Assembly: GCA_030603365.1 (NCBI GenBank) | Contig: JAUVXV010000010.1 | Location: 79,925-143,924 of the forward strand | Source: Candidatus Heimdallarchaeota archaeon | GTDB lineage: Archaea > Asgardarchaeota > Heimdallarchaeia > Heimdallarchaeales > Heimdallarchaeaceae | Direction: 5' to 3' | Length of the DNA: 64,000 bases | Shown here: positions 1 to 64,000 of the stretch, piece by piece | Numbering within the stretch: the stretch's first letter is position 1 | Layout: every line of letters begins with the position of its first letter | Program-made: the position numbers and the translations under genes | Notes under the pieces: model-generated | The model's database searches: none | What the model was told of the DNA's origin: nothing | The model's input: the letters and a program-made list of their open reading frames with translations, nothing else

Positions 1-116
1 TCTATTTTCTTCTTGGTATCGTCATCAGGTTTTAAATCTCGAATTGTAGGGATAAATTCTACAACTAAACCGAACTTTTTCTTCTTCCTGACTACTTTTC
101 TTTCGCGTCCAGACAT
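1..116 (-). CDS. 5' part of a hypothetical protein running off the window edge
   Basis: Reverse strand reads ATG(116) MSGRERKVVRKKKKFGLVVEFIPTIRDLKPDDDTKKKI, open to the edge; alternative in-frame ATG at 137. Confidence 0.6.
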   Translation of the reverse strand, partial: MSGRERKVVRKKKKFGLVVEFIPTIRDLKPDDDTKKKI

Positions 117-259
117 TTCTCTCGATTTTGCGTTCATGTGTTGATTTTTAAGTTATTCGATTGAATGCTTTTTATGAAGGAAAAATCTGAACTATTAAAA
201 AAGCAAAGCTAACCTCCCGTGAACCAAAATCTTGATAATTCAAGATTTAAAGAAAACAT

Positions 260-1255
260 ATGGACAAGTTGGATTTACTCTTAGATACTTTTAAAGGAAT
301 AAACAGTGATTACCCACTCTTTAGTTTGTGGAAACATTTCCCTAATATCGATAGAGACCCCCAGCAATTAGCTAAAAACCATGTCGATTTTTATAACAAG
401 TATGATTTTGACTTGATGAAGATTTCTCCCCATGGAAGATTTCCTGTAGTTGATTATGGGTGCACTGTTGGAGCAGATTATGATCCCATTACTGGCAGTA
501 CTCGTTGTGAGGATTGTTGTATTAAATCAATACAAGATTGGCAATCTTTAGAACCATTAAATGTTAGTGAAGGAGAATTAGGAAAACAAATAGAAACAGT
601 CAAACTGATACATAAGAAACTTGAATTTTTGCCAAAAATGATGACAGTGTTCTCTCCCCTGATGGTCGCATCAAAGATGGATCCTAATTTAGTTACAAAC
701 ATAAGAGAGCATCCTGATATTATTATAGATTCTATGTTCATCTTATTGAAAGATATAATAGAATATGCTGAAGCTTCAAAAGATGCAGGAGCAGAAGGTA
801 TTTTTCTAGCATCTCAACATTTTCGAAAAACAGATTTATCATTTGAAGAAGTTCAAAGATTTGAGATAAATTTTCTGGACAAATTCCTCTCTAGAATCAA
901 TAAAAAAGTTGATTTTACAGTTATTCATGTCCATGGTGAGGACATTAAATTCAAAGAAGCAGCTGATAAACTCCAGGTTGATGCTTTAAACTGGCATGAT
1001 AGATTGACTTGGCCATCTCTTGCAGAAGCTGCAAAAATGTTCCCAAAGGGTTTATTAGCTGGAATAGATGAAACAAAATCACTCGTTAATGGAAAACCAG
1101 AAGAAATACAGAATAACATTCTAGATGCATTTCAACAATCGATGAATTTTGATAATAGAATAATAATTGCTCCTGGTTGCGTAATCCCTATAACTGTTCC
1201 AGAGAAAAATATAGAGATTATATCAAAAACTATTAAGAAAGCAAGAAGAGGTTAG
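260..1255 (+). CDS. Uroporphyrinogen decarboxylase (URO-D/MtaA-like) family protein
   Basis: W.HFP N-terminus, GIFLA, IHVHG, LNWHD, C-terminal IIAPGC motif. Confidence 0.85.
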   Translation: MDKLDLLLDTFKGINSDYPLFSLWKHFPNIDRDPQQLAKNHVDFYNKYDFDLMKISPHGRFPVVDYGCTVGADYDPITGSTRCEDCCIKSIQDWQSLEPLNVSEGELGKQIETVKLIHKKLEFLPKMMTVFSPLMVASKMDPNLVTNIREHPDIIIDSMFILLKDIIEYAEASKDAGAEGIFLASQHFRKTDLSFEEVQRFEINFLDKFLSRINKKVDFTVIHVHGEDIKFKEAADKLQVDALNWHDRLTWPSLAEAAKMFPKGLLAGIDETKSLVNGKPEEIQNNILDAFQQSMNFDNRIIIAPGCVIPITVPEKNIEIISKTIKKARRG

Positions 1256-1261
1256 GTTAAT

Positions 1262-1915
1262 ATGAGCAAGAATAATCAGGAAAAGGATATAATAATATCA
1301 AAGATGCCGAAGAGAACTGGTTGGAAAGATTTCATCTTGAATCTGGTATTTAGCCTAATTATGATTGCAAGTTTCTATGTCTTTGTTATTTATGACCGTC
1401 CTGTAGATATTGCAGATTGGTTAATCAAGATTTTTGTTACAGTATTACCGCTTCTAATTTTTGGAAATAGAACAGTGAAAGAAATTTATTACACTAAGGA
1501 CTTCATAAGAATAGAAGGAACTAAGATACAGTATAGATCAACCCCATTTGTAATGACTGGTTTCAGGGTAAAGAAGGGGAGTATTGACATTAAAGAAATA
1601 AGAAAATATGGGTTGTCAAGAATTCCCAGAAAATTATCTCTAGATTTTTGGGGTCAGAAAACTAAAGCTATGACAGTAGTTCAACTTAAGAGTGGAAAAG
1701 AGTATTTTATTGGAGAATACTTTTCAAATGAAGACCTTGCTGAAATTTGTCTAAATATTAGACACATCTATCCTAAAGCAAGATTTACTACAAATATTCC
1801 TGATGAATTTCCCGAGTTAACAAAAAAAGAGAAAGATCTTGTTAAATCTAAAAAAATTAAGAAAATTGTTGACGAGGATGAAGAGCCAGAAGGTGTTGGG
1901 GTTCGAAAACGTTGA
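1262..1915 (+). CDS. Hypothetical membrane protein (2 TM plus soluble beta-rich domain)
   Basis: 217 aa ORF with two hydrophobic helices near the N-terminus. Confidence 0.6.
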   Translation: MSKNNQEKDIIISKMPKRTGWKDFILNLVFSLIMIASFYVFVIYDRPVDIADWLIKIFVTVLPLLIFGNRTVKEIYYTKDFIRIEGTKIQYRSTPFVMTGFRVKKGSIDIKEIRKYGLSRIPRKLSLDFWGQKTKAMTVVQLKSGKEYFIGEYFSNEDLAEICLNIRHIYPKARFTTNIPDEFPELTKKEKDLVKSKKIKKIVDEDEEPEGVGVRKR

Positions 1916-1960
1916 GAAGAATATCCTAGCTTTTATTAATAGAAAACGATAGAAATTAAC

Positions 1961-3022
1961 ATGATGGAATACAATCAACCAGTAAGTTTTTCTGTAACAA
2001 AAAGAAACATAGCAGTATTAGATTTTGGGGTTACATCTCTCAAAATAGTCATTTTAGACCCAGTCCACCCAGAAGAGCCTTTACATTTCCAACGTATTTA
2101 TCTTCCCTTGAGAACTAAAAAAGAGGAAGTTGAAAGTGTCCTCAAAACTCTTCTACGTTCTTATTCTGATTATCATATTCGCAAATTCATAATTACTACT
2201 ACAAGTCCTCTATTTGCTTCTGCTCAGGAAACAGTTGAATATATTATTATGTCAGTGACTAAATTTATCCATCCAACAAACATCACATTATACACTCATG
2301 ATGAGAAGTTTGTTTCAATAAATGAAGCATTAGTCGATCCAACCAAGGTTGTTTCGGTAGGCTGGAAGGCGCTAGGAAAAGGATTATGGCATATGGTGAA
2401 AAAAGACGGATTAGTAGTTGATTTCTCTACCAGAACCACTAGCTTTATTCCTGTGAAAGATGGAAAAATTCTCTCTGAATCTCAGTCTGACTTCGAAAGG
2501 ATGAAAAGAGATGAGTTGATTTTCTTTGGTTTCTTGGAAACAAATGTGGCATTCATACAACCAAGATTCGAGTTTAATGGAGAAACATACAATCTTCCAT
2601 TTGAACCTCATGTAATAATGGCAGATATATTTCTTATCACAGGCGATTTGAAATCTAATGATTATGTAACTGATACTCCTGATAAAAAAGCAAAGTTTAG
2701 AGAAGATGCCTTAGATAGGTTGAAAAGAATGTTGTGCATAATAGACGATCATTTCAGTGAGAATGATTTAGTCAAAGTTGCACACATATTAAAAGTTCGA
2801 ATGTTAGAGAAGATTAATCAGATAATTAATAAGAAATTACAAGAACATAATCTTTCAAGGATTTTGATAACAGGTATTGGGTCAAATCTCCTCTATCAGT
2901 ATCTCTATGAGAAAAATGAATCAAGAGATATCATTAAAGTATCCGATATATTAAAAACTGCAGAGATTAATCCTTCTTACAGTTTAGCTTTCATATACGC
3001 AACAAAAAAAGATGATGAATAA
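1961..3022 (+). CDS. Divergent MfnF/hydantoinase-oxoprolinase (ASKHA actin-like fold) family protein
   Basis: LDFG..SLK, VDFSTRTTSFIPVKDGKI, SDFERM...ELIFFG, DY..DTPD, ITGIGS match the MfnF layout. Confidence 0.7.
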   Translation: MMEYNQPVSFSVTKRNIAVLDFGVTSLKIVILDPVHPEEPLHFQRIYLPLRTKKEEVESVLKTLLRSYSDYHIRKFIITTTSPLFASAQETVEYIIMSVTKFIHPTNITLYTHDEKFVSINEALVDPTKVVSVGWKALGKGLWHMVKKDGLVVDFSTRTTSFIPVKDGKILSESQSDFERMKRDELIFFGFLETNVAFIQPRFEFNGETYNLPFEPHVIMADIFLITGDLKSNDYVTDTPDKKAKFREDALDRLKRMLCIIDDHFSENDLVKVAHILKVRMLEKINQIINKKLQEHNLSRILITGIGSNLLYQYLYEKNESRDIIKVSDILKTAEINPSYSLAFIYATKKDDE

Positions 3023-4260
3023 TGGCTGAGAGAGCTGATTTGAGGAATAGAATCAATGTGATGTTATTTCACTTTGATCAAAGATTAGGTCCAAGGTTAC
3101 TGTTCAATGTTGCTGAGATTCAAGATACAAGAATAACAGCATCATTAACTCGACTAATGGATTTTAATTTCCTTGAAGAAATGAAAGCTATAGTTAATGC
3201 CATGGCCAATGTTGTATATTCAAGCATGTTCTTCTCCATTCCAAATCCTACAGCAAGAGGTGGAGTAGAGCAATTCATGCTTTCTTTTATAATTTTTGAT
3301 CCTACAATAACCGAATATCTAACAATCTCTTCTTTAGAAGAAGAAATGTCAAAGATAATAAGCAATCTAATTCTTCTCTCTGAAATGTTCATCATTATAA
3401 CCTACAGTAATCCAGTGCTTGAGGATTTTCCCGAGGTAGAAAATACACTAAAATCATTGAGAGATAATGCAATTAATGTTTTCCAAGACATCTTTTATGG
3501 GCAATTTGAGGGAACCAAGGATGCTATATCACAAATATTAGGTAAAATTGGTTTCGAAGCAGGTAAACAAATTGTACAAGAACTGCGGATAGATGATGAA
3601 GGTTCAGTGAAATCTTATACTGAGGCCCTAGTTAATTCACCAATTCTTACAAGATGGGGAAATATTAACATTCTTCATTTTGACCCGGGAGAAAAAGTAG
3701 CTACAATATCTTTAGATAGATCTATTTGGACAGAATCTCTTGGAGTAATTGCAACAAAAACCTGTGCATTCATTGAAGGAATGTTAGAAGCTATTTTCAG
3801 TAAAATTTTAGATGAACCAATCATCTGTGATGAGATGAGATGTGCCTCTGAGTATAGTTACGTTAAAGATTGTATATTTCAGATAGCTCCAGGAGGAGGA
3901 AGTAGGGAGATAATAGCTTATAGAGAAGATCAAACTATCAAAGAGATGGGAGTGCAAGAAAGAGAAAAAACTATGGAGTTAATCACTTCGGCTATTGGAG
4001 AACAATTCTACTATGAACTAGATCCCATGATAAGATTAATCCAATTGTTTAACAAAGCACCATTCATTTCTGACCATTTTATCCAAGAGTCAGAGGAAGA
4101 AGTAAAATTTCTAGTAGTTTGTAATTACTGGAGATATCCTAATGAAATAATGTGTAACAGCTGTGAAAAGTGGATAAGAAATTCAAGCAAATTTCCTGTT
4201 AAACTAGTTAAGAGTAAACATCGTATTTGTGAAATAACATATGAAACAGAGAGTCAATAG
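3022..4260 (+). CDS. Longin/uDENN-like N-terminal domain fused to V4R domain(s)
   Basis: FHFDQRLGP and ARGGVE motifs; V4R GFEAGK...WG...CAFIEG...C.E.RC...C.F. Confidence 0.65.
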   Translation: MAERADLRNRINVMLFHFDQRLGPRLLFNVAEIQDTRITASLTRLMDFNFLEEMKAIVNAMANVVYSSMFFSIPNPTARGGVEQFMLSFIIFDPTITEYLTISSLEEEMSKIISNLILLSEMFIIITYSNPVLEDFPEVENTLKSLRDNAINVFQDIFYGQFEGTKDAISQILGKIGFEAGKQIVQELRIDDEGSVKSYTEALVNSPILTRWGNINILHFDPGEKVATISLDRSIWTESLGVIATKTCAFIEGMLEAIFSKILDEPIICDEMRCASEYSYVKDCIFQIAPGGGSREIIAYREDQTIKEMGVQEREKTMELITSAIGEQFYYELDPMIRLIQLFNKAPFISDHFIQESEEEVKFLVVCNYWRYPNEIMCNSCEKWIRNSSKFPVKLVKSKHRICEITYETESQ

Positions 4261-4267
4261 AGACTCT

Positions 4268-4534
4268 TCAAGTATCAAAGAAATTCTTTAGTTTGGTTTG
4301 AACTATTTTAGTTTCAACCTTTTTCCAAATTGTTTTACCTGATATGTATTGACTAACCCACCGGCTCTTAAGTCTAAGATTTTTACCTACGGCAATTTTA
4401 GGAATCCAAACTGGTTCGATTGTTAATCCATCAATTACTCCATAATAGGATTTGATAGAATCTACAAAGAGAAAATCTATCTTATATTCAGACAATGCTT
4501 CTTCTCTAGATTTAGTAATAACTTGTCCCATCAT
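4268..4534 (-). CDS. Small hypothetical protein
   Basis: 88 aa ORF overlapping the upstream stop (ATGA-type coupling). Confidence 0.55.
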   Translation of the reverse strand: MMGQVITKSREEALSEYKIDFLFVDSIKSYYGVIDGLTIEPVWIPKIAVGKNLRLKSRWVSQYISGKTIWKKVETKIVQTKLKNFFDT

Positions 4535-5052
4535 AGTTTCTCCAACAATCTTGTAGCATAGTCAACAATGAGAAGTTCATCACAAGTGTATGATTGAATG
4601 AAATTTTCCGCTCTCTTCAACCAAAGTTTGAGGATTTCTTTATCTGGATAATCCATTGTAACTAAGGTAAAGAGAACTTTGGAAGGGAGACGAGGAGCAA
4701 GGTCAGGATTGGAATTTGTTTCCCAAGCGAGAGAATAGTAGCCTATAGCTATTTCCAATTCATCCCGTATTGTATGAAGGTTCCCTAAATAGAAATAAGT
4801 TAAATTAGAGGAAAGATCGGATAAAGAAAGTTCTTGGAAGAATCGTATTGCAGAATCAACTTCTCCTTGTTGAATTAAACTAAGACCTAGAGTTAAAAGC
4901 AGGTTATATTCAAAATCAAATAGAGCATCGATTGCAGTTTGTTCTTTTTCTTCTGATTCTAAACTTAGCATGATTACTTTCATTAAAGAGTCTAGAAAAA
5001 TAGTATAAAAACCTAACAAAAAATCTCTCAAGATAAACAGAAGAAAACTCAT
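4531..5052 (-). CDS. TPR-repeat protein
   Basis: LGL.LIQQGEVDSAIRFF and YFYLGNL...DELEIAIGYY TPR patterns; true start probably later (about 4983/4970). Confidence 0.7.
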   Translation of the reverse strand: MSFLLFILRDFLLGFYTIFLDSLMKVIMLSLESEEKEQTAIDALFDFEYNLLLTLGLSLIQQGEVDSAIRFFQELSLSDLSSNLTYFYLGNLHTIRDELEIAIGYYSLAWETNSNPDLAPRLPSKVLFTLVTMDYPDKEILKLWLKRAENFIQSYTCDELLIVDYATRLLEKL

Positions 5053-5078
5053 CTAATTTCTGTTTATTACTCGTAGAA

Positions 5079-6176
5079 TTAGAATTTTTTCAAAAACTTC
5101 TGTAACTCTTCTTTAGTAAACTCAAAAACTACTTCTGAATTCCATTTCTTGTATCCTAAAATCTCATTTATTTTATGCATATGGATGTTAGCTGAAGAAC
5201 TACCTGTTGACCATGTTCTTACTTGTGTGGTTTTTAACATTCTCTCCAGCATTTGGTACTTTAAAGCTAATCCGAGACCATTTCCTCTATGTTCATGTAG
5301 AACACCTGTTTCCCACTGCCATGCAACCTGTGGTTGATAATCACTGATTACTGAAACAGTAATGCCAACTGGGTTTTTTGTTTTTCTTTCAATAGCGACG
5401 AAAGACAGAAAAGTTTCCCATCTCTGAAGATTATTATCACATTGCTCATCATAACGCTCTGTAGTTAGTTTTGTATTTTCTTCTGAAAGCTTCTCTCTTG
5501 GCATGTCATTCCAAACACATTCTATTAAATTGACGAACTTTGGATAGTCTTCTATATTTTCTTTGTAATTCAGATTATCAACAATTATTAGATCATAACC
5601 TTTCTGAAGTACTTTCTCTTTTTGTTTTTGAGCTTCTAAAGAAATCTCATCTAAATTATGCTCATCAAGATTCGCAATGTAAAAAAACTCTTCATAAGCT
5701 CGTTCATCCTTAATTTTATCATAAAAGTGCTCTTCTTTTGATTCACTCAAGTACCAAGCATACATTGTTTTGATCTGCTCTGGAATACTATTCACTATCT
5801 CTCTAAACATAATCATTCTGTTATTCTCTTTTTCCTTATTGTCCTGTAAGTGAATAAAATGCCAAGCTTGTTCTAAATTGTCATATTTTGTATTCCAGCC
5901 TAACCAAGCATAACTCATAACTTCATCATTCTCATTTACTCCTACAAATTGGAGGCTTTTTACCCAAGATAACTCAGGAACCTTCCAGTTTTTTCTATAG
6001 AAATTTAAGTGAGGAGGATCAGCAGGAAGGTATTCTCTTTGAGATTTCTGCATTAATTCGAATATACTCTCAAGATATTTTTCGGGAATGTCTTCCTTCA
6101 TCCCTGAGATGATGTTCTGAATTCTCATTTTGTCACACTCCAAAGAAATCGTTAAAAATCTGTTGAATTGAAACAA
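5079..6176 (-). CDS. GNAT family N-acetyltransferase (tandem GNAT)
   Basis: TGVLHEHRGNGLGLALK and N..M.KINE.LGY motifs; likely start MRIQN at 6128. Confidence 0.85.
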   Translation of the reverse strand: MFQFNRFLTISLECDKMRIQNIISGMKEDIPEKYLESIFELMQKSQREYLPADPPHLNFYRKNWKVPELSWVKSLQFVGVNENDEVMSYAWLGWNTKYDNLEQAWHFIHLQDNKEKENNRMIMFREIVNSIPEQIKTMYAWYLSESKEEHFYDKIKDERAYEEFFYIANLDEHNLDEISLEAQKQKEKVLQKGYDLIIVDNLNYKENIEDYPKFVNLIECVWNDMPREKLSEENTKLTTERYDEQCDNNLQRWETFLSFVAIERKTKNPVGITVSVISDYQPQVAWQWETGVLHEHRGNGLGLALKYQMLERMLKTTQVRTWSTGSSSANIHMHKINEILGYKKWNSEVVFEFTKEELQKFLKKF

Positions 6177-6217
6177 TTTCAGATAATACTTAAAATAGCT
6201 AGAACGAATAATTAATT

Positions 6218-7762
6218 ATGAGAAATCATCTTTCTATCATTTGCTTTATCCTTGTAATTTTAGCTCCATTTACTGGAACTGGATCAACTTTACAGCAAGC
6301 TAGTCCTACAATTGTCGATTATATCTATTGTAATAGTAATATTATAACAATTGATGATTCCAGCTCATTGTTTGAAGCTATTGCAATTAAAGATGGCATT
6401 ATAGTTGCCTTAGGTAGTAACGAAGAAATTCTATCAAATTATGAAGCAGAAAATAATCAATGCTATAATCTGGAAGGACGAACCATTATGCCTGGAATAA
6501 TCGATGGTCATACACACTATATGGCATCATTATTTTGGATTGGAGAAACAGAAACAATCTATGAATCTCAAATTTTAGCTTTAGCTAATGGCTATACAAC
6601 CTTAAATGAAAAAAGTATAGACATGGGTGAATTTCAATGGTTACAGGAAGCAGAACAAAGTAATACGCTTCGTCTTCGAGTAAACGCTTTTCTTATTTAC
6701 AATTATGCTTGGCTTGAAAATAATGAATCTGTATTAGTTGAACACTGGAATCCAGATTTAGAACCTCTACTAAATCATGACCGCAAGTTTCGTGTTCCTG
6801 GATTCAAAATCTATTTAGATGGAGCTTACGGACACCGAGGTTTTCCAGCAATGAGTGACCCTTATACACAGGAAATGATAGATTTATGGGGGATTATCAA
6901 TCCTTATGGAGATCTTTATTTTAATCAATCAGAATTAAATTCAGTAGTAGATTCTTTTCATGATAGAGGTTTTAGTGTAGCTGTTCACGCAATGGGTGAT
7001 AGAGCAACTGAAACAATCCTAAATTCTATAGAATATGCTTTGAATGGGACAGATAATGATAATGCACGACATCAGATTGAGCATAACAGCTTCATTAGAG
7101 AAGATCAAATCGCTAAAGCTTTATCACTTAATACTATTCATTCTGTTAGAGGCTACTTCCCAACTTATTGGCAGCAAGAATATGCTGATCTTTACAGTTC
7201 CATATGGATGGAAAGGACAGTAAACAGATACTCTCTGCCTGGAGAAGGACTTCATTCTTATCTAGAAACTGATTTTGGTTTTCTTCATGGTTATGATGAA
7301 GATAATTGGAGTAAATCAGCTAATATCAGACCTTTCCTACACTTATGGGGTTTGGTTACTAGAAAAGCAATTGATATTAATGGTACAATCCATGAACCTG
7401 ATCCTTGGGTTGCAGAACATGAAATTACAGTTGAACAAGCACTAAGAATGATGACCATAGAAGGAGCGTATGCAGTAAAACAAGAGGACTATATTGGTTC
7501 TTTGGAAGTTGGTAAATATGCAGATATAATAATTTTAACAGCTGATCCTCTAACAATTGATCCTGATGAGCTAAAAGATATTGAAGTTATGCTTACAATG
7601 GTAGAAGGAAAAATAGAATTCCAAATGGCAAGTCACTCATTCCCAATAACATGTGAGCTTTCAACACCAGGGACAGATACAACACCATGGACCATTCTCT
7701 TATCAATAACTGGAATATGTGTCATTGTTCTAATAACCACAAAAAAGATAAGAATAAAATAA
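6218..7762 (+). CDS. Secreted, C-terminally anchored amidohydrolase (Amidohydro_3/YtcJ-like)
   Basis: Signal peptide, PGIIDGHTH, K.YLDG, HAMGD, IEH, GSLEVGKYAD; C-terminal TM plus KKIRIK. Confidence 0.9.
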   Translation: MRNHLSIICFILVILAPFTGTGSTLQQASPTIVDYIYCNSNIITIDDSSSLFEAIAIKDGIIVALGSNEEILSNYEAENNQCYNLEGRTIMPGIIDGHTHYMASLFWIGETETIYESQILALANGYTTLNEKSIDMGEFQWLQEAEQSNTLRLRVNAFLIYNYAWLENNESVLVEHWNPDLEPLLNHDRKFRVPGFKIYLDGAYGHRGFPAMSDPYTQEMIDLWGIINPYGDLYFNQSELNSVVDSFHDRGFSVAVHAMGDRATETILNSIEYALNGTDNDNARHQIEHNSFIREDQIAKALSLNTIHSVRGYFPTYWQQEYADLYSSIWMERTVNRYSLPGEGLHSYLETDFGFLHGYDEDNWSKSANIRPFLHLWGLVTRKAIDINGTIHEPDPWVAEHEITVEQALRMMTIEGAYAVKQEDYIGSLEVGKYADIIILTADPLTIDPDELKDIEVMLTMVEGKIEFQMASHSFPITCELSTPGTDTTPWTILLSITGICVIVLITTKKIRIK

Positions 7763-7779
7763 AATGAAATGAAATAGGA

Positions 7780-7910
7780 TTAATTTAATCCTATAATGTC
7801 CCCATCTTCACTGTAGTCCATTCTATTAGCAGTTGGATTGAAGGGAATTAAGGGATTAAAACAAACTACAGTATACAGGAAAAAAGTACGAGCTCCAATG
7901 GTAGTCTCTT
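7780..7910 (-). pseudogene. fhs: Degenerate duplicate of the fhs 3' end (copy 1)
   Basis: Reverse strand reads PTANRMDYSEDGDIIGLN* versus fhs PAANRMDYTEDGNIIGLN*; DNA similarity fades out near 7900. Confidence 0.85.
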
Positions 7911-7978
7911 TCTTCTTTAGAATCTATAGGAGATTTATGAAAGACAACTATAAATAATACAAATGATATAATTTAGGT

Positions 7979-8350
7979 ATGTCTGAAGAGGAGATTAAAG
8001 AACTGGAAGAGTTCCTTTTACCATATGTTAATGACAGACTTGACAAGTGGTACATAGCTACTAAAATTGGAGAGTGTTTTATGTGGGTTGCTAGAGCCTT
8101 GATTAGATGTCTTCTAAATGTTACCGAGAAGATTCATTTGCATGAAATAACGTCGATTTCACTTTCTGAAGTTTATTTTATAGAAAAAATTAATATATTT
8201 CAGAATAAGGATGGTGCTATTTCCAGCTTTATGGAAATGGACCCACATAAAATTTCAGGAGAAATACACCAATGGATTATTCATCTTCAGGAAAATGGAA
8301 AACTCTCCGGAATATACGAAAGGCATACTGGATTTTATCGAAATAAATAG
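7979..8350 (+). CDS. Hypothetical protein, possible C-terminal winged-helix/PCI-like motif
   Basis: 123 aa ORF ending LQENGKLSGIYERHTGFY. Confidence 0.5.
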   Translation: MSEEEIKELEEFLLPYVNDRLDKWYIATKIGECFMWVARALIRCLLNVTEKIHLHEITSISLSEVYFIEKINIFQNKDGAISSFMEMDPHKISGEIHQWIIHLQENGKLSGIYERHTGFYRNK

Positions 8351-8351
8351 T

Positions 8352-8497
8352 TATGATAACTTTTGGGACATATATCAACTAAACCGCATCATGTTCATGA
8401 AAGAGGGAAAAAAGATGCAGTAGAAAGCGAGATGACAGGAAACTCTGATAACGACATACCTCTACTAATTGAAGTTTTGAAGATATTTCTAGTGTAA
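8352..8497 (+). pseudogene. Frameshifted remnant resembling DUF6516/TumE family
   Basis: YDNFWDI then, after a frameshift, STKPHHVHERG...DIPLLIEVLKIFLV*; similar to the [YW]DN...TxPHHxH motif. Confidence 0.4.
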
Positions 8498-8545
8498 AAA
8501 TGAGCATATTCTGTATGAAGAATTATGACATAGTAAAAGTTTGTT

Positions 8546-8597
8546 AAAAAAAAAGGGGTTTGCTCCAACTTCTGTTGGATTAGAACAGAGTGGAGTG
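8546..8597 (-). terminator. Hairpin plus U-tract after the 8619-9176 gene
   Basis: CTCCA..TCTGTT/AACAGA.TGGAG stem next to an A9 run on + (U-tract on -). Confidence 0.55.
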
Positions 8598-8618
8598 TGT
8601 TTCAAAGGTTATTTATGC

Positions 8619-9176
8619 TTAATAAGGCATAAAATAATTGTTCATAAAGGCTAAGTCTACTCCAGGAGTTACATAGTGTGCCATTCCTGGCATTGGTCCA
8701 CCGTCGAAGTTGAAGGCTGTTCTGGCTGTATGTTTGAGCCAAATAACTTTATCAGGATGTTCAGCTCCACCATCAACTGCTCTCATTTCATGTCTATGAA
8801 CATATCCCATACTGGCATATGCTTCAGCCTTTTCTGGACTCCATGTATCGATAATACCATGTACTATGAAAAGGAGTTCACCATCAGCTGCGTCAGAAGA
8901 CCACCATTGTGCCATTCCAAAAGGACCAGTGTTATAGTGTTTTCCAACGAACTGATTAGGTCCAGCTTGTACCCAGTAATGACCAGGAACATCGAATTCT
9001 CCATTAGGACCATCAGGCGCACCTGCCATGTAATAATCTATTCCATCAACATTGAAAACGATCCCATGTACAAAACCTTTAGCGTTTGCTGAGGTTGTTT
9101 CTGCAGATGCTAGTGCTGTTAAAGCAAAAATCGAAAGCATAAACAAACTCAGACCGATTGTTTTTGATTTATTCAT
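8619..9176 (-). CDS. Secreted His/Trp/Met-rich hypothetical protein
   Basis: Signal peptide; VPGHYW, KHYN, VHRHE, WLKH, MAHY motifs. Confidence 0.75.
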   Translation of the reverse strand: MNKSKTIGLSLFMLSIFALTALASAETTSANAKGFVHGIVFNVDGIDYYMAGAPDGPNGEFDVPGHYWVQAGPNQFVGKHYNTGPFGMAQWWSSDAADGELLFIVHGIIDTWSPEKAEAYASMGYVHRHEMRAVDGGAEHPDKVIWLKHTARTAFNFDGGPMPGMAHYVTPGVDLAFMNNYFMPY

Positions 9177-9195
9177 AATTCATCAAACCGTTAAG

Positions 9196-9217
9196 TGTTA
9201 CCAATATAATGGTAACA
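9196..9217. promoter_or_regulatory. Inverted-repeat operator TGTTACCA-N6-TGGTAACA
   Basis: Perfect 8-bp inverted repeat between a TATA-like element (about 9222) and the 9176 start. Confidence 0.55.
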
Positions 9218-9350
9218 TTACTTATAATTAAGTATCCAACTATAAATATATGTGGTTTAAACAAAAATAAACATATGATCAAAAAAACCAACTGCAAAAA
9301 AGATTATTGTAAGTTTAAATGTGTCAGTATAGATTGAAAATTCACTATAG

Positions 9351-9614
9351 TTGATTTATTTAACGCTAGGGGAACCAAAATATACGATGGGGGGGAAATA
9401 TTTGCTGTTAGTACAATTCAAATTAATACGACATTTATTTTACCATTTGATTTCGATGGTGTATATGAAAAAAATCGGAAGTGATTATGTTGGTTATTAT
9501 CATTATACGCTTAAAGTAACTGGAACAACTGAACCTACAGATTTTGGTTTCACAATAATAGGAGTAGTGATAGTCGTTATCTGGATTACTAAACATAGAA
9601 AAAAGAAAATATAA
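9351..9614 (+). pseudogene. Decayed surface-protein gene retaining only the C-terminal TM anchor
   Basis: Ends TGTTEPTDFGFTIIGVVIVVIWITKHRKKKI*; upstream part is broken by frameshifts and stops. Confidence 0.55.
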
Positions 9615-9637
9615 GAATGAATAAAAGTAGGGCTAGT

Positions 9638-9949
9638 TTAGTTTAACCCTATAATGTTTCTATCTTCAGTATAGTCCATTCTGTTAGCTGCTGGAACTGG
9701 AGGTAGTCCAGGCAGTAAGAACATGCTACCACAAATGGGAACGATAAAACGAGCACCAGTGTATAATCTGACCTCGTCAACATTAAGGGTCCAACCCTTG
9801 GGTGCACCCATGAGACCAATCTTGTCTGAAAGGTTGAGTTGAGTCTTAGCCATACAGAGAGGGAAGTCAGCAAAACCAAGCTTTTCGATGTAAGCAATAT
9901 CTTGGAGAGCTTGAGGTGAGCATTCTACGCCTTCAACACCATAGATTTT
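9638..9949 (-). pseudogene. fhs: Duplicate of the last ~104 codons of fhs (copy 2)
   Basis: Colinear with 12061-12372; 61 bp identical core (9705-9765 = 12128-12188); no 5' part of the gene. Confidence 0.95.
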
Positions 9950-9973
9950 TATTCGAAAAGGAGAAAGAAGCTT

Positions 9974-12052
9974 ATGAGAGGAACAACTAGAGCAATAATC
10001 ATGTTATTGATAGGGACCTCTTTGTTCAGTCCTTTGCTGATCGAATCAGATAATCAAAAAGATTTGAATTCATCTCCTTCTTCTCCTTTTCTTTTTTCTT
10101 ATTCTAGTGCAATAAATATCGATAATGATTCTGCTTTTATTACATATGGATTTCCAGGAAATGGAACTTTTAGTAATCCATTTAGAATTGAAAATCTGGA
10201 AATAATCTCAAACGAAACTTACTCGATTCGAATTCAAAATACTAATAGTTTCTTTATCATCACCAACTGTAAACTCAATTCAACATATAATGGTATTAAT
10301 TTGAAAAATCTTGCAAACAACACAGCAATTGTAGAAAACAATGTTTTTTCAAATTTTGATCAAGGAATTGGATTATATATAGAAAACTCTTCTTTTACCA
10401 AAATTATAGATAATCATTTCTCATACTCAAAGACAGCAATTATGACAAGACTAGATACAGATAATTGTACTATAATCAATAACTCCTTTGAGTATATATC
10501 AAGTGAATGCTTCTCGATACAAGAATCGGATAATTGTGTAATCATTAGTAATGAATGTTTAATTTCTAGTACCTTTCTGTACGCCTATTTTTGTGATTAT
10601 TTGACAGTTGTTAATAATTTCTGTGATGATACGCGACAATTCACTCATGTAAGTCACTCTCAAAATTGTAATATTTCTAGTAATACATGTTCAAATATTA
10701 CTGAAAATGGGATATATATTGGAGATACTGATTCATGCGATGTTTTATTCAATGAAATTAATGGAGGTTCAGCTGGTCTCAGAATTGTATCTTCATCAAA
10801 TGTAAATATTTGTTGTAATACAATTGAATACTGTAATATTGGATTGGGTTTACGAAAATCCAGAGAATGCTATATTAAAAAGAATAATTTTACTAAATGC
10901 GGCATTTCTATCGATGAAGTAGAAGAACCAGATATTGATACATGGATGTTAGAAGACAATCTAGTTAATGGTAAGTTACTCGGTTTTTATCGGCACAAAG
11001 GAACTAATTTCTTAATTGAAGAAGAATATGGACAACTAATCCTAGTGGATTGTTTCCAAGTGACAGTTAGAAATATAAAAATTGAAAACACTAGTATGGG
11101 GATAGGTTTATTTTATTGTGATTATTCAATTGTTGAAAACTGCACAATAAGTAATACAGTACAGAATTTTGTCCTCTATGAATCCTATTCATGTAATATT
11201 ACAACTAGTTACAGTTTTGCCTCTACTTACGGTCTAGTAGTCTCTCGTTCAGAAAATTGTTATGTTCTAGAAACAGAAATTTACAACAATGATTATGGGA
11301 TCCAAATTAGTCTATCAGAATATTGTTACATTAATAAGAATAATATCTTAGCAAATAATCACTATGGAATTGAACTCCATTTCTCTGATTACTGTGAGAT
11401 AACAGAAAATACAATCAAAGAGAACATAAAAGGCATTTACCTAAACTTTGTGAGTACAATATTAATTGGAAGTAATTACATATCACAAAATTATCCAAAT
11501 CCCGTTTACAATAATAATTCCGCAGGAATTTATTCAACTGCAGCACTTTGGGTCTCAATTAAACACAATTCTTTTACAGATAATGAAAAAGGAATATTGT
11601 TGTTGTTTAGTCATTATTTTATGATTTCAGATAATTGTTTTAGGAATAATAACTATGGTATTGTAGGGAAAGAAATTTTGGAAAGTGAAATCAAATACAA
11701 TTGGTTTGAAGAAAACAGCTTTTACGCCATTACTTTAAGTTCTATCTCTACAGGAAACATAATACATCATAATGCATTCATAAATAATAATAATGGTAAT
11801 GTTCAAGTTTTGGATGATGGATTTAATAACACTTGGTATAAAGTGGAAACAGAAGAAGGAAACTATTGGAGTGATTATCAAAAAACAGGAAATTATAGTA
11901 TAGATGGAATGGCAAATTCGTATGATCTCTATCCATTAATGGTAAATCCTTTAAGAAAGAGTTACTCGAGTTATTATGCGTTTTTTTCAATGATAATTTT
12001 GATTCCAGTAAGTGTTATAGCTTTGAAAAAATATAGAAAAAGAAAAGAGTAA
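9974..12052 (+). CDS. NosD/pectin-lyase-like beta-helix surface glycoprotein
   Basis: Signal anchor, GFPGNGT..NPFRIENL, many N.I..N..GI.L repeats, GNYWSDY...D.YPL, C-terminal TM plus KKYRKRKE. Confidence 0.9.
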   Translation: MRGTTRAIIMLLIGTSLFSPLLIESDNQKDLNSSPSSPFLFSYSSAINIDNDSAFITYGFPGNGTFSNPFRIENLEIISNETYSIRIQNTNSFFIITNCKLNSTYNGINLKNLANNTAIVENNVFSNFDQGIGLYIENSSFTKIIDNHFSYSKTAIMTRLDTDNCTIINNSFEYISSECFSIQESDNCVIISNECLISSTFLYAYFCDYLTVVNNFCDDTRQFTHVSHSQNCNISSNTCSNITENGIYIGDTDSCDVLFNEINGGSAGLRIVSSSNVNICCNTIEYCNIGLGLRKSRECYIKKNNFTKCGISIDEVEEPDIDTWMLEDNLVNGKLLGFYRHKGTNFLIEEEYGQLILVDCFQVTVRNIKIENTSMGIGLFYCDYSIVENCTISNTVQNFVLYESYSCNITTSYSFASTYGLVVSRSENCYVLETEIYNNDYGIQISLSEYCYINKNNILANNHYGIELHFSDYCEITENTIKENIKGIYLNFVSTILIGSNYISQNYPNPVYNNNSAGIYSTAALWVSIKHNSFTDNEKGILLLFSHYFMISDNCFRNNNYGIVGKEILESEIKYNWFEENSFYAITLSSISTGNIIHHNAFINNNNGNVQVLDDGFNNTWYKVETEEGNYWSDYQKTGNYSIDGMANSYDLYPLMVNPLRKSYSSYYAFFSMIILIPVSVIALKKYRKRKE

Positions 12053-12060
12053 AAGTAGGG

Positions 12061-13752
12061 TTAGTTTAACCCTATTATATTCCCATCTTCAGTGTAGTCC
12101 ATTCTGTTTGCTGCTGGAACTGGAGGGAGTCCAGGCAGTAAGAACATGCTACCACAAATGGGAACGATAAAACGAGCACCAGTGTATAGACGAACTTCAT
12201 CTACATTGAGAGTCCAACCTTTTGGAGCACCCATCAAACCAATCTTGTCAGATAGACTTAGTTGGGTTTTAGCCATACACATTGGAAAATCAGCGAAACC
12301 AAGTTTTTCGATGTAAGCTATATCTTGGAGAGCTTGTGGTGAGTATTCAACATCATCAGCACCGTAGATTTTGGTGGCGATTTTCTCGATTTTAACTTTA
12401 ATAGGATCAGAAAATTCGTAAGCAAATTTAACGTCACCAGTTCCTTTTTCGATAGCTTCTAAAACAGCTTCGGCAAGTTCTATACCACCTTCGCCACCTT
12501 TCATGAAAACTTCACTTTCAGCAGCAGTAACACCGAATTCAGAGCACTTGTCTTTAATCCATTTAATCTCTTCATCAGAATCAAAGGGGAAGCGGTTAAT
12601 AGCAACAACAGGGGGTATATTAAAGACATTAAGCATGTTATCAAGATGTTTTTCAACATTCTCGAAACCTTTAGCTAATTCATCCATATGAATATTTTTA
12701 GCTTCATCTAAATCTTTGATACCACCGTGGAGTTTGAGGGCACGAGCAGTAACAACAAGAACTACTGCGTTTGGTAAGGTATCATATTGACGAGCAACAA
12801 TATCGACAAATTTTTCGAAACCAAGGTCAGCTGCAAAACCACCTTCAGTGATGGTATAATCTGCAAGCTTGAGGGCAAGCTTTGTAGCAACGATAGAAGA
12901 GTTTCCGTGCGCCACGTTAGCAAATGGGCCTGCGTGTATGAACCCTGGTACTCCTTCAAAGTTTTGTACTAGGTTTGGTTTTATTGCATCTTTCAGTATT
13001 AGTGTCATTGCTCCTACTGCTTCAATATCCCTAGCGAAGACTGGCTTATCATCATAAGTGTATCCTAATAGAATACTTCCTAATCTTTCTTTCAGTTCTC
13101 CCACATCAGCTGATAGAGCTAAAATAGCCATAATTTCTGAAGCTGCTGTAATAACAAAGCCTGTGTTTCGGACATCACCACCCATTCTTCTTCCACCAAG
13201 TCCAGTAATGATATTTCTTAATGCTCTATCATTCATATCTATTGCTCTTGGCCAAGTTACTTTGGTTGGATCAATGTTACACTTATTTCCTTTTGTTAAG
13301 TGATTGTCAAGCAAAGCTGCTAGTAAATTATGAGCTGAAGTAATAGCATGTAAATCTCCTGTAAAGTGCAGATTTATGTCCCACATTGGAAAAACTTGCG
13401 AAAGATGACCTCCTGTTGCTCCTCCTTTTATTCCGAAAGTTGGACCCATACTTGGTTCTCTTAAGGCAAACATAACTTTCTTGCCTAATCTGTTAAACGC
13501 TTGAGAAAGACCTATTGTTGTAACAGTTTTACCTTCACCTGCTCTTGAAGCAGTCATAGCTGTTACAGCGATGAGTTTTCCATTAGGTTTATCGGATTTT
13601 AATATCTTTAGCATTGTTTGATAATTTATTTTTGCTACATATTTTCCGAATTGCTCGAGGTCATCTTCTTCCAGACCTACTTTTGCAGCAATTTCCCTAA
13701 TATTTTTCATATCTTTTTGCTTTTCTTGAGCAATTTCTATGTCAGTTTTCAT
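12061..13752 (-). CDS. fhs: Formate--tetrahydrofolate ligase
   Basis: MKTDIEIAQ start, GEGKT, LREPSMGPTFGIKGGATGG, INLHFTGD, HAGPFANVAHG, TEGGF; the ORF-track extension to 13935 is probably not translated. Confidence 0.97.
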   Translation of the reverse strand: MKTDIEIAQEKQKDMKNIREIAAKVGLEEDDLEQFGKYVAKINYQTMLKILKSDKPNGKLIAVTAMTASRAGEGKTVTTIGLSQAFNRLGKKVMFALREPSMGPTFGIKGGATGGHLSQVFPMWDINLHFTGDLHAITSAHNLLAALLDNHLTKGNKCNIDPTKVTWPRAIDMNDRALRNIITGLGGRRMGGDVRNTGFVITAASEIMAILALSADVGELKERLGSILLGYTYDDKPVFARDIEAVGAMTLILKDAIKPNLVQNFEGVPGFIHAGPFANVAHGNSSIVATKLALKLADYTITEGGFAADLGFEKFVDIVARQYDTLPNAVVLVVTARALKLHGGIKDLDEAKNIHMDELAKGFENVEKHLDNMLNVFNIPPVVAINRFPFDSDEEIKWIKDKCSEFGVTAAESEVFMKGGEGGIELAEAVLEAIEKGTGDVKFAYEFSDPIKVKIEKIATKIYGADDVEYSPQALQDIAYIEKLGFADFPMCMAKTQLSLSDKIGLMGAPKGWTLNVDEVRLYTGARFIVPICGSMFLLPGLPPVPAANRMDYTEDGNIIGLN

Positions 13753-13953
13753 AGTAATCATCATCATATCGAGTGTTAATTGTTTTTTTTCCGAGTTTTG
13801 CTTAAAAAGTATTTGCATAGTTATAGAAAACCAAGGTGCCGACGGATTCACTGATGGAGATGCACAGAGTGTCAATTCATTGTTTGTCAAATAGATATGT
13901 TCTAAAATACCCGTGTTCATTGAGCCATAGAACATTATTAGTGATTATTTCAA

Positions 13954-14937
13954 ATGCAATGTGAACATCCCCAGTGCAATACTGAAGCAGATATTTTATT
14001 CTACTGTCGATTCTGTAGAGGGTCCTTTTGTCAGAATCATAGAGATGCTCATACTCATAACTGCCCCTCGCTCAGTCAACCAAGTCAGTCAACACAAGGG
14101 GCCCAACCAGGTGCACCTCAGGGTCAAGTTAGAGCAGCGGAAGTTATGCGAAAAATAGCTTATGGTGTTGCTCAAGCTGCTCAACAAGCTGCTCAACAAC
14201 AAGCTCAGGCTCAGCAACCTATGCACTTTCCCGATGAGAAGAGTAAGAAGGACTTTATTGCAAAAAGACTTACTTCTTCAGGTGAGCTATTTTCTTTAGG
14301 AAATGAGGTATTAGACATACTTTTTGGTTTTACATTAATAGTTCTTGTTTTTGGTTTTTTCCAATATATCAGAGCTACAGAGAATAGATGGTGGGGTTTT
14401 GCTATTGCTGCAATATTAGTAGGTACCGCTTTCTTACCTCACGAATTAGCTCATAAATTTGTAGCCATCAGAAAAGGACAGTTTGCTCGATATATTCTAT
14501 GGGTTAAAGGAATGTTGTTTACAATGCTCACGTTAGTTTTAGGAATTGGACTAATTGTCCCAGGTTTTGTAGCAATAGTTCCTATGAGTCGTCAAATGAA
14601 CAAAAAAGACATAGGCTTGGTTTCATTTGCGGGACCAGCAATAAATGCAGTAATAGGATTTGTTAGTCTAATTATCGGTTTCTTAACTTATAGTGGCTAT
14701 GCTGTTGGATTCGCAGGTCCTCTAGCTCTTTATGGTCTTTTTGGTGTTCCTAACATTTTCATCCTTGTTGCGCAGTTTAATGGTATTATTGCTTTATTCA
14801 ACTGTATACCTGTTTGGCAATTAGATGGTAAGAAAATCCTTAGTTGGAATAAAATGGCTTATTTTATACTTGTAGCAATCAATCTTGCAATTGTTATTCC
14901 TACATTTATCCTAAATCCAGGTTTCCTATCAGGGTAA
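13954..14937 (+). CDS. AN1-type zinc finger fused to M50 (site-2) intramembrane metalloprotease
   Basis: C..C...C..C...FC..HR...H.C; HELAH, AGPAIN, NCIP...LDG. Confidence 0.9.
   Translation: MQCEHPQCNTEADILFYCRFCRGSFCQNHRDAHTHNCPSLSQPSQSTQGAQPGAPQGQVRAAEVMRKIAYGVAQAAQQAAQQQAQAQQPMHFPDEKSKKDFIAKRLTSSGELFSLGNEVLDILFGFTLIVLVFGFFQYIRATENRWWGFAIAAILVGTAFLPHELAHKFVAIRKGQFARYILWVKGMLFTMLTLVLGIGLIVPGFVAIVPMSRQMNKKDIGLVSFAGPAINAVIGFVSLIIGFLTYSGYAVGFAGPLALYGLFGVPNIFILVAQFNGIIALFNCIPVWQLDGKKILSWNKMAYFILVAINLAIVIPTFILNPGFLSG
14170..14217 (+). repeat. Imperfect GCTCAA/GCTCAACAA tandem repeat encoding an A/Q linker
   Basis: Direct inspection; encodes AQAAQQAAQQQAQAQQ. Confidence 0.7.
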
Positions 14938-15002
14938 GTGGATAAAATCATTTTCTTTCTTCTTTTATTTTCTATCACAAAAGATAATTATGAGTAATTT
15001 AT

Positions 15003-15076
15003 ATGTGATTAGAGGATGAACAAGGCATTGCAGAGAGCTTTCGCTCTATGATGAATCATAGTTAGGCTGATAACAT
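15003..15076 (+). ncRNA. Box C/D methylation guide sRNA (double guide, 23S rRNA domain IV)
   Basis: C AGGATGA 15013-19, D' CAGA 15031-34, hairpin GAGC-TTTC-GCTC, C' ATGATGA 15048-54, D CTGA 15067-70; guides complementary to AAUGCCUUG and UAACUAUGA. Confidence 0.85.
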
Positions 15077-16125
15077 TAAATTTTGTCTAAAATCTTATGC
15101 CTTTCTTTTTTTAATTCTTCTAAATTACTTATGTTAAGCATTGCCAATACTGCCTTCATTTCAAGGATGTATGTTGATAGGAATTTTCTACAATCATCTA
15201 TTCCTCCCTTTCCAATGGATCTCAGAATTGGTAGAGCTAAACCAACATAATCTGCTCCTAGAAGTAAAGCTTTTACTGCGTCAAATCCACACCACACTCC
15301 TCCTGAAGCTATAAGCTTTACGCTTTTATTCTCAGCTAATTCAACTGCATTCAACAGACTGTTTTTCGTAGATATTCCCCAATTAAGAAACTTATCAGAA
15401 AGATATTTTACTTCCTTATTACGATAATATTCTATCCGGGACCAATTAGTCCCCCCTGCTCCTGCAACATCTAGAGCATAGATTTTCAATTGGGTTAAGG
15501 TTTTTGCATCTTCTTTTGTTAACCCCGTTCCTACACCTTTAATGATAATAGGAGAATCCAATTCTTGTTTAAGATCCACAATTTTCTTTAGAGCTTTTGA
15601 TTGATTTTTGTCTCCTTCACCTTGAACAAACTCTTGAAGAGGATTGATGTGGATAGCTAAAGCATCAGCTCCAATCATAGTAATAGCTTTTTGTGCTTGT
15701 ACATGATCATATCCTTGAATAAACTGAGCTATTCCTAGATTTGCAATGAGTGGGATATTTGGTGCGATATGCCTAACCTTGTAAGTATCGACAAGCTTTG
15801 GTTCTTCAATTGCAGCTCTTTGAGATCCAACACCCATACCTATATTGAATTCACTACAAATTCGTGCAACAGATTCATTGAAAACCCTACCATTTTCACT
15901 TCCTCCAGTCATACCTGAGACTATGATAGGGTAGTTTACTTCCTTAGATAGGAATGTAGTAGATAAATCGACTTCTTCTGAGGAGAATTGTGTTAGTAAA
16001 GTAGGCTCAATAATTATATCATCAAAACCATTTGTTATTCCACTGTATTGAACATCTGATTCTAAACAAAGTAGAATATGGTCATCTTTCCTAGAAGAGG
16101 TTAATGATGAATCCGTCTGTTTCAT
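15076..16125 (-). CDS. fni: Type 2 isopentenyl-diphosphate delta-isomerase
   Basis: RKDDHI, SGMTGG, GVGSQR, HINPLQE, DVAGAGGTNW, ASGG. Confidence 0.96.
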   Translation of the reverse strand: MKQTDSSLTSSRKDDHILLCLESDVQYSGITNGFDDIIIEPTLLTQFSSEEVDLSTTFLSKEVNYPIIVSGMTGGSENGRVFNESVARICSEFNIGMGVGSQRAAIEEPKLVDTYKVRHIAPNIPLIANLGIAQFIQGYDHVQAQKAITMIGADALAIHINPLQEFVQGEGDKNQSKALKKIVDLKQELDSPIIIKGVGTGLTKEDAKTLTQLKIYALDVAGAGGTNWSRIEYYRNKEVKYLSDKFLNWGISTKNSLLNAVELAENKSVKLIASGGVWCGFDAVKALLLGADYVGLALPILRSIGKGGIDDCRKFLSTYILEMKAVLAMLNISNLEELKKERHKILDKI

Positions 16126-16267
16126 GAATGCTAATACGATATCAGAAATATAAAGTTGTAGTTGGAAATTTCATCCCAAAAAATGTGAGCAATTTTGTAT
16201 CAAACGGAAAGGTTCATAAGACTGTTACGACATATACGGAAAAAAATCAGACTTCAGAGTGTTAAAT

Positions 16268-16528
16268 ATGGAATTCTGCCCCGAATGTGGAAAATTATTA
16301 ATCCCTAAGAAAAAAGGAAAAGCAAAAATTCTGGTTTGTCCTAAATGTGGAATAGAACTCAAACTCAATAAAGACGGTGGCTACGAAGTTCAAGATGAAG
16401 TTGAACACAAGGCCAGCGATTTAACAGAAGTAGTGGTTGTTGAAGGAGAATCTGGTTTTTCAGAAGCTGAATTAGAAGCAAGAAGAGAAAGATTTATTGA
16501 AGGAATAGACTTCTTTGAAACCGAATAA
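16268..16528 (+). CDS. RpoM/TFS-like protein with N-terminal zinc ribbon only
   Basis: MEFCPECGKLL...LVCPKCG; acidic tail; no second ribbon. Confidence 0.8.
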   Translation: MEFCPECGKLLIPKKKGKAKILVCPKCGIELKLNKDGGYEVQDEVEHKASDLTEVVVVEGESGFSEAELEARRERFIEGIDFFETE

Positions 16529-16549
16529 TCCGAATGGATAGAACTAACC

Positions 16550-17485
16550 ATGTCGAATTTTTTTCCTATAATCATGATACGATTTTCAGAGATAGCAATA
16601 AAAGGTGCAAAAACACGAAAATGGTTTACAGACCGTTTAGTCTCTCACATAGACTTCTTATTGAAAGCTCATGAAGTCTTAGAGTATCAAGTAATAAAGG
16701 AATATAGTAGAGTTTTCGTAAAATCCAATGAAACTAAGAAGGTAGAGGAAGTAATTACAGCTCTTACTCCAGGAGCAGTAAGCACAAGTGAAGTATTCCA
16801 GTGTTCGTCCAAAATAGAAGACATACAACTATGTGTAAAAGAGAAATTTTTTACTAAATTCAAGAAGAATTCCACTTTTGCAGTTCAAGCAAAAAGAACA
16901 GGAAAACATCCTTATTCAAGTGTGGAACTTGGTGCAAAAATTGGAGAATTTATTTTGGATAATAATGAAGAAAAGGGATTGAAAGTAGACCTTACCACTC
17001 CAGAATATAAACTTAAGATAGAAGTAAGAGATGACAAAGCTTACGTTTTTGATACAATTAATAGAGGATTAGGAGGATTACCTGTTGGTAGTCAAGGGAA
17101 AGTTCTAGTTTTAATCTCTGGTGAGAGAGAGGATATCTCAAATATAATTCAGCTCTATAAAAGAGGAGCAGTTACTCAAATCTACTCCTTGCAGAAAAAT
17201 TCGGAAATGAATCATGAATTCAAAGAATCTATTACTCGAATCCTGAATTTTCAACCTCAATTGAGTCTTGAAGAAAAAGAAATTTACTATGTAGAGCACG
17301 AATTTGATGTGAAGCATCTATTGCATTACTATACTAAGAATGAATGTTTAGGCTTAGCGGTATCTAAGGCAGTTTTTAATAAATTAACAAATGAGCTTCC
17401 TGTATCATTACCTATATTTGTTCCTCATCTTGTTACCGAAATAGATGAAGAGGAAATATCTAAAATATTAGCAACCATTCTCTAG
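16550..17485 (+). CDS. ThiI-like THUMP-domain protein with degenerate PP-loop domain
   Basis: IRFSEIAIKG, TFAVQAKRTGKH, VDLTTP, GLGGLPVGSQGKVLVLISG; SGGIDS replaced by SGERED. Confidence 0.8.
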   Translation: MSNFFPIIMIRFSEIAIKGAKTRKWFTDRLVSHIDFLLKAHEVLEYQVIKEYSRVFVKSNETKKVEEVITALTPGAVSTSEVFQCSSKIEDIQLCVKEKFFTKFKKNSTFAVQAKRTGKHPYSSVELGAKIGEFILDNNEEKGLKVDLTTPEYKLKIEVRDDKAYVFDTINRGLGGLPVGSQGKVLVLISGEREDISNIIQLYKRGAVTQIYSLQKNSEMNHEFKESITRILNFQPQLSLEEKEIYYVEHEFDVKHLLHYYTKNECLGLAVSKAVFNKLTNELPVSLPIFVPHLVTEIDEEEISKILATIL

Positions 17486-18100
17486 TTCTTGTCTAACTAC
17501 TGAACCATTTGGTTCTTGTTCTGAAAACACTATTCCTTGGAATTTTTCAACAGATAATTTGTTGTTTTTCCATTCATCCATAGGTAGGTAAGCTTTTCTG
17601 CATGTATTAGAAAGGAATTCTTCAGTATTCCATCCTTGTTCAACAGGAACTTGAGGCAATAACAATCCTTGATTTGGACCAAGTTTTACAATAAGTCCAT
17701 CACCAGGAACTGTAATTTGGCTAAGCAATTCTTGTGGAGAGGAATATTCTATTTTTTGAGGAGGAGTCATAACTGTTACTTCAAAGATTAACTCAGCTAA
17801 TTCGTGTTTCTTCACTGGCTGAAATCGAGGATCATTTAAAGTTGATGTCTTAGCTAGTTCAATAACCTCTTTGTAAAGGGGGTCTATACCAATAGGATAA
17901 CCAATACATCCTCGAAGAAGATGTTCTGAGCCCTTAATAGCTTTAACTGTTACAAATACCCCTGTTACAAGTTTGGTCTGTTCAGGTATTGGTTTTAATG
18001 GTTGAGGAGTCTTATCTTCTCTAATCCAAATTTCTGCAGCATGGCGTGCTAATTTTACTAAATAAGATCCTGTCTCATCCTCGATTTTCATCAATAACAC
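17468..18100 (-). CDS. AMMECR1 domain protein
   Basis: GVFVT, LRGCIG, DPRF, GLLLPQV. Confidence 0.95.
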   Translation of the reverse strand: MLLMKIEDETGSYLVKLARHAAEIWIREDKTPQPLKPIPEQTKLVTGVFVTVKAIKGSEHLLRGCIGYPIGIDPLYKEVIELAKTSTLNDPRFQPVKKHELAELIFEVTVMTPPQKIEYSSPQELLSQITVPGDGLIVKLGPNQGLLLPQVPVEQGWNTEEFLSNTCRKAYLPMDEWKNNKLSVEKFQGIVFSEQEPNGSVVRQELENGC

Positions 18101-18101
18101 T

Positions 18102-18563
18102 CTACTTTATTTCTTCTATAACCCTTTTAATATCTTCCCAATGGCTTCCTAGCCAGAAAATTTTTGCGCAAGAATCACATTCCCAAAATTCATCATAATG
18201 TTTTGCAGTTCCTTCAGGTATTCTATCTAATAGCTCTTGTTTTTCCTTAAATGATAGATTCCCATTACACACACTGCATCTCATAGTTTCAGGTGGAAAA
18301 ATAATGGAAAGACCTAATGATTCTCTAATTTCCTGTAATTGGCTAGAAATATCTGTTGAGGTTAGATGAATGGATTGTGTTTTCTTCTTTTCACTTAACA
18401 AAATCACTTTTTGAGATTGTGATATCAATATTCTTTTGCTTTGAAAAGATTCTTCTAACATTTCATCTATACTTTCTTTCGATCGATAAAGAGTATCGTA
18501 ACCTAAAAAGCGTAAAAAACGGGCTAGTTTTCCAAGCATCGAATCTGTATAGAACTTATACAT
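18102..18563 (-). CDS. Mut7-C RNase (PIN plus Zn ribbon) protein
   Basis: DSMLGKLARFLRFLGYD, RCSVCN, C..C.KIFW.GSHW. Confidence 0.93.
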   Translation of the reverse strand: MYKFYTDSMLGKLARFLRFLGYDTLYRSKESIDEMLEESFQSKRILISQSQKVILLSEKKKTQSIHLTSTDISSQLQEIRESLGLSIIFPPETMRCSVCNGNLSFKEKQELLDRIPEGTAKHYDEFWECDSCAKIFWLGSHWEDIKRVIEEIK

Positions 18564-19146
18564 TACTTTCTATCAACTCTTCCGGAGCACATCTTTTACA
18601 CACGTACAGTCCCTTACTAAATATCAAACTCTCAGAATACTCTTTACAGTCATCACAGTACCCAGCAATCTCTTCTTTATCGCTAGAATCAGTTTCTTCT
18701 CCCATTACTCTGAGATATTCTTGTTCTAAAAGAATTAACTGTGGAACAACTTTGAAAATATCTGAATCTGTACAAATCCCTACTATTTTTCCTTCTTTTC
18801 CAACTATGACAAGATGTCTGATACCATCCTTGAACATCGTTTGCATAGCTTGAATAATCGTTAAGGAAGGAGAAGCTGTTATTAGAGGTGAGGACATTAC
18901 TTTTTCCACGGTTACTTCGTCCGCTCTCCTATTTAGTGCGAGAACATGTTTTATCAGATTCTCTTTTGTAACTATCCCTAGTGTCTTTCCCTCTAAATCA
19001 ACGACCACAACTGAACCGATTTTGTTGTCAATCATTAATTTTGCACAAATATCTGCAGAAGTATTTGGGTGTACTGTAATAACCTTTTTTGTCATTATTT
19101 CTTTTACTGCCATTTCAAATTTTTTCTCATCAAAGACAGATTTCAA
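18556..19146 (-). CDS. CBS-pair protein with C-terminal Zn ribbon
   Basis: Two CBS repeats; GYCDDC...VCKRC. Confidence 0.9.
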   Translation of the reverse strand: MKSVFDEKKFEMAVKEIMTKKVITVHPNTSADICAKLMIDNKIGSVVVVDLEGKTLGIVTKENLIKHVLALNRRADEVTVEKVMSSPLITASPSLTIIQAMQTMFKDGIRHLVIVGKEGKIVGICTDSDIFKVVPQLILLEQEYLRVMGEETDSSDKEEIAGYCDDCKEYSESLIFSKGLYVCKRCAPEELIESNV

Positions 19147-19239
19147 TTTACAAACCTTCCATTGTTTCTATGTTGACAAATATCGTATGTTACTTTAAAG
19201 GTTTTACACAATTTATCAATTTCTTAGAACCTTAAACAC

Positions 19240-21252
19240 TCATATCAATTCGGAATCTCCTGGTATAAAGGGGAGTATATCATTGACCGTTATAGAATCA
19301 AATTTGTGGGTGTCCTCATCAGGACATAGTTTTAGTAGTTTATCTCTGATTTCCTTAGCAATTTTACCTTTTTGCATATCTCCTGGCTTGATTTGTGTAA
19401 AGTATTCTGTTTTTGATTCCACGCTCTCTGTAGGACCACCAATAATTTGTACATATTGATCATAAATAATGAAACCAATGGAATGTTTTACTTCTACATT
19501 TTTGAAGTAATTTTTCGCACCATATATCATTACACTACCTTTAGAGAGATATTGTCCTGAAGGTGCAGTTAGACTAACTTGTTCTGGTAAAACATGATAT
19601 ACATCACCAACCAATTTCCTGTCCTTCCAAAGACTTGAATAACTTAAAGCAAATATTGAAATTTCTTTCTTACACTCTTCGCTTAAATTATTTTGACCAT
19701 CTTTTACTACTACATATGGTGCCCCATGGACATCAGCATGAAAGAATAAATCATTATCATCTAGATAGGTTTTTAGAATTCGTTCATTTGTTTTAGCATC
19801 GGTTCCACCAATGACAACAAATCCATCACATATAAACCAGTGAAACTTCTCATACCACTTCTTTGATCTCTTAACCAGCAGTGGTTTGCTTTCAATTTCC
19901 TTTTCAATAGTATCCTTCGTAGATTCAACTTCATTCAGCTGTTTCTTTGTTCTCTCTATTGCGGCAAGAGCCCCTGGAACTTTTCTACGACCTTTTTTCG
20001 CTTTTTGATAAAAAGAATTAGCACTATCAGTTAATGTTTGTGTAAAATCTAGTTCCACAATCTCTTCTTCATTAGTTTCTGGATTAGGTAATTTTACCCA
20101 GATTTGCTTGCTCTTAGGTGTTATTCTGTCTAAGATTTGTGCAGAAGGTATGTTTTTTTCCTTTCCTAAAGCCAGTTTTGCTTCTATCTCTTTCCACGAA
20201 ACACCTTCTCTTCGTGCTTTGATTATAGTAGATAATAATTCATCAACAACTGCAAAATTAGCATATAGCAAGTCACCTTTTTTCTTCTCCACTCTTTCTT
20301 GTTCTTTTAGAGTTTCCAGATGCTTTTCTTGACTAGCTAATATTTTTTGAGTTTTAAGCATTTTGCCAGAAACTTCAGTTTTATCCTTAGTATATTCTGG
20401 TTCCTCTTCAGATGGTGAAAAGAAATCATCTAAGGCTGAATCAAATGATGACACAACTTCGTGTTGCAAATCCTCATATCGAGAAAGAGTTATTGGAGTA
20501 ATGTCTACAACTTCATCCTCATCCAGATATTTAGAGTAGATGAATTTCTTGTTAACAATTATTTCTTGGAGTTTTTTTACTTCAGAAATTAGCTTCTGTT
20601 TCTCCTCATCATCTAAATCTTCAATGAGTTTTTTTTCTATTCCAGACTTTGTTACAACATCCTTAGAATAAACAGGTCCTAGCCCCATTATTTCATTCAA
20701 GAAATTTGTGATCTTTCCTTCATAATTTGTGGCTTTTTCTGCTACTTCTGCATCATTGAGATTTAAAATGTTTTTTTCAGAAGATGGGGGGAATTTATAT
20801 TCTCTTCCGGGGTGGACATCTCTATCTTTCATACGTCTATAATTATATGCCAAAATTATCTTGTTGCTTGGTCCTACTAAAACAACATTTCCTACTCCAA
20901 ACAATTCAACAATAAGCTTGTAACAACCATCTTTGTAGGCTATTTCAAAAACGACAACTCTATCTAAACCTATTTGATAAAAGTCTCTTATCGGCAAGTC
21001 TCGAATATGTTTTCTCATGGATAGAATTTTGTTATTTGGAGAGGAAGGTTTCTTCCTATCATACTTAGTTGTGTGAAATCTTTTCCCTAAATCTATAACG
21101 AGCTCAAAGGGACTTTCAGTCGATTTACGAAACCTTAATATAACCAAATTCTTCCCGATTGAATAAATATTGTTAGTCCAACTATCAATAATCCTAGGGC
21201 GTATTTCAGCCACTAAAGCAGCAATATCAATGCTTGAAAGATATGTCTTCAT
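19240..21252 (-). CDS. rqcH: Ribosome quality-control factor RqcH/NEMF (NFACT family)
   Basis: DRVV.F, LIVELFG.GN, WYEKFHWF, GG.DAKTNE, FHADVHGAP. Confidence 0.95.
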   Translation of the reverse strand: MKTYLSSIDIAALVAEIRPRIIDSWTNNIYSIGKNLVILRFRKSTESPFELVIDLGKRFHTTKYDRKKPSSPNNKILSMRKHIRDLPIRDFYQIGLDRVVVFEIAYKDGCYKLIVELFGVGNVVLVGPSNKIILAYNYRRMKDRDVHPGREYKFPPSSEKNILNLNDAEVAEKATNYEGKITNFLNEIMGLGPVYSKDVVTKSGIEKKLIEDLDDEEKQKLISEVKKLQEIIVNKKFIYSKYLDEDEVVDITPITLSRYEDLQHEVVSSFDSALDDFFSPSEEEPEYTKDKTEVSGKMLKTQKILASQEKHLETLKEQERVEKKKGDLLYANFAVVDELLSTIIKARREGVSWKEIEAKLALGKEKNIPSAQILDRITPKSKQIWVKLPNPETNEEEIVELDFTQTLTDSANSFYQKAKKGRRKVPGALAAIERTKKQLNEVESTKDTIEKEIESKPLLVKRSKKWYEKFHWFICDGFVVIGGTDAKTNERILKTYLDDNDLFFHADVHGAPYVVVKDGQNNLSEECKKEISIFALSYSSLWKDRKLVGDVYHVLPEQVSLTAPSGQYLSKGSVMIYGAKNYFKNVEVKHSIGFIIYDQYVQIIGGPTESVESKTEYFTQIKPGDMQKGKIAKEIRDKLLKLCPDEDTHKFDSITVNDILPFIPGDSELI

Positions 21253-21262
21253 TTAAATCACG

Positions 21263-21718
21263 GTGACTAATTTGGGTTTCGACATAAAAAAAATATTCAT
21301 AGGAATTAAAAATCTATTCAAACGAATGATAATCTCTATCAAAAATTCGTTTGTTCGAATGTATAAGAATACCAAAGAGGGATTGAAACCTAAAAACATT
21401 AAGGCAAGTATCATAGAAATGCCAAGAATGAACCAAGTTTATTGGTCTAAGCTGATAATTGGATTTTCTGCAGGATTGATTTTTGGACTTTCTAACTTTA
21501 CAAACTGGCTTCCAGGTTTATTATTATTGCTCATTTATATCTCAGTATCTATTGCTTGGTTCCTATCACTTAGAAAAATAGAAACAGGAATAAAAGTTAG
21601 ACAATATTTTACTTCAGCAATCTTTCAATATTTCATAACTGCTGTGGCAGTATGGACATTAATTTGGAATATTTTGTATGTTCCTGAATCACATTTTGAA
21701 TACCTACCAATTGAATAG
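21263..21718 (+). CDS. EMC6/RAB5IF-like three-TM membrane protein
   Basis: VYWSKLIIG...GLIFGL and C-terminal QYFITAVAVWTLIWNILY match the Rab5ip/EMC6 pattern. Confidence 0.65.
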   Translation: MTNLGFDIKKIFIGIKNLFKRMIISIKNSFVRMYKNTKEGLKPKNIKASIIEMPRMNQVYWSKLIIGFSAGLIFGLSNFTNWLPGLLLLLIYISVSIAWFLSLRKIETGIKVRQYFTSAIFQYFITAVAVWTLIWNILYVPESHFEYLPIE

Positions 21719-21737
21719 ATTAAAAGAGTGTAAACTC

Positions 21738-22046
21738 ATGAGTCCAAAGAAAGAGAAGAAAAAACCTGAGAAATCTGAGGAAGAAAAACAACTTCCCTTA
21801 ATGGAAAGACCAAGGTTTAGGCTTATTTATTCTATAGTGGTTTATTCTTTCTTCGGTGTAGGAATACTACTTCTGATACTTTCATATTCTATATGGTCTG
21901 ATTATCCTTATACATTATTTATTGCATTGGGAATTTTGGGTGTTGGAATCATTCTTTTGACTATGAGATCATCTCGAAAACATTCAGCTCCACCTCCAGA
22001 AGAAGAAGAAGATACTGATACTCTTCAAATGAGGACTAGAAGATAG
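21738..22046 (+). CDS. Small two-TM hypothetical protein
   Basis: MSPKKEKK start; two hydrophobic helices. Confidence 0.65.
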   Translation: MSPKKEKKKPEKSEEEKQLPLMERPRFRLIYSIVVYSFFGVGILLLILSYSIWSDYPYTLFIALGILGVGIILLTMRSSRKHSAPPPEEEEDTDTLQMRTRR

Positions 22047-22058
22047 ATTTTATTCATT

Positions 22059-22496
22059 TTGACAGATAGTTTTTTATGTCGTAATACGTTAGAGTTACCA
22101 ACAATCAAATATTCCGACATAAATGGTCAGATGATAGAAATGGAAGAAATGGGATTTCAAGAGAAGGTTGGTAAGTTCCTCAATAGATATGGGAAGGTTC
22201 AGAAACTCAAAAAGGATAATATCGACACACAAAGCAGAATTTTACCTTATATTGTTGAAAGTCAAGATCAGAAATTTGCTGTTTTTGCTTATCATTGGAA
22301 AAAAAGTATCGGAACAAATACAATTATCCGTACCGAACATCAAATTAATGACATGAACTGTGATGGAGCAATAATTATTGGTAATAGATTCTCTCAGAAC
22401 TCTTATGATATGGTTAGTGTTACTAATAAGAGAAGAACTAAGAGTATAATTCTTATAAAAATCCAAGAAATGGAAGAAATTCTTAATGCAAATTAG
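22059..22496 (+). CDS. Restriction-endonuclease-fold (Mrr-like) protein, catalytic residues degenerate
   Basis: FQEKV..FL, ...HWKKSIG..., AIIIGNRFS..S pattern; no clear PD-(D/E)xK. Confidence 0.5.
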   Translation: MTDSFLCRNTLELPTIKYSDINGQMIEMEEMGFQEKVGKFLNRYGKVQKLKKDNIDTQSRILPYIVESQDQKFAVFAYHWKKSIGTNTIIRTEHQINDMNCDGAIIIGNRFSQNSYDMVSVTNKRRTKSIILIKIQEMEEILNAN

Positions 22497-22635
22497 TTCT
22501 TGAAGAAGTAATATAGTGTCCGTTTTGAACAGTATTTCTAAATATTTTCTAATTTCTATTTTTCTTATACTCATAGATTGAATATATTTTGGTTTCATAC
22601 AGATTACAGAAAACTTAAAAAACTCTGACGATAAA

Positions 22636-23322
22636 ATGAATCGGCCAATGATTTCACAGATACGAGAACCCCTATCTAAGATTGTTCAACCTCTGATTAT
22701 CTTCTTTGCTAAACTAGGAATTCATCCTACAATATTCACAGTAATTGGACTTTTACTTTCTATAACTTCAGGCGTTTTTATTGCTCTTAACAACTTTCTA
22801 ACAGCATTCATAATCATCTGGTTTGCTGGAGCAATGGATTTCATAGATGGTGGTGTAGCTCGATATAACAAACTTGATTCCATAAAGGGATCGTTCATTG
22901 ATAGTATAGCAGATCGTGTTAGTGATGTAGTTGTTTTTGGTGGAGTGATTGCTCGATCAATTTTAGTAGATGATATAATTACCATCTATGTAGGCATAAT
23001 TATGGTAGCTTCAACTCTTTTAATCAGTTATATTAGAGCTAAAGGAGAGAGTATTGGGATTAAGAAAATGGCTGTAGGAATTATGGAACGCGGAGAGAGA
23101 TTTATGATATTGATGGTACTAATGTTCGTTGGAATTTTAGTTCCTGAACAAGGCTTTACTACAGCTGTTTATTCTGTGGGTAGCTTGAATATCTCCTACT
23201 TCTCAATCGGATATATGATCCTTACAGCTCTTTGTGTCATAACAGTTATCCAAAGATTTGTTCATGTTTCAATACAGCTCACTAAAGCAGAAACTGCAGA
23301 GAATGTTCAAATCCAAAAATAA
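22636..23322 (+). CDS. CDP-alcohol phosphatidyltransferase (archaetidylinositol phosphate synthase-like)
   Basis: DFIDGGVAR...GSFIDSIADRVSD, SYIRAKGE, GIMERGER. Confidence 0.93.
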   Translation: MNRPMISQIREPLSKIVQPLIIFFAKLGIHPTIFTVIGLLLSITSGVFIALNNFLTAFIIIWFAGAMDFIDGGVARYNKLDSIKGSFIDSIADRVSDVVVFGGVIARSILVDDIITIYVGIIMVASTLLISYIRAKGESIGIKKMAVGIMERGERFMILMVLMFVGILVPEQGFTTAVYSVGSLNISYFSIGYMILTALCVITVIQRFVHVSIQLTKAETAENVQIQK

Positions 23323-23425
23323 CATTTTTTACAATTTCAAATCACCGATTGTAATTTGTTTATTTTATTGTAAGATAATGCATTAAGGTAGCCCGAAGGG
23401 TAAATTTTTTATACTTCACAGAGTT

Positions 23426-23764
23426 GTGAACTTGAGAATTGGTGATTTTGTGGCTAAGAAAGGAAAGAAGAAAAAACAGAGTATTAATGACGTAAAAGCT
23501 GATAAACAAAAAGAACCAATCAAAGATTTTTCTCAAACAAAAGACATAGTTAAGGCGCTTTCAGGAGAGATTGGTCCACTTGTTGAACAATTCCTTGGTG
23601 CTATTTATAACGTAAATTTAGCCGAAACCTTTGCTGATGCTCTAATTAGGATATACAACAAACTTAGAGAAGAAGGTGTTACTAAACAAACGGCAGAAAA
23701 AATAATGATTGAATATTCAGCAAATGTCGATCGTTTCGCAGCAGTACTCAAAAAGAAAGAATAG
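23426..23764 (+). CDS. Hypothetical helical protein
   Basis: 112 aa ORF. Confidence 0.65.
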   Translation: MNLRIGDFVAKKGKKKKQSINDVKADKQKEPIKDFSQTKDIVKALSGEIGPLVEQFLGAIYNVNLAETFADALIRIYNKLREEGVTKQTAEKIMIEYSANVDRFAAVLKKKE

Positions 23765-23847
23765 CCACAAAAAATTAACTTTCTAGAGAAAAAATCACAT
23801 ACATTCGCTTCAAGAAATATGGAACCAACAATATTTGAGGTGTTAAA

Positions 23848-24123
23848 GTGGGTATAGTTAGTATGGTTAAGACACTTTATTATGGCTTTATAATACGAGC
23901 AAAGTTAAGTTTGTATACAAGAAAGAAGCGAAAAAGCAAAAAAATTTTTCAAGCAGTTCTTACAGAAAAACTAAGTAAAGAGAAACTAGATGCAAAAACT
24001 ATTGAAAAGATCTCAACCAATTACCTGAATATTGGAGAAATTTTCATGGACAGAAAAAATCTCAAATCAGCATTCAGCCTTAACATGATTTATGAAAAGA
24101 GAAGAAATAATTCTAAAAATTGA
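23848..24123 (+). CDS. Hypothetical basic protein
   Basis: 91 aa ORF. Confidence 0.55.
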   Translation: MGIVSMVKTLYYGFIIRAKLSLYTRKKRKSKKIFQAVLTEKLSKEKLDAKTIEKISTNYLNIGEIFMDRKNLKSAFSLNMIYEKRRNNSKN

Positions 24124-24212
24124 TATTATTCTGAACTCAAGTGATTTTTTCAGTATTGGATTCTTTCGTAATGTTTATTTTAGTTAAAGAAAACAGTTTT
24201 TTGGGTTATTCT

Positions 24213-24887
24213 ATGTCTAAACCAAAGAAGTACAAAGGCGAAACAATTTATGATTACATTCCAGATTACTATTCATCAGTAAATATTGAAAGTCCTGTTT
24301 TTACAAAACTTCCTCCAGGAGAGAAAGATGCGAGATTAAAAGATGTAGAGAGAGAATTAGTTCAATACTGGGAACTACTACATCCGATGGTCAGAGAATA
24401 TCTGACCATGGTTATACGTTATATGAACCAATATGGAGAAGGATCAGAAGATTTAGAGCATTTGAGACGCTCTCTAGATTTAGAATTAACAAACTCATCA
24501 GAGTTATCAGAAGATAATAGAAAACTTAAATCTCAATTATCCGACCTACTGGTAGAGAAAAAAGCATTAGATGAAAAAATAGATGACTTGCTTGCTGACA
24601 GACCACAAATTTCTAATGAAGAAATTAGAGCAATGCAATTAACTCTCTCCTCAAAAGCAGATATAACTGAAAAATCTATTGAAGAGCTGTTAAAGAAATC
24701 AGTTCAAGAGGCTCGAGAAAGCGAAGCAATGAAAAAGGCTAGAGAAGAGAGAGATGAAATGAAAAAGGAACTTGAGAATGCAAAAGAGCATTTTGAAAAA
24801 ACTCAAGCTGAAGTAGGAATAACTTTTCAGAAAAAATTACTAGAATGTCAAGCTAGGATAGAAGAACTAGAAGAAGAACTATCTTAA
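24213..24887 (+). CDS. Coiled-coil protein
   Basis: Heptad-rich C-terminal two-thirds; likely start MSKPKK. Confidence 0.75.
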   Translation: MSKPKKYKGETIYDYIPDYYSSVNIESPVFTKLPPGEKDARLKDVERELVQYWELLHPMVREYLTMVIRYMNQYGEGSEDLEHLRRSLDLELTNSSELSEDNRKLKSQLSDLLVEKKALDEKIDDLLADRPQISNEEIRAMQLTLSSKADITEKSIEELLKKSVQEARESEAMKKAREERDEMKKELENAKEHFEKTQAEVGITFQKKLLECQARIEELEEELS

Positions 24888-24908
24888 TAAATTAAAATCG
24901 GTGAAAAC

Positions 24909-25649
24909 ATGAGAAAATGGAATTTCAAAGTAGTTTTAGCTGGTGATGGGGCGGTAGGAAAAACTTCTATTCGAGAAAGATATATGGGGAAAGGTTTTGA
25001 ATCCAGTTACTTAAAAACTATAGGTGCAGACTTTTCATCAAAGAAAATTCAAACTGATAAAGATTCCATTACTTTTCAAATTTGGGATCTAGCAGGTCAA
25101 GAAAGTTATCAAGCTGTCCGAAGTACTTTTTACAAGGGTGCTGGAGCAGCTATTTTAGTTTTTGATTGCCAAGATCCTGCTACTATGACCAATTTGAACA
25201 ACTGGCTAGAAGAAGCTATGGTTGGATCAAATAATGGGATCCTTATCTATTTTATTATTGCTAACAAAGTGGATTTAGAAGAGGGAAGAAGAGTTTCTAG
25301 AGATATGGCACTTGAATTCTGCAATCGATTAGAAGTAGAAACTGGAATTCACTTCTATTACAGTGAAACTAGTGCTTTAACTGGTCAGAATATCCAAGAA
25401 ACATTTGATTTCTTATCTTACAAGCTATTAGAAGCTAATAACATTCAAGATATTGTCCGTCCAGCTAATACTGAAGGTATAATTGATGTTAGAGAACAGA
25501 AGCAAGAAATTGTAATTACTGAAAAAGGAAAAAGTATTTCGCGAGAGGAAATTGACGATATTAATAACAGAATTGATGTTATTGAGGGAAGAATGAATAC
25601 CATTCAAACAATAATAAAGAAAATAGTTCAAAAAATGCAAGAAGAATAG
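24909..25649 (+). CDS. Rab-like small GTPase with C-terminal coiled-coil tail
   Basis: GDGAVGKT, TIGADF, WDLAGQ, NKVD, SAL. Confidence 0.95.
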   Translation: MRKWNFKVVLAGDGAVGKTSIRERYMGKGFESSYLKTIGADFSSKKIQTDKDSITFQIWDLAGQESYQAVRSTFYKGAGAAILVFDCQDPATMTNLNNWLEEAMVGSNNGILIYFIIANKVDLEEGRRVSRDMALEFCNRLEVETGIHFYYSETSALTGQNIQETFDFLSYKLLEANNIQDIVRPANTEGIIDVREQKQEIVITEKGKSISREEIDDINNRIDVIEGRMNTIQTIIKKIVQKMQEE

Positions 25650-25660
25650 AGCTTCTTACT

Positions 25661-26944
25661 CTATTTCACAACTTTTTTCCCACAGTCTGTACAGAATTCA
25701 GCACCTGTTACTAGTATCGATGAGCATACTGGACATCTTTCATCTCTAGATTCCAAAGAATCGGTGGTATCTCTATTATAATTTCCAGAACTTTCTTTAT
25801 CATCTGAATTTGAAGGATTACCTATTCTCTTAACCCAATTAAGACTTGGAGGTTCAATATAGCTTTGGATTGATTGTTCATAGAAGTAAAACGTATTGAC
25901 ATCTACGAAGTTTGCAAAGGTTATACTTGCTGCTAAGACTAAAATTACTATTCCTACAAGAACATATTCCCAAGCTGCTACGTTTATTTCTATTGTAGTT
26001 GTTAGGAGTGTGGAAACTACGTGTGAGGTAGGAGAAAATGTAGCTATAATTAACGAAGCAGGAAGAATATAAGAGAATGCAATTACCTCTACTGTTCGTC
26101 TAGCACCTATTTTTGGAAATTGAAAAGCATCTAGAAAATCTTGGAAAACTCCGGCACTTCGTATCAAAGTCAATATTTTGGCAATACGAAAAGTTGGAGA
26201 AAGAAAAGCAACTAGTAGGATGATTATAATTGAGGGGACATACATTGAGATAGGTGAGCTAATAGGTTCAGAATGGGGAAAGAACAATTTCAAACAAATA
26301 ACAGAAATTGTACTTATCAAACCTACTTGAATTGCTTGAATTAGACTAAAGGAAAAGAAATTTGATTTACTCATCTTGAGAGGCTTTTCATCCCAATTCG
26401 AGAGAACTTGTGCAGTTTTGAAACAGCTCAAATAAGAGAGCCCTGAGTATACTAATGCAATAAAAGTGGCTAGAAATATTGACAACCAGTTTGAAGGGAT
26501 CAAATTCAATGTTACTAATAGAATTATACTGGAGAAGAAAAGTAGAGAAACTGAAATTAAGGTATTTAAACCACCTAAAAGTATGCTTTCAAAGAATGAA
26601 AGTTGTTTGAATCTTTTCACATTTAATTTGGGAGACCTAAAGCCTTCACTATAGCTTATTTCCCCCTTCATTTTCAATGGAACTATATTTTCAGAAACTT
26701 GCCAAGCATATTGAGTTTTATCAACAATGAATCCTCCGTCTATGGGTTTTGTATCCAAAGGTTCATCTCTTAAAAATGGTTTGGAATTTGGATGCCCAGA
26801 AGGTAGGTCAATTGGAGAATCAAATGTGTCAGTTGGCTTTTTCACTTCTTCTACTAATTCTGTACCACAAACAGAACAGAATATCACTTTGTTAGGAAAG
26901 GTCGAATTACATATAGCACATTTCTTGTTAGAAATAGGGCTCAC
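25661..26944 (-). CDS. Polytopic membrane protein with N- and C-terminal double zinc ribbons
   Basis: CAIC...FCSVCG and CPVC...FCTDCG flanking about 6 TM helices. Confidence 0.8.
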   Translation of the reverse strand: MSPISNKKCAICNSTFPNKVIFCSVCGTELVEEVKKPTDTFDSPIDLPSGHPNSKPFLRDEPLDTKPIDGGFIVDKTQYAWQVSENIVPLKMKGEISYSEGFRSPKLNVKRFKQLSFFESILLGGLNTLISVSLLFFSSIILLVTLNLIPSNWLSIFLATFIALVYSGLSYLSCFKTAQVLSNWDEKPLKMSKSNFFSFSLIQAIQVGLISTISVICLKLFFPHSEPISSPISMYVPSIIIILLVAFLSPTFRIAKILTLIRSAGVFQDFLDAFQFPKIGARRTVEVIAFSYILPASLIIATFSPTSHVVSTLLTTTIEINVAAWEYVLVGIVILVLAASITFANFVDVNTFYFYEQSIQSYIEPPSLNWVKRIGNPSNSDDKESSGNYNRDTTDSLESRDERCPVCSSILVTGAEFCTDCGKKVVK

Positions 26945-27109
26945 CTAAGTATACATTGCAACTTTCTTTATATAATTCGGCAATACGTGGATATTTTTTA
27001 GGAAAATGCTTTTCTTTTTCTAATAAGAGAAAAAACAGTCTCTCGTTCTCTTTTTCCATTTCGAGCAGTTTAAATATTCTGGATATTGTATTAGACTTGG
27101 TTATTACTG

Positions 27110-28567
27110 ATGAGTGAATCTCCAAAGGAAAAAAACCAAGTGTTTTCCGACTATATTTCTCTTGTTAAAAAAATAGAGAAAATTGTTGAAGAAACTCCTG
27201 ATATTATTAAAGGAGATGAACTCAAGGTTGAACAACCAACAGAAAGTGGTTCAGAATCGCAACCAGATTCTATTACTCAGAAAGAAGAGATTGTTGAAGT
27301 AGAACAACAAACATCAAAGCTTGAAGAAAGAATTTCGGAAGTTGCGGCAAAGGCAGATGGGTCTATTAGTCAAAAAAAGATTGAGGATCTTATTAGAACT
27401 GAAAAAGAATTAATAGAATTCTATTCCAATGCAAAAATCCAGTTATCTGACTTCTATTTCAAAGAAAAGGAGAAACAGGAAAATGAAATTATCAATGGAA
27501 TCAAGACCAAACTTCAATCTCTTGAAAAAATTTCTGTGAAAAAAAGAGAAACATATGGTATACCTTTTGCTTTATGTAAGTTAGAAGGAAAATACCAAGC
27601 TATAATACCCGTTGAAATTGACAAAATCAAACTTCCAACACTAATGGTTGGAGCAAACAAAAATTTCAAATTACTGCTTGTGAGTAATGATGAGATCTTA
27701 AATCTAACACCAAATGAGCAAAACCTTTGGAATCAAGCTTTTAACAGATTCCAGATTAAATTAACTCAGATACTAAGCAGCAGAGCAAAAGAAAATCTTA
27801 CTAAAGTCTCTCCGAAAATGAAGTTATTTAAAATCGATTCCTCAAAAATTCATCATTATATCAAGGAATATGAAACTAGATTACAAGGTCTTCAGAATTA
27901 TCAACAAGAGATTTTAAAACATTTACAAGAAATCAACAATTTAATTATCAATGAAAACTCCTTCTGGAAAAATGATGATGAGTTTCAAAAAGCAAAACAA
28001 GAATTAAAAAACCAACTGATAGAATTTGAAGAAAAACAGAAGAAAATCAGTAGAGAATCTCAAGTGGATTTTATTAAATTAAAAAGAATACAAAAACGAC
28101 TAGATGCAAGAACGAAAAAATACAAACTTGATGAGAAGAGGAATAAAAAAATCCCAAGAGAGGAGAAAGAAAAACTCATCAAGGAAGTTAGAGAATTTCA
28201 GAGTAAAAAATTGCACATTCATGAAAATATCGAGCATACAAAAAGAATGGAAGAAACGCTAAGAAAATGGGTTGAAATATTCTCTCAGACTGATATAAAC
28301 CAAGCTAATGAGATGATGCTAGAAAACTATTATCAAGGTTTAGTCGAAAAAATACAAACCTTTACTGAGACACAAGATATTGATAGCATCTTAGAAGGAT
28401 CTATTTTGGTAAGCTCAGACATATCAGAAATAATTTTACATGTTATTTATATCCCCACGACATTATATACTTACAAGGCAAAACAAGGAGGTCAAGATAT
28501 AGAAGGTAAAGCAATATTTTTGGCCCCAACTCAAGAAATAATCTTACTAAACCCATCAGTAGTTTAG
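27110..28567 (+). CDS. Large coiled-coil hypothetical protein
   Basis: 485 aa, long K/E-rich heptads between beta-rich segments. Confidence 0.7.
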   Translation: MSESPKEKNQVFSDYISLVKKIEKIVEETPDIIKGDELKVEQPTESGSESQPDSITQKEEIVEVEQQTSKLEERISEVAAKADGSISQKKIEDLIRTEKELIEFYSNAKIQLSDFYFKEKEKQENEIINGIKTKLQSLEKISVKKRETYGIPFALCKLEGKYQAIIPVEIDKIKLPTLMVGANKNFKLLLVSNDEILNLTPNEQNLWNQAFNRFQIKLTQILSSRAKENLTKVSPKMKLFKIDSSKIHHYIKEYETRLQGLQNYQQEILKHLQEINNLIINENSFWKNDDEFQKAKQELKNQLIEFEEKQKKISRESQVDFIKLKRIQKRLDARTKKYKLDEKRNKKIPREEKEKLIKEVREFQSKKLHIHENIEHTKRMEETLRKWVEIFSQTDINQANEMMLENYYQGLVEKIQTFTETQDIDSILEGSILVSSDISEIILHVIYIPTTLYTYKAKQGGQDIEGKAIFLAPTQEIILLNPSVV

Positions 28568-28657
28568 TTATTATAATAAGCACGTTAGGCTCATTCTAGT
28601 ATTTTGAAAATAGGGCTTTGAACAACTTTATTAGTGCTTGTTTGTCTAATGAAATAG

Positions 28658-29383
28658 ATGAGAACAGAAATTGTTGAATGTGACAATGTTTCAAAACACT
28701 TCATCATAGGTACAAATGTTGTGAAAGCTGTTCAAGGGGTAGATATGATTCTAAGAGAAGGAGAATTCACATCAATAGTTGGACCAAGTGGGAGTGGAAA
28801 AACAACCTTACTCAACCTAATTGGAACTTTAGAGGTACCAACTAGAGGTAAAATTATTATTAACAATACAGACTTAAGCAGTTTCTCGAACTATGAATTA
28901 ACTAATTTTAGAAGAAAAAACCTAGGATTTGTGTTCCAATTCTTTAACTTAATTGAAGGATTAACATCAGAAGAAAATATAGAACTTCCTTTGATATTTG
29001 ATTCTGTACCTTACGAGGAAAGAAAAACTAGAGTGAATCAAATAATTAAAGAATTTGATTTAGAACATCTGAATGGAAAATTCCCCGAAGAGTTAAGCTC
29101 TGGAGAGAGACAAAGGGTTGCAATTATGCGTGCTTTAATCAATAATCCAGTAATGCTTCTTGCTGATGAACCAACAGGAAATCTGGACACAAAGACAGGA
29201 CAAGCAGTACTAGATCTATTCAAAGAATTGAATGAAGAAAGAGGAACATCCATCGCTTTGGTAACACATGATTTAGCAGCAGCAAAAAGAGCAAAACGTA
29301 TTCTTCATATGCACGATGGTAAAATAACCTTTGATCAACAAGATTTAGATGTTGAGATTCCAGAACCAAAATCCAAGATTTAA
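28658..29383 (+). CDS. ABC transporter ATPase (LolD/MacB-like)
   Basis: GPSGSGKT, GFVFQFFNL, LSSGERQRVAI, DEPTGNLD. Confidence 0.95.
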   Translation: MRTEIVECDNVSKHFIIGTNVVKAVQGVDMILREGEFTSIVGPSGSGKTTLLNLIGTLEVPTRGKIIINNTDLSSFSNYELTNFRRKNLGFVFQFFNLIEGLTSEENIELPLIFDSVPYEERKTRVNQIIKEFDLEHLNGKFPEELSSGERQRVAIMRALINNPVMLLADEPTGNLDTKTGQAVLDLFKELNEERGTSIALVTHDLAAAKRAKRILHMHDGKITFDQQDLDVEIPEPKSKI

Positions 29384-29458
29384 GAAAAACCAGTTTATTT
29401 TAGTGATAGCCCGACCTTCAACCCATTTATATATCTTTCCCCTAGTTAGAAGATAATA

Positions 29459-29512
29459 CTTATAAAAGCACGTAGATTTTTGAGTATAATTAGTGACTCA
29501 CTATTACTCAAA
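29459..29512 (+). promoter_or_regulatory. TATA box plus nested inverted-repeat operator of the opp operon
   Basis: CTTATAAA, then TTTGAGTA...TACTCAAA enclosing TAGTGA-C-TCACTA. Confidence 0.55.
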
Positions 29513-29543
29513 TTTCGAGTAAAAACTTCGCGGAGAAAAATAA

Positions 29544-30551
29544 ATGTCATTAAGAGGATTTATAGTTAGAAGAACCATTTATATTGTCCCTGTTATGCTA
29601 GGTATTACATTGATGAATTTTACTCTAATCAATGTAAGCCCAGGTGACCCGGTTGTTGTAAGAATAGGTCTGATTCATTGTGAATCACCGGAATGTTACA
29701 ACCAGGCGTATAACAAAGAAGCTATAGAAATGGGTCTCTTAGATCGTGAAATGTATACTGTTCCATGGTTTACTAGATATGTTGATTTCGTTAATGATTT
29801 ATTGCACTTTGATCTGGGGAATAGTTGGTATAATACTCAGGCGGGAGAGGGAATACCTATCGCGCAAATTATCTCAGAACGTGCAATATATACTATAACA
29901 CTCAATGTTATATCGTTTGTTTTATCGCTTTTACTGGCTACAGCAATAGGTGTAGTCTCTGCTACAAGACAAAATTCATTTTGGGACAGATCACTTACAA
30001 TAGCGATGCTACTAGGATACTCCATGCCACTGTTTTGGCTAGCTAAGCTTCTGATGTTATTATCGTTTAGCTTGTTTAATTTTACCGGAGTAGCCAACAA
30101 GGACGCTTTCAGAAAACCACTGTTTTTAAATCCAGCTTTCTATAAATATCTAATACTACCAACATTAGCACTAACTCTTGGTGGGTTAGTGTTCATGGCA
30201 AGATTGATTAGATCACAACTACTGGAGATTTTAAGACAAGATTACATTACAACGGCGAAAGCGAAAGGGTTGGATAATCGAGCGGTAATTTACAAACATG
30301 CATTCAGAAACGGGCTATTACCAATAGTTACAATCATTGGTAATTCACTACCTGGATTACTAGCAGGTTCAGTCATGATTGAAAGTGTTTTCGGATGGCC
30401 AGGATTAGGTACAGTATTCCTTGAAGGAGCTCTCTTTAGAGATTATCCTTTGATGATGGCAACTAACACGATATTTCCGCTGCTTTTTTTGATAGCGCGG
30501 TTACTTACGGATATCACGTACGTGTTTATTGACCCGAGGATTAAGTATTAG
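29544..30551 (+). CDS. oppB: Oligopeptide/dipeptide ABC permease B
   Basis: PGDP, DLG.S, EILRQDYITTAKAKGL, HAFRN, RDYP, IDPRI. Confidence 0.93.
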   Translation: MSLRGFIVRRTIYIVPVMLGITLMNFTLINVSPGDPVVVRIGLIHCESPECYNQAYNKEAIEMGLLDREMYTVPWFTRYVDFVNDLLHFDLGNSWYNTQAGEGIPIAQIISERAIYTITLNVISFVLSLLLATAIGVVSATRQNSFWDRSLTIAMLLGYSMPLFWLAKLLMLLSFSLFNFTGVANKDAFRKPLFLNPAFYKYLILPTLALTLGGLVFMARLIRSQLLEILRQDYITTAKAKGLDNRAVIYKHAFRNGLLPIVTIIGNSLPGLLAGSVMIESVFGWPGLGTVFLEGALFRDYPLMMATNTIFPLLFLIARLLTDITYVFIDPRIKY

Positions 30552-30562
30552 AGGTGTAAAGT

Positions 30563-31624
30563 GTGGCAACTGTAGACAGAGAAGAAAGAGAAGAATTTCT
30601 ACTTGATGAGAAGACATTAAGAGAAATCGATACAATGAAAGGAGCTGGACAATGGTCAATTGTTTGGCGCCGTATTAAGAAAGACAAGATGGGTATGCTT
30701 GGTCTTTACATCGTCCTATTTTTAATTCTGATGGCTTTTACATCATGGATACTGCTATCATTCGACCAATTTTTAACAGACAGAGACATTCTTTTTGGAG
30801 ACCCCAACAACTCTATCAGTTTGAATAACTTATATGTCGAACTGTGGGTGCCGGGTATGCCTAAAGAGAATCCCATTGTCTTATTCAACCATCCTAGATA
30901 TCAATTCGCAGATCAAGCCAAATTACCTCCATCATTTGAACATCCCTTTGGAACTGATAGAAATGGACAAGACATGTTATCCAGAGTTTTCTTTGGAGCA
31001 ACCGTTTCATTAGCCCTTGGGTTTTTAGGTCAGATGACGACAGTAATTATTGGTACATTCTTAGGAGCGATAGCTGGATTTTATGGTGGTTTAATCGACG
31101 AAGTTCTGCAAAGAATTATCGAAATACTATATTCAATGCCTGGATTCATATTGATGATCTTCATCATTGTGCTATTCGAAGACGTGAATATACCGGGTGG
31201 GCGGTACGCGGTTGTAGTTATCTTCTTCTCCCTAATCGGATGGGGAGGCACGGCGTTGATCGTGCGGTCGAACTTCTTCTCGCTGAAACAGCAAGATTTT
31301 GTGGAAGCGGAAAAAGCGCTAGGAGCGAGCGACATGAGGATTATCTTCAAACATATACTACCGAACTCACTAGCACCACTGATTATTATCGTAACGCTTG
31401 GAATTGCGGGAACGATTTTCCTATTTGCGGCGTTGGCATTCTTCGGTTTCGGAGATCCAAATGCAGTAAGTTGGGGAGACGATCTCAACAAGTGGCAAAA
31501 CGATTTAATCGAATATCCGTGGATGCCGATGTTTCCGGCTCTATTTATATTCTTCACGGTGTTAGGCTTTAATCTACTCGGTGATTCCCTCAGGGACGCA
31601 TTAGACCCAAGACTGAAGGATTAA
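30563..31624 (+). CDS. oppC: Oligopeptide/dipeptide ABC permease C
   Basis: HPFGTD.NGQD, FVEA..ALGA, HILPN, GDSLRDALDPR. Confidence 0.93.
   Translation: MATVDREEREEFLLDEKTLREIDTMKGAGQWSIVWRRIKKDKMGMLGLYIVLFLILMAFTSWILLSFDQFLTDRDILFGDPNNSISLNNLYVELWVPGMPKENPIVLFNHPRYQFADQAKLPPSFEHPFGTDRNGQDMLSRVFFGATVSLALGFLGQMTTVIIGTFLGAIAGFYGGLIDEVLQRIIEILYSMPGFILMIFIIVLFEDVNIPGGRYAVVVIFFSLIGWGGTALIVRSNFFSLKQQDFVEAEKALGASDMRIIFKHILPNSLAPLIIIVTLGIAGTIFLFAALAFFGFGDPNAVSWGDDLNKWQNDLIEYPWMPMFPALFIFFTVLGFNLLGDSLRDALDPRLKD
31177..31598. other. CpG-rich island inside oppC
   Basis: 35 CG dinucleotides hand-counted in about 420 bp versus 4 in an equal stretch of gdhA (37081-37500). Confidence 0.85.
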
Positions 31625-31943
31625 TATCCCTTCTTTCAAACCTTTTTTCTCATTTTATTTTTATTTCATGAGACAATTTTGTTGACATTTAAACTAAAAA
31701 CTGCAAACTAGCTGCAGCGATATTTACCTAGTTTATTAATTAATTTGAGAATTAAAGGTTGATAAGCTTCTGCTTATCTTTGTTTAGTCGCAAATCTTGT
31801 AGAATGGGTGTAGATAAGAAAGGGAGGGAGTCACCACCACCTATTCCATTTGATTGCCTGCTCTATTGGTTTCTTTCTTCTCTATAGGTAAAAAATTCTT
31901 TTGACTATATAAACCAAAGTCCCTATTATTCAGTGAGGAAGAA

Positions 31944-32729
31944 ATGACCACTATCATAGACAATGTGCAACTGCAACCCCTCGTTAACAGTTTGCGAGAA
32001 CTGCATTCCCCCCTCTTTCTTGTTAATGGAAAGTTGGAACACATAAACAGAAGTTCAGACCAAAGGCATGTTTTTAGGTTTGTTGAGATTATTGCCAGCC
32101 TGACTAAACATACCATTTCTGAGAATATCTTTACTGAAGCTTTTCTCCAGTTTCAATATTTGAATGATCTTCTACAGGAAAGTCACTCTAATGATATGAG
32201 TTTCAATAATGATGATATGCTAGCATATTTTCTGGCGATGTTAGATACAACACTGACCATCCATGGTAAAGAACTACAAATGAAGCACATTCACAGAATT
32301 TTGAAATTCTGGGGAGTTGATAAAGACTTAGATGTTTTTTCTAGAAAGCTCACACAAGCAAAAACCATTCTAGACAACGCTGGTCTTCTTCGAGACAATA
32401 GTAGGAAATGTACCGAAGAGCTCCTTTCGAAAGCTAATTTGTTATTCAGTTATCTCAAAGACATTTTCCCACACCAAACTTATCAGCTAGAACAGATTTT
32501 TGAACGTATTGAAATACTTGTTCAAAAGAAAATTCTCCCATATGCTAGTATTAGTAATGCAGCTCTAATCATGATAGTGTCGTTTTTCCCCTTATATTTA
32601 GAAATGCCAGCTGTTAAGCTATGTATTATGCTTCAGCTGAAAAAAGATTTGAATATAAATCTCACAAATCTAAAGAAGGATGTGGAAAGATTCCAGAACA
32701 AACTAGAGAAATATGATATGTTGAAGTGA
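31944..32729 (+). CDS. Hypothetical all-helical protein, possibly divergent TFB/cyclin-fold core without Zn ribbon
   Basis: Two helical repeats loosely alignable to TFIIB cyclin boxes. Confidence 0.45.
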   Translation: MTTIIDNVQLQPLVNSLRELHSPLFLVNGKLEHINRSSDQRHVFRFVEIIASLTKHTISENIFTEAFLQFQYLNDLLQESHSNDMSFNNDDMLAYFLAMLDTTLTIHGKELQMKHIHRILKFWGVDKDLDVFSRKLTQAKTILDNAGLLRDNSRKCTEELLSKANLLFSYLKDIFPHQTYQLEQIFERIEILVQKKILPYASISNAALIMIVSFFPLYLEMPAVKLCIMLQLKKDLNINLTNLKKDVERFQNKLEKYDMLK

Positions 32730-32904
32730 TATTTCTCAAGGTACTAAATGAAATCAAATAACTTATTTTTTCTGTTTAGGATTTTTTTCCCTAATGTCTA
32801 ATGTTTTTTTCAACTTCCGAGTAAAAATAGACAAACTTATAAAAGTTAGAAAAACACAATCAACAAAGTATCATAATTATTAGCTAATAAAATAAAGTGA
32901 TTCT

Positions 32905-33963
32905 ATGAGTAGACCCCCTGAAGATATACTTTTAGAGATTAATGGACTTAAGACTTACTTTTTTACAGAAGAGGGTGTAGTAAAAGCTATTGAGTCAGTA
33001 GATCTTGTAGTTTATAAATCTGAAACATTGGGCTTAGTTGGTGAATCAGGTTCAGGTAAATCAGTTACTGCTTTATCAATTCTGGGGATTGTTCCTGACC
33101 CTCCAGGTAAAGTCCTAAGTGGTGAAGTGATGTTTCATGGTCAAGATTTGCGACATCTAAGTGACTCTGATATGCGAAAAATCAGAGGAAATCAAATCGC
33201 AATGATCTTCCAAGATCCAATGACCAGTCTTAATCCAGTATTCACCGTTGGTGATCAAATCAGTGAGGCTATCATGCTTCATCAAAAAGTTACTAAAAAG
33301 GAAGCCAGAGAGAAATCTGTTAAAATTATGTCTCTTGTAGGTATTCCTAGTGCTGATGAGCGTGTAGATAATTATCCCTTTGAATTTTCAGGTGGAATGA
33401 GACAAAGAGTAATGATTGCTATGAGTTTAAGTTGTAATCCTGAGCTTTTGATTGCTGACGAACCTTCAACTTCATTAGATGTGACAATTCAAGCACAGAT
33501 TCTCGAACTCTTAAAAGCTACAAGCGAAGAGTTCGATATGAGTATTATTCTTATCACTCACGATATGGGTGTTATAGCTGAAATGTGTGACCGTGTAGCT
33601 GTAATGTATGCGGGTTTCATTTGCGAAATTGGTGATATTATGGTTATTTTCAAATCACCTTATCATCCTTATACACGAGGGTTACTAGGTGCAATTCCGC
33701 GACCTGATGCAGCAAGAGAAGATCTGACGATTATCAGAGGTTCGATTCCAAATCTTATCAATCCTCCATCTGCATGTAGATTCCATCCGAGATGTGATTA
33801 CATGATGCGAGGGTTGTGTGAGACGGTACTTCCTGGTTTAGTTGAGATAGAATCAGGTCACAGGGTAAGATGCCACCTTTATACAGAAGAAGGAAAAGCT
33901 TGGATGCAAGAACGTGGTGAGAAGAGAGAGATTGGCCATGTGCCAAAAGCAGCAGTTATCTAG
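32905..33963 (+). CDS. oppD: Oligopeptide ABC ATPase D
   Basis: GESGSGKS, FQDPMTSLNP, SGGMRQR, HPYT, CRFHPRC. Confidence 0.95.
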   Translation: MSRPPEDILLEINGLKTYFFTEEGVVKAIESVDLVVYKSETLGLVGESGSGKSVTALSILGIVPDPPGKVLSGEVMFHGQDLRHLSDSDMRKIRGNQIAMIFQDPMTSLNPVFTVGDQISEAIMLHQKVTKKEAREKSVKIMSLVGIPSADERVDNYPFEFSGGMRQRVMIAMSLSCNPELLIADEPSTSLDVTIQAQILELLKATSEEFDMSIILITHDMGVIAEMCDRVAVMYAGFICEIGDIMVIFKSPYHPYTRGLLGAIPRPDAAREDLTIIRGSIPNLINPPSACRFHPRCDYMMRGLCETVLPGLVEIESGHRVRCHLYTEEGKAWMQERGEKREIGHVPKAAVI

Positions 33964-35196
33964 GTGACAAAAATGGGTAGTTCAGAATCTTTAATAGAAA
34001 AAATCGCTTCCAAACAACAACAAAGAGGCCTGTTAGCCGATCGTATTAGAACTAAAGAAATGGAAGAAGATGTAATTTTAGAAGTTATCAATTTGAAAAA
34101 ATTCTTTGATATTCCTGTCCCCTTTGAAACCACTTGGTTTATGATTGCCTTTGTTGGTGCAATTGTTTTATTTGCATTTTACCAAGCTTATGGATTAATC
34201 GCGATTGGTGCAATCATCGTTTTGTACTTTGGTTTGCCTTATGTACCTCCATTCAACAAGAGACCCAGAGTAGCGCACCTTAAAGCGGTTGACGGGATTG
34301 ATCTTCGAATTAAAAAAGGTAGAATTGTAGGCTTGGTTGGTGAATCAGGTTGTGGTAAAAGTACAGCTGCAAAAACAATTATCAGGTTACATGAACCTAC
34401 AGCAGGTGCTGTTTATTTCAAGGGAATTGATATTAACCGTTTAACTTCTGAGGAAATGAAAGAAATCAGAAGACATCTGCAGATAGTATTTCAAGACCCA
34501 TATGCTTCATTAAACCCTCGAGCAACAGCACATGATATTATTATCGAACCTTTTGATATTCATGGAGTAGCTTCTGGAGATGAAGCCAGTTATCGAGTGC
34601 TTACACTTCTGAAAGATGTAGGACTTGCTCCACATCATGCATATCGTTATCCTCACGAATTTAGTGGGGGACAAAGACAGAGATTAGGGATTGCAAGAGC
34701 ATTAGCTTTAGAACCTGATTTCATTGTAATGGACGAACCAGTCTCAAACCTAGATGTATCAGTTCGAGCTGCTATTATTCAGCTAATTCTCGAACTTCAA
34801 AGAAAAATGGGTTTGACCTACTTATTCATTGCTCATGATTTATCTCTAGTTAAAATCCTCTGTGATGAGGTTAATGTAATGTATTTAGGAAAAATTATGG
34901 AAGCAGGAACTAGTGATGAAATCTTTGAGTCTATGATGCATCCTTATACCAAGGCTCTAATCTCAGCAGTACCTATTGCTGATCCTACCAAACGTTCAAA
35001 GAAAATCTTCCTTACTGGAGATATTCCAACTCCAATTAATCCCCCACCAGGATGCAAATTCCAAACAAGATGTCCTCTAGTATCGGATGTATGTCGTGTT
35101 GAGGAGCCCATAGCTAGATGGTATTCTGAGTCTCATGTCGCATACTGTCATAACATTGAAGGGGGCGAGGAAAATCCCGACTTCTTCATACAATAA
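33964..35196 (+). CDS. oppF: Oligopeptide ABC ATPase F with inserted TM hairpin
   Basis: GESGCGKS, FQDPYASLNP, SGGQRQR, HPYT, GCKFQTRC. Confidence 0.93.
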   Translation: MTKMGSSESLIEKIASKQQQRGLLADRIRTKEMEEDVILEVINLKKFFDIPVPFETTWFMIAFVGAIVLFAFYQAYGLIAIGAIIVLYFGLPYVPPFNKRPRVAHLKAVDGIDLRIKKGRIVGLVGESGCGKSTAAKTIIRLHEPTAGAVYFKGIDINRLTSEEMKEIRRHLQIVFQDPYASLNPRATAHDIIIEPFDIHGVASGDEASYRVLTLLKDVGLAPHHAYRYPHEFSGGQRQRLGIARALALEPDFIVMDEPVSNLDVSVRAAIIQLILELQRKMGLTYLFIAHDLSLVKILCDEVNVMYLGKIMEAGTSDEIFESMMHPYTKALISAVPIADPTKRSKKIFLTGDIPTPINPPPGCKFQTRCPLVSDVCRVEEPIARWYSESHVAYCHNIEGGEENPDFFIQ

Positions 35197-35309
35197 TTTT
35201 CCTTATTTTTCTTTTCCTTTTTCTCTTTAAACTAAAACAAGATTTATTTAGTCTAATTTAGAGTATAAGATAACATTGTACTAGTACTTACTACTGTGAG
35301 GAAATAACC

Positions 35310-36062
35310 ATGAGTAGAGTAAATCTTGAATCAGCTCAAAATAATATTGAGCGGTTATCAAATAACCTTAATGAATTGCAGCAAATTCTTTCTAGTAAAA
35401 CGGATGAGTTGAATGTTAAAATTAGAGAATTCAATGATGTGCTCTCTTCCTTCTCCAGAGAAGCAGAAGAGAAAAATCAATCCATCAATAGTTTAGAAGA
35501 AATAAAGAGTAAGAATAATGAAGAGTTGGAACAACTTAACAAGGATCTCCAAGAATTAACTTACAGAAAGGATGTTTTACAATCAGAAATAGCAAGTAAA
35601 CGGAAGGATATTGAACAAATATCTGCTCTAGTTCTTGAAAGAGAAAAAACAAATACAGAAGCTAATCTACAAGTAGATTCTCTCACTGAAAGAGTAGCTA
35701 ATTTCAATAGAAAAGTGGAAGAGTTTGAAGTTCTAACAAACGCTTTAGTAGAAGAAACTAAAGAACAAACTAGAACAAGGGAAATTAAAAATGCTGAGCT
35801 GTCAGAACAGTATACTAGAATAATCTCACGTTCTAAAGCTTTGCAATATCTTGTCAAAAAAGATATCATCTCACTACCTGAAATTCAAGTTATTAGGAGT
35901 TTAAATACACCAGGCATTGATACAATTGATAATCTTCGTAAAACATCCGGTGTTTCGGAAGATATTATTCGTAAAATTCTACAAGATTTAGACCGACGAG
36001 AAGTCATTGCTTTCAATCCATCTACTGGAAAAATTCAGGTTCTAACAAGGATAGATATTTAG
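35310..36062 (+). CDS. Long coiled-coil protein with C-terminal winged helix
   Basis: About 180 aa of heptads, then PEIQVI...LRKTSGVSEDIIRKILQDL...VI.F. Confidence 0.75.
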   Translation: MSRVNLESAQNNIERLSNNLNELQQILSSKTDELNVKIREFNDVLSSFSREAEEKNQSINSLEEIKSKNNEELEQLNKDLQELTYRKDVLQSEIASKRKDIEQISALVLEREKTNTEANLQVDSLTERVANFNRKVEEFEVLTNALVEETKEQTRTREIKNAELSEQYTRIISRSKALQYLVKKDIISLPEIQVIRSLNTPGIDTIDNLRKTSGVSEDIIRKILQDLDRREVIAFNPSTGKIQVLTRIDI

Positions 36063-36073
36063 GAGGAAAGAAG

Positions 36074-36826
36074 ATGTCAATAGAAAAATTAAATGAAATA
36101 TTAAGTGAGTTAAAAAGAGGAATAGAAGAATTATCTTCACGCTCTTCATCTGTTGTTGCTAACTCTAATGTCACCATCGAATCAATAACTGATGATGTGA
36201 GAGTTGTTCCTGAATATCTTCTATCACTTCAAAATACTATAAATGAGTTGCAAAAAAGCAATTCTGAACTAGAAGAAAAGAGAATGACAACTAAACAGTC
36301 CATTGATACAGTTACCACTGAAATTGAAATAAATGAAAGCAACAAAACTGATCTTTCAGAAGCCGAAATCAAGAAAAGAACTTACAAAGATGAGCTAGAT
36401 CGAAAAATACTCGAATTTCAACAGAAGAACACGCAACTTGAAGCTGAATTCAATGAGACTGGAGCTCTAGCATCTAAAAAAGAACAAGAGTATAATCAAA
36501 TACAGATTGATTCAAAGGAAGAAATAGAACGCTTAGATCAGAAAATCGATGAAGCTACTGCTAGAGTACAACAAGCTGAAGCAGAAAATAAGCTGATTGT
36601 GTATCTTATGGACGCTGGTTTAATGGATGTTCCTGAAGCTGAAGTTGTTTCAATCATAGCCTCATATCCTGATGGTTTAAAGATTGATGAGATTAAACAA
36701 AAGGTCAATATGCCACCTGTAAGAGTTCAACCAACGATCAATAATCTTTTAGAAACTGTGATAGAATATGATGCATTATCAGATTCCTATAGAATTTTGG
36801 ATATAATTAAGAAAGAGTTAGTATAG
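36074..36826 (+). CDS. Long coiled-coil protein with C-terminal winged helix (paralogue)
   Basis: Same length (250 aa) and layout; PEAEVV...GLKIDEIK...VQPTINNL. Confidence 0.75.
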   Translation: MSIEKLNEILSELKRGIEELSSRSSSVVANSNVTIESITDDVRVVPEYLLSLQNTINELQKSNSELEEKRMTTKQSIDTVTTEIEINESNKTDLSEAEIKKRTYKDELDRKILEFQQKNTQLEAEFNETGALASKKEQEYNQIQIDSKEEIERLDQKIDEATARVQQAEAENKLIVYLMDAGLMDVPEAEVVSIIASYPDGLKIDEIKQKVNMPPVRVQPTINNLLETVIEYDALSDSYRILDIIKKELV

Positions 36827-36860
36827 ACTTTTTCTTTTATTTTATTTCTTTAAAAAAAAT

Positions 36861-36878
36861 AAGACTAGACATAGTCTT
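36861..36878. promoter_or_regulatory. Inverted repeat AAGACTA-N4-TAGTCTT upstream of gdhA
   Basis: Perfect 7-bp arms in intergenic DNA. Confidence 0.35.
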
Positions 36879-36965
36879 AAGCAATATTTGCCCTATTCTC
36901 GTCAGTAATGTACATTTTATTTATGTGTGAATTTATTTCCAAAATACATATTTTCAGAGTGATAG

Positions 36966-38378
<1,413 letters not shown>

Positions 38379-38403
38379 TTAATTGAAAGATAGGAATAAC
38401 CTA

Positions 38404-41379
38404 TCATTCTTTTTTATCTTCTTTTTTAATTATCATTCCTTCTCTATTTTGAGCATCTATTCTGACAATTAAAGGTTGATTTAATCTAACATGGGTCACA
38501 TATTTGAGCTCTTTCTCTGGTTTCTTAGCTTGCAACCATTCCCAATCAATGAAATGGTTCTGAGCTGTATGTTTAATATGGAAATAACCAATATTTGCTG
38601 TAACAATATTGTGGAAAAAATGTGTCCCTTGAGAAAAATCAACTAGAAAATTATCTAAGGAAGTTTCAATAATTGCCCTTGCACCGTTGATATTATTCCA
38701 TTTAACAGGGATGCCTAGGAAACGATCTGCGGTCCCCCAACGACCAAACCCAATGAGAAGATAAGGTTTATTTTCTTTAGTTAATATTGAATTTAGTTCG
38801 TCTATCTCAGCTACAATTTCTTCTGTTTGAGTTTTATCAAATGTTTCAGGTTTTACATAAATAACATCTGAAATGTCTTTTCTTAATAAATTTCCAGACA
38901 CATGGTTTGAATAAGCAAGCACTTGACTTACATCCACAGAAGTGTAATCTTCAGTCAAAAGAACTTCTTGTTGCAAAAATGGACGTATTTGAAGAATAGA
39001 AAAAATGTTTTTTTCGCCTGGGGAATTCTTAAAAGTTCCAGCGAACTCAATTTCTATTGAGGATCCAAGAGATCTTTCTCCAAGTGTTAAAATCCGAGTA
39101 AGAAGTTTAGCTAGAGGAAAAATATCATATTTTAATTGCTGACTAAAGGTAATTACCGGAGATCCTTCACCATAAAAACCTTCTCTTAGAGATTCAGATT
39201 CAAAATCATAGGAATCAGCTATATTAGTTAAAGTTCCATCCTTAATCCCATCAGCTAGATTAAATCTTTGTATGTAAGGGTCATCTTTTAGAATATCAAA
39301 TTCCCTTTTTGTTAGATCAATTGCATAATAGTATTTTTGACTCTGCTCTAGAAGTATATCAGGGGTTGAGAAAAAGTTTATTTTGGGATACTTTGGACAA
39401 AACCTTACAGATGATTCTCCTTCAACTATTGTCTTTCCTAGCCCTAAAGCGATATGTGCTATACGATCCTCAGGTTTCATATAATCTCCAAAGGGATAGT
39501 AATTGTATGAAGAAGCTGTTCCAGAAAAGTCTGGGTAAAAACGATTATTATGTTGTCGTCCAACAACTTCTTGAATTACAACTGCCATTTTAGATTCTTC
39601 GACTGTCTGTTGAATAGTCTCTGCATAGGATTTTGCAAGTTCCAGAAATTGTGATGCATATACCAATTTAATCGCGGTACAAAGTTGTTTAATTCTGTCT
39701 TTATCACTTGCTTGATTATTAGGAATCATATATGTATCAAAAATACCAGCAAAGGGTTGATACGCAGAGTCTTCGAGAAGGCTAGATGATCTAACTGCCA
39801 AAGGTCCTTTAAGGTCATTCAACAAAAACAACAAGTCTTTTTGAATACTTTTAGAAAGTTTTGCTTCAACGAATCTTTTTCGGATTGCATCATCACTATT
39901 TTTAGATAAAGCAAATTCATAGAGATTATTTTCTTCCATAAATTTATCATATTCGTCCGTTCCGATGACAATTGTTCTTGGAATTTCAATAGAGACATCT
40001 TCAAATTCTGATTCAACCATAAAAGAATTCAATATGAACATTAGAAAAGCAATTCCTCTACCTTTACCACCTAGAGATCCAGGACGCAAACGTAGAAAAA
40101 GAATTTCAGGATGGTAATTCTCATAAGCGAAATCGTTGATTACCCCTTTGGTTTTTTCACGAACTATTTTATTGATTGTTTGCAGTAAAAATGCCTTAAG
40201 TTCTTCTTTAGTGAATTCAGATACTTTTCTAGGTTTAAGAGTCTCAGCAATATCAAATTCTCCTCTCGCATGTAACCAATGTGAGAAATGATCATTTTTT
40301 CCATGAAAAACAAGACATTCCAAAGACACTTCGGATATTTTATTGTAAAATGTTATTACATCATTAGCTTTACCTAAAACCTCTCCATCTTGATTTTTAA
40401 AAATAAAATCACCAAATCCCACATAGCCAAGAAGCCATTTACGCAAATCCCAAATCATTCCATGAGATCGTTTATGAATGTAATAACAGCCCATTTCCTC
40501 TGCTTCTTCTCTATAAATTTCTTTACTTGATTGAAGAACTATTGGGAGATTAATGTTTTCTTCTTTAATTTTTTTAGCAAATAAGAAACCAGCATTTTTA
40601 TTGAGTTTACCATCAACAGGGAACTCGATATCAGAAATTACACCCATCAAATAATCTTTGTATTTTTCATAATATGTAAGAGCTTCTTCATAGGTTTCTG
40701 CTAGAAGAATTTTAGGTCTCACTCTCATTTTCAAAAGATCTTGATAATCATTGGTTCCTTCAGTTAGTAAACGATGAGTTTGTCTCATAATTTCCCCATA
40801 GATTTCAGGTAAAAGGAGTGAATAGAAACGGGTAGAGTCGTCAACAAAGATAAAAACTCTAACATTGCCTTTCTGTGTGTCATAATCTGCATTAAACTTA
40901 TCTTCAAGGTGTTTAATAATTGCAACGAAGATTTTAGAATCACCGTTCCATACAAAAACACGGTCAATACCTTTCCTCTTTTCAAATTCAGGAAGATATT
41001 TTATTTCAACTACACTGTTTAATAATAGAATTACAGGAATATCTTGAATTGATTTCACATTAGCTCCAAAAGAGAAAGCATCCATATCACCTAGTCGTCT
41101 CATGGTTATAACCAAATCAAACTCCCTTTCTTCTAATAAGTCTAGAGCTTCATTTGCCGAAGAAACACGAGTGATTCTAGGTAAGGTTCTGAGATTGAGA
41201 CTTTGAAACTCTTCGTAGATTTGATCAGACAGACGACCATCTTCTTCGAGCATAAAACTATCATAGATACTCGAAACAAGAAGAACATTTCTCATTCTGA
41301 TATTCATTAACTCATGAAATATTTTGTACTTAGGTTTATATTCAAGAAAGAAGCTTTCTGCATCTTGGTGTGAAGACAA
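38404..41379 (-). CDS. Receiver-like N-terminus plus PEP/pyruvate-binding (PPDK_N) domain protein
   Basis: GGKGRG, AVRSSSLLEDS, FAG.F.T, MAVVIQE, GRWGT; no phospho-His or PEP-utiliser barrel seen. Confidence 0.9.
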   Translation of the reverse strand: MSSHQDAESFFLEYKPKYKIFHELMNIRMRNVLLVSSIYDSFMLEEDGRLSDQIYEEFQSLNLRTLPRITRVSSANEALDLLEEREFDLVITMRRLGDMDAFSFGANVKSIQDIPVILLLNSVVEIKYLPEFEKRKGIDRVFVWNGDSKIFVAIIKHLEDKFNADYDTQKGNVRVFIFVDDSTRFYSLLLPEIYGEIMRQTHRLLTEGTNDYQDLLKMRVRPKILLAETYEEALTYYEKYKDYLMGVISDIEFPVDGKLNKNAGFLFAKKIKEENINLPIVLQSSKEIYREEAEEMGCYYIHKRSHGMIWDLRKWLLGYVGFGDFIFKNQDGEVLGKANDVITFYNKISEVSLECLVFHGKNDHFSHWLHARGEFDIAETLKPRKVSEFTKEELKAFLLQTINKIVREKTKGVINDFAYENYHPEILFLRLRPGSLGGKGRGIAFLMFILNSFMVESEFEDVSIEIPRTIVIGTDEYDKFMEENNLYEFALSKNSDDAIRKRFVEAKLSKSIQKDLLFLLNDLKGPLAVRSSSLLEDSAYQPFAGIFDTYMIPNNQASDKDRIKQLCTAIKLVYASQFLELAKSYAETIQQTVEESKMAVVIQEVVGRQHNNRFYPDFSGTASSYNYYPFGDYMKPEDRIAHIALGLGKTIVEGESSVRFCPKYPKINFFSTPDILLEQSQKYYYAIDLTKREFDILKDDPYIQRFNLADGIKDGTLTNIADSYDFESESLREGFYGEGSPVITFSQQLKYDIFPLAKLLTRILTLGERSLGSSIEIEFAGTFKNSPGEKNIFSILQIRPFLQQEVLLTEDYTSVDVSQVLAYSNHVSGNLLRKDISDVIYVKPETFDKTQTEEIVAEIDELNSILTKENKPYLLIGFGRWGTADRFLGIPVKWNNINGARAIIETSLDNFLVDFSQGTHFFHNIVTANIGYFHIKHTAQNHFIDWEWLQAKKPEKELKYVTHVRLNQPLIVRIDAQNREGMIIKKEDKKE

Positions 41380-41759
41380 TATTTAACCTCCTAATCAAAG
41401 AAAGTACTTATAGTAAGAAATACTGGTTCCTCTAATTTAAATATGTTGAACAAAAATAAAAAAAATGAGAGATTTCTCATTTATTTTGCTAGTGTTTAAT
41501 CATCATGACTCTTCTGAAGAACGACATAATACAAGAGAAATTCAGCGTCTATAAAATATTTATGCAGAAGAATCTAGCATATAAGGAAAACAGAAAACCA
41601 CCAATTTGCGATATTTTTCCATTCTTTGCTAGTTTGGGGGGGTTTATATTAACCATTCCAATTATTGGAAGATTCCGAAAAAATTTTTAATGTCTAAACT
41701 TCTCATTTAAGTAGAGCTAACTTAACTTATTTATGCTAAGTTGAGAATAAAAGTGTGAT

Positions 41760-42425
41760 GTGCTAACAATGGAACCAGATAATAGAGGAAATGACACTTT
41801 AATCCATGAAGATGATTTCCTTGATTCAAGCGTTATTGTTCCATTGTCTCAGAGGGATGCTTTAATCATTGAAATGTATGAAGATGGTTTGTCTACGTAT
41901 GAAATTGCTTTAGAATTAGAACTAAACAGACACACAGTTTCCAGAGTTCTTAAGGAGAATAAAATAGAAACAAGAACTATTGCGGATTACCATAAACTCA
42001 AACATGAAGATATTGAATTACTTTTTAAAGAAGGAAAAACTAAACACGAGATCTCAAAAGAATTAGGATTAACTTATTACACAGTAAGAAAAGTTCTGGA
42101 AGATAAAGGACTAATATTGAACAAGAAAGACAGAGAATCCGTTGCAATTGCTCGATATATTCAAATGAAGAATAAAGGGTATGAAAATGGATACATTGCT
42201 GTTTTTTTGGATTTATCTGAAAAGCAATTAAATAAGCTAGTACGTAATTCAGGTGTTAATGTTACGGCTGTCAGGCATAGAACAAAGGATATTGAAGTTT
42301 TACCTGAAATCGTACTTCAAAAATTGCAAGGAATGTCTATAAGTGAAATTTCGATGAAATATGAGATAGATATTGTTTTAGTTCGAGAAATTTTGTATGA
42401 ATTTGGTTTAAGCAATCAAAAATAA
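41760..42425 (+). CDS. Multi-HTH DNA-binding protein
   Basis: Four G.S..EIA..L....TV..VL...G-type repeats. Confidence 0.8.
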   Translation: MLTMEPDNRGNDTLIHEDDFLDSSVIVPLSQRDALIIEMYEDGLSTYEIALELELNRHTVSRVLKENKIETRTIADYHKLKHEDIELLFKEGKTKHEISKELGLTYYTVRKVLEDKGLILNKKDRESVAIARYIQMKNKGYENGYIAVFLDLSEKQLNKLVRNSGVNVTAVRHRTKDIEVLPEIVLQKLQGMSISEISMKYEIDIVLVREILYEFGLSNQK

Positions 42426-42594
42426 GCTTCAATACTGATGTGATTGTAATCTTTTTTCAGGCAAATTTTGTCTATAGAATAAGAATAATCTTATTGATTA
42501 TTGTATTATAATTCAAATTTATTTAAATATAAGATAAATTATAAGATAATTAGTTTAATGTAAAATTAACAAAAAAAGAATTTTAGGTGATAAA

Positions 42595-42963
42595 ATGGGC
42601 AAACTTGGAAAATCTATAACTCGTCTTATCTTCTTGGGCATTTTTGGTTCTTGGTTTGTTTTTACAATTTGGGGTATTAGTTATTGGAATGATCCTACTA
42701 GTTTTGTACCTCATGTAACAACTATTGCTTTGATGTATGTGCCACTCTTCATTGGAATGTTTATCCTATTCATAATAGGTGTGGTAATAGGAGCAATTCC
42801 TAAGGGTAAAAAGAAGAAGAAAGAAGAAAAGGAAGCTGAGAAAAAAATATCTAAAGAATTTAAAGACTTAAAGGATATTAAAGACTTTAAAGAGCTTAAG
42901 GAATTTATACCTGACGAATGGAAAGAGAAGTTCAAGAAATTTGTTGAAAGTCAAGAAAAATAA
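42595..42963 (+). CDS. Two-TM protein with charged tail
   Basis: Two TMs, then K/E-rich FKDLKDIKDFKELKEF. Confidence 0.65.
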   Translation: MGKLGKSITRLIFLGIFGSWFVFTIWGISYWNDPTSFVPHVTTIALMYVPLFIGMFILFIIGVVIGAIPKGKKKKKEEKEAEKKISKEFKDLKDIKDFKELKEFIPDEWKEKFKKFVESQEK

Positions 42964-43014
42964 TATGATTCACGGGGTTTTAGAAATTCTTTAAAAGAGA
43001 AAAAGAAAAGTATC

Positions 43015-44649
43015 TTGAAAAGAATGGACATCCCTGTTGAGTTTGAAAACAAAATTGAAGAATTAACAATAGAAAAAAGAGATTATCAGTTAGCTGCTGT
43101 AAAAGAGATAATGGAAGCTTTACCCGATAACTCTATTCTGTTGAATTATCCTTATGGAACAGGAAAAACCATAGTTGCACTTTTATCTTTCTTAGCTGTA
43201 AAAATCCACAAACCTAATGCAAAATTCATTTTTACCTCCGCACGAGAAGCAGCAGGTCTACGCTGCCGTCAAGCATTGGAAATGGGTAAGAAATTCGGAT
43301 ATATTGAGAATCTTGGTTATTTGTATGACCCAACTGGGAAGGGATTGAGTTTAAGACAGAAAAGTAAGATGTACGAAGCATCTACAGTAATATTTTCTCC
43401 CATTACTTCTCTGATGAACGACTATTTTGAAATTAAAACAAAACTCCGAATAAATATTCTTGAAAACATTGACATATGTGTTATTGATGAAGCGACTGAT
43501 ATTTTAGCAAGAGATATGTCTGGTTTTCGTCAAAGTAAATATTTTGAAGGGTTGTTCAAATTAAGAGAAAAAGGCTACAAATTCCCTATTTTAGGATTAT
43601 CCGGAACAAGAGATAAACAAAGAGCTAGTGCAATACTTAGGCTATTAGGTAAGGATACTCTGATGATGCAAAGACTTGATTTATCTCCTTATGAGACTGT
43701 AACAAAGATTCATAAAATTAGGAGAGAAGATTACATTAAGATTGATCAACAGATTTCTACACAATTAACAAAACCAATAGAAATAATACAAAAAGCTCTT
43801 GGTGAAAAACTTTCGCGTTTAGAAATAATAAAGATGTCATACAGTGGAGCTTTAGAAAAATTAGAAAGAATTAACCAATTTCCTGGAAAACTGGGGAAGT
43901 ATCAAATAAAAGATGAGGAAACTAAAAGTGAACTTATACTTGCTTTTCGAAGATTATTCAAATTTAGTCATTCAAGACTGCTCTTACTCGAATCTACACC
44001 CGGTGAATTTCTTAAATACATTGAAAAAGATGATAATAAGGATATTTTCAAGAGTATTATTGAACATAGTAAAGAATTGATCACCTACAGAGTTGATCTT
44101 CCCAAATACGAAAATCCCGAAGAAAAAGTTACTCGAGCATTAGTACATCCTAAAGTCTATACTGCTATTGATATCATCCATGAACATCTATTCAGAGGAG
44201 CAAAAGTACTCATATTTACCAGATATCTAGCTTTAGGAAATTATTTGCATAGACTTCTACACAATCTTGGTTTTCCTGAAGTTAAATATTTATCAGGTCA
44301 GAGTACGGAAGATAACAGAAGGATTACTCTAAAGAACTTCGATGAGGGAAATGTGAATGTGTTAATCTTCACACCTCTTGGTGGTAGAGGATTGAATCTG
44401 GAAGCAGCAGATGTTGTAATTCATTTAGATATTACAACAAACATAGATGACATGATTCAAAGAAGGGAAAGAGCGAGAGGGTGTATAGAATATGTTCTAG
44501 TTCTAGAGGAAACAAGTGAAGAAGGAAAAATAAAGGATTATAAGAAATTAATAGAAGAAGATGATGATGAAGAGGGAGAAAAACAAGATGGGGAAGAAGA
44601 ACAACTAGAAGGAGAAGAAGAATCTTCTGAAAATGTGCAAGAATCATGA
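43015..44649 (+). CDS. Divergent SF2 helicase (Hef/ERCC4-like helicase core, no nuclease)
   Basis: RDYQ, GTGKT, IDEAT, LSGT, GRGLNL, QRRERARG; acidic tail. Confidence 0.8.
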   Translation: MKRMDIPVEFENKIEELTIEKRDYQLAAVKEIMEALPDNSILLNYPYGTGKTIVALLSFLAVKIHKPNAKFIFTSAREAAGLRCRQALEMGKKFGYIENLGYLYDPTGKGLSLRQKSKMYEASTVIFSPITSLMNDYFEIKTKLRINILENIDICVIDEATDILARDMSGFRQSKYFEGLFKLREKGYKFPILGLSGTRDKQRASAILRLLGKDTLMMQRLDLSPYETVTKIHKIRREDYIKIDQQISTQLTKPIEIIQKALGEKLSRLEIIKMSYSGALEKLERINQFPGKLGKYQIKDEETKSELILAFRRLFKFSHSRLLLLESTPGEFLKYIEKDDNKDIFKSIIEHSKELITYRVDLPKYENPEEKVTRALVHPKVYTAIDIIHEHLFRGAKVLIFTRYLALGNYLHRLLHNLGFPEVKYLSGQSTEDNRRITLKNFDEGNVNVLIFTPLGGRGLNLEAADVVIHLDITTNIDDMIQRRERARGCIEYVLVLEETSEEGKIKDYKKLIEEDDDEEGEKQDGEEEQLEGEEESSENVQES

Positions 44650-44666
44650 ATATCTATAAGAAGTGT

Positions 44667-44713
44667 AAAGGGAGGGAAGAAGAGAGAAGAGAACAATCTC
44701 CCTCCCTTTTTTT
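44667..44713 (+). terminator. Hairpin plus T-tract between convergent genes
   Basis: AAAGGGAGGGA...TCCCTCCCTTT followed by a T-run. Confidence 0.65.
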
Positions 44714-44761
44714 GGTTTGCTTAAATACTAGACTCAGCGATTTCTCGCATAGTCAGCGTCA

Positions 44762-45697
44762 TTAAGTCAGTTCCTTTTCGAACAAAGCTGCACTGGGTTG
44801 ACCATATTTGAAATTCAAAGCATCAAAGTGCTTCTTAAGTTTCAGTCGTCCTTTATATAACCAGACGAAGAAAAGATCAATCTGTTCTTTTTTGCCTATT
44901 TCTTTAACTCTAGCTGCCAACTTATGCAAGTACTTTGTTTCAGTGACATAAGTAAATGGCAGATTAGCAGAAGATGGCTTAATATCATTTCGATAAATTA
45001 GAGTTGTTCCAACAATCTCACCATCTTTTTCGATTACTAAGTGAGCTATAACATTACCAGTTTCATTCTTTAATTCTTTAAGGATCTGCTTTTCTGTTTC
45101 TTCGGAAATCTCATCATATTCTCGAACAAGTGATAACCATTTTTCGAGATCTTTATCTTGGTCAAAGTCTCTGATATCTGCTTCTTCATCGATTTCCTTT
45201 AAATCAACACCATTTAAGATGTATACAAGATTATCTTGATCTTTGATGTGTTTATACCCCCATTCCTGGGTTAACTCATAGTTGTTCCCAGAAATAGCAG
45301 AAACATAGGTTTCAACGACCTGCACTCCCTTATCTTTTAGAGTATCGAGAGCTCTACCCACAAGTAATTCTGTAACCTCCTCATGACCAGGTAAGATAGA
45401 GGGGAAGACGAGACTAGCTCTCTTCCTTCCATCTTCTTTGGGCTCAATGACTTTCGAGGTTAGAAAACCAATCATCTCATTTCCTTTGAAACAATAATGT
45501 CTTGTCTCAGAATCGAAATTTGGTCTTGAGTAGATTTCCTTCAGTCTTTCAACGGGAGTTTGGTGAGCAAACTGCCAAGTTTGTGCTACCTGATAACCTA
45601 CAGTAGCTTGCTCAACCTCGAAACCCTTCTGATAATTCTTGAGGGTAAACTCTTCCATATCTCGACTCGCTCTCAAACATTTATAAGTATTTCTCAT
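44762..45697 (-). CDS. Tandem GNAT-fold protein
   Basis: MIGFL, GEIVG strands, WGY/LNF ends; likely start MEEF at 45658. Confidence 0.65.
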   Translation of the reverse strand: MRNTYKCLRASRDMEEFTLKNYQKGFEVEQATVGYQVAQTWQFAHQTPVERLKEIYSRPNFDSETRHYCFKGNEMIGFLTSKVIEPKEDGRKRASLVFPSILPGHEEVTELLVGRALDTLKDKGVQVVETYVSAISGNNYELTQEWGYKHIKDQDNLVYILNGVDLKEIDEEADIRDFDQDKDLEKWLSLVREYDEISEETEKQILKELKNETGNVIAHLVIEKDGEIVGTTLIYRNDIKPSSANLPFTYVTETKYLHKLAARVKEIGKKEQIDLFFVWLYKGRLKLKKHFDALNFKYGQPSAALFEKELT

Positions 45698-45854
45698 AAC
45701 TTGAGAATGTCTTCCCTTATAAGAGAATAACTGTCTCTAATGTCGAGAACAAAATTAGAAAAACGCATTAAAAATCCGGCAGACGGGAGTTAAATTAAAT
45801 TTGGAGCATTAGAAATGCGCTTGTTTGATAAAAATTGTTTTCGATTAACATTTT

Positions 45855-45946
45855 AATGGTGGGGTGTGGTGGCTCAAGGTCCTCCTGAGGAGATTGTTAA
45901 AGTAAAAGAATCATATATGTGTCGGTTTCTTAAGTCCTGCCTATAG
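45855..45946 (+). pseudogene. uvrA: Orphan 3' end of uvrA
   Basis: VVAQGPPEEIVKVKESYMCRFLKSCL* matches the UvrA C-terminus (GG.VVA.GTPEE.....SYTG.FL). Confidence 0.7.
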
Positions 45947-45974
45947 TTTTTTATTATTTTTGATTCTTTTCGTA

Positions 45975-47525
45975 TTATTTTCGTAATTTTCTTTTCAATC
46001 CAATGATAGTTACTACTGTTATGCTGAATAGTGACAATAAAAGTATCTTGAAAGTTGTTGATGAGAATTCAGGTATCATAGGAACCCCTTGGGGATAAGG
46101 ATCTTCATTATTTGCAGATCCATCAATAGGATAAGTAGTTGTACCAGTCCAATCCGTCCACCAGTTTCCCTCTAATGTTATAATATCATAAAAAATATTA
46201 TTCAAACCATTATCATATCCTTGTGAGGATCCACCTAAATTATTATCTGTAAAGTTATTGTGATGAAGGATGTTATTTTGCGACAAATCATTTAAGTAAA
46301 CACCATATTGGGCACAGCCTTCTATTTTATTATAGGTAATAATACATGTATCTGAAGTTTGTAAGTAGATTCCCCACATATTGCTTTCAATACAGGTGTT
46401 GTTTTCTACATTGATGCCTGAACTAGACCACAGATATATTGACATTAATCCACTATAATGTATCGTATTGTTGTAAGCATCACAATTATCAGTAATATGA
46501 AGATGTATTCCTCTCAATCTGCTGTTATTACAGGTGTTGTTTGTTAATGTTGAACCAAAATTTTGTACCACTCCGATACCAACATCATTACCATTACAGT
46601 GATTATTCTCAATGGTGCTATAATCTGAATATTCTAGATGAATACCTCTGTCTGTGTTATTGTTACAGGTGTTATTCATGATTATTGCATCGTCACAAAA
46701 ATAAAGAAAGACACCTGTTGCAGCATTGGATAGATTCTGATTGTAAATAGCAGGTTTTTGGCAATAAATCAAAATTAATTGTCCATAAATTGGATCAGAG
46801 AAGGTTAGGTCATTAGTGTCAGTGAAATAACCTAGAATTTTTCCATTTATCCAGTTATTTACCATGCTAAAGTTACGATAGTTTTCTATACTAACATCAT
46901 ACAACTTAACGCCATCATTGACCAAAACATTGTTTGTTAATGTTGAATTACTAGAATGCCACAGGTTTATACCTATTTCAGAATTATCGCTTATTTTGTT
47001 ATTTTCAAGTATAGCTCCTGGAGAATTGGAGAGATAAATACCATTCACATCACTATTAGTAACTGTTGAATTGAATATACTAACACTAGGAGAATATTTG
47101 ATATACACCCCATCCCAGATGTTTCCATTGAGTGTAGTGTTAACAATGCTGGCTGTTCCTGAAGCAATAGAATCAAACTCAATCCCATATCCTTCCGATT
47201 CTATGTAGCAAAAACTAATGATAAAATGTTTAGATGTACTTTTTACGAGAATACCCCTATTTGCTGTTGTTGTAATATTATAATTTGTAATAAGAAATGG
47301 GTCATTGGAAGATCCTGTACCAGAAAAACCATAGTCTGTAAAATTATCATCTGATATTATTCTTATGGCAACTTGTTCCTCAAAATTGATAATAGGTTCA
47401 AACCGGTTCGTATAATCAGAGCTCAAATAACTTGCATTTGAACTGTTATTCAAAGAAATTGCACTAAAGGACACTAATAACAAGAAGAAAATAATTATTT
47501 TAGTAAAACCAAGACTTTTTGACAT
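45975..47525 (-). CDS. NosD/beta-helix surface glycoprotein with PEF-type C-terminal sorting signal
   Basis: Signal peptide, beta-helix repeats, GNWW.D...D.YP, IPEF plus TM plus KRKLRK. Confidence 0.9.
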   Translation of the reverse strand: MSKSLGFTKIIIFFLLLVSFSAISLNNSSNASYLSSDYTNRFEPIINFEEQVAIRIISDDNFTDYGFSGTGSSNDPFLITNYNITTTANRGILVKSTSKHFIISFCYIESEGYGIEFDSIASGTASIVNTTLNGNIWDGVYIKYSPSVSIFNSTVTNSDVNGIYLSNSPGAILENNKISDNSEIGINLWHSSNSTLTNNVLVNDGVKLYDVSIENYRNFSMVNNWINGKILGYFTDTNDLTFSDPIYGQLILIYCQKPAIYNQNLSNAATGVFLYFCDDAIIMNNTCNNNTDRGIHLEYSDYSTIENNHCNGNDVGIGVVQNFGSTLTNNTCNNSRLRGIHLHITDNCDAYNNTIHYSGLMSIYLWSSSGINVENNTCIESNMWGIYLQTSDTCIITYNKIEGCAQYGVYLNDLSQNNILHHNNFTDNNLGGSSQGYDNGLNNIFYDIITLEGNWWTDWTGTTTYPIDGSANNEDPYPQGVPMIPEFSSTTFKILLLSLFSITVVTIIGLKRKLRK

Positions 47526-47671
47526 AAATCACCCTCAGTGAAATGAAGTCAATCTAACTATTTAAACATTATACAAATGAGAGGATTATATTGATTGTAT
47601 TCAATTATACTGGGAAAATTACGAAAATAATACGAAAAGAATCAAAAACAATAAAGGGAAAAAGAGGGAGT

Positions 47672-49300
47672 TTATGCTATTTCAAACATATTTCCTCTGT
47701 TGAACAAAGCGTGAGGATCTAGAACCTTCTTTACTTCTTTCATTTGATTTACGCCTTCTTCCCCATACATAACAATGAGATATTCTGCTTTAATCTTTCC
47801 AATACCATGTTCAGCTGAAACAGAGCCACCAAACTCTACTGCTTTCTTTGCGAATTTCTTATAGAGTTTCTTACCAAGATTCAATTCTTCTATATTTCTT
47901 GGAAGAATATTTACATGGACATGAGAATCACCAATGTGCCCCCACATCACATATTCTAGATTGTGTTCTTTAAGTGTTGAATGGTAAATGTCCATTATTT
48001 CTCTGAAGTGTTCATGTTCAACAGACATATCTGTCCCAAGTTTGTGGATACCTGGATATTCATTCTTTCTTTTTGCAATAATACCATTAACTGTCTCAGG
48101 AACAGCGTGCCTCATAGTTTTGAAATTTTCTCTTTCTACCTCATTAAAAGCTGACCAACAAGAATCAATAGACGAGTTACACTCATTAGCAATATCATCC
48201 AATTTTACTATGATGTCTTCCAGTTTGTCCTCTGTATACGGAATTTCAAAGAAAATAGCTGTTTTTACTTCTGGTGGAATTGTAAGAACATTAGCTAAAG
48301 CTGGATTTGTTTTTGCTTTACCTTTTAATAGTTCAAATGAGTTTTCATCAAAGAATTCTATATATTCCACATCTAGTTCTTTATCAGCTCTTATTTTTTC
48401 TACAAAACTTATAGAGTCTTCTTCAGAGGTGAAGAACATAACGTTTGGTAAGCCATTGGGTTTGGGAATAATCCACAAATCTACTTCTGTGATAAATCCA
48501 AGTAATCCTTCAGAACCAATAAACAAATCTATTAAATCCATATCTGGTTCTGCGTATAACCCTGCAGCATTCTTTGCTTTAGGCATAGTATATGTAGGAA
48601 GTGTAACGTTCAATTCCTTACCTTCTTTCTGTATTTTAAATACACCATTTTCAGCTTTATACTGACCACGGGTTATGTCCAGAACTTCTCCAGTATCAAG
48701 AACAACTTGTAGTTTTCTTACCCAAGGTCTCATCGCACCATATTTGAATGAACGACCCCCTGATGCATTTGCAGCAATAGAACCGCCTACAGCAGCTGTC
48801 ATTTCTGTAGGATCAACTGGAAAGAAATAGCTTTCTGAATCCTGTTTGAATTTTGATACCCAATCTTCATCATCTAGATTATGATCAGAGGTGAATTCCT
48901 TGTCCTTAATAATCTCTTCAAGTTCTTTCAAAGTAATACCTGGTTGCATTCGGATAAAATATTTCTGAGTATCAGAATCGTAACCAAAACCAGTAATCTC
49001 TTTCATTTCATCTGTTGAAACAACGGCACCTCCATAGGGAACTGCACTTCCAACAATTCCTGTTCTACCACCAGAGATAGTAATGGGAGTGTTTTCTTCT
49101 CTCATCTTTTTTATGATTGAAATAACATCTTTTTCATTCTTAGGAAAAAAAAGCCATTCAGCTGATCCACCAGCTATTTTTGATTCATCAACAATGTAAT
49201 CAGGATGTTTAGAAGAAATAACATCCTTACCTTGAATTTTATTAATTTCTTCAAATGGAGATCCTTCCATTTTGAGAGAGCTTATAACGTTTGTTGCCAT
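47672..49300 (-). CDS. FAD-linked oxidase (D-lactate dehydrogenase/GlcD family)
   Basis: GGRTG..G.AVP, GSEGLLG, GHIGDSHVH, SAEHGIG, DP...FNRG. Confidence 0.92.
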   Translation of the reverse strand: MATNVISSLKMEGSPFEEINKIQGKDVISSKHPDYIVDESKIAGGSAEWLFFPKNEKDVISIIKKMREENTPITISGGRTGIVGSAVPYGGAVVSTDEMKEITGFGYDSDTQKYFIRMQPGITLKELEEIIKDKEFTSDHNLDDEDWVSKFKQDSESYFFPVDPTEMTAAVGGSIAANASGGRSFKYGAMRPWVRKLQVVLDTGEVLDITRGQYKAENGVFKIQKEGKELNVTLPTYTMPKAKNAAGLYAEPDMDLIDLFIGSEGLLGFITEVDLWIIPKPNGLPNVMFFTSEEDSISFVEKIRADKELDVEYIEFFDENSFELLKGKAKTNPALANVLTIPPEVKTAIFFEIPYTEDKLEDIIVKLDDIANECNSSIDSCWSAFNEVERENFKTMRHAVPETVNGIIAKRKNEYPGIHKLGTDMSVEHEHFREIMDIYHSTLKEHNLEYVMWGHIGDSHVHVNILPRNIEELNLGKKLYKKFAKKAVEFGGSVSAEHGIGKIKAEYLIVMYGEEGVNQMKEVKKVLDPHALFNRGNMFEIA

Positions 49301-49376
49301 TTATGTCACATTCGCACGCATGTGTTTTTGTTGTTTTGAATAGAAAAAGCATAAAAATCTTCACATTATATTAAAA

Positions 49377-50492
49377 TTGAAAATGACTGTTAGAGAATTA
49401 TCCCGAGAAGAAGCCAATGATTTAGTAATAGGAGCAAAAATTCTAGCCTGTGGAGGTGGAGGTAGTGAATCCAATGCATTGGATAATATAGCAAAAATCT
49501 ATGATGCTGGAGAAAGATTTACCATAGCTGACTTATCAGATTTTAATGAAACAGAACATATTTGCATCATTGGTATGGTAGGAGGGGGGATAACAGAAGA
49601 AGATAGAAAACATGTTGAAGGTAGAGAAACTATTCTTAGAGAACCAATGATTACAGCAGTAAAAGAACTTGAAAAATTCCTAGATGTTGAATTCAGTGGT
49701 TTTGTTGCAACAGAATTAGGTCCAAACAATAGTGTTGTACCTATGATGGTTGCTGCTCAAATGGGAAAAATGGCAATTAATGGAGATTGTTGCGGTAGAA
49801 GCAAACCAAAAATTTCTATAAGTACAACAAGAGTTGCAGGTATCCCAATAGCTCCCTTTTCGATTGTTAGTAAGTATGGTGATATTCAGATAGTCAAAAC
49901 TACTGTTGATGACGTAAGAGGAGAGTTGATTGCAAGGAATGCATCTAGACTTTCTGGTGGATCTGTAAGTGTAGCGAGATGTCCAATGAGCATAGAAAAT
50001 GCTAAGGAAGCAGTAATTCCAAACACATATTCGTTAGCAATCAAATTGGGAAGAAATATTAGAAAAGCAAACAATAGAGGAGATGACATTAAAAAGACTT
50101 TTACAAGTTCAGTACCTGATTCAAAGGTTGCTTTTGAAGGAAAGGTTAGACGATTTTCTAGAACTGAATCCGGAGGGTTTACTTCAGGAGAGATCCATGT
50201 AGAATCAACAAAAGGCCAAGAACTTAAGATTTGGTATCAGAATGAATACCTTCTCTCGTGGTTAGATAATCAACAGTTCGTTAGTTGCCCAGATGGATTT
50301 TATATAGTAGATTCAAAATCAGGTTATGGATTAACACCTTGGGAAGAAGATTTTTCTAAAGGAAAAGGAGTAATAATCTTTACACGGAATGCTCCTGAAA
50401 TTTGGACATCTAAGAAAGGATTAGCTATATTTGGTCCTAATGCATTTGATGAGAAATGGGAAGTTTATAGAGAATCAAGTTCATTACTCTAA
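49377..50492 (+). CDS. DUF917 family protein
   Basis: GAKILACGGGG, ELG..N, DCCGR..P, YQNEYL. Confidence 0.88.
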   Translation: MKMTVRELSREEANDLVIGAKILACGGGGSESNALDNIAKIYDAGERFTIADLSDFNETEHICIIGMVGGGITEEDRKHVEGRETILREPMITAVKELEKFLDVEFSGFVATELGPNNSVVPMMVAAQMGKMAINGDCCGRSKPKISISTTRVAGIPIAPFSIVSKYGDIQIVKTTVDDVRGELIARNASRLSGGSVSVARCPMSIENAKEAVIPNTYSLAIKLGRNIRKANNRGDDIKKTFTSSVPDSKVAFEGKVRRFSRTESGGFTSGEIHVESTKGQELKIWYQNEYLLSWLDNQQFVSCPDGFYIVDSKSGYGLTPWEEDFSKGKGVIIFTRNAPEIWTSKKGLAIFGPNAFDEKWEVYRESSSLL

Positions 50493-51008
50493 AAATGGCC
50501 AAATTTGTTCTAGAGGAATATGTTCAGCTATTTGTTTGGCATAAAATGCTCTCTTAATTGTCAAATTTTCAATCAAGAAATCTGCAGGAAGAAGTTCCTT
50601 TATGCCCTCTTTTCTTCCTGGTTTGAAACCTGCTTTTAATGCTGTTAACATTGTATAAGATACACCCCCACGAATATAACCAAGCTTGGATGATTCAACA
50701 CCATAGAGTTTGTAAACTTGTCTTCCAGGATCTGGTATTATAGGGAAAGGAGAATCTTGTTTTCCAACATATTCTAATATGCTTTCCTTTGGAGATTGGA
50801 AGAAAGCGATAATATGCAACCCCTTTGAGGTTAAAGAATCATAGTTTTGTATAAGCTGTGCAATCCTTAAGTTACAGAGAGGACATGAAGCGTATCTAAA
50901 AAATGAGAGAAGTAGTTTCTTGTCTTTGTAGTCGCTCATTGAGATTTTATTACCAAAAATATCTTCTACAGTAAAATTAACTGCAGTTGATCCTTCTTCA
51001 ATTCGCAT
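50484..51008 (-). CDS. Peroxiredoxin-like (AhpC/TSA) protein
   Basis: FFRYASCPLC, DP...YK.YGV, PADFLI. Confidence 0.88.
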   Translation of the reverse strand: MRIEEGSTAVNFTVEDIFGNKISMSDYKDKKLLLSFFRYASCPLCNLRIAQLIQNYDSLTSKGLHIIAFFQSPKESILEYVGKQDSPFPIIPDPGRQVYKLYGVESSKLGYIRGGVSYTMLTALKAGFKPGRKEGIKELLPADFLIENLTIKRAFYAKQIAEHIPLEQIWPFLE

Positions 51009-51064
51009 AGAACTAATTACTCCACAAGAAGAATCTCATTAAGAGTAATAAAAGATAGTATTGG

Positions 51065-54187
<3,123 letters not shown>

Positions 54188-54231
54188 TTAAAAAGAGATT
54201 ATCATACAAAACTTTTCTGTTACTTGAATCA

Positions 54232-55896
54232 TTATTTTTTCTCAGAGATTGATTTTGCTGCAATATACCCAAAAGTCATTGAAGGACCTATTGTTCCACC
54301 AGGACCGGGATAGCTTCTGCCCATGACTGAAGCTGATGAATTACCTATTGCATATAAACCTCCTATAATTGTGCCATCCTTCTTCAGAACTTGGGCAAAT
54401 TCATTAGTAACTAGACCTCCTTTTGTTCCTAAATCTCCAGGCACCATTTCCACTGCATAGAATGGAGGGCGCTCAATTGGGGCAAGATTGTGGTTTGGTG
54501 TAACTTTAGGGTCTCCGTAATAATTGTCATAAGCATTCTCACCTCTTCCAAAATCAAGATCTTTTCCAGTTCTAGCAAAGTTATTAAATCGTTCAATAGT
54601 TTCTTCTAGATTCTTTTCATCGACTCTTATTTTATATGAGAGTTCTGAAATTGAATCAGCTTTGTTAATGTATTCATATTCATAGAAGGTTCTTGGAAAT
54701 TTCTGACCTGGAAAAGTAGTTCCAAAGATATATTTATCCTTAAACAACTGATCAAAAATGAAATAGCATGGAACATGTTGGTCGTCATTCTTGTGTTTTT
54801 CAAACATTTCATGAACTACAACCACATAACTTGCGGATTCGTTTGTAAAACGTCTTCCAGATTTATTAACCATTATAGATCCAGGATAACCTCTCTCACC
54901 AACATGGAAGAAAGGTGTGCCATCGGGTTGGATAGAAGAAGGCCCCCACCAAGCATCGTCCATAAGATTAGTGTCAGCTCCAACTTTAATGCCAGCTAAG
55001 ATAGCATCACCAGTATTGTCTCTATGAGCAACAGTCCAATTTATTGTCACAGGAAAAGGGTGATACTTCTTTCTCATTTCAAGATTATGAGCAAATCCTC
55101 CAGCTGCTAGAATTACTCCTTTTTCAGCTTTAATCCTAACCTCTGAACCGTCCTTTTTTAAGATAACACCCCTTATATGTCCTTTATCAACAATTAAATC
55201 AAGTAAGGGAGAATTTAACCAAACAGGGATGTCAAAATCTTTCAAACTCTTACGCAGCCTACCAATTAATCCTTGACCCATAGTCAAAGGTTTTCTTCTG
55301 ATCAGAAGATTCAGAAGAGTTTTCAAACCAACTTTCATAGCTGTGACCTTCCCTCTCCATGTTGAAGTGAGCATCCCTAAATCGTGATATTCAGAAATGG
55401 TAAAAGCTATGTTTAAAGGAATCTCATATGGGGAAGGATTAAGTTGTTTCAAATCTTTCTTTAACTTTCGTCCATTAAATGGTTTAACTTCTAAGGACCT
55501 ACCTTCAGCTAATCCTCCAGGATTATCGGGATGATAGTCGGAATACCATGAGACACTAAGAAATTTTAATCCAGCATTATCTCTTAACCAAACAATCATT
55601 TCCGGAGAATATTTGACATAAGCATCTTTTCTCTGAGATGAAATTTCATCTCCAACTATGCTATCAAGATAAGTGCGAGCTTTTTCAAAGGAATCCTCAA
55701 TACCAGCTTCAACGAGTAGGTGATGATTAGGAACCCATATTCCACCACCAGAAAGAGCTGTTGAACCACCATAATATGCAGACTTCTCAAGAATAAGAAC
55801 ATCTAATCCTGCATGTTTAGCAACAAGTGCTGCAGTCATACCTCCTCCACCAGAACCAACTATGACAACATCTACTTGTTCATCCAATTCATCCAT
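54232..55896 (-). CDS. kstD: 3-ketosteroid delta1-dehydrogenase-like flavoprotein
   Basis: GGSTALSGGG.W.P, Y.DY.P, DDAWW.P, RF.NES.SY, GDLGTKGG, YPGPGGTIG. Confidence 0.85.
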   Translation of the reverse strand: MDELDEQVDVVIVGSGGGGMTAALVAKHAGLDVLILEKSAYYGGSTALSGGGIWVPNHHLLVEAGIEDSFEKARTYLDSIVGDEISSQRKDAYVKYSPEMIVWLRDNAGLKFLSVSWYSDYHPDNPGGLAEGRSLEVKPFNGRKLKKDLKQLNPSPYEIPLNIAFTISEYHDLGMLTSTWRGKVTAMKVGLKTLLNLLIRRKPLTMGQGLIGRLRKSLKDFDIPVWLNSPLLDLIVDKGHIRGVILKKDGSEVRIKAEKGVILAAGGFAHNLEMRKKYHPFPVTINWTVAHRDNTGDAILAGIKVGADTNLMDDAWWGPSSIQPDGTPFFHVGERGYPGSIMVNKSGRRFTNESASYVVVVHEMFEKHKNDDQHVPCYFIFDQLFKDKYIFGTTFPGQKFPRTFYEYEYINKADSISELSYKIRVDEKNLEETIERFNNFARTGKDLDFGRGENAYDNYYGDPKVTPNHNLAPIERPPFYAVEMVPGDLGTKGGLVTNEFAQVLKKDGTIIGGLYAIGNSSASVMGRSYPGPGGTIGPSMTFGYIAAKSISEKK

Positions 55897-56041
55897 ACAC
55901 TAAATGCTTGAATTAGTTTTTTAATTATAGGTTGAAATCCAGTGAGATATTTCCATTTTTATTGAAAAACTATTTATGAGTTTAAATAATAGGCACTTAA
56001 TTTATATAGTAGAATTTACAGAAAGGTAAAACGGTGACAAT

Positions 56042-56569
56042 ATGTCAGTTAACAAAGATGGTTTTATAGCCAATATATTCGACGCATACAAACAAACAAT
56101 CATCATGATTGTTATTCTCATTGCATATCTTATAATTCCAGCTGGAGTAGCTTTTCTAGGTTTTTGGCTAGCACACGGTTTTGATGTGACTGCTTTCAAC
56201 TTACAGCTTCAAGCAATCCTTGCTGATCCAATTAATGCAATTTCTACCCTTCACTGGGGATACTACATTATAGCAGTAGCAGTTTTAATGGCTTTGGTTA
56301 GCTTTGCAGCTGCATTTCTATTTACAGCCTCAAGGAATGATAGAATTGGTAAGCCAGTAGGATTCATTAAAGCATTTATAGGTGCTTGGGGAATACTATT
56401 TTCTTTCGTAATTGTAACTGCAATCTTTGCAGGAGCCTATTATGGATTTACCTATCTAAACATACCATTACTAGATACAATTCTGTTTTGGGTAGCTGTA
56501 GGTATTGGTGGATTATCGATATTCGCTATGGTCTTCAGAGTTATTGATTATTTACTTGAATTGGAGTAA
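56042..56569 (+). CDS. Hypothetical four-TM membrane protein
   Basis: Hydrophobic 175 aa ORF. Confidence 0.7.
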   Translation: MSVNKDGFIANIFDAYKQTIIMIVILIAYLIIPAGVAFLGFWLAHGFDVTAFNLQLQAILADPINAISTLHWGYYIIAVAVLMALVSFAAAFLFTASRNDRIGKPVGFIKAFIGAWGILFSFVIVTAIFAGAYYGFTYLNIPLLDTILFWVAVGIGGLSIFAMVFRVIDYLLELE

Positions 56570-56627
56570 GATAAATCAAATACTCTCTTTCTTTTTTCTT
56601 TAAAAACAGTTAATTTTTTGATGATAA

Positions 56628-57149
56628 TCAAACGAATTTTACTTTTTCTATAGGTTTATCACAAGTTGGGCATTTTTCGTTTTCTGAAATCCATTTTGCT
56701 AGGTGTTCCCTATGAAATAGATGACCACAGGGTTCAATTTCAGAGTGTTTTTCTTCTAAATCAAGAGTTTTATTACAAATCGAACAAATAGGATTATCTT
56801 CTTCTGGTATGGATTCTCCTTCAGAATACTCAAGTTTAGCAGGTGGATTTTTCTTATCTTGTTTTCTATAAATATACCCTAAGACAGAAGTGATGTAACC
56901 AGGTACAGGACCAAGCGATAAAGCAACAGCAAAAGGAATGTATAACGCAGGATCAACAGATGGAGCGAAAGACATACCAACCATAGATGCAACAAAGATA
57001 AAAGCAAAAACAGAGGATAATAATAACAAAATCCCTGCTGAGTTAATTGCATAACATCTATAGGAACAAAAAGCACTGTTCTTAAAGGTCCAATAAACAC
57101 TTATGCGATTAATCCCACATTGGGTGCATCTTTTGTTCATCAAATCCAC
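56628..57149 (-). CDS. Membrane-anchored RING finger protein (putative E3 ligase)
   Basis: N-terminal CTQC...FCSYRC, two TMs, CSIC...CGHLFHREH..W.....CPTC. Confidence 0.88.
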   Translation of the reverse strand: MDLMNKRCTQCGINRISVYWTFKNSAFCSYRCYAINSAGILLLLSSVFAFIFVASMVGMSFAPSVDPALYIPFAVALSLGPVPGYITSVLGYIYRKQDKKNPPAKLEYSEGESIPEEDNPICSICNKTLDLEEKHSEIEPCGHLFHREHLAKWISENEKCPTCDKPIEKVKFV

Positions 57150-57217
57150 ATGGATATGAATATCATGTGTATATAAGTTTTTTATTACTATTATAGAAAA
57201 GAAAAGAAAAAAAGAAA

Positions 57218-57916
57218 CTAAAACTGTTTCTTTTTAAAAATAAATATCCCCAAAGCTAAAATGACAACTGTTGCGGCAAAACCAACACCTAATGAGAAGT
57301 ATAAGGGGTCGATATTCTCTAGAAAGTAACCTGGCATAATAGCAATCACTGACATTTGTTGACCTAGATAGATTGATAGAATTACTGACATTGCTACAGA
57401 CTTTACTAGCATACCAATCACCAAACCAGATGCACAAGCTATAGACATTGCTGATAAGGAAATCAAAAGATTTTCAAAGGAGAATTTCAGAATATATTTA
57501 AAGAATTCAGAGGGAACTGTACTTTGAATTAAGTCAACGATAATACCTGCAGTAAAACTCAGTAGAGACGCTATTGTGAGAGAGAACATAAATGCAATAT
57601 ATTTGGAAATGACAATGTGCCATCTTTTTACTGGGCGAATCAAAAATAGAGCATAAACATTTTTGGTTATTTCATTTGTCATAGTACTACTCAGTATTAC
57701 AGCTGCAAGTAAACCCCCGATACTAGCTATAACAATCCCTGAAAACAATGTTATTGGAAAGTCTCCTTGACTAGGATCTGAGATATGCATTATTATGATA
57801 ATTAAAGGCATACCAACCCATAAAGCTATAATTGTTTTTGATTTTGCAAACCCCTTAAATTCATCCCAAAGTAATAGTAAAAGGCTTTTCATACTATTTT
57901 TCATGTTACCACTCAT
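57218..57916 (-). CDS. ABC-2 type permease
   Basis: Six TMs, E......LF.RPV.R..I..SK. Confidence 0.88.
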   Translation of the reverse strand: MSGNMKNSMKSLLLLLWDEFKGFAKSKTIIALWVGMPLIIIIMHISDPSQGDFPITLFSGIVIASIGGLLAAVILSSTMTNEITKNVYALFLIRPVKRWHIVISKYIAFMFSLTIASLLSFTAGIIVDLIQSTVPSEFFKYILKFSFENLLISLSAMSIACASGLVIGMLVKSVAMSVILSIYLGQQMSVIAIMPGYFLENIDPLYFSLGVGFAATVVILALGIFIFKKKQF

Positions 57917-58878
57917 TCTAAACCACCCTCCACCACATACTTTAGATAAACCTTCTCTAAAGACGGTTTGAGATAATTGAAATTATATACTACTATCTGT
58001 TCATTGACAAAAAAGTCCATTAATTGATTTAGTCCTTTTTCTAAGTTTACATCCGAGATGAACATTATTGTAACTTGAGTTGAATCATCTTCGTTCAAAT
58101 CAACGTTTTCAACCAGAGATAAAGATTTTATTTGCTTGATTTTTTTACTAATATTTGGACTAGTTACTTCTACACCATCTCCTCCCATGAGCTCTTTTTG
58201 CAATTCTAGAGGTTTTCCAACTTTTGCAAGTTTTCCTTGATGTATTATTCCAATTGTGGTAGCTATATCTTCAACATCATCAAGTATATGTGATGAGAAT
58301 AGAATGGTTACATTGGTATCCGAAAGCTTCTTGATAGTATTCTTCAGTTGCCACCTACTTGTAGGATCTAAACCACTCAATGGTTCATCTAGAATTAAGA
58401 TAGGAGGATTATGAAGTAAAGCTTGGGCTAGCTTGAGTTTTTGTTTCATTCCTCCAGAAAGATGTTTGATTTTTCGTTTACGTGCATCTTGTAAATCTAC
58501 AACCCCCAATACCTCTGGTATTCGTTCGATTAAATCAGTTTTAGTCATTCCAGATAATCGTCCAAAAGTATTTAGAGCGTGATCAACAGTTCTCCATTCT
58601 TGAAAACCTACATCTTGAGGTAGATAACCAATTAATCTGTTGACATTTGGATTTTCTGAAGGAAGTTGACCATTGATTTTCACTTCACCTGTATGATTTT
58701 GAATAAGGCCAACAAGAATTTTAAGAGATGTTGTTTTACCGGCACCATTAGGTCCTATATATCCGAATATTTCTCCTTTGTCAATCTCAAATGATGCATT
58801 CTTTAATGCTTCAATAGCTCCATAATTCTTTGATACATTACAGAACTCTATAACGGGAATAGTTGCTCCTTTCGACAT
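57913..58878 (-). CDS. ABC-2 type ATPase
   Basis: GPNGAGKT, LSGGMKQ, LDEP.SGLDP, SSH, SLEKVY. Confidence 0.95.
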   Translation of the reverse strand: MSKGATIPVIEFCNVSKNYGAIEALKNASFEIDKGEIFGYIGPNGAGKTTSLKILVGLIQNHTGEVKINGQLPSENPNVNRLIGYLPQDVGFQEWRTVDHALNTFGRLSGMTKTDLIERIPEVLGVVDLQDARKRKIKHLSGGMKQKLKLAQALLHNPPILILDEPLSGLDPTSRWQLKNTIKKLSDTNVTILFSSHILDDVEDIATTIGIIHQGKLAKVGKPLELQKELMGGDGVEVTSPNISKKIKQIKSLSLVENVDLNEDDSTQVTIMFISDVNLEKGLNQLMDFFVNEQIVVYNFNYLKPSLEKVYLKYVVEGGLE

Positions 58879-58937
58879 AAGATTCCAACCTTAGATTACA
58901 TTAATAATGTTATATAAAAATAATTGTAAATAGAAGA

Positions 58938-61058
58938 TTGGCAGTATTTCTGCAGAAGATTTATTATTTCTTAAAAAAAGATAACCATGTGATTTCTAAG
59001 GAAGAAGTAGAACACAAAGTAGATTCTTTACTAGAAGAACTAACTTTGGAAGAGAAATTCAAACTTATGGTTGGTTATTTTAGATTTCAAACTAACACAA
59101 TTAAGAGATTAGGAATTAAAACCTTTAAGGTGACTGATGGACCATTGGGTATCTCTCAACATTCCAGTTTTCTTAGAAAAAATACAAGGTTTCCTGGTGG
59201 AATAAATCTTGCAGCTTCTTGGAACCGAGAATTAGCTTATGAGTGTGGGGAAGCAATTGCAAAAGAAGCTAGAGCTATAAACCGTTTATGTGTCCTTGGT
59301 CCAGGGATAAATATAGGTAGAACTCCTTTCAATGGTCGAACTTTTGAGTATTATAGTGAGGACCCTTACTTAACTAAAGAGATTGCCATCCCATTTGTTA
59401 AAGGGTTACAAGATCAAAGAATTGCGGCTTGTCCTAAACATTATGTAGCAAATAATCAGGAAACAAATAGACATACAATTAGTTCAGAAATTGATGAACG
59501 AACACTTCATGAAATCTACTTAAGAGCTTTTAAGGAAATCGTAGAAGAAGCTGACCCTTGGACAATTATGACTGCATATAATCAAGTTAATTCAGAATAT
59601 GTTCATGGAAGTGCAAAACTTCTGAAATCTACTCTTTTTGAAAAATGGGGTTTTTCAGGTTTTGTTATGACAGATTGGTGGGCTACAAAACCAAGAGACT
59701 TAGAAAAAGGTGAACCACCTCAACCTTCTACAGAAGAAGCAATTAAGGCAGGTCTAACTCTTGAAATGCCAGTTCCTTTTCTTTATGGGGCTGAAACTTT
59801 AATAGAAAAATTTAGTGATGGAAAGTTTTCGGTAAAAGACATTGACAGTTTAATTAGACGCTTATTGAGAGTCTATGTACGAGTTGGTATGTTCGAAGAT
59901 AAAAAAGACCTTCCTAAAGGAGAAAGAAATACCAAGAAACACCAAGATTTAGCTAGAAAGATGTCTGAAGAAGGAATTGTCTTACTCAAAAACGAAAAAG
60001 AATTGCTTCCTATTGACATAACAAAAATAAATAAAATCGCAGTACTAGGTCCAAATCTAAATGCGAAATTCTATAAATTCTTGAAGGGTGGGGCGGCAGC
60101 TGTAACTCCTCCCTATGAAATCACTCCTCTTCAAGGATTGAAAGAAAAATGTAAAGGTAAAGTTGAGCTTATTACAAATCCATCTGAGTCAGACATAGTT
60201 CTCCTCTTTATGGGGTTGAATCATGATTCTCCAATTAAACTGTTGAATGATAAATTCACAGAACACAAAGAAGAGCACGGAAATGAGTCAGAGAAAATGG
60301 ATAGAATACAAATGGGTTTATCCCAATCCCAAGTTCAACTAATCAATGATACAGTTAAAATCAATCCTAAAACAGTTGTAATACTAATCAACGCCAATCC
60401 TATTGATATGGAGGAATGGTTAGAAAATATTCCAGCTCTTCTAGAAGCTTGGTATCCAGGAATGGAGGGTGGTAGAGCCATAGCAAACGTGCTTTTTGGA
60501 GATGTTAATCCTTCAGGAAAGCTTCCATGGACTTTCCCTAAGAAAATTAGTGACTCACCTGCACACAAATCTACAAAGACTTTTCCTGGTGAGAATCTTA
60601 AGGTCCATTATGAAGAAGGAATTTATGTTGGCTACAGATATTTTGAGAAGGAAAATATCGAACCTTTGTTCCCTTTTGGTTTTGGTTTATCCTACACTAC
60701 CTTTGATTTAAAAGAAGTTAGCTCTGATAAAAACACTCTGAAATCATTAGATGATTTTCTGGAATTAACTGTTAAAGTCTCCAATGCTGGGAAAAGATCT
60801 GGAAGCGAAGTGATTCAAGTTTATGTAGAACATGTAAAGCCATCAGTTGATAGACCAATAAAGGAGTTGATAGGGTTCCAAAAAGTTGCTCTAGAAATTG
60901 GAGATACTAAAAAAGTTCAAATTCATGTTAAAGCACAAGATTTAGCTTTCTATGATGTTAAATCTAAGAATTGGAAAGTTGATAAAGGTAAAATCATACT
61001 TCATATTGGTAATTCTTCAAAAGATGTTCATCTCAAAATGGAAATATCCTTCAAATAG
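58938..61058 (+). CDS. Beta-glucosidase, GH3
   Basis: DGPLG, GRTFEY.SEDP, KHY, MTDW, WYPG.EGG, FPFGFGLSY, FnIII; start possibly 58989. Confidence 0.95.
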   Translation: MAVFLQKIYYFLKKDNHVISKEEVEHKVDSLLEELTLEEKFKLMVGYFRFQTNTIKRLGIKTFKVTDGPLGISQHSSFLRKNTRFPGGINLAASWNRELAYECGEAIAKEARAINRLCVLGPGINIGRTPFNGRTFEYYSEDPYLTKEIAIPFVKGLQDQRIAACPKHYVANNQETNRHTISSEIDERTLHEIYLRAFKEIVEEADPWTIMTAYNQVNSEYVHGSAKLLKSTLFEKWGFSGFVMTDWWATKPRDLEKGEPPQPSTEEAIKAGLTLEMPVPFLYGAETLIEKFSDGKFSVKDIDSLIRRLLRVYVRVGMFEDKKDLPKGERNTKKHQDLARKMSEEGIVLLKNEKELLPIDITKINKIAVLGPNLNAKFYKFLKGGAAAVTPPYEITPLQGLKEKCKGKVELITNPSESDIVLLFMGLNHDSPIKLLNDKFTEHKEEHGNESEKMDRIQMGLSQSQVQLINDTVKINPKTVVILINANPIDMEEWLENIPALLEAWYPGMEGGRAIANVLFGDVNPSGKLPWTFPKKISDSPAHKSTKTFPGENLKVHYEEGIYVGYRYFEKENIEPLFPFGFGLSYTTFDLKEVSSDKNTLKSLDDFLELTVKVSNAGKRSGSEVIQVYVEHVKPSVDRPIKELIGFQKVALEIGDTKKVQIHVKAQDLAFYDVKSKNWKVDKGKIILHIGNSSKDVHLKMEISFK

Positions 61059-61150
61059 TAATATTTTCAGGTTTAAAAAATAGAAAATCTAGCTTCTTAA
61101 AATTGGAAGAAGGATAGGCTTTTTAAAAAACCACGGAGATTTCATTTATA

Positions 61151-61882
61151 ATGAAATCTTTTCAGGTTGTAGACTCTCTGTTCTTCGATTTGGATGGTAC
61201 TTTAACCGATCTTGGTACAAGATGGTGGATGCCTTTCTTCAGAGCAGTGGATAAGTTGAAACCTGATCACGATAGAGAACAAAGACAAATTGCTTTTGAA
61301 AAGGTATTAGATAGAGTTATGGGTACTGAAATGAGTAGTTCAAAACTACTCATATTAAACATCTTTTTCAAAGCCATCAAAGATTCTGAGATGTCTTTTT
61401 TTGATGCAATTAGAGCAATAAGATTGGTTAGAAAAGATCCCCTTGCTTTTAAAGAACTTGTACCTTTAGATGGAGTAAAAGAAGTCTTGGAAACTTTGCA
61501 TTCTCGAGGTTATAAGTTAGCTCTGGTAACTAGTGCTGGTGATAAGACTGTAAACCGAGCTAAAGCCAAGCTAGATATTCTAAACGAATTTGATGTCATA
61601 GTAACTAGAAATACAGTCAAAAGAATAAAACCTTACCCAGAACCAATACTATATGCTTGTGAGAAATTAAACAAACATCCTAATACTTGCGTTATGATAG
61701 GTGATTTCCCTCAAGATATACAAGCAGGTAAACAAGCTGGAACCAAAACTGTAGCCATTTTAGGAGTCAATGGGAAATATACAAAAGAGAGACTAAGAAA
61801 GTTAGAACCAGATGTAACACTGAATTCAATAGGAGAGCTATTACCCATATTTCTAGGTCCTCCCGAATTTTCTAAAATTTAG
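61151..61882 (+). CDS. HAD-superfamily phosphatase
   Basis: FDLDGTL, VTS, KP.PEP, IGD...DI.AG. Confidence 0.92.
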   Translation: MKSFQVVDSLFFDLDGTLTDLGTRWWMPFFRAVDKLKPDHDREQRQIAFEKVLDRVMGTEMSSSKLLILNIFFKAIKDSEMSFFDAIRAIRLVRKDPLAFKELVPLDGVKEVLETLHSRGYKLALVTSAGDKTVNRAKAKLDILNEFDVIVTRNTVKRIKPYPEPILYACEKLNKHPNTCVMIGDFPQDIQAGKQAGTKTVAILGVNGKYTKERLRKLEPDVTLNSIGELLPIFLGPPEFSKI

Positions 61883-61898
61883 GTATTTATTATCTGAA

Positions 61899-62405
61899 CT
61901 ATTGAGAATTAGCAAGGAGGATTTTCAATGCTAATTCTATAATATCTTTCATCCCCTCTAAACTTTTCGAAGAGGTAATGTCTTCATTTACCCATTTTTG
62001 CATAACATAAACCAAATACTCTGGTTTCTTGGAATCGTAAATCCATTTCCATTTCTTGAATGGTTTCAATTTTAGTTCTCTAACACTTATTTCCCAAGAA
62101 TTAGCAGAAGTAATATCGTTATTAGTATTATAGATAACATGGAAAAGCATTCTTTCGTTATCTTTCATCGCTTCAAGAGTCCTAACAGAAATTTCTTTCC
62201 ATTGTGTTATAAGATGATTAAGAATATCTCCATATTCCGAGGGATACCACTGTAACTTGTTATCTTTGAGTCTTTTCATATTCCATGATTGCCACTTGCT
62301 TATTATGATGGGTTTTGGAATGGTTGTCATGTACTTCTGAATGTCCTTACTCTTTGATATTGCAAGAGAAGATTTGTATGGAGGAGATGTTGGATGTTTC
62401 GGCAT
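61899..62405 (-). CDS. Hypothetical protein
   Basis: 168 aa ORF. Confidence 0.55.
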   Translation of the reverse strand: MPKHPTSPPYKSSLAISKSKDIQKYMTTIPKPIIISKWQSWNMKRLKDNKLQWYPSEYGDILNHLITQWKEISVRTLEAMKDNERMLFHVIYNTNNDITSANSWEISVRELKLKPFKKWKWIYDSKKPEYLVYVMQKWVNEDITSSKSLEGMKDIIELALKILLANSQ

Positions 62406-62417
62406 TCAAATCACAAG

Positions 62418-62464
62418 TTATTGGTAACAATAACACATATAAATAGTCTTATTGGTAACAATAA
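62418..62464. promoter_or_regulatory. Two identical 16-bp palindromic boxes TTATTGGTAACAATAA
   Basis: 62418-62433 and 62449-62464, flanking a TATA-like CATATAAA in a divergent promoter. Confidence 0.65.
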
Positions 62465-62515
62465 ACGGAATTCACAAAGAAATATAAAGGTAACAACTGC
62501 AGTCTTTTTAATAAA

Positions 62516-63388
62516 ATGGTCAAACTAGAGAAAATTACAGAACATGTTGCGATAGATATTGAGACACAAAGTACAACTAGGTCATGTATCATCGGAGGAG
62601 TGTCATTAGGGAAATATTCTGTTGCTATTGATAGTGGAGGTTCATTAGAAGTAGGAACTGGTTTACGACATGAACTAGAAAAATACTTCAAAATACCAGT
62701 TAGATATCTGTTTCTAACACACACTCATGGTGATCATAGGAATGGAAGAGATGCTTTCAAAGACCTATCACTTGTTACTTGTCAGAAATGCATTGAAACC
62801 ATGCCAAAAAGTGTCAGTTTCGTAAAATGGAAAAAGGATATATTTGATACCAATTTCATTCTTAAAGAAGATAATTTGAGCTTAGAATTCCAACACGTAG
62901 GAGGACATAGTTATGGTTTTAGTATAGCTTATTTTCCTGCTGAAAAAGTTCTTTTCGCTGGAGATCTCTTTCTCACCAATCCCATTAATTTCGGTCTTCC
63001 TTTCATGGGGTTCTACCAAAACAAACCTAAAAGAACAGGAAATCCAGAAGAATATTTAGCAGCTTTTGATAGATTCATGAAGATGAAGATTGATGTTATT
63101 ATTCCTGGTCATGGAAGAGCTATCTGGAATCCTCAAGAATATCTAGATGAGCAAATTGTATTCTATAATTCTCTGAAATCATTCTTTATTTCAGCGATAG
63201 AAGAAGGTAAGAAACTAGATGAAATAGAAATGCCTCGATTGGAACTTATTGAGGAGGCATACAAAGATGTTGAAAGCAGGAAAAAAAGAAGCTATGCTCT
63301 AAAATTTCTAGAGAATTATCTTGATTGGATCAAGAAGAGTTTCTATAACTATTATAGTGGAAAATTTGATGCAGCAGGAGAACAGTGA
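62516..63388 (+). CDS. Metallo-beta-lactamase-fold hydrolase
   Basis: THTHGDH, GGHS, FAGD, IPGHG. Confidence 0.92.
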   Translation: MVKLEKITEHVAIDIETQSTTRSCIIGGVSLGKYSVAIDSGGSLEVGTGLRHELEKYFKIPVRYLFLTHTHGDHRNGRDAFKDLSLVTCQKCIETMPKSVSFVKWKKDIFDTNFILKEDNLSLEFQHVGGHSYGFSIAYFPAEKVLFAGDLFLTNPINFGLPFMGFYQNKPKRTGNPEEYLAAFDRFMKMKIDVIIPGHGRAIWNPQEYLDEQIVFYNSLKSFFISAIEEGKKLDEIEMPRLELIEEAYKDVESRKKRSYALKFLENYLDWIKKSFYNYYSGKFDAAGEQ

Positions 63389-63431
63389 TTTTCTTTATTC
63401 GGATTTATCAACAAGGCTATTTGAACCCAAT

Positions 63432-63872
63432 CTAGATTGGTTTGAATACTCTATTTTGCCAGTAAATGAAACCTGATTCAGGAACACGATACATCAGTTC
63501 ACCATCAAATGGACCACCAAGAATAATTAACTCTGTTTGACTTATAGGTTGTAGTATAAAGTTATTCCAAGAGAAACGCAGAACACTTCCTTCAATCTGT
63601 AATTGAACATAATCAGGGATCTCTTCTCCCGTATGGATAGAATAATGTCTCTGCCATGCTTCATAGTTTCCAAGAAAAGAGGACCAATATGAGAGCAATT
63701 CTTGATCGGGTTGATAAATAGGACAAATGGGATTGTGTACACCTTCGATAGAGAGAATCAGATAATCATCGAAGAATTTCACTTTGATATTACCAGCATT
63801 AACTAGCCAGTGTGTTGCAACAAATGTAGTTTCATTTATAGGATTGAGGCTAATTTTATAACCGTCGTCCAC
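63432..63872 (-). pseudogene. Probably 5'-truncated gene (C-terminal fragment of unknown family)
   Basis: Only a GTG start; upstream DNA is a GC-richer structured segment with an in-frame stop near 63970. Confidence 0.4.
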
Positions 63873-64000
63873 TGAGAGCAGGAAAGTTGACTGATCTTGC
63901 CATACGCTCTCTACCCGAGTAAGAAGAATAGCAGGAGCGAGTAAACCTGAACGATTTTTCTACGGGTTTATATATGAAAGTACACATAGCAAGTTAGACA

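Follow-up and report, generated by a model that had tools for sequence, protein, structure and literature searches.

A variable genomic island at the fhs gene of a Candidatus Heimdallarchaeota archaeon, probably grown by serial displacement of the gene's 3' end

How does the 3' end of a housekeeping gene come to lie three times in a row in an archaeal genome, with different genes between the copies? The question is raised by fhs, the gene for formate-tetrahydrofolate ligase, in a 64,000-nucleotide stretch of a Candidatus Heimdallarchaeota genome (the stretch is called the window below, and the genome G000). We consider it probable that positions 6218-12060 form a variable genomic island that grew by serial, integrase-free displacement of the fhs 3' end through recombination with DNA of related species. 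Heimdall-group Asgard archaea are an archaeal lineage placed close to eukaryotes, and the locus gives a sequence-level picture of accessory genes moving between their species, apparently without the usual mobile-element machinery. Our literature search found no description of the fhs locus or of such a displacement mode in Asgard archaea.

Stacked fhs ends and the genes between them

An earlier note on the window had described three stacked fhs 3' ends with decay that increases outward, and both parts of this description were borne out; all three ends are on the minus strand (Table 1). The intact gene, the open frame of which extends to 13935, encodes a protein with 87-96% identity to those of 14 species of the same genus. 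Copies B and C lie downstream of it in the same orientation, with cargo genes in between, and beyond these three no further copy was found in the 3.65-Mb assembly (17 contigs). Copy B (E=4e-105 in a whole-genome search) comprises 312 nt, i.e., codons 461-563 plus the stop, is 84-86% identical to the intact end, and contains neither internal stop nor frameshift. Its differences from the intact end are almost all synonymous (dN/dS 0.05, dS 0.83), and it is thus the end of a once-functional allele that had diverged at the species level. Copy C has decayed to 74% identity (E=3.6e-13), with indels, one stop codon, and a dN/dS of 0.24-0.32. The repeated unit includes the hairpin and T-rich piece past the fhs stop: about 25-35 nt after the stop are common to nearly all intact and partial copies, the hairpin arms co-vary between copies (GGG/CCC, GGA/TCC, GGT/ACC), and copy C retains its hairpin via a compensatory GGA/TCC change. 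A block of 61 nt is the longest identical run between copy B and the intact gene (P = 0.0005-0.0015, permutation), and other fhs alleles have 2-14 mismatches within it; we read this block as the footprint of a crossover or gene conversion between copy B and the intact fhs.

Table 1 Features of the fhs island and its borders (positions in the window)
Feature	Position	Strand	Details
Conserved distal flank: V4R-domain protein	3022..4260	+	Hydantoinase-like gene (1961-3022) further out
Distal cargo: amidohydrolase, 514 aa, membrane anchor and KKIRIK tail	6218..7762	+	Pfam Amidohydro_3 E=4e-39
Displaced fhs end C (oldest)	7741..7869	-	7780-7869 approximately fhs nt 1589-1692, decayed, then post-stop tail
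Cargo 2: 123-aa ORF	7979..8350	+	Small paralogous family
Cargo 2: 185-aa ORF	8619..9176	-	N-terminus hydrophobic, signal-peptide-like by eye
87-aa ORF, membrane anchor and KHRKKKI tail	9351..9614	+	ORF list
Displaced fhs end B	9598..9949	-	9638-9949 = fhs nt 1381-1692; 9598-9637 = post-stop tail
Identical block in copy B	9705..9765	-	61 nt = 12128-12188 of intact fhs
Cargo 1 (newest): NosD/right-handed beta-helix surface protein, 692 aa	9974..12052	+	Pfam NosD E=2e-47, Beta_helix E=4e-36
Hairpin and T-rich tract, terminator-like	12025..12074	-	Hairpin 12056-12074 spans fhs stop codon
Intact fhs (formate-tetrahydrofolate ligase)	12061..13752	-	Pfam FTHFS E=2.8e-235; 563 codons and stop
Conserved proximal flank: membrane protein with HExxH motif	13954..14937	+	Divergent from fhs

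Each fhs copy is adjoined by a convergent plus-strand ORF that ends in a hydrophobic stretch and a K/R tail, with a gap from ORF stop to fhs stop of 8 nt (NosD gene and intact fhs), 23 nt (87-aa ORF and copy B), or 17 nt (amidohydrolase gene and copy C). The transmembrane segments and basic tails that the earlier note had pointed out on these ORFs are present, but part of the K/R coding sequence is simply the T-rich tract past the fhs stop, read on the opposite strand; in the NosD gene, which also encodes a C-terminal membrane anchor, the KKYRKRKE tail is encoded opposite the terminator-like T-rich piece. NosD homologues with the same tail are found behind fhs copies in three relatives (G020, G010, and G013). 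G020 (on contig C69) and G023 also have amidohydrolase homologues in their islands, as does metagenome locus L146. The three small ORFs of the array have no family match in Pfam or NCBIfam. The 87-aa ORF, for which no homologue was found among the relatives' cargo, may be the remnant of a surface-protein gene; the 185-aa ORF is single-copy in the genome, and the 123-aa ORF has paralogues on contigs C15 and C2 (32-34% identity). Beyond the island, the order of the V4R and hydantoinase-like genes is kept in nine relatives, and the proximal flank gene adjoins fhs in 12 loci. The motif of this latter gene was read by eye as HELAH, and its product resembles an M50/site-2-type peptidase.

Foreign ends and mosaic genes among relatives

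All data analyzed here come from metagenome assemblies, in which several relatives' contigs end at or within fhs. Similar arrays with different cargo, variable and at the same place, were found in 9 of about 19 fhs-bearing species of the genus; they are internal to contigs in at least nine metagenome-assembled genomes (MAGs) from different studies and also occur in separate metagenome contigs. The idea of surface-protein cassettes is borne out in part: the locus is not restricted to such proteins, and the relatives' cargo includes ABC and P-type transporters, a methyltransferase, a beta-lactamase-like protein, MarR, a restriction enzyme, and HEAT and TPR proteins.

Most tails, when compared with intact ends, have dN/dS values of 0.04-0.10 at a dS of 0.3-1.4. 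This equals the baseline among intact genes (0.063), so the divergence arose in functional genes. The tails are also often nearer to another species' intact fhs than to their own: one tail of G012 (G012_f1) is 96-99% identical to the intact gene of G013 over nt 1111-1692, one of G013 (G013c19_f1) is 92-96% identical to that of G012, and the two cross-species placements have maximum-likelihood support of 99/98 and 92/81, respectively. The intact genes are themselves mosaics, in that fhs is whole in every array and its 3' half is of a foreign type. For example, hardly any difference separates the fhs genes of G010 and G013 as far as nt 824, and beyond it every third position differs; in the tree of the 5' part the two genes form a pair (support 100/99), and in that of the 3' part they belong to separate major clades. 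Between G000 and five species, dS at fhs nt 361-825 is only 0.11-0.25 while that of flanking genes exceeds 2, and conversely the dS of the fhs 3' half reaches 0.76-1.3 between species with a flank dS of about 0.2. The synonymous divergence of fhs is hence at least 10-fold under the genome background between distant species and several-fold over it between close ones, a contrast that measures how gene flow concentrates at such anchors. Tails that are once-functional foreign alleles and intact genes that are mosaic sustain what the earlier note had proposed in outline, namely repeated insertion of an fhs 3' end together with cargo, by which fhs is restored and older ends move outward.

The view of fhs as the anchor needs qualification: stacked arrays are indeed present there, but the same scar of gene, cargo, and tail was found at no fewer than five other genes of G000, encoding a fumarase, an aminotransferase, an M28 peptidase, a 386-aa protein, and a beta-propeller protein. 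At the first four of these the first tail has a dN/dS of 0.05-0.09, the value for the tail at the beta-propeller gene is about 0.28-0.30, and partial fumarase and aminotransferase copies occur in other species as well. A block of low divergence to the left of the tail, as seen at fhs, is absent at the G000 fumarase, which therefore does not support the generality of the anchor idea. Scars at several genes of one genome may represent an under-reported general mode of island growth. In the closed genome of Heimdallarchaeum endolithica, a member of another genus, no fhs tails were found within 10 kb of fhs; the phylum as a whole thus does not share the feature.

How the ends may have been displaced

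In the mechanism we propose, incoming DNA from a related Heimdallarchaeota species would bring the distal part of its own fhs allele, the terminator, and the genes downstream. Joined into the resident fhs, it would leave that gene whole with a foreign end, while the resident end and everything behind it would be shifted outward as an orphan tail, later to decay or be deleted. At least two such events took place in the window: the NosD block is the newest, 7870-9637 is older, and the amidohydrolase gene lies behind the oldest tail. This order, the foreign source of the ends, and exchange between species are shown by the sequences, and the two joins are inferred. On the left side, the join would likely be made by the host's homologous recombination in the conserved part of fhs, and this would account for the restriction of landing pads to well-conserved genes when the species are so far apart. 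[quoted passage not shown] Tandem copies would afterwards recombine with each other, as suggested by the 61-nt block, and blocks would thereby be reshuffled or deleted.

The left edges of the tails bear directly on this mechanism. One exact tail start at fhs nt 826-832 (CCNTTYGCNAAYATHGC site) recurs in six unrelated cargo contexts, with the border at nt 825/826, a conserved site coding for PFANIAHG; other tails start at nt 1120, 1381, 1451, 1484, 1589, and 1622. In the best-resolved events, the switch between alleles in the intact gene falls exactly where the displaced tail begins on its left, and the partners are identical there over only about 8 nt. In metagenome contigs, the intact fhs of L146 and the tail of L147 are 100% identical for 2795 nt rightward from fhs nt 828, a stretch that takes in downstream genes over 1.9 kb; to the left of nt 828 the two are unrelated. 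Since the L147 tail is entirely of one allele from nt 828, the exchange took place at its very edge, and plain Campbell recombination inside the duplicated segment is thereby ruled out for the nt-826 events. The single crossover that had been envisaged for this locus consequently does not suit these events, with their short identity at the tail edge, but it fits copy B, for which Campbell recombination inside the duplicated segment is possible given the perfect block (P about 0.001). The precision at nt 826 is what a site-specific recombinase or nuclease would give, and general recombination does not obviously predict it.

Could the arrays be tandem site-specific integrations? Elements with an fhs 3' segment as attP would then have been inserted by a recombinase whose gene lies elsewhere or has disappeared from all arrays, with the orphan tails as attR sites and the shorter tails as products of later deletion. 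The exact recurrent junction and the roughly 8-nt common core at the exchange point would suit such an origin, as would the outward stacking of older units that is typical of re-used att sites (preprint 10.1101/2020.12.28.424599; Krupovic 2019). However, the absence of an integrase from the array, as first noted from the sequence, was confirmed by Pfam searches of all ORFs in 1961-13935; no integrase, transposase, or replication domain was found by Pfam in about 60 cargo proteins (from the window, 10 relatives, and two metagenome contigs), nor a recombinase in about 20 cargo blocks from more than 10 genomes and seven metagenome contigs. The single PF00589 (tyrosine recombinase) match of G000 is on contig C11, away from the array, and none was found in 7 of 10 genomes of the genus. 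Small serine recombinases (PF00239), which number 3-5 in every genome checked, only on other contigs, could act on the arrays in trans and thus count in favor of this reading. Against it, the cargo has no mobile-element hallmark and a scan of viral contigs yielded no virus or plasmid with an fhs 3' half, a replacement segment of 867 nt far exceeds known att sites, the scars at other genes would require several specificities, and tails also begin at nt 1120, 1381, 1451, 1484, and 1589. Taken together, we regard site-specific integration as unlikely.

A nuclease is a second way to account for the exact junction. In the manner of homing endonucleases, a cut at the PFANIAHG-coding site would be repaired from a foreign allele, copying its 3' end and neighboring genes, and the old end would be rejoined behind. 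This would explain why the junction lies at a very conserved motif, as well as the conversion-like block of low divergence to the left and the missing integrase, and mORF elements of fungal mitochondria leave the same picture (PMC3630166). However, Pfam and NCBIfam searches of the cargo in the window and relatives recognized no endonuclease (LAGLIDADG, GIY-YIG, HNH, or similar), the sole nuclease-type match being the type II restriction enzyme of one relative; a novel nuclease among the unclassified ORFs is possible. The cargo is also large and ordinary, and the ESM Atlas returned nothing for two recurrent cargo proteins, one of 523 aa (G016 and G012) and one of 562 aa (G010 and G013). Another recurrent protein of unassigned function in the relatives' cargo is a zinc-ribbon protein of 421 aa. 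We hold nuclease-triggered capture to be quite improbable.

An assembly artefact, in which strain variants of one locus were chained by the assembler, might be suspected in a MAG with relatives whose contigs break at or inside fhs, but it is very improbable: identity among the copies is only 74-86%, distances of 1.9-2.4 kb separate them, their lengths differ and their cargo is unique, the assembly consists of only 17 contigs, and the arrays recur inside contigs of independent origin as described above. Local tandem duplication of the fhs end with neutral decay and no foreign DNA, which direct repeats and decay that grows with distance might recall, is rejected as having next to no probability, because a decaying copy would drift towards a dN/dS of 1, tails cluster with other species' intact genes, and the cargo between copies is unrelated.

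Beyond serial displacement at fhs, we tentatively suggest a broader possibility, that Heimdallarchaeota have a general recombinase-free route of gene capture between diverged species, with conserved housekeeping genes as cross-species landing pads. The species concerned would be so diverged that homology persists only in such genes. At fhs, a putative site-directed nuclease or recombinase might act at the PFANIAHG-coding site, so that accessory genes would travel attached to the 3' half of a gene for an essential enzyme. The locus is also a natural recorder, in which ordered orphan tails date successive imports and the linked 3' allele identifies the donor lineage, and the exact nt-826 junction provides a handle on the enzyme involved.

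Published systems with similar architecture

By analogy, the fhs array resembles three published systems. The first is the displacement arrays of Rhs, CdiA, and T6SS genes (Jackson et al. 2009, PMC2935791; Kirchberger et al. 2017, PMC5361080), for which the mechanisms proposed are homologous recombination via circular intermediates and, alternatively, homology-facilitated illegitimate recombination. As in those arrays, the 5' part of fhs stays constant, the border (nt 825/826) is sharp and lies at a conserved motif, the exchangeable 3' part travels with downstream genes, and the incumbent end is displaced without an integrase into a string of orphan pieces ordered by age, older further out. 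Whereas the exchanged parts of the bacterial systems are different toxins with immunity genes, and their diversity is what matters, every 3' part at fhs codes for one and the same half of the enzyme and is subject to purifying selection (dN/dS 0.06); what is carried along is unrelated downstream cargo (surface, transport, and enzyme genes). Moreover, Rhs orphans retain a piece of the conserved core and the nt-826 fhs tails retain none, and the fhs arrays are found in an Asgard archaeon, anchored at a housekeeping gene.

The second is insertion with long target duplication (Nobusato et al. 2000, via Furuta et al. 2010, PMC2853133), also found by genome comparison, in which blocks without a mobility gene are flanked by a repeated target of tens to hundreds of bp; the cases described are bacterial restriction-modification genes, and no archaeal case survived the screen. 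The fhs repeats of 90-867 nt likewise exceed the 30 bp set for such direct repeats, and no mobility gene was found with them. The repeats of the described cases are near-identical and the events single, unlike those at fhs, which reach 867 nt, belong to foreign and native alleles that have diverged, and are stacked with diverse cargo. The third is the set of mORF elements with C-terminal duplication in fungal mitochondria (Allomyces atp6; Glomus atp6, atp9, cox2, and nad3; PMC3630166), in which a foreign in-frame C-terminus similarly replaces the native one, the native copy persists downstream (unexpressed in mORF), and the differences are largely synonymous. These inserts, however, carry a driving LAGLIDADG or GIY-YIG endonuclease and little else, and none was found in the fhs arrays.

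Elements such as e14 and phage 21 in E. coli icd exemplify integrase-borne accretion at a gene's 3' end. Tandem accretion of this kind at the 3' ends of tRNA or protein genes is known from Prochlorococcus tycheposon islands (10.1101/2020.12.28.424599) and thaumarchaeal iMGEs (PMC6563490), where, as at fhs, incoming DNA restores the target's 3' end and partial target copies are left behind. In those islands, older elements come to lie further inward each time the site is reused. They differ from fhs in having tyrosine recombinases, or remnants of these, in or beside the arrays, and short att sites of 13-70 bp, compared with no recombinase and replaced segments of 60-867 nt. Finally, the likening of the array to an integron stands as an analogy only: cassettes are added at one array end and older ones move away from the anchor, but IntI, attI, and attC are lacking, the cargo is on both strands with its own signals, and the repeat between cassettes is the fhs coding end plus terminator rather than attC.

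Displaced fhs ends in the window and across the genus

Downstream of an intact fhs gene, the window contains two displaced partial 3' ends (copies B and C; such orphan ends are hereafter called tails, and fhs nucleotides are numbered along the intact gene, 1-1692), and these three were the only fhs copies found when the whole assembly (3.65 Mb, 17 contigs) was searched. Each copy is faced by a convergent ORF that lies 8-23 nt from its stop and terminates with a hydrophobic segment plus a K/R tail. The array described in the earlier note, with three fhs ends and their convergent anchor-plus-basic-tail ORFs, was correct. The frame of the intact gene stays open for 61 codons ahead of the conserved start (13753-13935); as frames in relatives are 567 aa long, translation probably begins at 13752 or 13764.

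Features of the fhs array and of loci with a similar layout elsewhere in the same genome (G000)
Feature	Position	Orientation	Remarks
fhs, intact	12061-13752	minus	Pfam FTHFS E=2.8e-235; open frame to 13935
Copy B (fhs nt 1381-1692)	9638-9949	minus, downstream of fhs	84-86% identical; similarity extends ~40 nt beyond stop
Copy C, partial fhs 3' end	about 7780-7869	minus, downstream of fhs	74% identical, indels and one stop
NosD/beta-helix ORF	9974-12052	convergent on fhs	hydrophobic stretch and K/R tail
87-aa ORF	9351-9614	convergent on copy B	hydrophobic stretch and K/R tail
Amidohydrolase	6218-7762	convergent on copy C	hydrophobic stretch and K/R tail
Hairpin over fhs stop	12056-12074, 9633-9658, 7775-7793		three copies, window
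386-aa gene, family not assigned (L138)	C16:92000-108000		two tails
M28 peptidase (L139)	C12:32000-47000		two tails; cargo includes another NosD protein
Beta-propeller surface protein (L140)	C15:37000-50000		one downstream tail and a weaker copy upstream of the gene
Aminotransferase (L141)	C15:352000-364000		cargo is a 989-aa LVIVD surface protein
Fumarase alpha subunit (L142)	C3:43000-52000		about 40 kb before the window

A hairpin spans the fhs stop codon, and a T-rich tract comes after it; both belong to the repeated unit. Compensatory changes (GGG/CCC, GGA/TCC, GGT/ACC) preserve the hairpin among ~30 copies in the genus, and hairpin and tract probably act as a terminator common to fhs and the convergent gene of the cargo (i.e., the genes between successive fhs ends). 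The K/R tails of these convergent genes are partly encoded by the reverse complement of the T tract, and the same ...KRKRKE ending occurs on a NosD protein in G000 and a second species (G020) and on an amidohydrolase-family protein in a third (G023).

The genus comprises 25 species genomes, ~19 of which have fhs. One flank of the island is conserved as fhs plus a membrane protein with an HExxH motif (by eye, M50/site-2-peptidase-like) and the other as a TPR protein, a V4R protein and a hydantoinase-like gene, while the length between them ranges from about 0.1 to >12 kb. Counting ends that lie downstream of fhs or on contigs breaking at fhs, partial fhs 3' ends were present in G000, G006, G007, G009, G010, G012, G013, G016, and G020, and independent metagenome contigs also carry them; none was found within 10 kb of fhs in the closed genome of Heimdallarchaeum endolithica, a member of another genus. 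The cargo includes surface proteins of the NosD beta-helix and caspase/C13-like kinds, ABC and P-type transporters, SBP_bac_5, MarR, a TRASH regulator, an O-methyltransferase, a beta-lactamase-like protein, PNPOx, a TdeIII restriction enzyme, and HEAT, TPR, and zinc-ribbon proteins. Variable cargo and repeated fhs ends, which the earlier note proposed to seek in relatives, were found in eight other genomes, while its view of a surface-protein locus stood only in part: the anchor-plus-basic-tail form is seen in roughly half of the genes that border an fhs end, but the cargo is diverse and the island is therefore not specific to surface proteins.

Origin of the tails and exchange at fhs

Tails differ from intact genes almost purely at synonymous sites, with dN/dS of 0.05 (dS 0.83) for copy B and 0.04-0.10 (dS 0.3-1.4) for most tails in relatives, where the median baseline between intact fhs genes is 0.063; the oldest tails (copy C, G006_f2, and G013c61_f1) show 0.2-0.3 and contain stops. 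The tails are therefore once-functional ends of alleles that had diverged at the species level, rather than duplicates that arose locally and decayed. In several cases a tail is closer to the intact fhs of another species than to that of its own genome: the G012 tail is 96-99% identical to the intact G013 gene over nt 1111-1692, and the G013 tail 92-96% identical to the intact G012 gene (maximum-likelihood support 99/98 and 92/81, respectively). G010 and G013 pair with 100/99 support in the 5' tree (nt 1-825) and fall in different major clades in the 3' tree.

Backbone flank genes of G000 are saturated at synonymous sites (dS >2) against G004, G008, G010, G012, and G013, whereas fhs nt 361-825 has a dS of only 0.11-0.25 in the same comparisons; conversely, the close species G008, G010, G012, and G013 have a flank dS of ~0.2 and a dS of 0.76-1.3 in the 3' half of fhs. 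Departing from flank divergence in both directions, fhs is a focus of between-species exchange, and the recently homogenised block terminates exactly at the nt-826 junction.

Junctions and a proposed route of insertion

G010 and G013 are near-identical over the whole 5' part of fhs, with four differences over nt 700-824, and differ at every third position from nt 825 onward, a switch near nt 825 that recurs in many other fhs pairs. The start of six tails, whose upstream flanks are unrelated, falls at nt 826-832, where the conserved PFANIAHG motif begins. Two metagenome contigs, one with intact fhs (L146) and one with a tail that follows 10 kb or more of cargo (L147), are 100% identical for 2795 nt rightward from fhs nt 828 and unrelated leftward, and this allele and its replacement in a G016-type genome share only ~8 nt (CCTTTCGC) at the junction. 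For the nt-826 events, the exchange point is thus the left edge of the displaced tail, which excludes a crossover somewhere within the duplicated segment. G013 shows a second coincidence of exchange point and tail edge near nt 1111-1120, and other tails start at nt 1381 (copy B), 1451, 1484, 1589, and 1622. In the window, copy B and the intact end have a 61-nt perfect block in common (9705-9765 and 12128-12188; permutation P about 0.0005-0.0015) that is not accounted for by general conservation and marks a crossover or later gene conversion between tandem copies.

Foreign units (an fhs end, its putative terminator, and downstream genes) were inserted serially beside fhs, each insertion displacing older ends outward; the exchange crosses species, the arrays are without integrase, and tandem copies later recombined with one another. 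The stacking model of the earlier note was right in outline, and the feature is real and well supported. Among ~60 cargo proteins, none had a Pfam integrase, transposase, or replication domain. The single crossover of the earlier note is compatible with the 61-nt block, as crossover or conversion, but not with the nt-826 events.

The most likely route, which we favour with moderate confidence, combines homologous anchoring with non-homologous or microhomology joining: incoming DNA would be anchored in a conserved part of the gene by the cell's homologous recombination, its far end would be joined at a break in the resident gene, and surviving insertions would be those leaving the gene whole. 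Housekeeping genes would serve as anchors because only they offer enough identity between diverged species. Such a route would resemble homology-facilitated illegitimate recombination or insertion with long target duplication; the main point it does not explain is the precision of the nt-826 junction.

That precision would suit a recombinase acting in trans, which we regard as unlikely. Small serine recombinases, which could act in this way, number 3-5 per genome but are never on fhs contigs. The fhs 3' half was not found on any viral contig, and the one PF00589 match in G000 is on a contig other than the window's. No PF00589 match, even to a XerA-type gene, was obtained in seven of the ten genus genomes searched (G006, G007, G008, G010, G012, G013, and G016); as these are 81-92% complete, such genes may have been missed. 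A true absence would be unusual for archaea, and the search may simply have lacked sensitivity. Still more doubtful is a site-specific nuclease triggering repair from a foreign allele, which would equally suit the junction; the arrays are like fungal mORF C-terminal duplications (PMC3630166), but no endonuclease was found in them.

The arrays match the class of insertion with long target duplication (PMC2853133), whose described cases are restriction-modification genes of bacteria and have near-identical repeats. Rhs, CdiA, and T6SS arrays (PMC2935791, PMC5361080) have a like pattern of C-terminal displacement, whereas at fhs the exchanged 3' parts are equivalent in function and the cargo behind them is the payload; unlike tycheposon or tRNA-island accretion and archaeal 3'-end elements, fhs arrays are without integrase and the replaced segments are much longer. 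As the kind is already known in bacteria and organelles, the fhs arrays count as a further variant, new in host and in setting, and we found no paper on Asgard archaea describing such arrays.

Other anchor genes in the same genome

Self-comparison of G000 revealed the gene-cargo-tail or gene-cargo-tail-cargo-tail layout at five other loci, where the cargo often consists of surface proteins that have a membrane anchor and a basic tail. In four of them (fumarase, aminotransferase, M28 peptidase, and 386-aa gene), tails are mostly 81-87% identical to the anchor gene, and the first tail has a dN/dS of 0.05-0.09; the beta-propeller tails have about 0.28-0.30. Other species, too, have partial copies of fumarase and of the aminotransferase, whose starts nearly coincide (227/229 and 379/380). 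No homogenised block was found at fumarase for G000. In G003, contig C76 carries two full-length fumarase alpha copies 2.6 kb apart (13583-14461 and 17108-17986), one with an in-frame TAG.

Smaller repeats were also observed in G000. The 3' end of a paralogue (C2:42889-43324) of window ORF123 (7979-8350) is repeated over 85 nt at a site 4.3 kb downstream (C2:47543-47627, 86% identity), another small tail duplication, and a 60-66-nt sequence occurs at least seven times in 16 kb at C1:620747-636981 (88-97% identity). On C7 (113538-113880 and 117548-117889), the 5' end of a 576-aa frame is repeated 4 kb upstream of that frame as a 343-nt copy (89% identical), a possible 5'-end equivalent of the scars with 3' tails.

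Follow-up and report, generated by a model that had tools for sequence, protein, structure and literature searches.

A probable box C/D guide sRNA of Heimdallarchaeaceae predicted to direct two neighbouring methylations in 23S rRNA

As a rule, archaeal box C/D sRNAs carry two guides directed to neighbouring targets. The described double guides of Pyrococcus (sR RNAs), Pyrobaculum and Sulfolobus have a symmetric layout with guides of 10–12 nt, are directed to neighbouring sites in one rRNA and form an RNP with L7Ae, Nop5 and fibrillarin, and their C′/D′ motif is usually closed by a K-loop of 3–9 nt. Helices 68, 69 and 71 (H68, H69 and H71) of 23S rRNA are hotspots of archaeal 2′-O-methylation, with dense predicted sites around A1912 (Dennis et al. 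2015, PMC4644070). One RNA from S. acidocaldarius, Sac-sR113, carries the guide CTCAGAGTTACT before CTGA (Dennis et al. 2015, PMC4644070, supplementary file 1). Working from the printed sequences, we found that this guide pairs with its own H69 (GGUAACUCUGAC) in such a register that the nucleotide opposite the fifth guide base upstream of box D (N+5) is A1913 in E. coli numbering. The same H69 adenosine is the target of the eukaryotic C/D guides snR63 of yeast (25S Am2256) and SNORD46 (U46) of human. These RNAs are longer, are bound by Snu13, Nop56, Nop58 and fibrillarin, and direct no further methylation to the equivalent of G1940; to our knowledge, yeast G2283, which is that equivalent, is not a listed 2′-O-methylation site. 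A1913 belongs to intersubunit bridge B2a, where it lies beside the A-site tRNA and contacts h44. Asgard guide RNAs are essentially undescribed: full-text literature searches found no paper describing Asgard C/D sRNAs, and the RNA reported here may be the first described Asgard C/D guide.

The window, by which we mean the whole stretch of 64,000 nt that was analysed, comes from a Heimdallarchaeaceae genome (G000) of 3.65 Mb in 17 contigs with 33% G+C and a completeness of 89%. A preliminary description of this DNA had proposed a complete double-guide box C/D layout with guides of 11–12 nt, and direct reading of positions 15013–15070 of the plus strand confirmed it. In 5′ to 3′ order, this segment contains box C (AGGATGA, 15013–15019), an 11-nt D′ guide (ACAAGGCATTG, 15020–15030, with the core ACAAGGCATT at 15020–15029), box D′ (CAGA, 15031–15034), an internal hairpin (GAGC, loop TTTC, GCTC; 15035–15046), box C′ (ATGATGA, 15048–15054), a 12-nt D guide (ATCATAGTTAGG, 15055–15066, with the core TCATAGTTAG at 15056–15065) and box D (CTGA, 15067–15070). 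Box C departs from RUGAUGA at a single position, U2 to G, and both of its GA dinucleotides are intact. Both internal boxes, C′ and D′, are present, and the spacers of 11 nt (C to D′) and 12 nt (C′ to D) fall within the 10–12 nt range of archaeal C/D sRNAs (PMC7994747). In contrast to the canonical archaeal double guides, box C reads AGGAUGA in this genus, and the C′/D′ motif is closed by a conserved, covarying hairpin of 4–5 bp (13-nt spacer) instead of a K-loop. The host also differs in having a mesophile-like, AT-rich genome in which our scan identified only two clear double-guide sRNAs.

That scan used a relaxed regular expression for the full C–guide–D′–C′–guide–D layout. It matched the 3.65 Mb genome once, at 15013–15070, where our own rough estimate of the chance expectation was about 0.1 matches. 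When one mismatch was allowed in each of three boxes, 33 loci were recovered genome-wide, and both guides matched rRNA in two of the 33, namely the sRNA at 15013–15070 and a second sRNA on contig C1. Half-mer guide candidates were found at eight other loci of the genome, compared with 4.65 under a shuffled-guide null. As this number is close to the null and most of these loci lie within long open frames, we rejected them as further guides.

The sRNA occupies a 138-nt gap between two protein-coding genes. The upstream neighbour (13954–14937, +) encodes a membrane protease with zf-AN1 and Peptidase_M50 domains (Pfam), and the convergent neighbour (15076–16125, −) encodes a protein with an FMN-dependent dehydrogenase fold (Pfam FMN_dh, 3.8e-23). 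The latter gene is probably fni, encoding type 2 IPP isomerase, and its stop codon is located 5 nt past box D. Upstream of the sRNA is a promoter-like element, ATCACAAAAGATAATTAT (14974–14991, +), in which a purine-rich BRE-like stretch is followed by the TATA-like sequence ATAATTAT. Among 27 distinct Heimdall homologs the spacing of the consensus ATCAAAAAAGATAATTAT was constant, its last base being about 22 nt before box C, and the intervening 22 nt were unconserved. This motif looks like an archaeal BRE/TATA promoter, and the position of its TATA-like element predicts a transcription start at about 15011–15015. The 5′ limit had previously been set at 15003; because the promoter-like element would put the start at about 15011–15015, the first ten nucleotides are probably outside the RNA. 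A proposed terminal stem between 15003–15006 and 15073–15076 was rejected, as only 41% of the cells of this helix (helix 1) were paired in the Heimdall copies; its 5′ arm is probably upstream of the transcript start. At the other end, a run of four T residues (15081–15084, +) that falls within the 3′ end of the convergent fni gene is a possible archaeal termination signal, judging from its sequence. We consider it quite probable that the locus specifies an archaeal box C/D sRNA, about 58–70 nt long, that is transcribed on its own.

The core of the D guide, TCATAGTTAG, is complementary to the H69 loop of 23S rRNA (CUAACUAUGA, E. coli 1910–1919) over 10 contiguous Watson-Crick pairs. Here T15062 is the N+5 base and its partner is the second adenosine of UAAC, A1913 in E. 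coli; the numbering of H69 was fixed by the landmarks ψ1911, m3ψ1915 and ψ1917. Since yeast ψ2258 corresponds to E. coli 1915 (PMC2794176), A1913 is equivalent to yeast Am2256, the target of snR63, and the equivalent nucleotide is methylated in human as well (PMC2794176). The core of the D′ guide, ACAAGGCATT, also forms 10 contiguous pairs, in this case with AAUGCCUUGU (E. coli 1937–1946). At its N+5 position C15026 is paired to G1940, which lies 27 nt downstream of A1913.

These pairings were established with the host's own 23S gene as far as it is assembled and with those of its congeners. The own gene (C8:14-2006, −) breaks off at the contig end with ...GGAGCTAACTATG, so that it is cut inside H69 at ...GCCGGAGCTAACTATG (E. 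coli 1918), and no other contig of the genome matched its 3′ part. In the assembly the 23S gene lacks its 3′ third; the 16S gene (C8:10098-11577, −) is situated about 8 kb upstream on the same strand, so that the two rRNA genes either lie far apart or have other genes between them. As far as the own H69 is present, all of its bases (9 of 9 up to the contig end) can pair with the D guide. With the own sequence ending at E. coli 1918, the D′ target was deduced from congeners. Five complete 23S genes from the same genus read GCTAACTATGAGC...AAATGCCTTGTC (full stretch GGAGCTAACTATGAGCTTCTTAAGGTAGGCAAATGCCTTGTCTGC) and provide 10 contiguous pairs for each guide. For the D′ guide, this pairing was seen with the 23S of G003, G008 and G009, each of which bears an identical guide. 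Furthermore, nine genomes contain both genes, and in all nine the D guide has 9–11 contiguous bp of complementarity to the genome's own H69. Complementarity of at least 9–10 bp with a paired N+5 base was therefore observed for both guides, for D against the partial own and the congeneric 23S and for D′ against congeneric 23S only. The probability of finding a random 10-mer of the genome's composition in 16S plus 23S is P=0.0043. A match of both guides with a spacing of 27 nt goes far beyond what chance would produce. The preliminary description had predicted the H69 loop as the D target, with A1913 (yeast Am2256) at N+5, and a G at about 1940 as the D′ target, and had asked for a match to the host 23S; pairing and numbering bear out both assignments, and the host 23S agrees over the nine bases available. 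Its remark that adjacent double targets are typical of archaeal guides also agrees with the known archaeal sRNAs.

The sRNA is conserved well beyond this genome. BLAST identified it in 21 of 24 congeneric genomes and also in the family's other genera; the three members of the genus in which it was not found are 78–89% complete. A covariance model built from 27 distinct copies and searched over the class recovered it from 27 of the 30 family genomes and from one genome (G086) of another Heimdallarchaeia family, f7. An exact pattern comprising C′, the D guide and D was found among 400 Asgard genomes in 25 of the 30 genomes of the own family and in 7 of the 89 genomes of a Thorarchaeota-type family, and the reversed-pattern control gave no matches in the same 400. 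Two matches in f3/f4, both without a C′ box, were rejected as chance. The named records that contain the sRNA are from Heimdallarchaeota (including Ca. Heimdallarchaeum endolithica PR6, Ca. H. aukensis PM71 and AB_125) and Thorarchaeota. Together with kinship tallies, these records place G000 in the family of endolithica PR6, aukensis PM71 and AB_125, and the Asgard host assumed in the preliminary description is correct. The order M50 gene, sRNA, convergent fni was kept in all family copies while the flanking proteins drop to about 50% identity, and the position beside fni to which the preliminary description had pointed is thus conserved across the family. The copies in Thorarchaeota and in family f7 are found in other gene contexts, and they combine the shared H69 guide with differing D′ guides. 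In one genome of the genus (G010) the sRNA occurs twice with identical sequence on two contigs (C23:16549-16570 and C27:19846-19867); the locus could truly be duplicated, the bin could contain redundant strains, or the assembly could be at fault.

Across the alignment of 27 homologs the flanks vary freely, while TCATAGTTA and the boxes stay constant except for position 2 of box D′ and variants of box C′. The D guide sequence TCATAGTTA is unchanged in 27 of 27, box D is CTGA in all homologs, and GATG is invariant in box C, which sister genera carry as the canonical ATGATGA or as GATGATGA. Nearly every homolog has TGAYGA as its box C′; G006 and G086 have TGAAGA. Box D′ is CTGA in most relatives, with CGGA and CCGA found too; it varies at position 2 only and keeps its terminal GA. 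The hairpin between D′ and C′ is supported by covariation, with 96.3% of its cells paired and changes on both sides in three of its four pairs. The compensatory variants are GAGC/GCTC, GAGT/ACTC, GTCT/AGAC and GGAC/GTCC, and the hairpin of G086 is CCATT/AATGG. The minimum free energy of the RNA showed no extra stability over that of shuffled sequences (z=0.25); an unremarkable fold energy is usual for C/D RNAs and gives no support.

We did not find the sRNA in the sister families f2–f6 or in five complete Loki-type genomes, the latter with a differing H69. H69 reads GUAACCAUGAC in sister family f3 and GUAACUAUAAC in the Loki-type family f20. No guides compensated for the f3 or f20 sequence were found, and this test of guide–target covariation, the most powerful one available for covariation, gave nothing. 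In lineages with another H69, the RNA seems to be absent or present in an unrecognised form. A comparison of the 23S genes at L027–L031, L035, L126–L129 and L152 showed that the H69 closing pair is reversed in all lineages that bear the sRNA relative to their relatives, C1910–G1920 (CUAACUAUGAG) instead of G–C (GUAAC...GAC); guide position 2 (G) pairs with C1910 of this reversed closing pair.

The genome also encodes the proteins of a C/D RNP. Genes for fibrillarin and Nop5 are adjacent on contig C1 (PF01269, 305 bits, and PF01798, 226 bits), and a gene for L7Ae is present (PF01248, 92.7 bits), which completes the L7Ae/Nop5/fibrillarin set of a C/D guide sRNA. In our model, the C/D and C′/D′ motifs would fold into kink-turns, the internal one closed by the 4–5 bp hairpin and not by a K-loop. 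L7Ae would bind both kink-turns, a Nop5 dimer would bridge them, and two fibrillarins would methylate the nucleotide paired to the fifth base of each guide. The D guide, paired with the H69 loop, would place the methyltransferase on the 2′-OH of A1913, and the D′ guide, paired in the H70/H71 region 27 nt downstream, would target G1940. The predicted products are Am1913 and, in this genome, Gm1940. By holding both nascent 23S segments together, the RNA may also help domain IV to fold, acting as a chaperone. The motif layout, rRNA complementarity, conservation, hairpin covariation, synteny and protein genes were observed here; transcription, RNP assembly and both methylations are inferences. The locus is very probably that of a real small guide RNA predicted to direct two nearby methylations in 23S rRNA.

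Homologs from Thorarchaeota-type genomes were found at L041, L047, L067, L075, L082, L085, L093 and L122–L125. They keep the identical H69 D guide and an internal hairpin and have a clear 6-bp terminal stem; their box C ends in GATGT or GATGA, and their D′ guides vary. The D′ arm has a different history from the D arm. In Heimdallarchaeum and in most of the genus, its guide points at G1940. The guide has degenerated in G028 and in a subclade that comprises G001, G004 and several named MAGs, although the 23S genes of G001 and G004 retain the D′ target. The D′ guide of one Thor genome, G323 (TCATTTGGCTAG), is complementary to UAGCCAAAUG over 10 bp, which shifts the predicted site to C1934, and several further Thor copies combine degenerate D′ boxes (TTAG, CTAG) with complementarity of 6–7 bp only. 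Because the H69 arm is invariant wherever the RNA occurs while the D′ arm drifts, retargets or decays in several lineages, the selected function is the H69 interaction and the H69 arm is the selected one. Guide evolution is visible here, with one arm frozen on H69 and the other sliding along adjacent rRNA or decaying, and decay of the second arm leads towards a single-guide RNA as in eukaryotes.

The behaviour of the D′ arm could also mean that the sRNA binds pre-23S mainly or only as a folding chaperone, or that it acts through its D arm only, the D′ arm being inactive or decaying in this genome too. Besides the loss or replacement of the D′ guide in G001, G004, G028 and several other Heimdall species, the unchanged 23S target of the first two and the degenerate Thor D′ boxes, one may cite the non-consensus CAGA that serves as the own D′ box after an 11-nt spacer, and guide–target pairings without methylation have been discussed in the literature for Pyrobaculum. 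However, the guides of this genome and of most congeners have a perfect 10-bp D′ match with a paired N+5 base in congeneric 23S, and the D′ box varies only at its second position, where variation is tolerated. Moreover, the D arm is fully canonical, with its C′ and D boxes and 12-nt spacer. We consider such a restricted function unlikely and favour a guide RNA in which both arms would direct methylation.

The preliminary description had called the A1913 modification eukaryote-type, which overstates the case, as Sac-sR113 points at A1913 too and H69 is an archaeal hotspot (PMC4644070). The site is common to eukaryotes, at least one crenarchaeon (by prediction) and the Heimdall and Thor lineages, and it is therefore not eukaryote-only. 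Like the Heimdall sRNA, Sac-sR113 is an archaeal C/D sRNA whose D guide lies on the H69 loop with N+5 at A1913. It differs in that its guide letters follow the crenarchaeal H69 (CUCUG vs CUAUG), its C′/D′ spacer is a short loop where the Heimdall sRNA has a hairpin, and its D′ guide has no match to the H70/H71 region. The Heimdall sRNA is thus of an ordinary kind, and neither its mechanism nor its target is new to archaea. As the mechanism is the textbook one and the target had already been predicted in Sulfolobus, the present data refine the picture and do not change it. They do lead to the prediction that Heimdall and Thor ribosomes carry a 2′-O-methyladenosine in the H69 loop, as eukaryotic ribosomes do.

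A relationship to snR63/SNORD46 had also been suggested. As a functional analogy this stands, in that the target is the A2256 equivalent; similarity to the family models was not found, and the guide letters in common follow from the conserved target. An Rfam search at gathering cut-offs and at E≤10 returned no family for the sRNA, and SNORD46/snR63 was absent from cmscan output at E≤10 both for 2 kb and for the 96-nt stretch alone. Only generic C/D families appeared, at 9–14 bits, far below their cut-offs. A far-reaching version of the relationship would have an ancient Asgard family of H69 Am1913 guides inherited by eukaryotes as snR63/SNORD46, with Heimdallarchaeaceae having a near-minimal C/D set on bridge B2a and the decoding centre; we regard this as decidedly unlikely. 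The narrower reading, in which the sRNA is the direct vertical ortholog of snR63/SNORD46 and an H69 Am guide is older than eukaryogenesis, could account for the shared target nucleotide (yeast Am2256 and its human equivalent), for the presence of the RNA in two Asgard classes and for the H69 loop UAACUAUGA of these Asgard lineages, which is identical to the eukaryotic loop. However, nothing past the target-dictated guide is similar in sequence or structure, the distribution is patchy, with no copy found in f2–f6 or in the five complete Loki-type genomes, and Sulfolobus sR113 uses the same register, so that the data can be accounted for just as well by convergent evolution towards a hotspot or by a pan-archaeal origin. 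Orthology to the snoRNAs of eukaryotes is possible but unsupported, and we judge it very unlikely. That the locus holds no guide RNA at all, being a chance cluster of motifs or a cis element of the M50–fni region such as a terminator or a 3′-UTR structure, is extremely improbable, because the position just past the M50 gene and 5 nt from the fni stop codon, the fold energy no better than that of shuffles and the lack of an Rfam match are outweighed by conservation that tracks the boxes and guides exactly and not a terminator hairpin, by two guides that both match rRNA, by copies in other gene contexts in Thorarchaeota and f7, and by the promoter-like element of its own.

The second canonical double-guide C/D sRNA of this genome is located outside the window (G000:C1:514267-514350, +; locus L153:68-151). 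It consists of gcc-AATGATGT, the guide ATTTGCAACGAC, CTGA, TAAT, TGATGA, the guide TCGACTTTTGG and CTGA-ggc. Its D′ guide pairs over 10 bp with the own 16S sequence GUCGUUGCAA, with N+5 at E. coli 1409, and its D guide pairs over 9 bp with CAAAAGUCG, with N+5 at E. coli A1492. Both guides are invariant in 24 of 24 genomes of the genus. The two sites face each other across the strands of h44, at its top within the decoding centre, and adjoin the docking site of the H69 loop; in the assembled ribosome this loop touches the nucleotides 1409 and 1492 (E. coli numbering).

H69 is also the neighbour of an insertion in three relatives from the same order (G035, G033 and G037; loci L026, L028 and L036). 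In these genomes the 23S gene is interrupted directly 3′ of H69 by about 800 nt, the insertion site reading GGGAGTAACCATGACTCT[C] / insert / CTTAAGGTAGCC at about E. coli 1923–1925. The insert, which contains an open frame with a LAGLIDADG-like motif (VDGKGSF), probably represents an rRNA intron of group I type that carries a homing endonuclease.

Follow-up and report, generated by a model that had tools for sequence, protein, structure and literature searches.

The end of oppC raises the question of why one stretch of coding sequence is crowded with CpG in a genome that is poor in this dinucleotide. The window, a 64,000-nt stretch of DNA from a Heimdallarchaeota genome that was analysed as a whole, carries at this place two adjacent ABC permease genes, with the following features.

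29544 to 30551, plus strand: oppB, ABC peptide permease subunit of 335 aa (BPD_transp_1, Pfam PF00528, E 5.8e-33).
29784 to 29873, plus strand: additional conserved NCG peak, oppB codons 81-110, missed by the first-pass annotation.
30204 to 30293, plus strand: CpG cluster at the oppB EAA loop, overlapping the cluster placed at 30250-30315 by that annotation.
30414 to 30548, plus strand: oppB C-terminal CpG cluster, taking in the one placed at 30469-30537.
30563 to 31624, plus strand: oppC, ABC peptide permease subunit of 353 aa with OppC_N (PF12911) and BPD_transp_1 (PF00528).
31081 to 31557, minus strand: open reading frame of 158 aa antisense to the tract, judged not to be a gene.
31163 to 31621, plus strand: main CpG/NCG-codon tract, oppC codons about 201-353, with 34-35 CpG against 8.3±2.6 expected.
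31283 to 31372, plus strand: strongest sub-peak, at the cytoplasmic EAA coupling loop of OppC, codons 241-270.
31493 to 31582, plus strand: C-terminal sub-peak, around the last transmembrane helix of OppC, codons 311-340.
31640 to 31667, plus strand: oligo-T runs (T6, T4, T5) directly 3' of the oppC stop codon, judging from the sequence a likely archaeal intrinsic terminator.

The product of oppC aligned with E. coli DppC (8z1v_B) at E 1e-43. Between 31177 and 31598, the 35 CpG of the first-pass annotation were reproduced exactly and stand against 23 GpC (GC 0.476; CpG o/e 1.48; GpC o/e 0.97), and the two smaller clusters in oppB hold 6 CpG in 66 nt (30250-30315) and 8 CpG in 69 nt (30469-30537). 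The window has a CpG o/e of 0.48, with a mean of 5.7 CpG (sd 3.3) per 422-nt frame, and the whole genome (3.65 Mb, GC 0.333) a CpG o/e of 0.45 and a GpC o/e of 0.92; in this genome CpG is depleted uniformly, in all 16 NCGN contexts. Among 400-bp frames taken genome-wide (mean 4.96 CpG, sd 2.6), the frame at the oppC end is the single highest, with 33, and its nearest competitors are only GC-rich regions (0.52-0.56), putatively rRNA. The same gene ranks first of 2703 ORFs in local CpG: 100 of its codons hold 26, and the runner-up has 19. The effect thus amounts to about four times the expected CpG count, in the top window of the genome. An enrichment due to third-position GC alone, which had been named as the outcome that would undo the observation, should have raised GpC equally; GpC is not raised.

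The make-up of the tract is peculiar at the level of codons. Its last 148 codons contain 34 CpG, against 8.3±2.6 in sequences simulated from genome codon usage (maximum 18 in 5000 runs), and a simulation matched for third-base frequencies alone gave 24.8±3.7 (P ~0.01). By codon position, 19 of the 34 lie at 2-3, 13 at 3-1 and 2 at 1-2, so that in oppC, as had been claimed, CpG is favoured inside codons as well as at their junctions. The NCG share reaches 0.63 in the tract of this genome and 0.28-0.45 in the pooled genus, against 0.04-0.05 genome-wide, so that NCG codons are up by about 7-10 fold (GCG 8/13, CCG 5/8, ACG 4/4). Of the two-fold codons that precede G, a share of 0.56 end in C, compared with 0.14 genome-wide. 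Four-fold sites have G at 0.27 (genome 0.08) and C at 0.11 (genome 0.09), while A is unchanged and T is halved. Raised together with NCG are CGG, AGG and GTG, whereas NCC (0.02-0.11), GTC (0.04), GGG (0.11), GAG and CAG are not; the signal is therefore specific to CpG and not to GC3, and the tract is no simple high-GC donor segment, as had been argued. TTC, AAC and ATC, usually efficient codons, are also enriched.

The cluster is made up of GCG, CCG, ACG, TCG, CGG/CGN and C-ending two-fold codons, the rarest of this AT-rich genome: NCG accounts for 4-5% of its codon boxes and for 0-3% in ribosomal-protein genes, and CGG for 2%. The codons that make up the tract are thus rare in its host genome. 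Rarity alone, however, does not explain the codon choice, because NCC is about as rare as NCG yet is not enriched, and GTC and GGG likewise show no rise. The genome encodes tRNA-Ala CGC, tRNA-Ser CGA and tRNA-Thr CGU, dedicated C34 tRNAs that read NCG codons.

Within the genus the feature is universal among the orthologues compared. All 21 same-genus orthologues are enriched: where about 8 CpG would be expected in the last 150 codons of oppC, they have 14-35. In each of the 12 species examined, the high CpG density breaks off at the stop codon of oppC, and beyond it CpG falls to 0-3 per 150 nt. Synteny around the feature is conserved across the genus, and the recent recombinant tract, absent in relatives, that the first-pass annotation had allowed for is not what is found, the tract being present in every relative examined. 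In OppB and OppC, discrete CpG peaks occupy equivalent structural places, the EAA loop and the last helix. In the pooled-genus profile of oppC, NCG/NCN is 0.02 over codons 181-210, jumps to 0.62 at codon 201, reaches 0.68-0.71 in the EAA-loop sub-peak, with 7.7-8.0 CpG per 100 nt (21 species pooled), dips to 0.08-0.10 at codons 281-300 and rises to 0.39-0.54 in the C-terminal sub-peak. Ala254 of OppC is encoded by GCG in 90% of species and, in the alignment, Arg replacing Lys in the EAA loop is encoded by CGN in all the species concerned. In oppB, the ratio is 0.56-0.58 at codons 81-110 and 0.33-0.37 at the EAA-loop cluster (25 sequences pooled), and in the pooled genus it climbs from 0.38 to 0.77 in the C-terminal cluster, with up to 8.0 CpG per 100 nt. 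The segments encoded by the oppC tract are the most conserved of the protein (aa identity 0.92-0.98), and the position of the cluster is conserved within the genus beyond what amino acids and GC3 predict. Homologous permeases from other Heimdall families (40-45% identity) and from other phyla lack the feature; its absence there and from other CpG-poor lineages rules out an intrinsic property of the OppC family.

The density of CpG is conserved but the individual sites are not. The first-pass annotation had asked whether oppC orthologues keep CpGs at synonymous sites: the density is kept (21/21), whereas single sites turn over freely, only 2 CpG sites being conserved in at least 85% of species and polarised changes comprising 30 CpG gains and 39 losses. 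The tract is no more conserved at synonymous sites than other parts, with an excess synonymous identity of 0.09-0.165 compared with 0.06-0.19, and in distant pairs synonymous sites are near saturation (identity 0.44 against 0.385 expected from composition). Close species pairs have diverged 1.5-2.5 times as much at synonymous sites of the tract as at those of the upstream part (0.23 versus 0.08, for instance, or 0.27 versus 0.13), with congruent pairwise distances in the two parts (r = 0.91). Differences between A and G dominate at NCN codons of the tract (26/59); NCT is depleted, and NCA, the direct precursor of NCG, is not. Synonymous sites are thus saturated between species, yet regional codon or dinucleotide composition is held far from the genomic equilibrium, and the local codon density is shown to lie far above that equilibrium in every species of the genus.

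The signature extends to a few other genes. The top NCG genes among the 2703 ORFs are oppC, oppB (NCG share 0.26, third of all) and an oppB paralogue (87% aa identity), then SecY. The last third of SecY has an NCG share of 0.40 against 0.07 earlier in the gene in this genome, and of 0.33 against 0.10 genus-wide, with junction CpGs still avoided (0.15 against 0.40). SecY thus carries a weaker, NCG-only version of the cluster and, since its junction CpGs are avoided while NCG is up, the shared feature is the codon and not the dinucleotide. In the operon, only the membrane subunits bear the signature, unlike the soluble OppD and OppF: genus-wide NCG shares are 0.05-0.08 in oppD, oppF, the upstream ABC ATPase gene and the inserted gene. 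The amino acid identity of oppD (86-93%) makes it as conserved or more so, with no NCG rise; oppD and oppF are also without junction CpG avoidance (0.31 against 0.33-0.37). The signal is shown to track the reading frame, gene boundaries and protein architecture. A general effect of membrane proteins or hydropathy was rejected, the genome-wide trend being tiny (NCG 0.045 to 0.067 with hydropathy). Translational selection appears weak in this genome, the codon usage of ribosomal-protein genes being close to the average.

We tentatively favour, with a probability of roughly 0.4, the reading that rare CpG-containing codons form a lineage-specific cluster of conserved position here, kept by codon-level selection in polytopic membrane proteins. 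Selection would act on synonymous codon choice during translation of these proteins, and the likely mechanism is that the little-used C34 tRNAs tune the local rate or fidelity of decoding, either by slowing it or by clean Watson-Crick decoding. Such tuning could affect co-translational membrane insertion, folding or OppB-OppC assembly. Were the cause translational, it would suggest that an Asgard archaeon programs the biogenesis of its ABC permeases and SecY through codon choice, and the under-used C34 tRNAs would gain a role. Several observations speak against selection at the codon level: NCC is left out despite its similar rarity, the usually efficient TTC, AAC and ATC are enriched, avoidance of junction CpG is lifted in oppC (0.56 against 0.14), which is dinucleotide-like and differs from SecY, ribosomal-protein usage is about average, the membrane-protein trend is small and the feature is confined to one genus. 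A general preference for C34 tRNAs or G3 codons was discarded, given the unraised GAG and CAG.

Clusters of rare codons were reportedly the subject of earlier work by Clarke and Clark in 2008. Position-conserved synonymous rare-codon clusters have been described, and polytopic membrane proteins are under-represented in them (Chaney et al. 2017, PMC5438181). The oppC tract resembles these clusters in using codons rare in the host, in the conservation among homologues of location rather than exact sites, in lying within a structural domain and in that neither amino-acid content nor overall GC3 suffices to account for it. It differs from them in employing only the CpG-containing rare codons, with the equally rare NCC unused, in spanning about 150 codons with sub-peaks, in occurring in polytopic membrane proteins, in its conservation being limited to one genus and in that its effect on translation speed is putative. 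A second comparison is offered by the Streptomyces bldA/TTA paradigm, in which rare codons depend on a specific tRNA. Here too near-absent codons are gathered in a few genes and dedicated tRNAs are present; unlike that system, each gene has dozens of rare codons instead of one or two, GAG and CAG show no enrichment although C34 tRNAs read them too, and these tRNAs are not known to be regulated.

The first-pass annotation had instead proposed a second, DNA-level code, such as a methylation-related domain or a nucleosome-positioning element. CpG density would then be read at the DNA or RNA level and merely tolerated by the coding sequence: the tract would escape the genome-wide CpG depletion, or a protein, methylation system or nuclease that recognises CpG would use it as its platform. 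We consider this unlikely. In oppC the signal is indeed dinucleotide-specific, with NCG and C|G junctions both up and GpC unchanged at a CpG o/e of 1.48; EAA-loop Arg is CGN wherever Arg is present, and the missing junction avoidance of oppD and oppF points the same way. Yet the enrichment halts at the stop codon, its peaks follow protein architecture in two paralogous subunits and in SecY only in-frame NCG is raised, so that the proposed code finds no positive support. The one C5-cytosine methyltransferase of the genome would suit a methylation system, but it is a generic HaeIII-like enzyme, and MBD, CXXC, SRA and Vsr were not found in a search in which the MBD and CXXC controls were silent. 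CpG depletion is uniform over NCGN contexts, the tract contains no specific CpG motif (CCG/CGG or palindromes) and its CpG spacing has no 10-11-bp helical periodicity, which goes against a nucleosome-positioning element. Finally, it sits at the 3' end of a gene, ahead of the putative T-run terminators and not at a promoter.

Heimdallarchaeia are the closest archaeal relatives of eukaryotes. A wider claim, which we hold to be more doubtful, is that in this class a genome-wide CpG-depleting process coexists with a few actively maintained intragenic CpG-rich domains in membrane-protein genes such as oppBC and secY, where the dinucleotide is read at the DNA or RNA level; the reader could be a nuclease sensitive to CpG, a factor that binds it, or a system for methylation or repair. 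If true, these domains would be a prokaryotic analogue of CpG islands and would bear on a pre-eukaryotic origin of CpG depletion and CpG-rich domains. Vertebrate-type CpG islands are unmethylated and associated with promoters. The tract is like them in its o/e of 1.48 against a depleted background of 0.45, its length of several hundred bp and its evolutionary maintenance. It is unlike them in being intragenic, bounded by frame and gene at a 3' end, in an enrichment greater than mere escape from decay and in that no CpG methylation system or reader was detected here (MBD and CXXC controls silent). By the definition of Gardiner-Garden and Frommer (at least 200 bp, GC at least 0.5, CpG o/e at least 0.6), the tract passes in length (422 bp) and o/e, and falls short in GC (0.476); instead of a transcription start, it occupies the last 150 oppC codons, with T runs following.

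Two further explanations were weighed. CpG-biased mismatch repair or gene conversion, in which heteroduplexes form often in these conserved segments and their T:G-to-C:G repair drives TpG/CpA alleles to CpG with no function involved, would agree with the faster synonymous divergence of the tract, the dominance of A/G differences at NCN codons, the location in the most conserved protein segments and the several MAG contigs that end within the oppC and SecY tracts. This process is nonetheless improbable: NCA is not depleted and NCT is, NCC and GTC remain flat contrary to a W-to-S bias, oppD is equally or more conserved with no NCG rise, tract and upstream distances are congruent and SecY junction CpGs are not up. 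Conversion between the two oppB paralogues was dismissed, as they share no identical stretches and their nucleotide identity is 0.78. Like tracts of GC-biased gene conversion, the oppC tract has locally raised GC3 and faster synonymous turnover, but at its four-fold sites G rises and C stays flat, so that silent sites show no strand-symmetric W-to-S enrichment, and equally conserved soluble genes are unaffected. Un-ameliorated horizontal DNA from a CpG-rich donor, for instance one with Bacillota-like codon usage, is very improbable and largely refuted. High NCG with low NCC does recall Bacillus-type usage, the closest homologues beyond the genus, some of them from Bacillota, share only 38-50% identity, and genes of mobile elements (TnpB and a resolvase, for example) are other CpG-rich ORFs of the genome. 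Against a donor stand the presence in 21/21 orthologues in conserved synteny, the near-saturation of synonymous sites, CpG gains close to losses, the normal composition of the operon neighbours, a four-fold signature (G up, T down, C and A unchanged) unlike that of the mobile genes, and the same signature in the core gene SecY. Neither unit-wide atypical composition nor patchy presence nor decay towards the host, as expected of a transferred island, was observed.

Other candidate explanations were also rejected. RNA structure does not stand out, the MFE z-scores against synonymous shuffles being -0.2 to -2.3 in the tract and -1.0 to -2.7 in the upstream control; an alifold consensus of 20 orthologues gave -2.9 kcal/mol with 0 compensatory pairs, an Rfam search of the tract had no match, and the tract has no excess synonymous conservation of the kind sought for an overlapping gene or structured RNA. 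A same-strand +2 ORF is not conserved among orthologues, and purine-loading compensation is negligible. Sense-strand T runs are avoided inside genes throughout the genome, and this avoidance of terminator-like runs is real and explains some TTC, but NCT is not specially avoided before T. The idea that a contig break was due to an 83-nt stretch common to co-assembled species found no support, the two contigs being pieces of one genome.

The antisense ORF has no Pfam match, and its frame is open merely as a consequence of the OppC sequence. A stop can arise in this frame only where a Tyr, His or Gln codon comes after a codon ending in a pyrimidine, and the codon before each of the six potential sites ends in a purine (Arg AGR/CGG, Lys, Gln, Trp, Glu). 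Since this holds for every Tyr, His and Gln codon of the tract, nearly all orthologues have the frame open. Annotators of MAGs can take tracts like this one for foreign DNA or hidden genes, and contig breaks may fall within them.

The window occupies positions 79925–143924 of contig C3. The source genome (3.65 Mb in 17 contigs) has a GC content of 0.333, a CpG o/e of 0.45 and a GpC o/e of 0.92, and CpG is depleted genome-wide in all 16 NCGN contexts (0.29–0.67). The opp operon, whose synteny is kept across the genus, has an ABC ATPase gene upstream of oppB and oppC and continues as follows in the window:

29544–30551, oppB, ABC permease gene, adjoins oppC
30563–31624, oppC, ABC permease gene
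31944–32729, inserted gene without Pfam match, after oppC and before oppD and oppF
32905–35196, oppD and oppF

Among the orthologous loci L020–L044, the oppC–oppD spacer (31625–32904 in the window) ranges from about 0.36 kb in L037 and L038, which carry no inserted gene, up to 1.2–1.6 kb. The Pfam-less spacer gene is fast-evolving, with 46–62% identity among species versus 80–95% for the flanking opp genes.

The first-pass annotation described a CpG island in synonymous positions of oppB and oppC and proposed a DNA-level second code. Its 35 CpGs at 31177–31598 were found again on recounting (CpG o/e 1.48, GpC o/e 0.97), as were the smaller clusters at 30250–30315 (6 CpGs) and 30469–30537 (8 CpGs). 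Frames of 400 bp contain 4.96 ± 2.6 CpGs genome-wide; the end of oppC, with 33, is the maximum among 36,461 frames, and its nearest rivals are GC-rich regions only, rRNA-like in appearance. The densest 100-codon window in a crude list of 2703 long ORFs belongs to oppC (26 CpGs; next ORF, 19), which also shows the highest NCG share, that is, NCG over NCN codons (0.33 versus a median of 0.04).

The oppC signal sits in codon choice and is CpG-specific. Indeed, the last 148 codons contain 34 CpGs, whereas genome codon usage predicts 8.3 ± 2.6 and a match to third-base frequencies alone 24.8 ± 3.7 (P about 0.01). GC3 alone, which the first-pass annotation had named as the competing explanation, thus fails: CpG exceeds the third-base prediction and GpC stays at an o/e of 0.97. 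In the tract (about codons 201–353) of this genome, GCG makes up 8/13, CCG 5/8 and ACG 4/4 of the choices, each being used at 4–5% genome-wide. The change at four-fold sites is in essence from T to G (G from 0.08 to 0.27, T from 0.43 to 0.25), with A and C as in the genome, and C before G at codon junctions reaches 0.56 in the tract versus 0.14 in the genome.

Codon classes pooled over 21 genus orthologues, tract versus genome
NCG: tract 0.28–0.45, genome 0.04–0.05
CGG: tract 0.18, genome 0.02
GTG: tract 0.26, genome 0.11
NCC: tract 0.02–0.11, genome 0.06–0.11
GAG: tract 0.25, genome 0.22
CAG: tract 0.22, genome 0.23

In all 12 same-genus orthologues first compared, CpG climbs over the final 450 bp of oppC and likewise towards the oppB terminus, and it is back at background directly past the oppC stop codon. 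Among 21 full-length orthologues, which are species of one genus and not independent samples, the tract holds 14–35 CpGs, with the top values in this genome's clade. Synonymous sites are near saturation (distant-pair identity 0.44 versus 0.385 expected from composition), and the site-specific excess in the tract (0.09–0.165) is no greater than in the rest of the gene (0.06–0.19). Phe114 (TTC followed by G) and Ala254 (GCG) are the sole CpG-forming sites that 85% or more of the species retain. In close species pairs, synonymous divergence in the tract is 1.5–2.5 times that of the upstream part of oppC, and polarised changes comprise 30 CpG gains and 39 losses. The CpG density is therefore at an equilibrium that is actively maintained while individual sites turn over rapidly, and is no decaying relic. 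A recent recombinant absent from relatives, the other objection raised in the first-pass annotation, is contradicted by the presence of the tract in all genus orthologues compared; horizontal transfer is largely refuted by this presence together with synteny, the near-saturated sites and the gain/loss equilibrium. In permease homologues of this order's other families (40–45% identity), the equivalent region has a CpG o/e of 0.24–0.78 and an NCG share of 0.03–0.13, and the pattern is missing from homologues in CpG-poor Hydrothermarchaeota, Caldisericum, Clostridia and Spirochaetia, among others. Judged from these comparisons, the pattern is lineage-specific and is not imposed by the protein family.

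OppB and OppC are paralogous at only about 27% local identity, and their NCG peaks lie at equivalent structural positions:

oppC codons 201–220, pooled NCG 0.48–0.62
oppC codons 241–270, cytoplasmic EAA loop, 0.68–0.71
oppC codons 281–300, dip, 0.08–0.10
oppC codons 311–340, last helix, 0.39–0.54
oppB codons 81–110, peak, 0.56–0.58
oppB EAA loop, peak, 0.33–0.37
oppB C-terminal helix, peak, 0.49–0.77

At 31313–31330, within the OppC EAA loop, 20 species were aligned: 7 of them, this genome's clade among these, have Lys (AAA) following Glu, and 13 have Arg. This Arg is always CGN (CGT, CGC or CGG) and never AGR, versus 74% AGR among Arg codons genome-wide.

The signature tracks proteins, not DNA neighbourhoods. 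The operon neighbours are normal, both in this genome (oppD 0.08, oppF 0.04, upstream ATPase gene 0.02, inserted gene 0.08) and genus-wide (0.05–0.08). By descending NCG share, the top genes are oppC, an orphan oppB paralogue, oppB and SecY, followed by mobile-element genes, whose signature differs in that C3 rises too. The same four lead the 278 ORFs with at least five hydrophobic segments when ranked on their last third (oppC 0.60, oppB 0.40, SecY 0.40, oppB paralogue 0.36). The two genes outside the operon are:

G000:C1:122117-123589 (source genome, contig C1), minus strand, secY, C-terminal third with the NCG signature of oppBC
G000:C11:118482-119489 (contig C11), orphan oppB paralogue, 87% amino acid and 78% nucleotide identity to the window's oppB, NCG 0.27

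Next to the orphan paralogue, no gene is recognisable as an oppC, ATPase or binding-protein partner, and the signature is only weak in a more distant oppC paralogue on contig C14 (0.25 versus 0.03). The SecY C-terminal third stands at 0.40 versus 0.07 in this genome; genus-wide, codons −190 to −60 reach 0.33 versus 0.10 upstream while their junction CpGs remain avoided (0.15 versus 0.40), so that the feature common to the three proteins is the in-frame NCG codon. Separately, oppD and oppF, in the window and in genus orthologues, have usual NCG, yet C is not avoided before G at their junctions as it is in the genome (0.31 versus 0.33–0.37); oppD has 2.9 CpGs per 100 nt.

On the best-supported reading, held tentatively (probability about 0.4), the tract is a cluster of rare codons containing CpG whose position is conserved, with selection acting on codon choice in particular polytopic membrane proteins. 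It matches conserved rare-codon clusters, a described class (PMC5438181). Dedicated NCG-reading tRNAs are present, and ribosomal-protein genes avoid NCG (0–0.03), which means that these are not the codons preferred for bulk expression. Decoding may be slowed or otherwise altered at NCG codons, and this may aid membrane insertion or OppB–OppC assembly. Three features fit the rare-codon reading poorly and keep two rivals alive: NCC is equally rare yet unused, C-ending two-fold codons, usually efficient, are enriched too, and oppC does not share the avoidance of CpG at codon junctions. One rival, a dinucleotide-level reading of CpG in DNA or RNA, is improbable. The tract yielded neither a 10–11-bp periodicity in CpG spacing nor a CpG motif, and a single C5-cytosine methyltransferase gene was found:

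G000:C14:308120-309046 (contig C14), generic HaeIII-like type, best PDB matches to bacterial type II enzymes (3g7u, M.HaeIII)

MBD, CXXC, SRA and Vsr domains were not found in this 89% complete genome, where the MBD and CXXC controls gave no match anywhere. The other rival, CpG-biased repair or conversion, is less probable still; conversion between the oppB paralogues was not found. A cause outside the readings considered is somewhat unlikely.

Several further candidates were rejected. The antisense ORF under the tract follows automatically from the OppC sequence, and an embedded RNA is disfavoured by MFE z-scores equal to those of the upstream control, an alifold without covariation and no Rfam match. 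Hydropathy, position in the gene and purine loading have a negligible genome-wide link to NCG. Sense-strand T-runs are avoided inside genes genome-wide (1199 T runs of at least 6 versus 4462 A runs; Phe-Phe as TTTTTT 19% versus 41% expected), and T6, T4 and T5 runs lie directly past the oppC stop (31640–31667), consistent with oligo-T as the archaeal termination signal. Such avoidance accounts for part of the TTC preference, not for NCG.

In several independent MAG assemblies of relatives, contigs break off within the CpG-rich tracts or at their margins, with strain microdiversity as one candidate cause: in oppC for G009, G010, G012, G015 and G023 (residues about 262–332) and in secY for G012, G017 and G018 (residues about 265–280). 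In one such case, two pieces from the same genome overlap by 83 nt.
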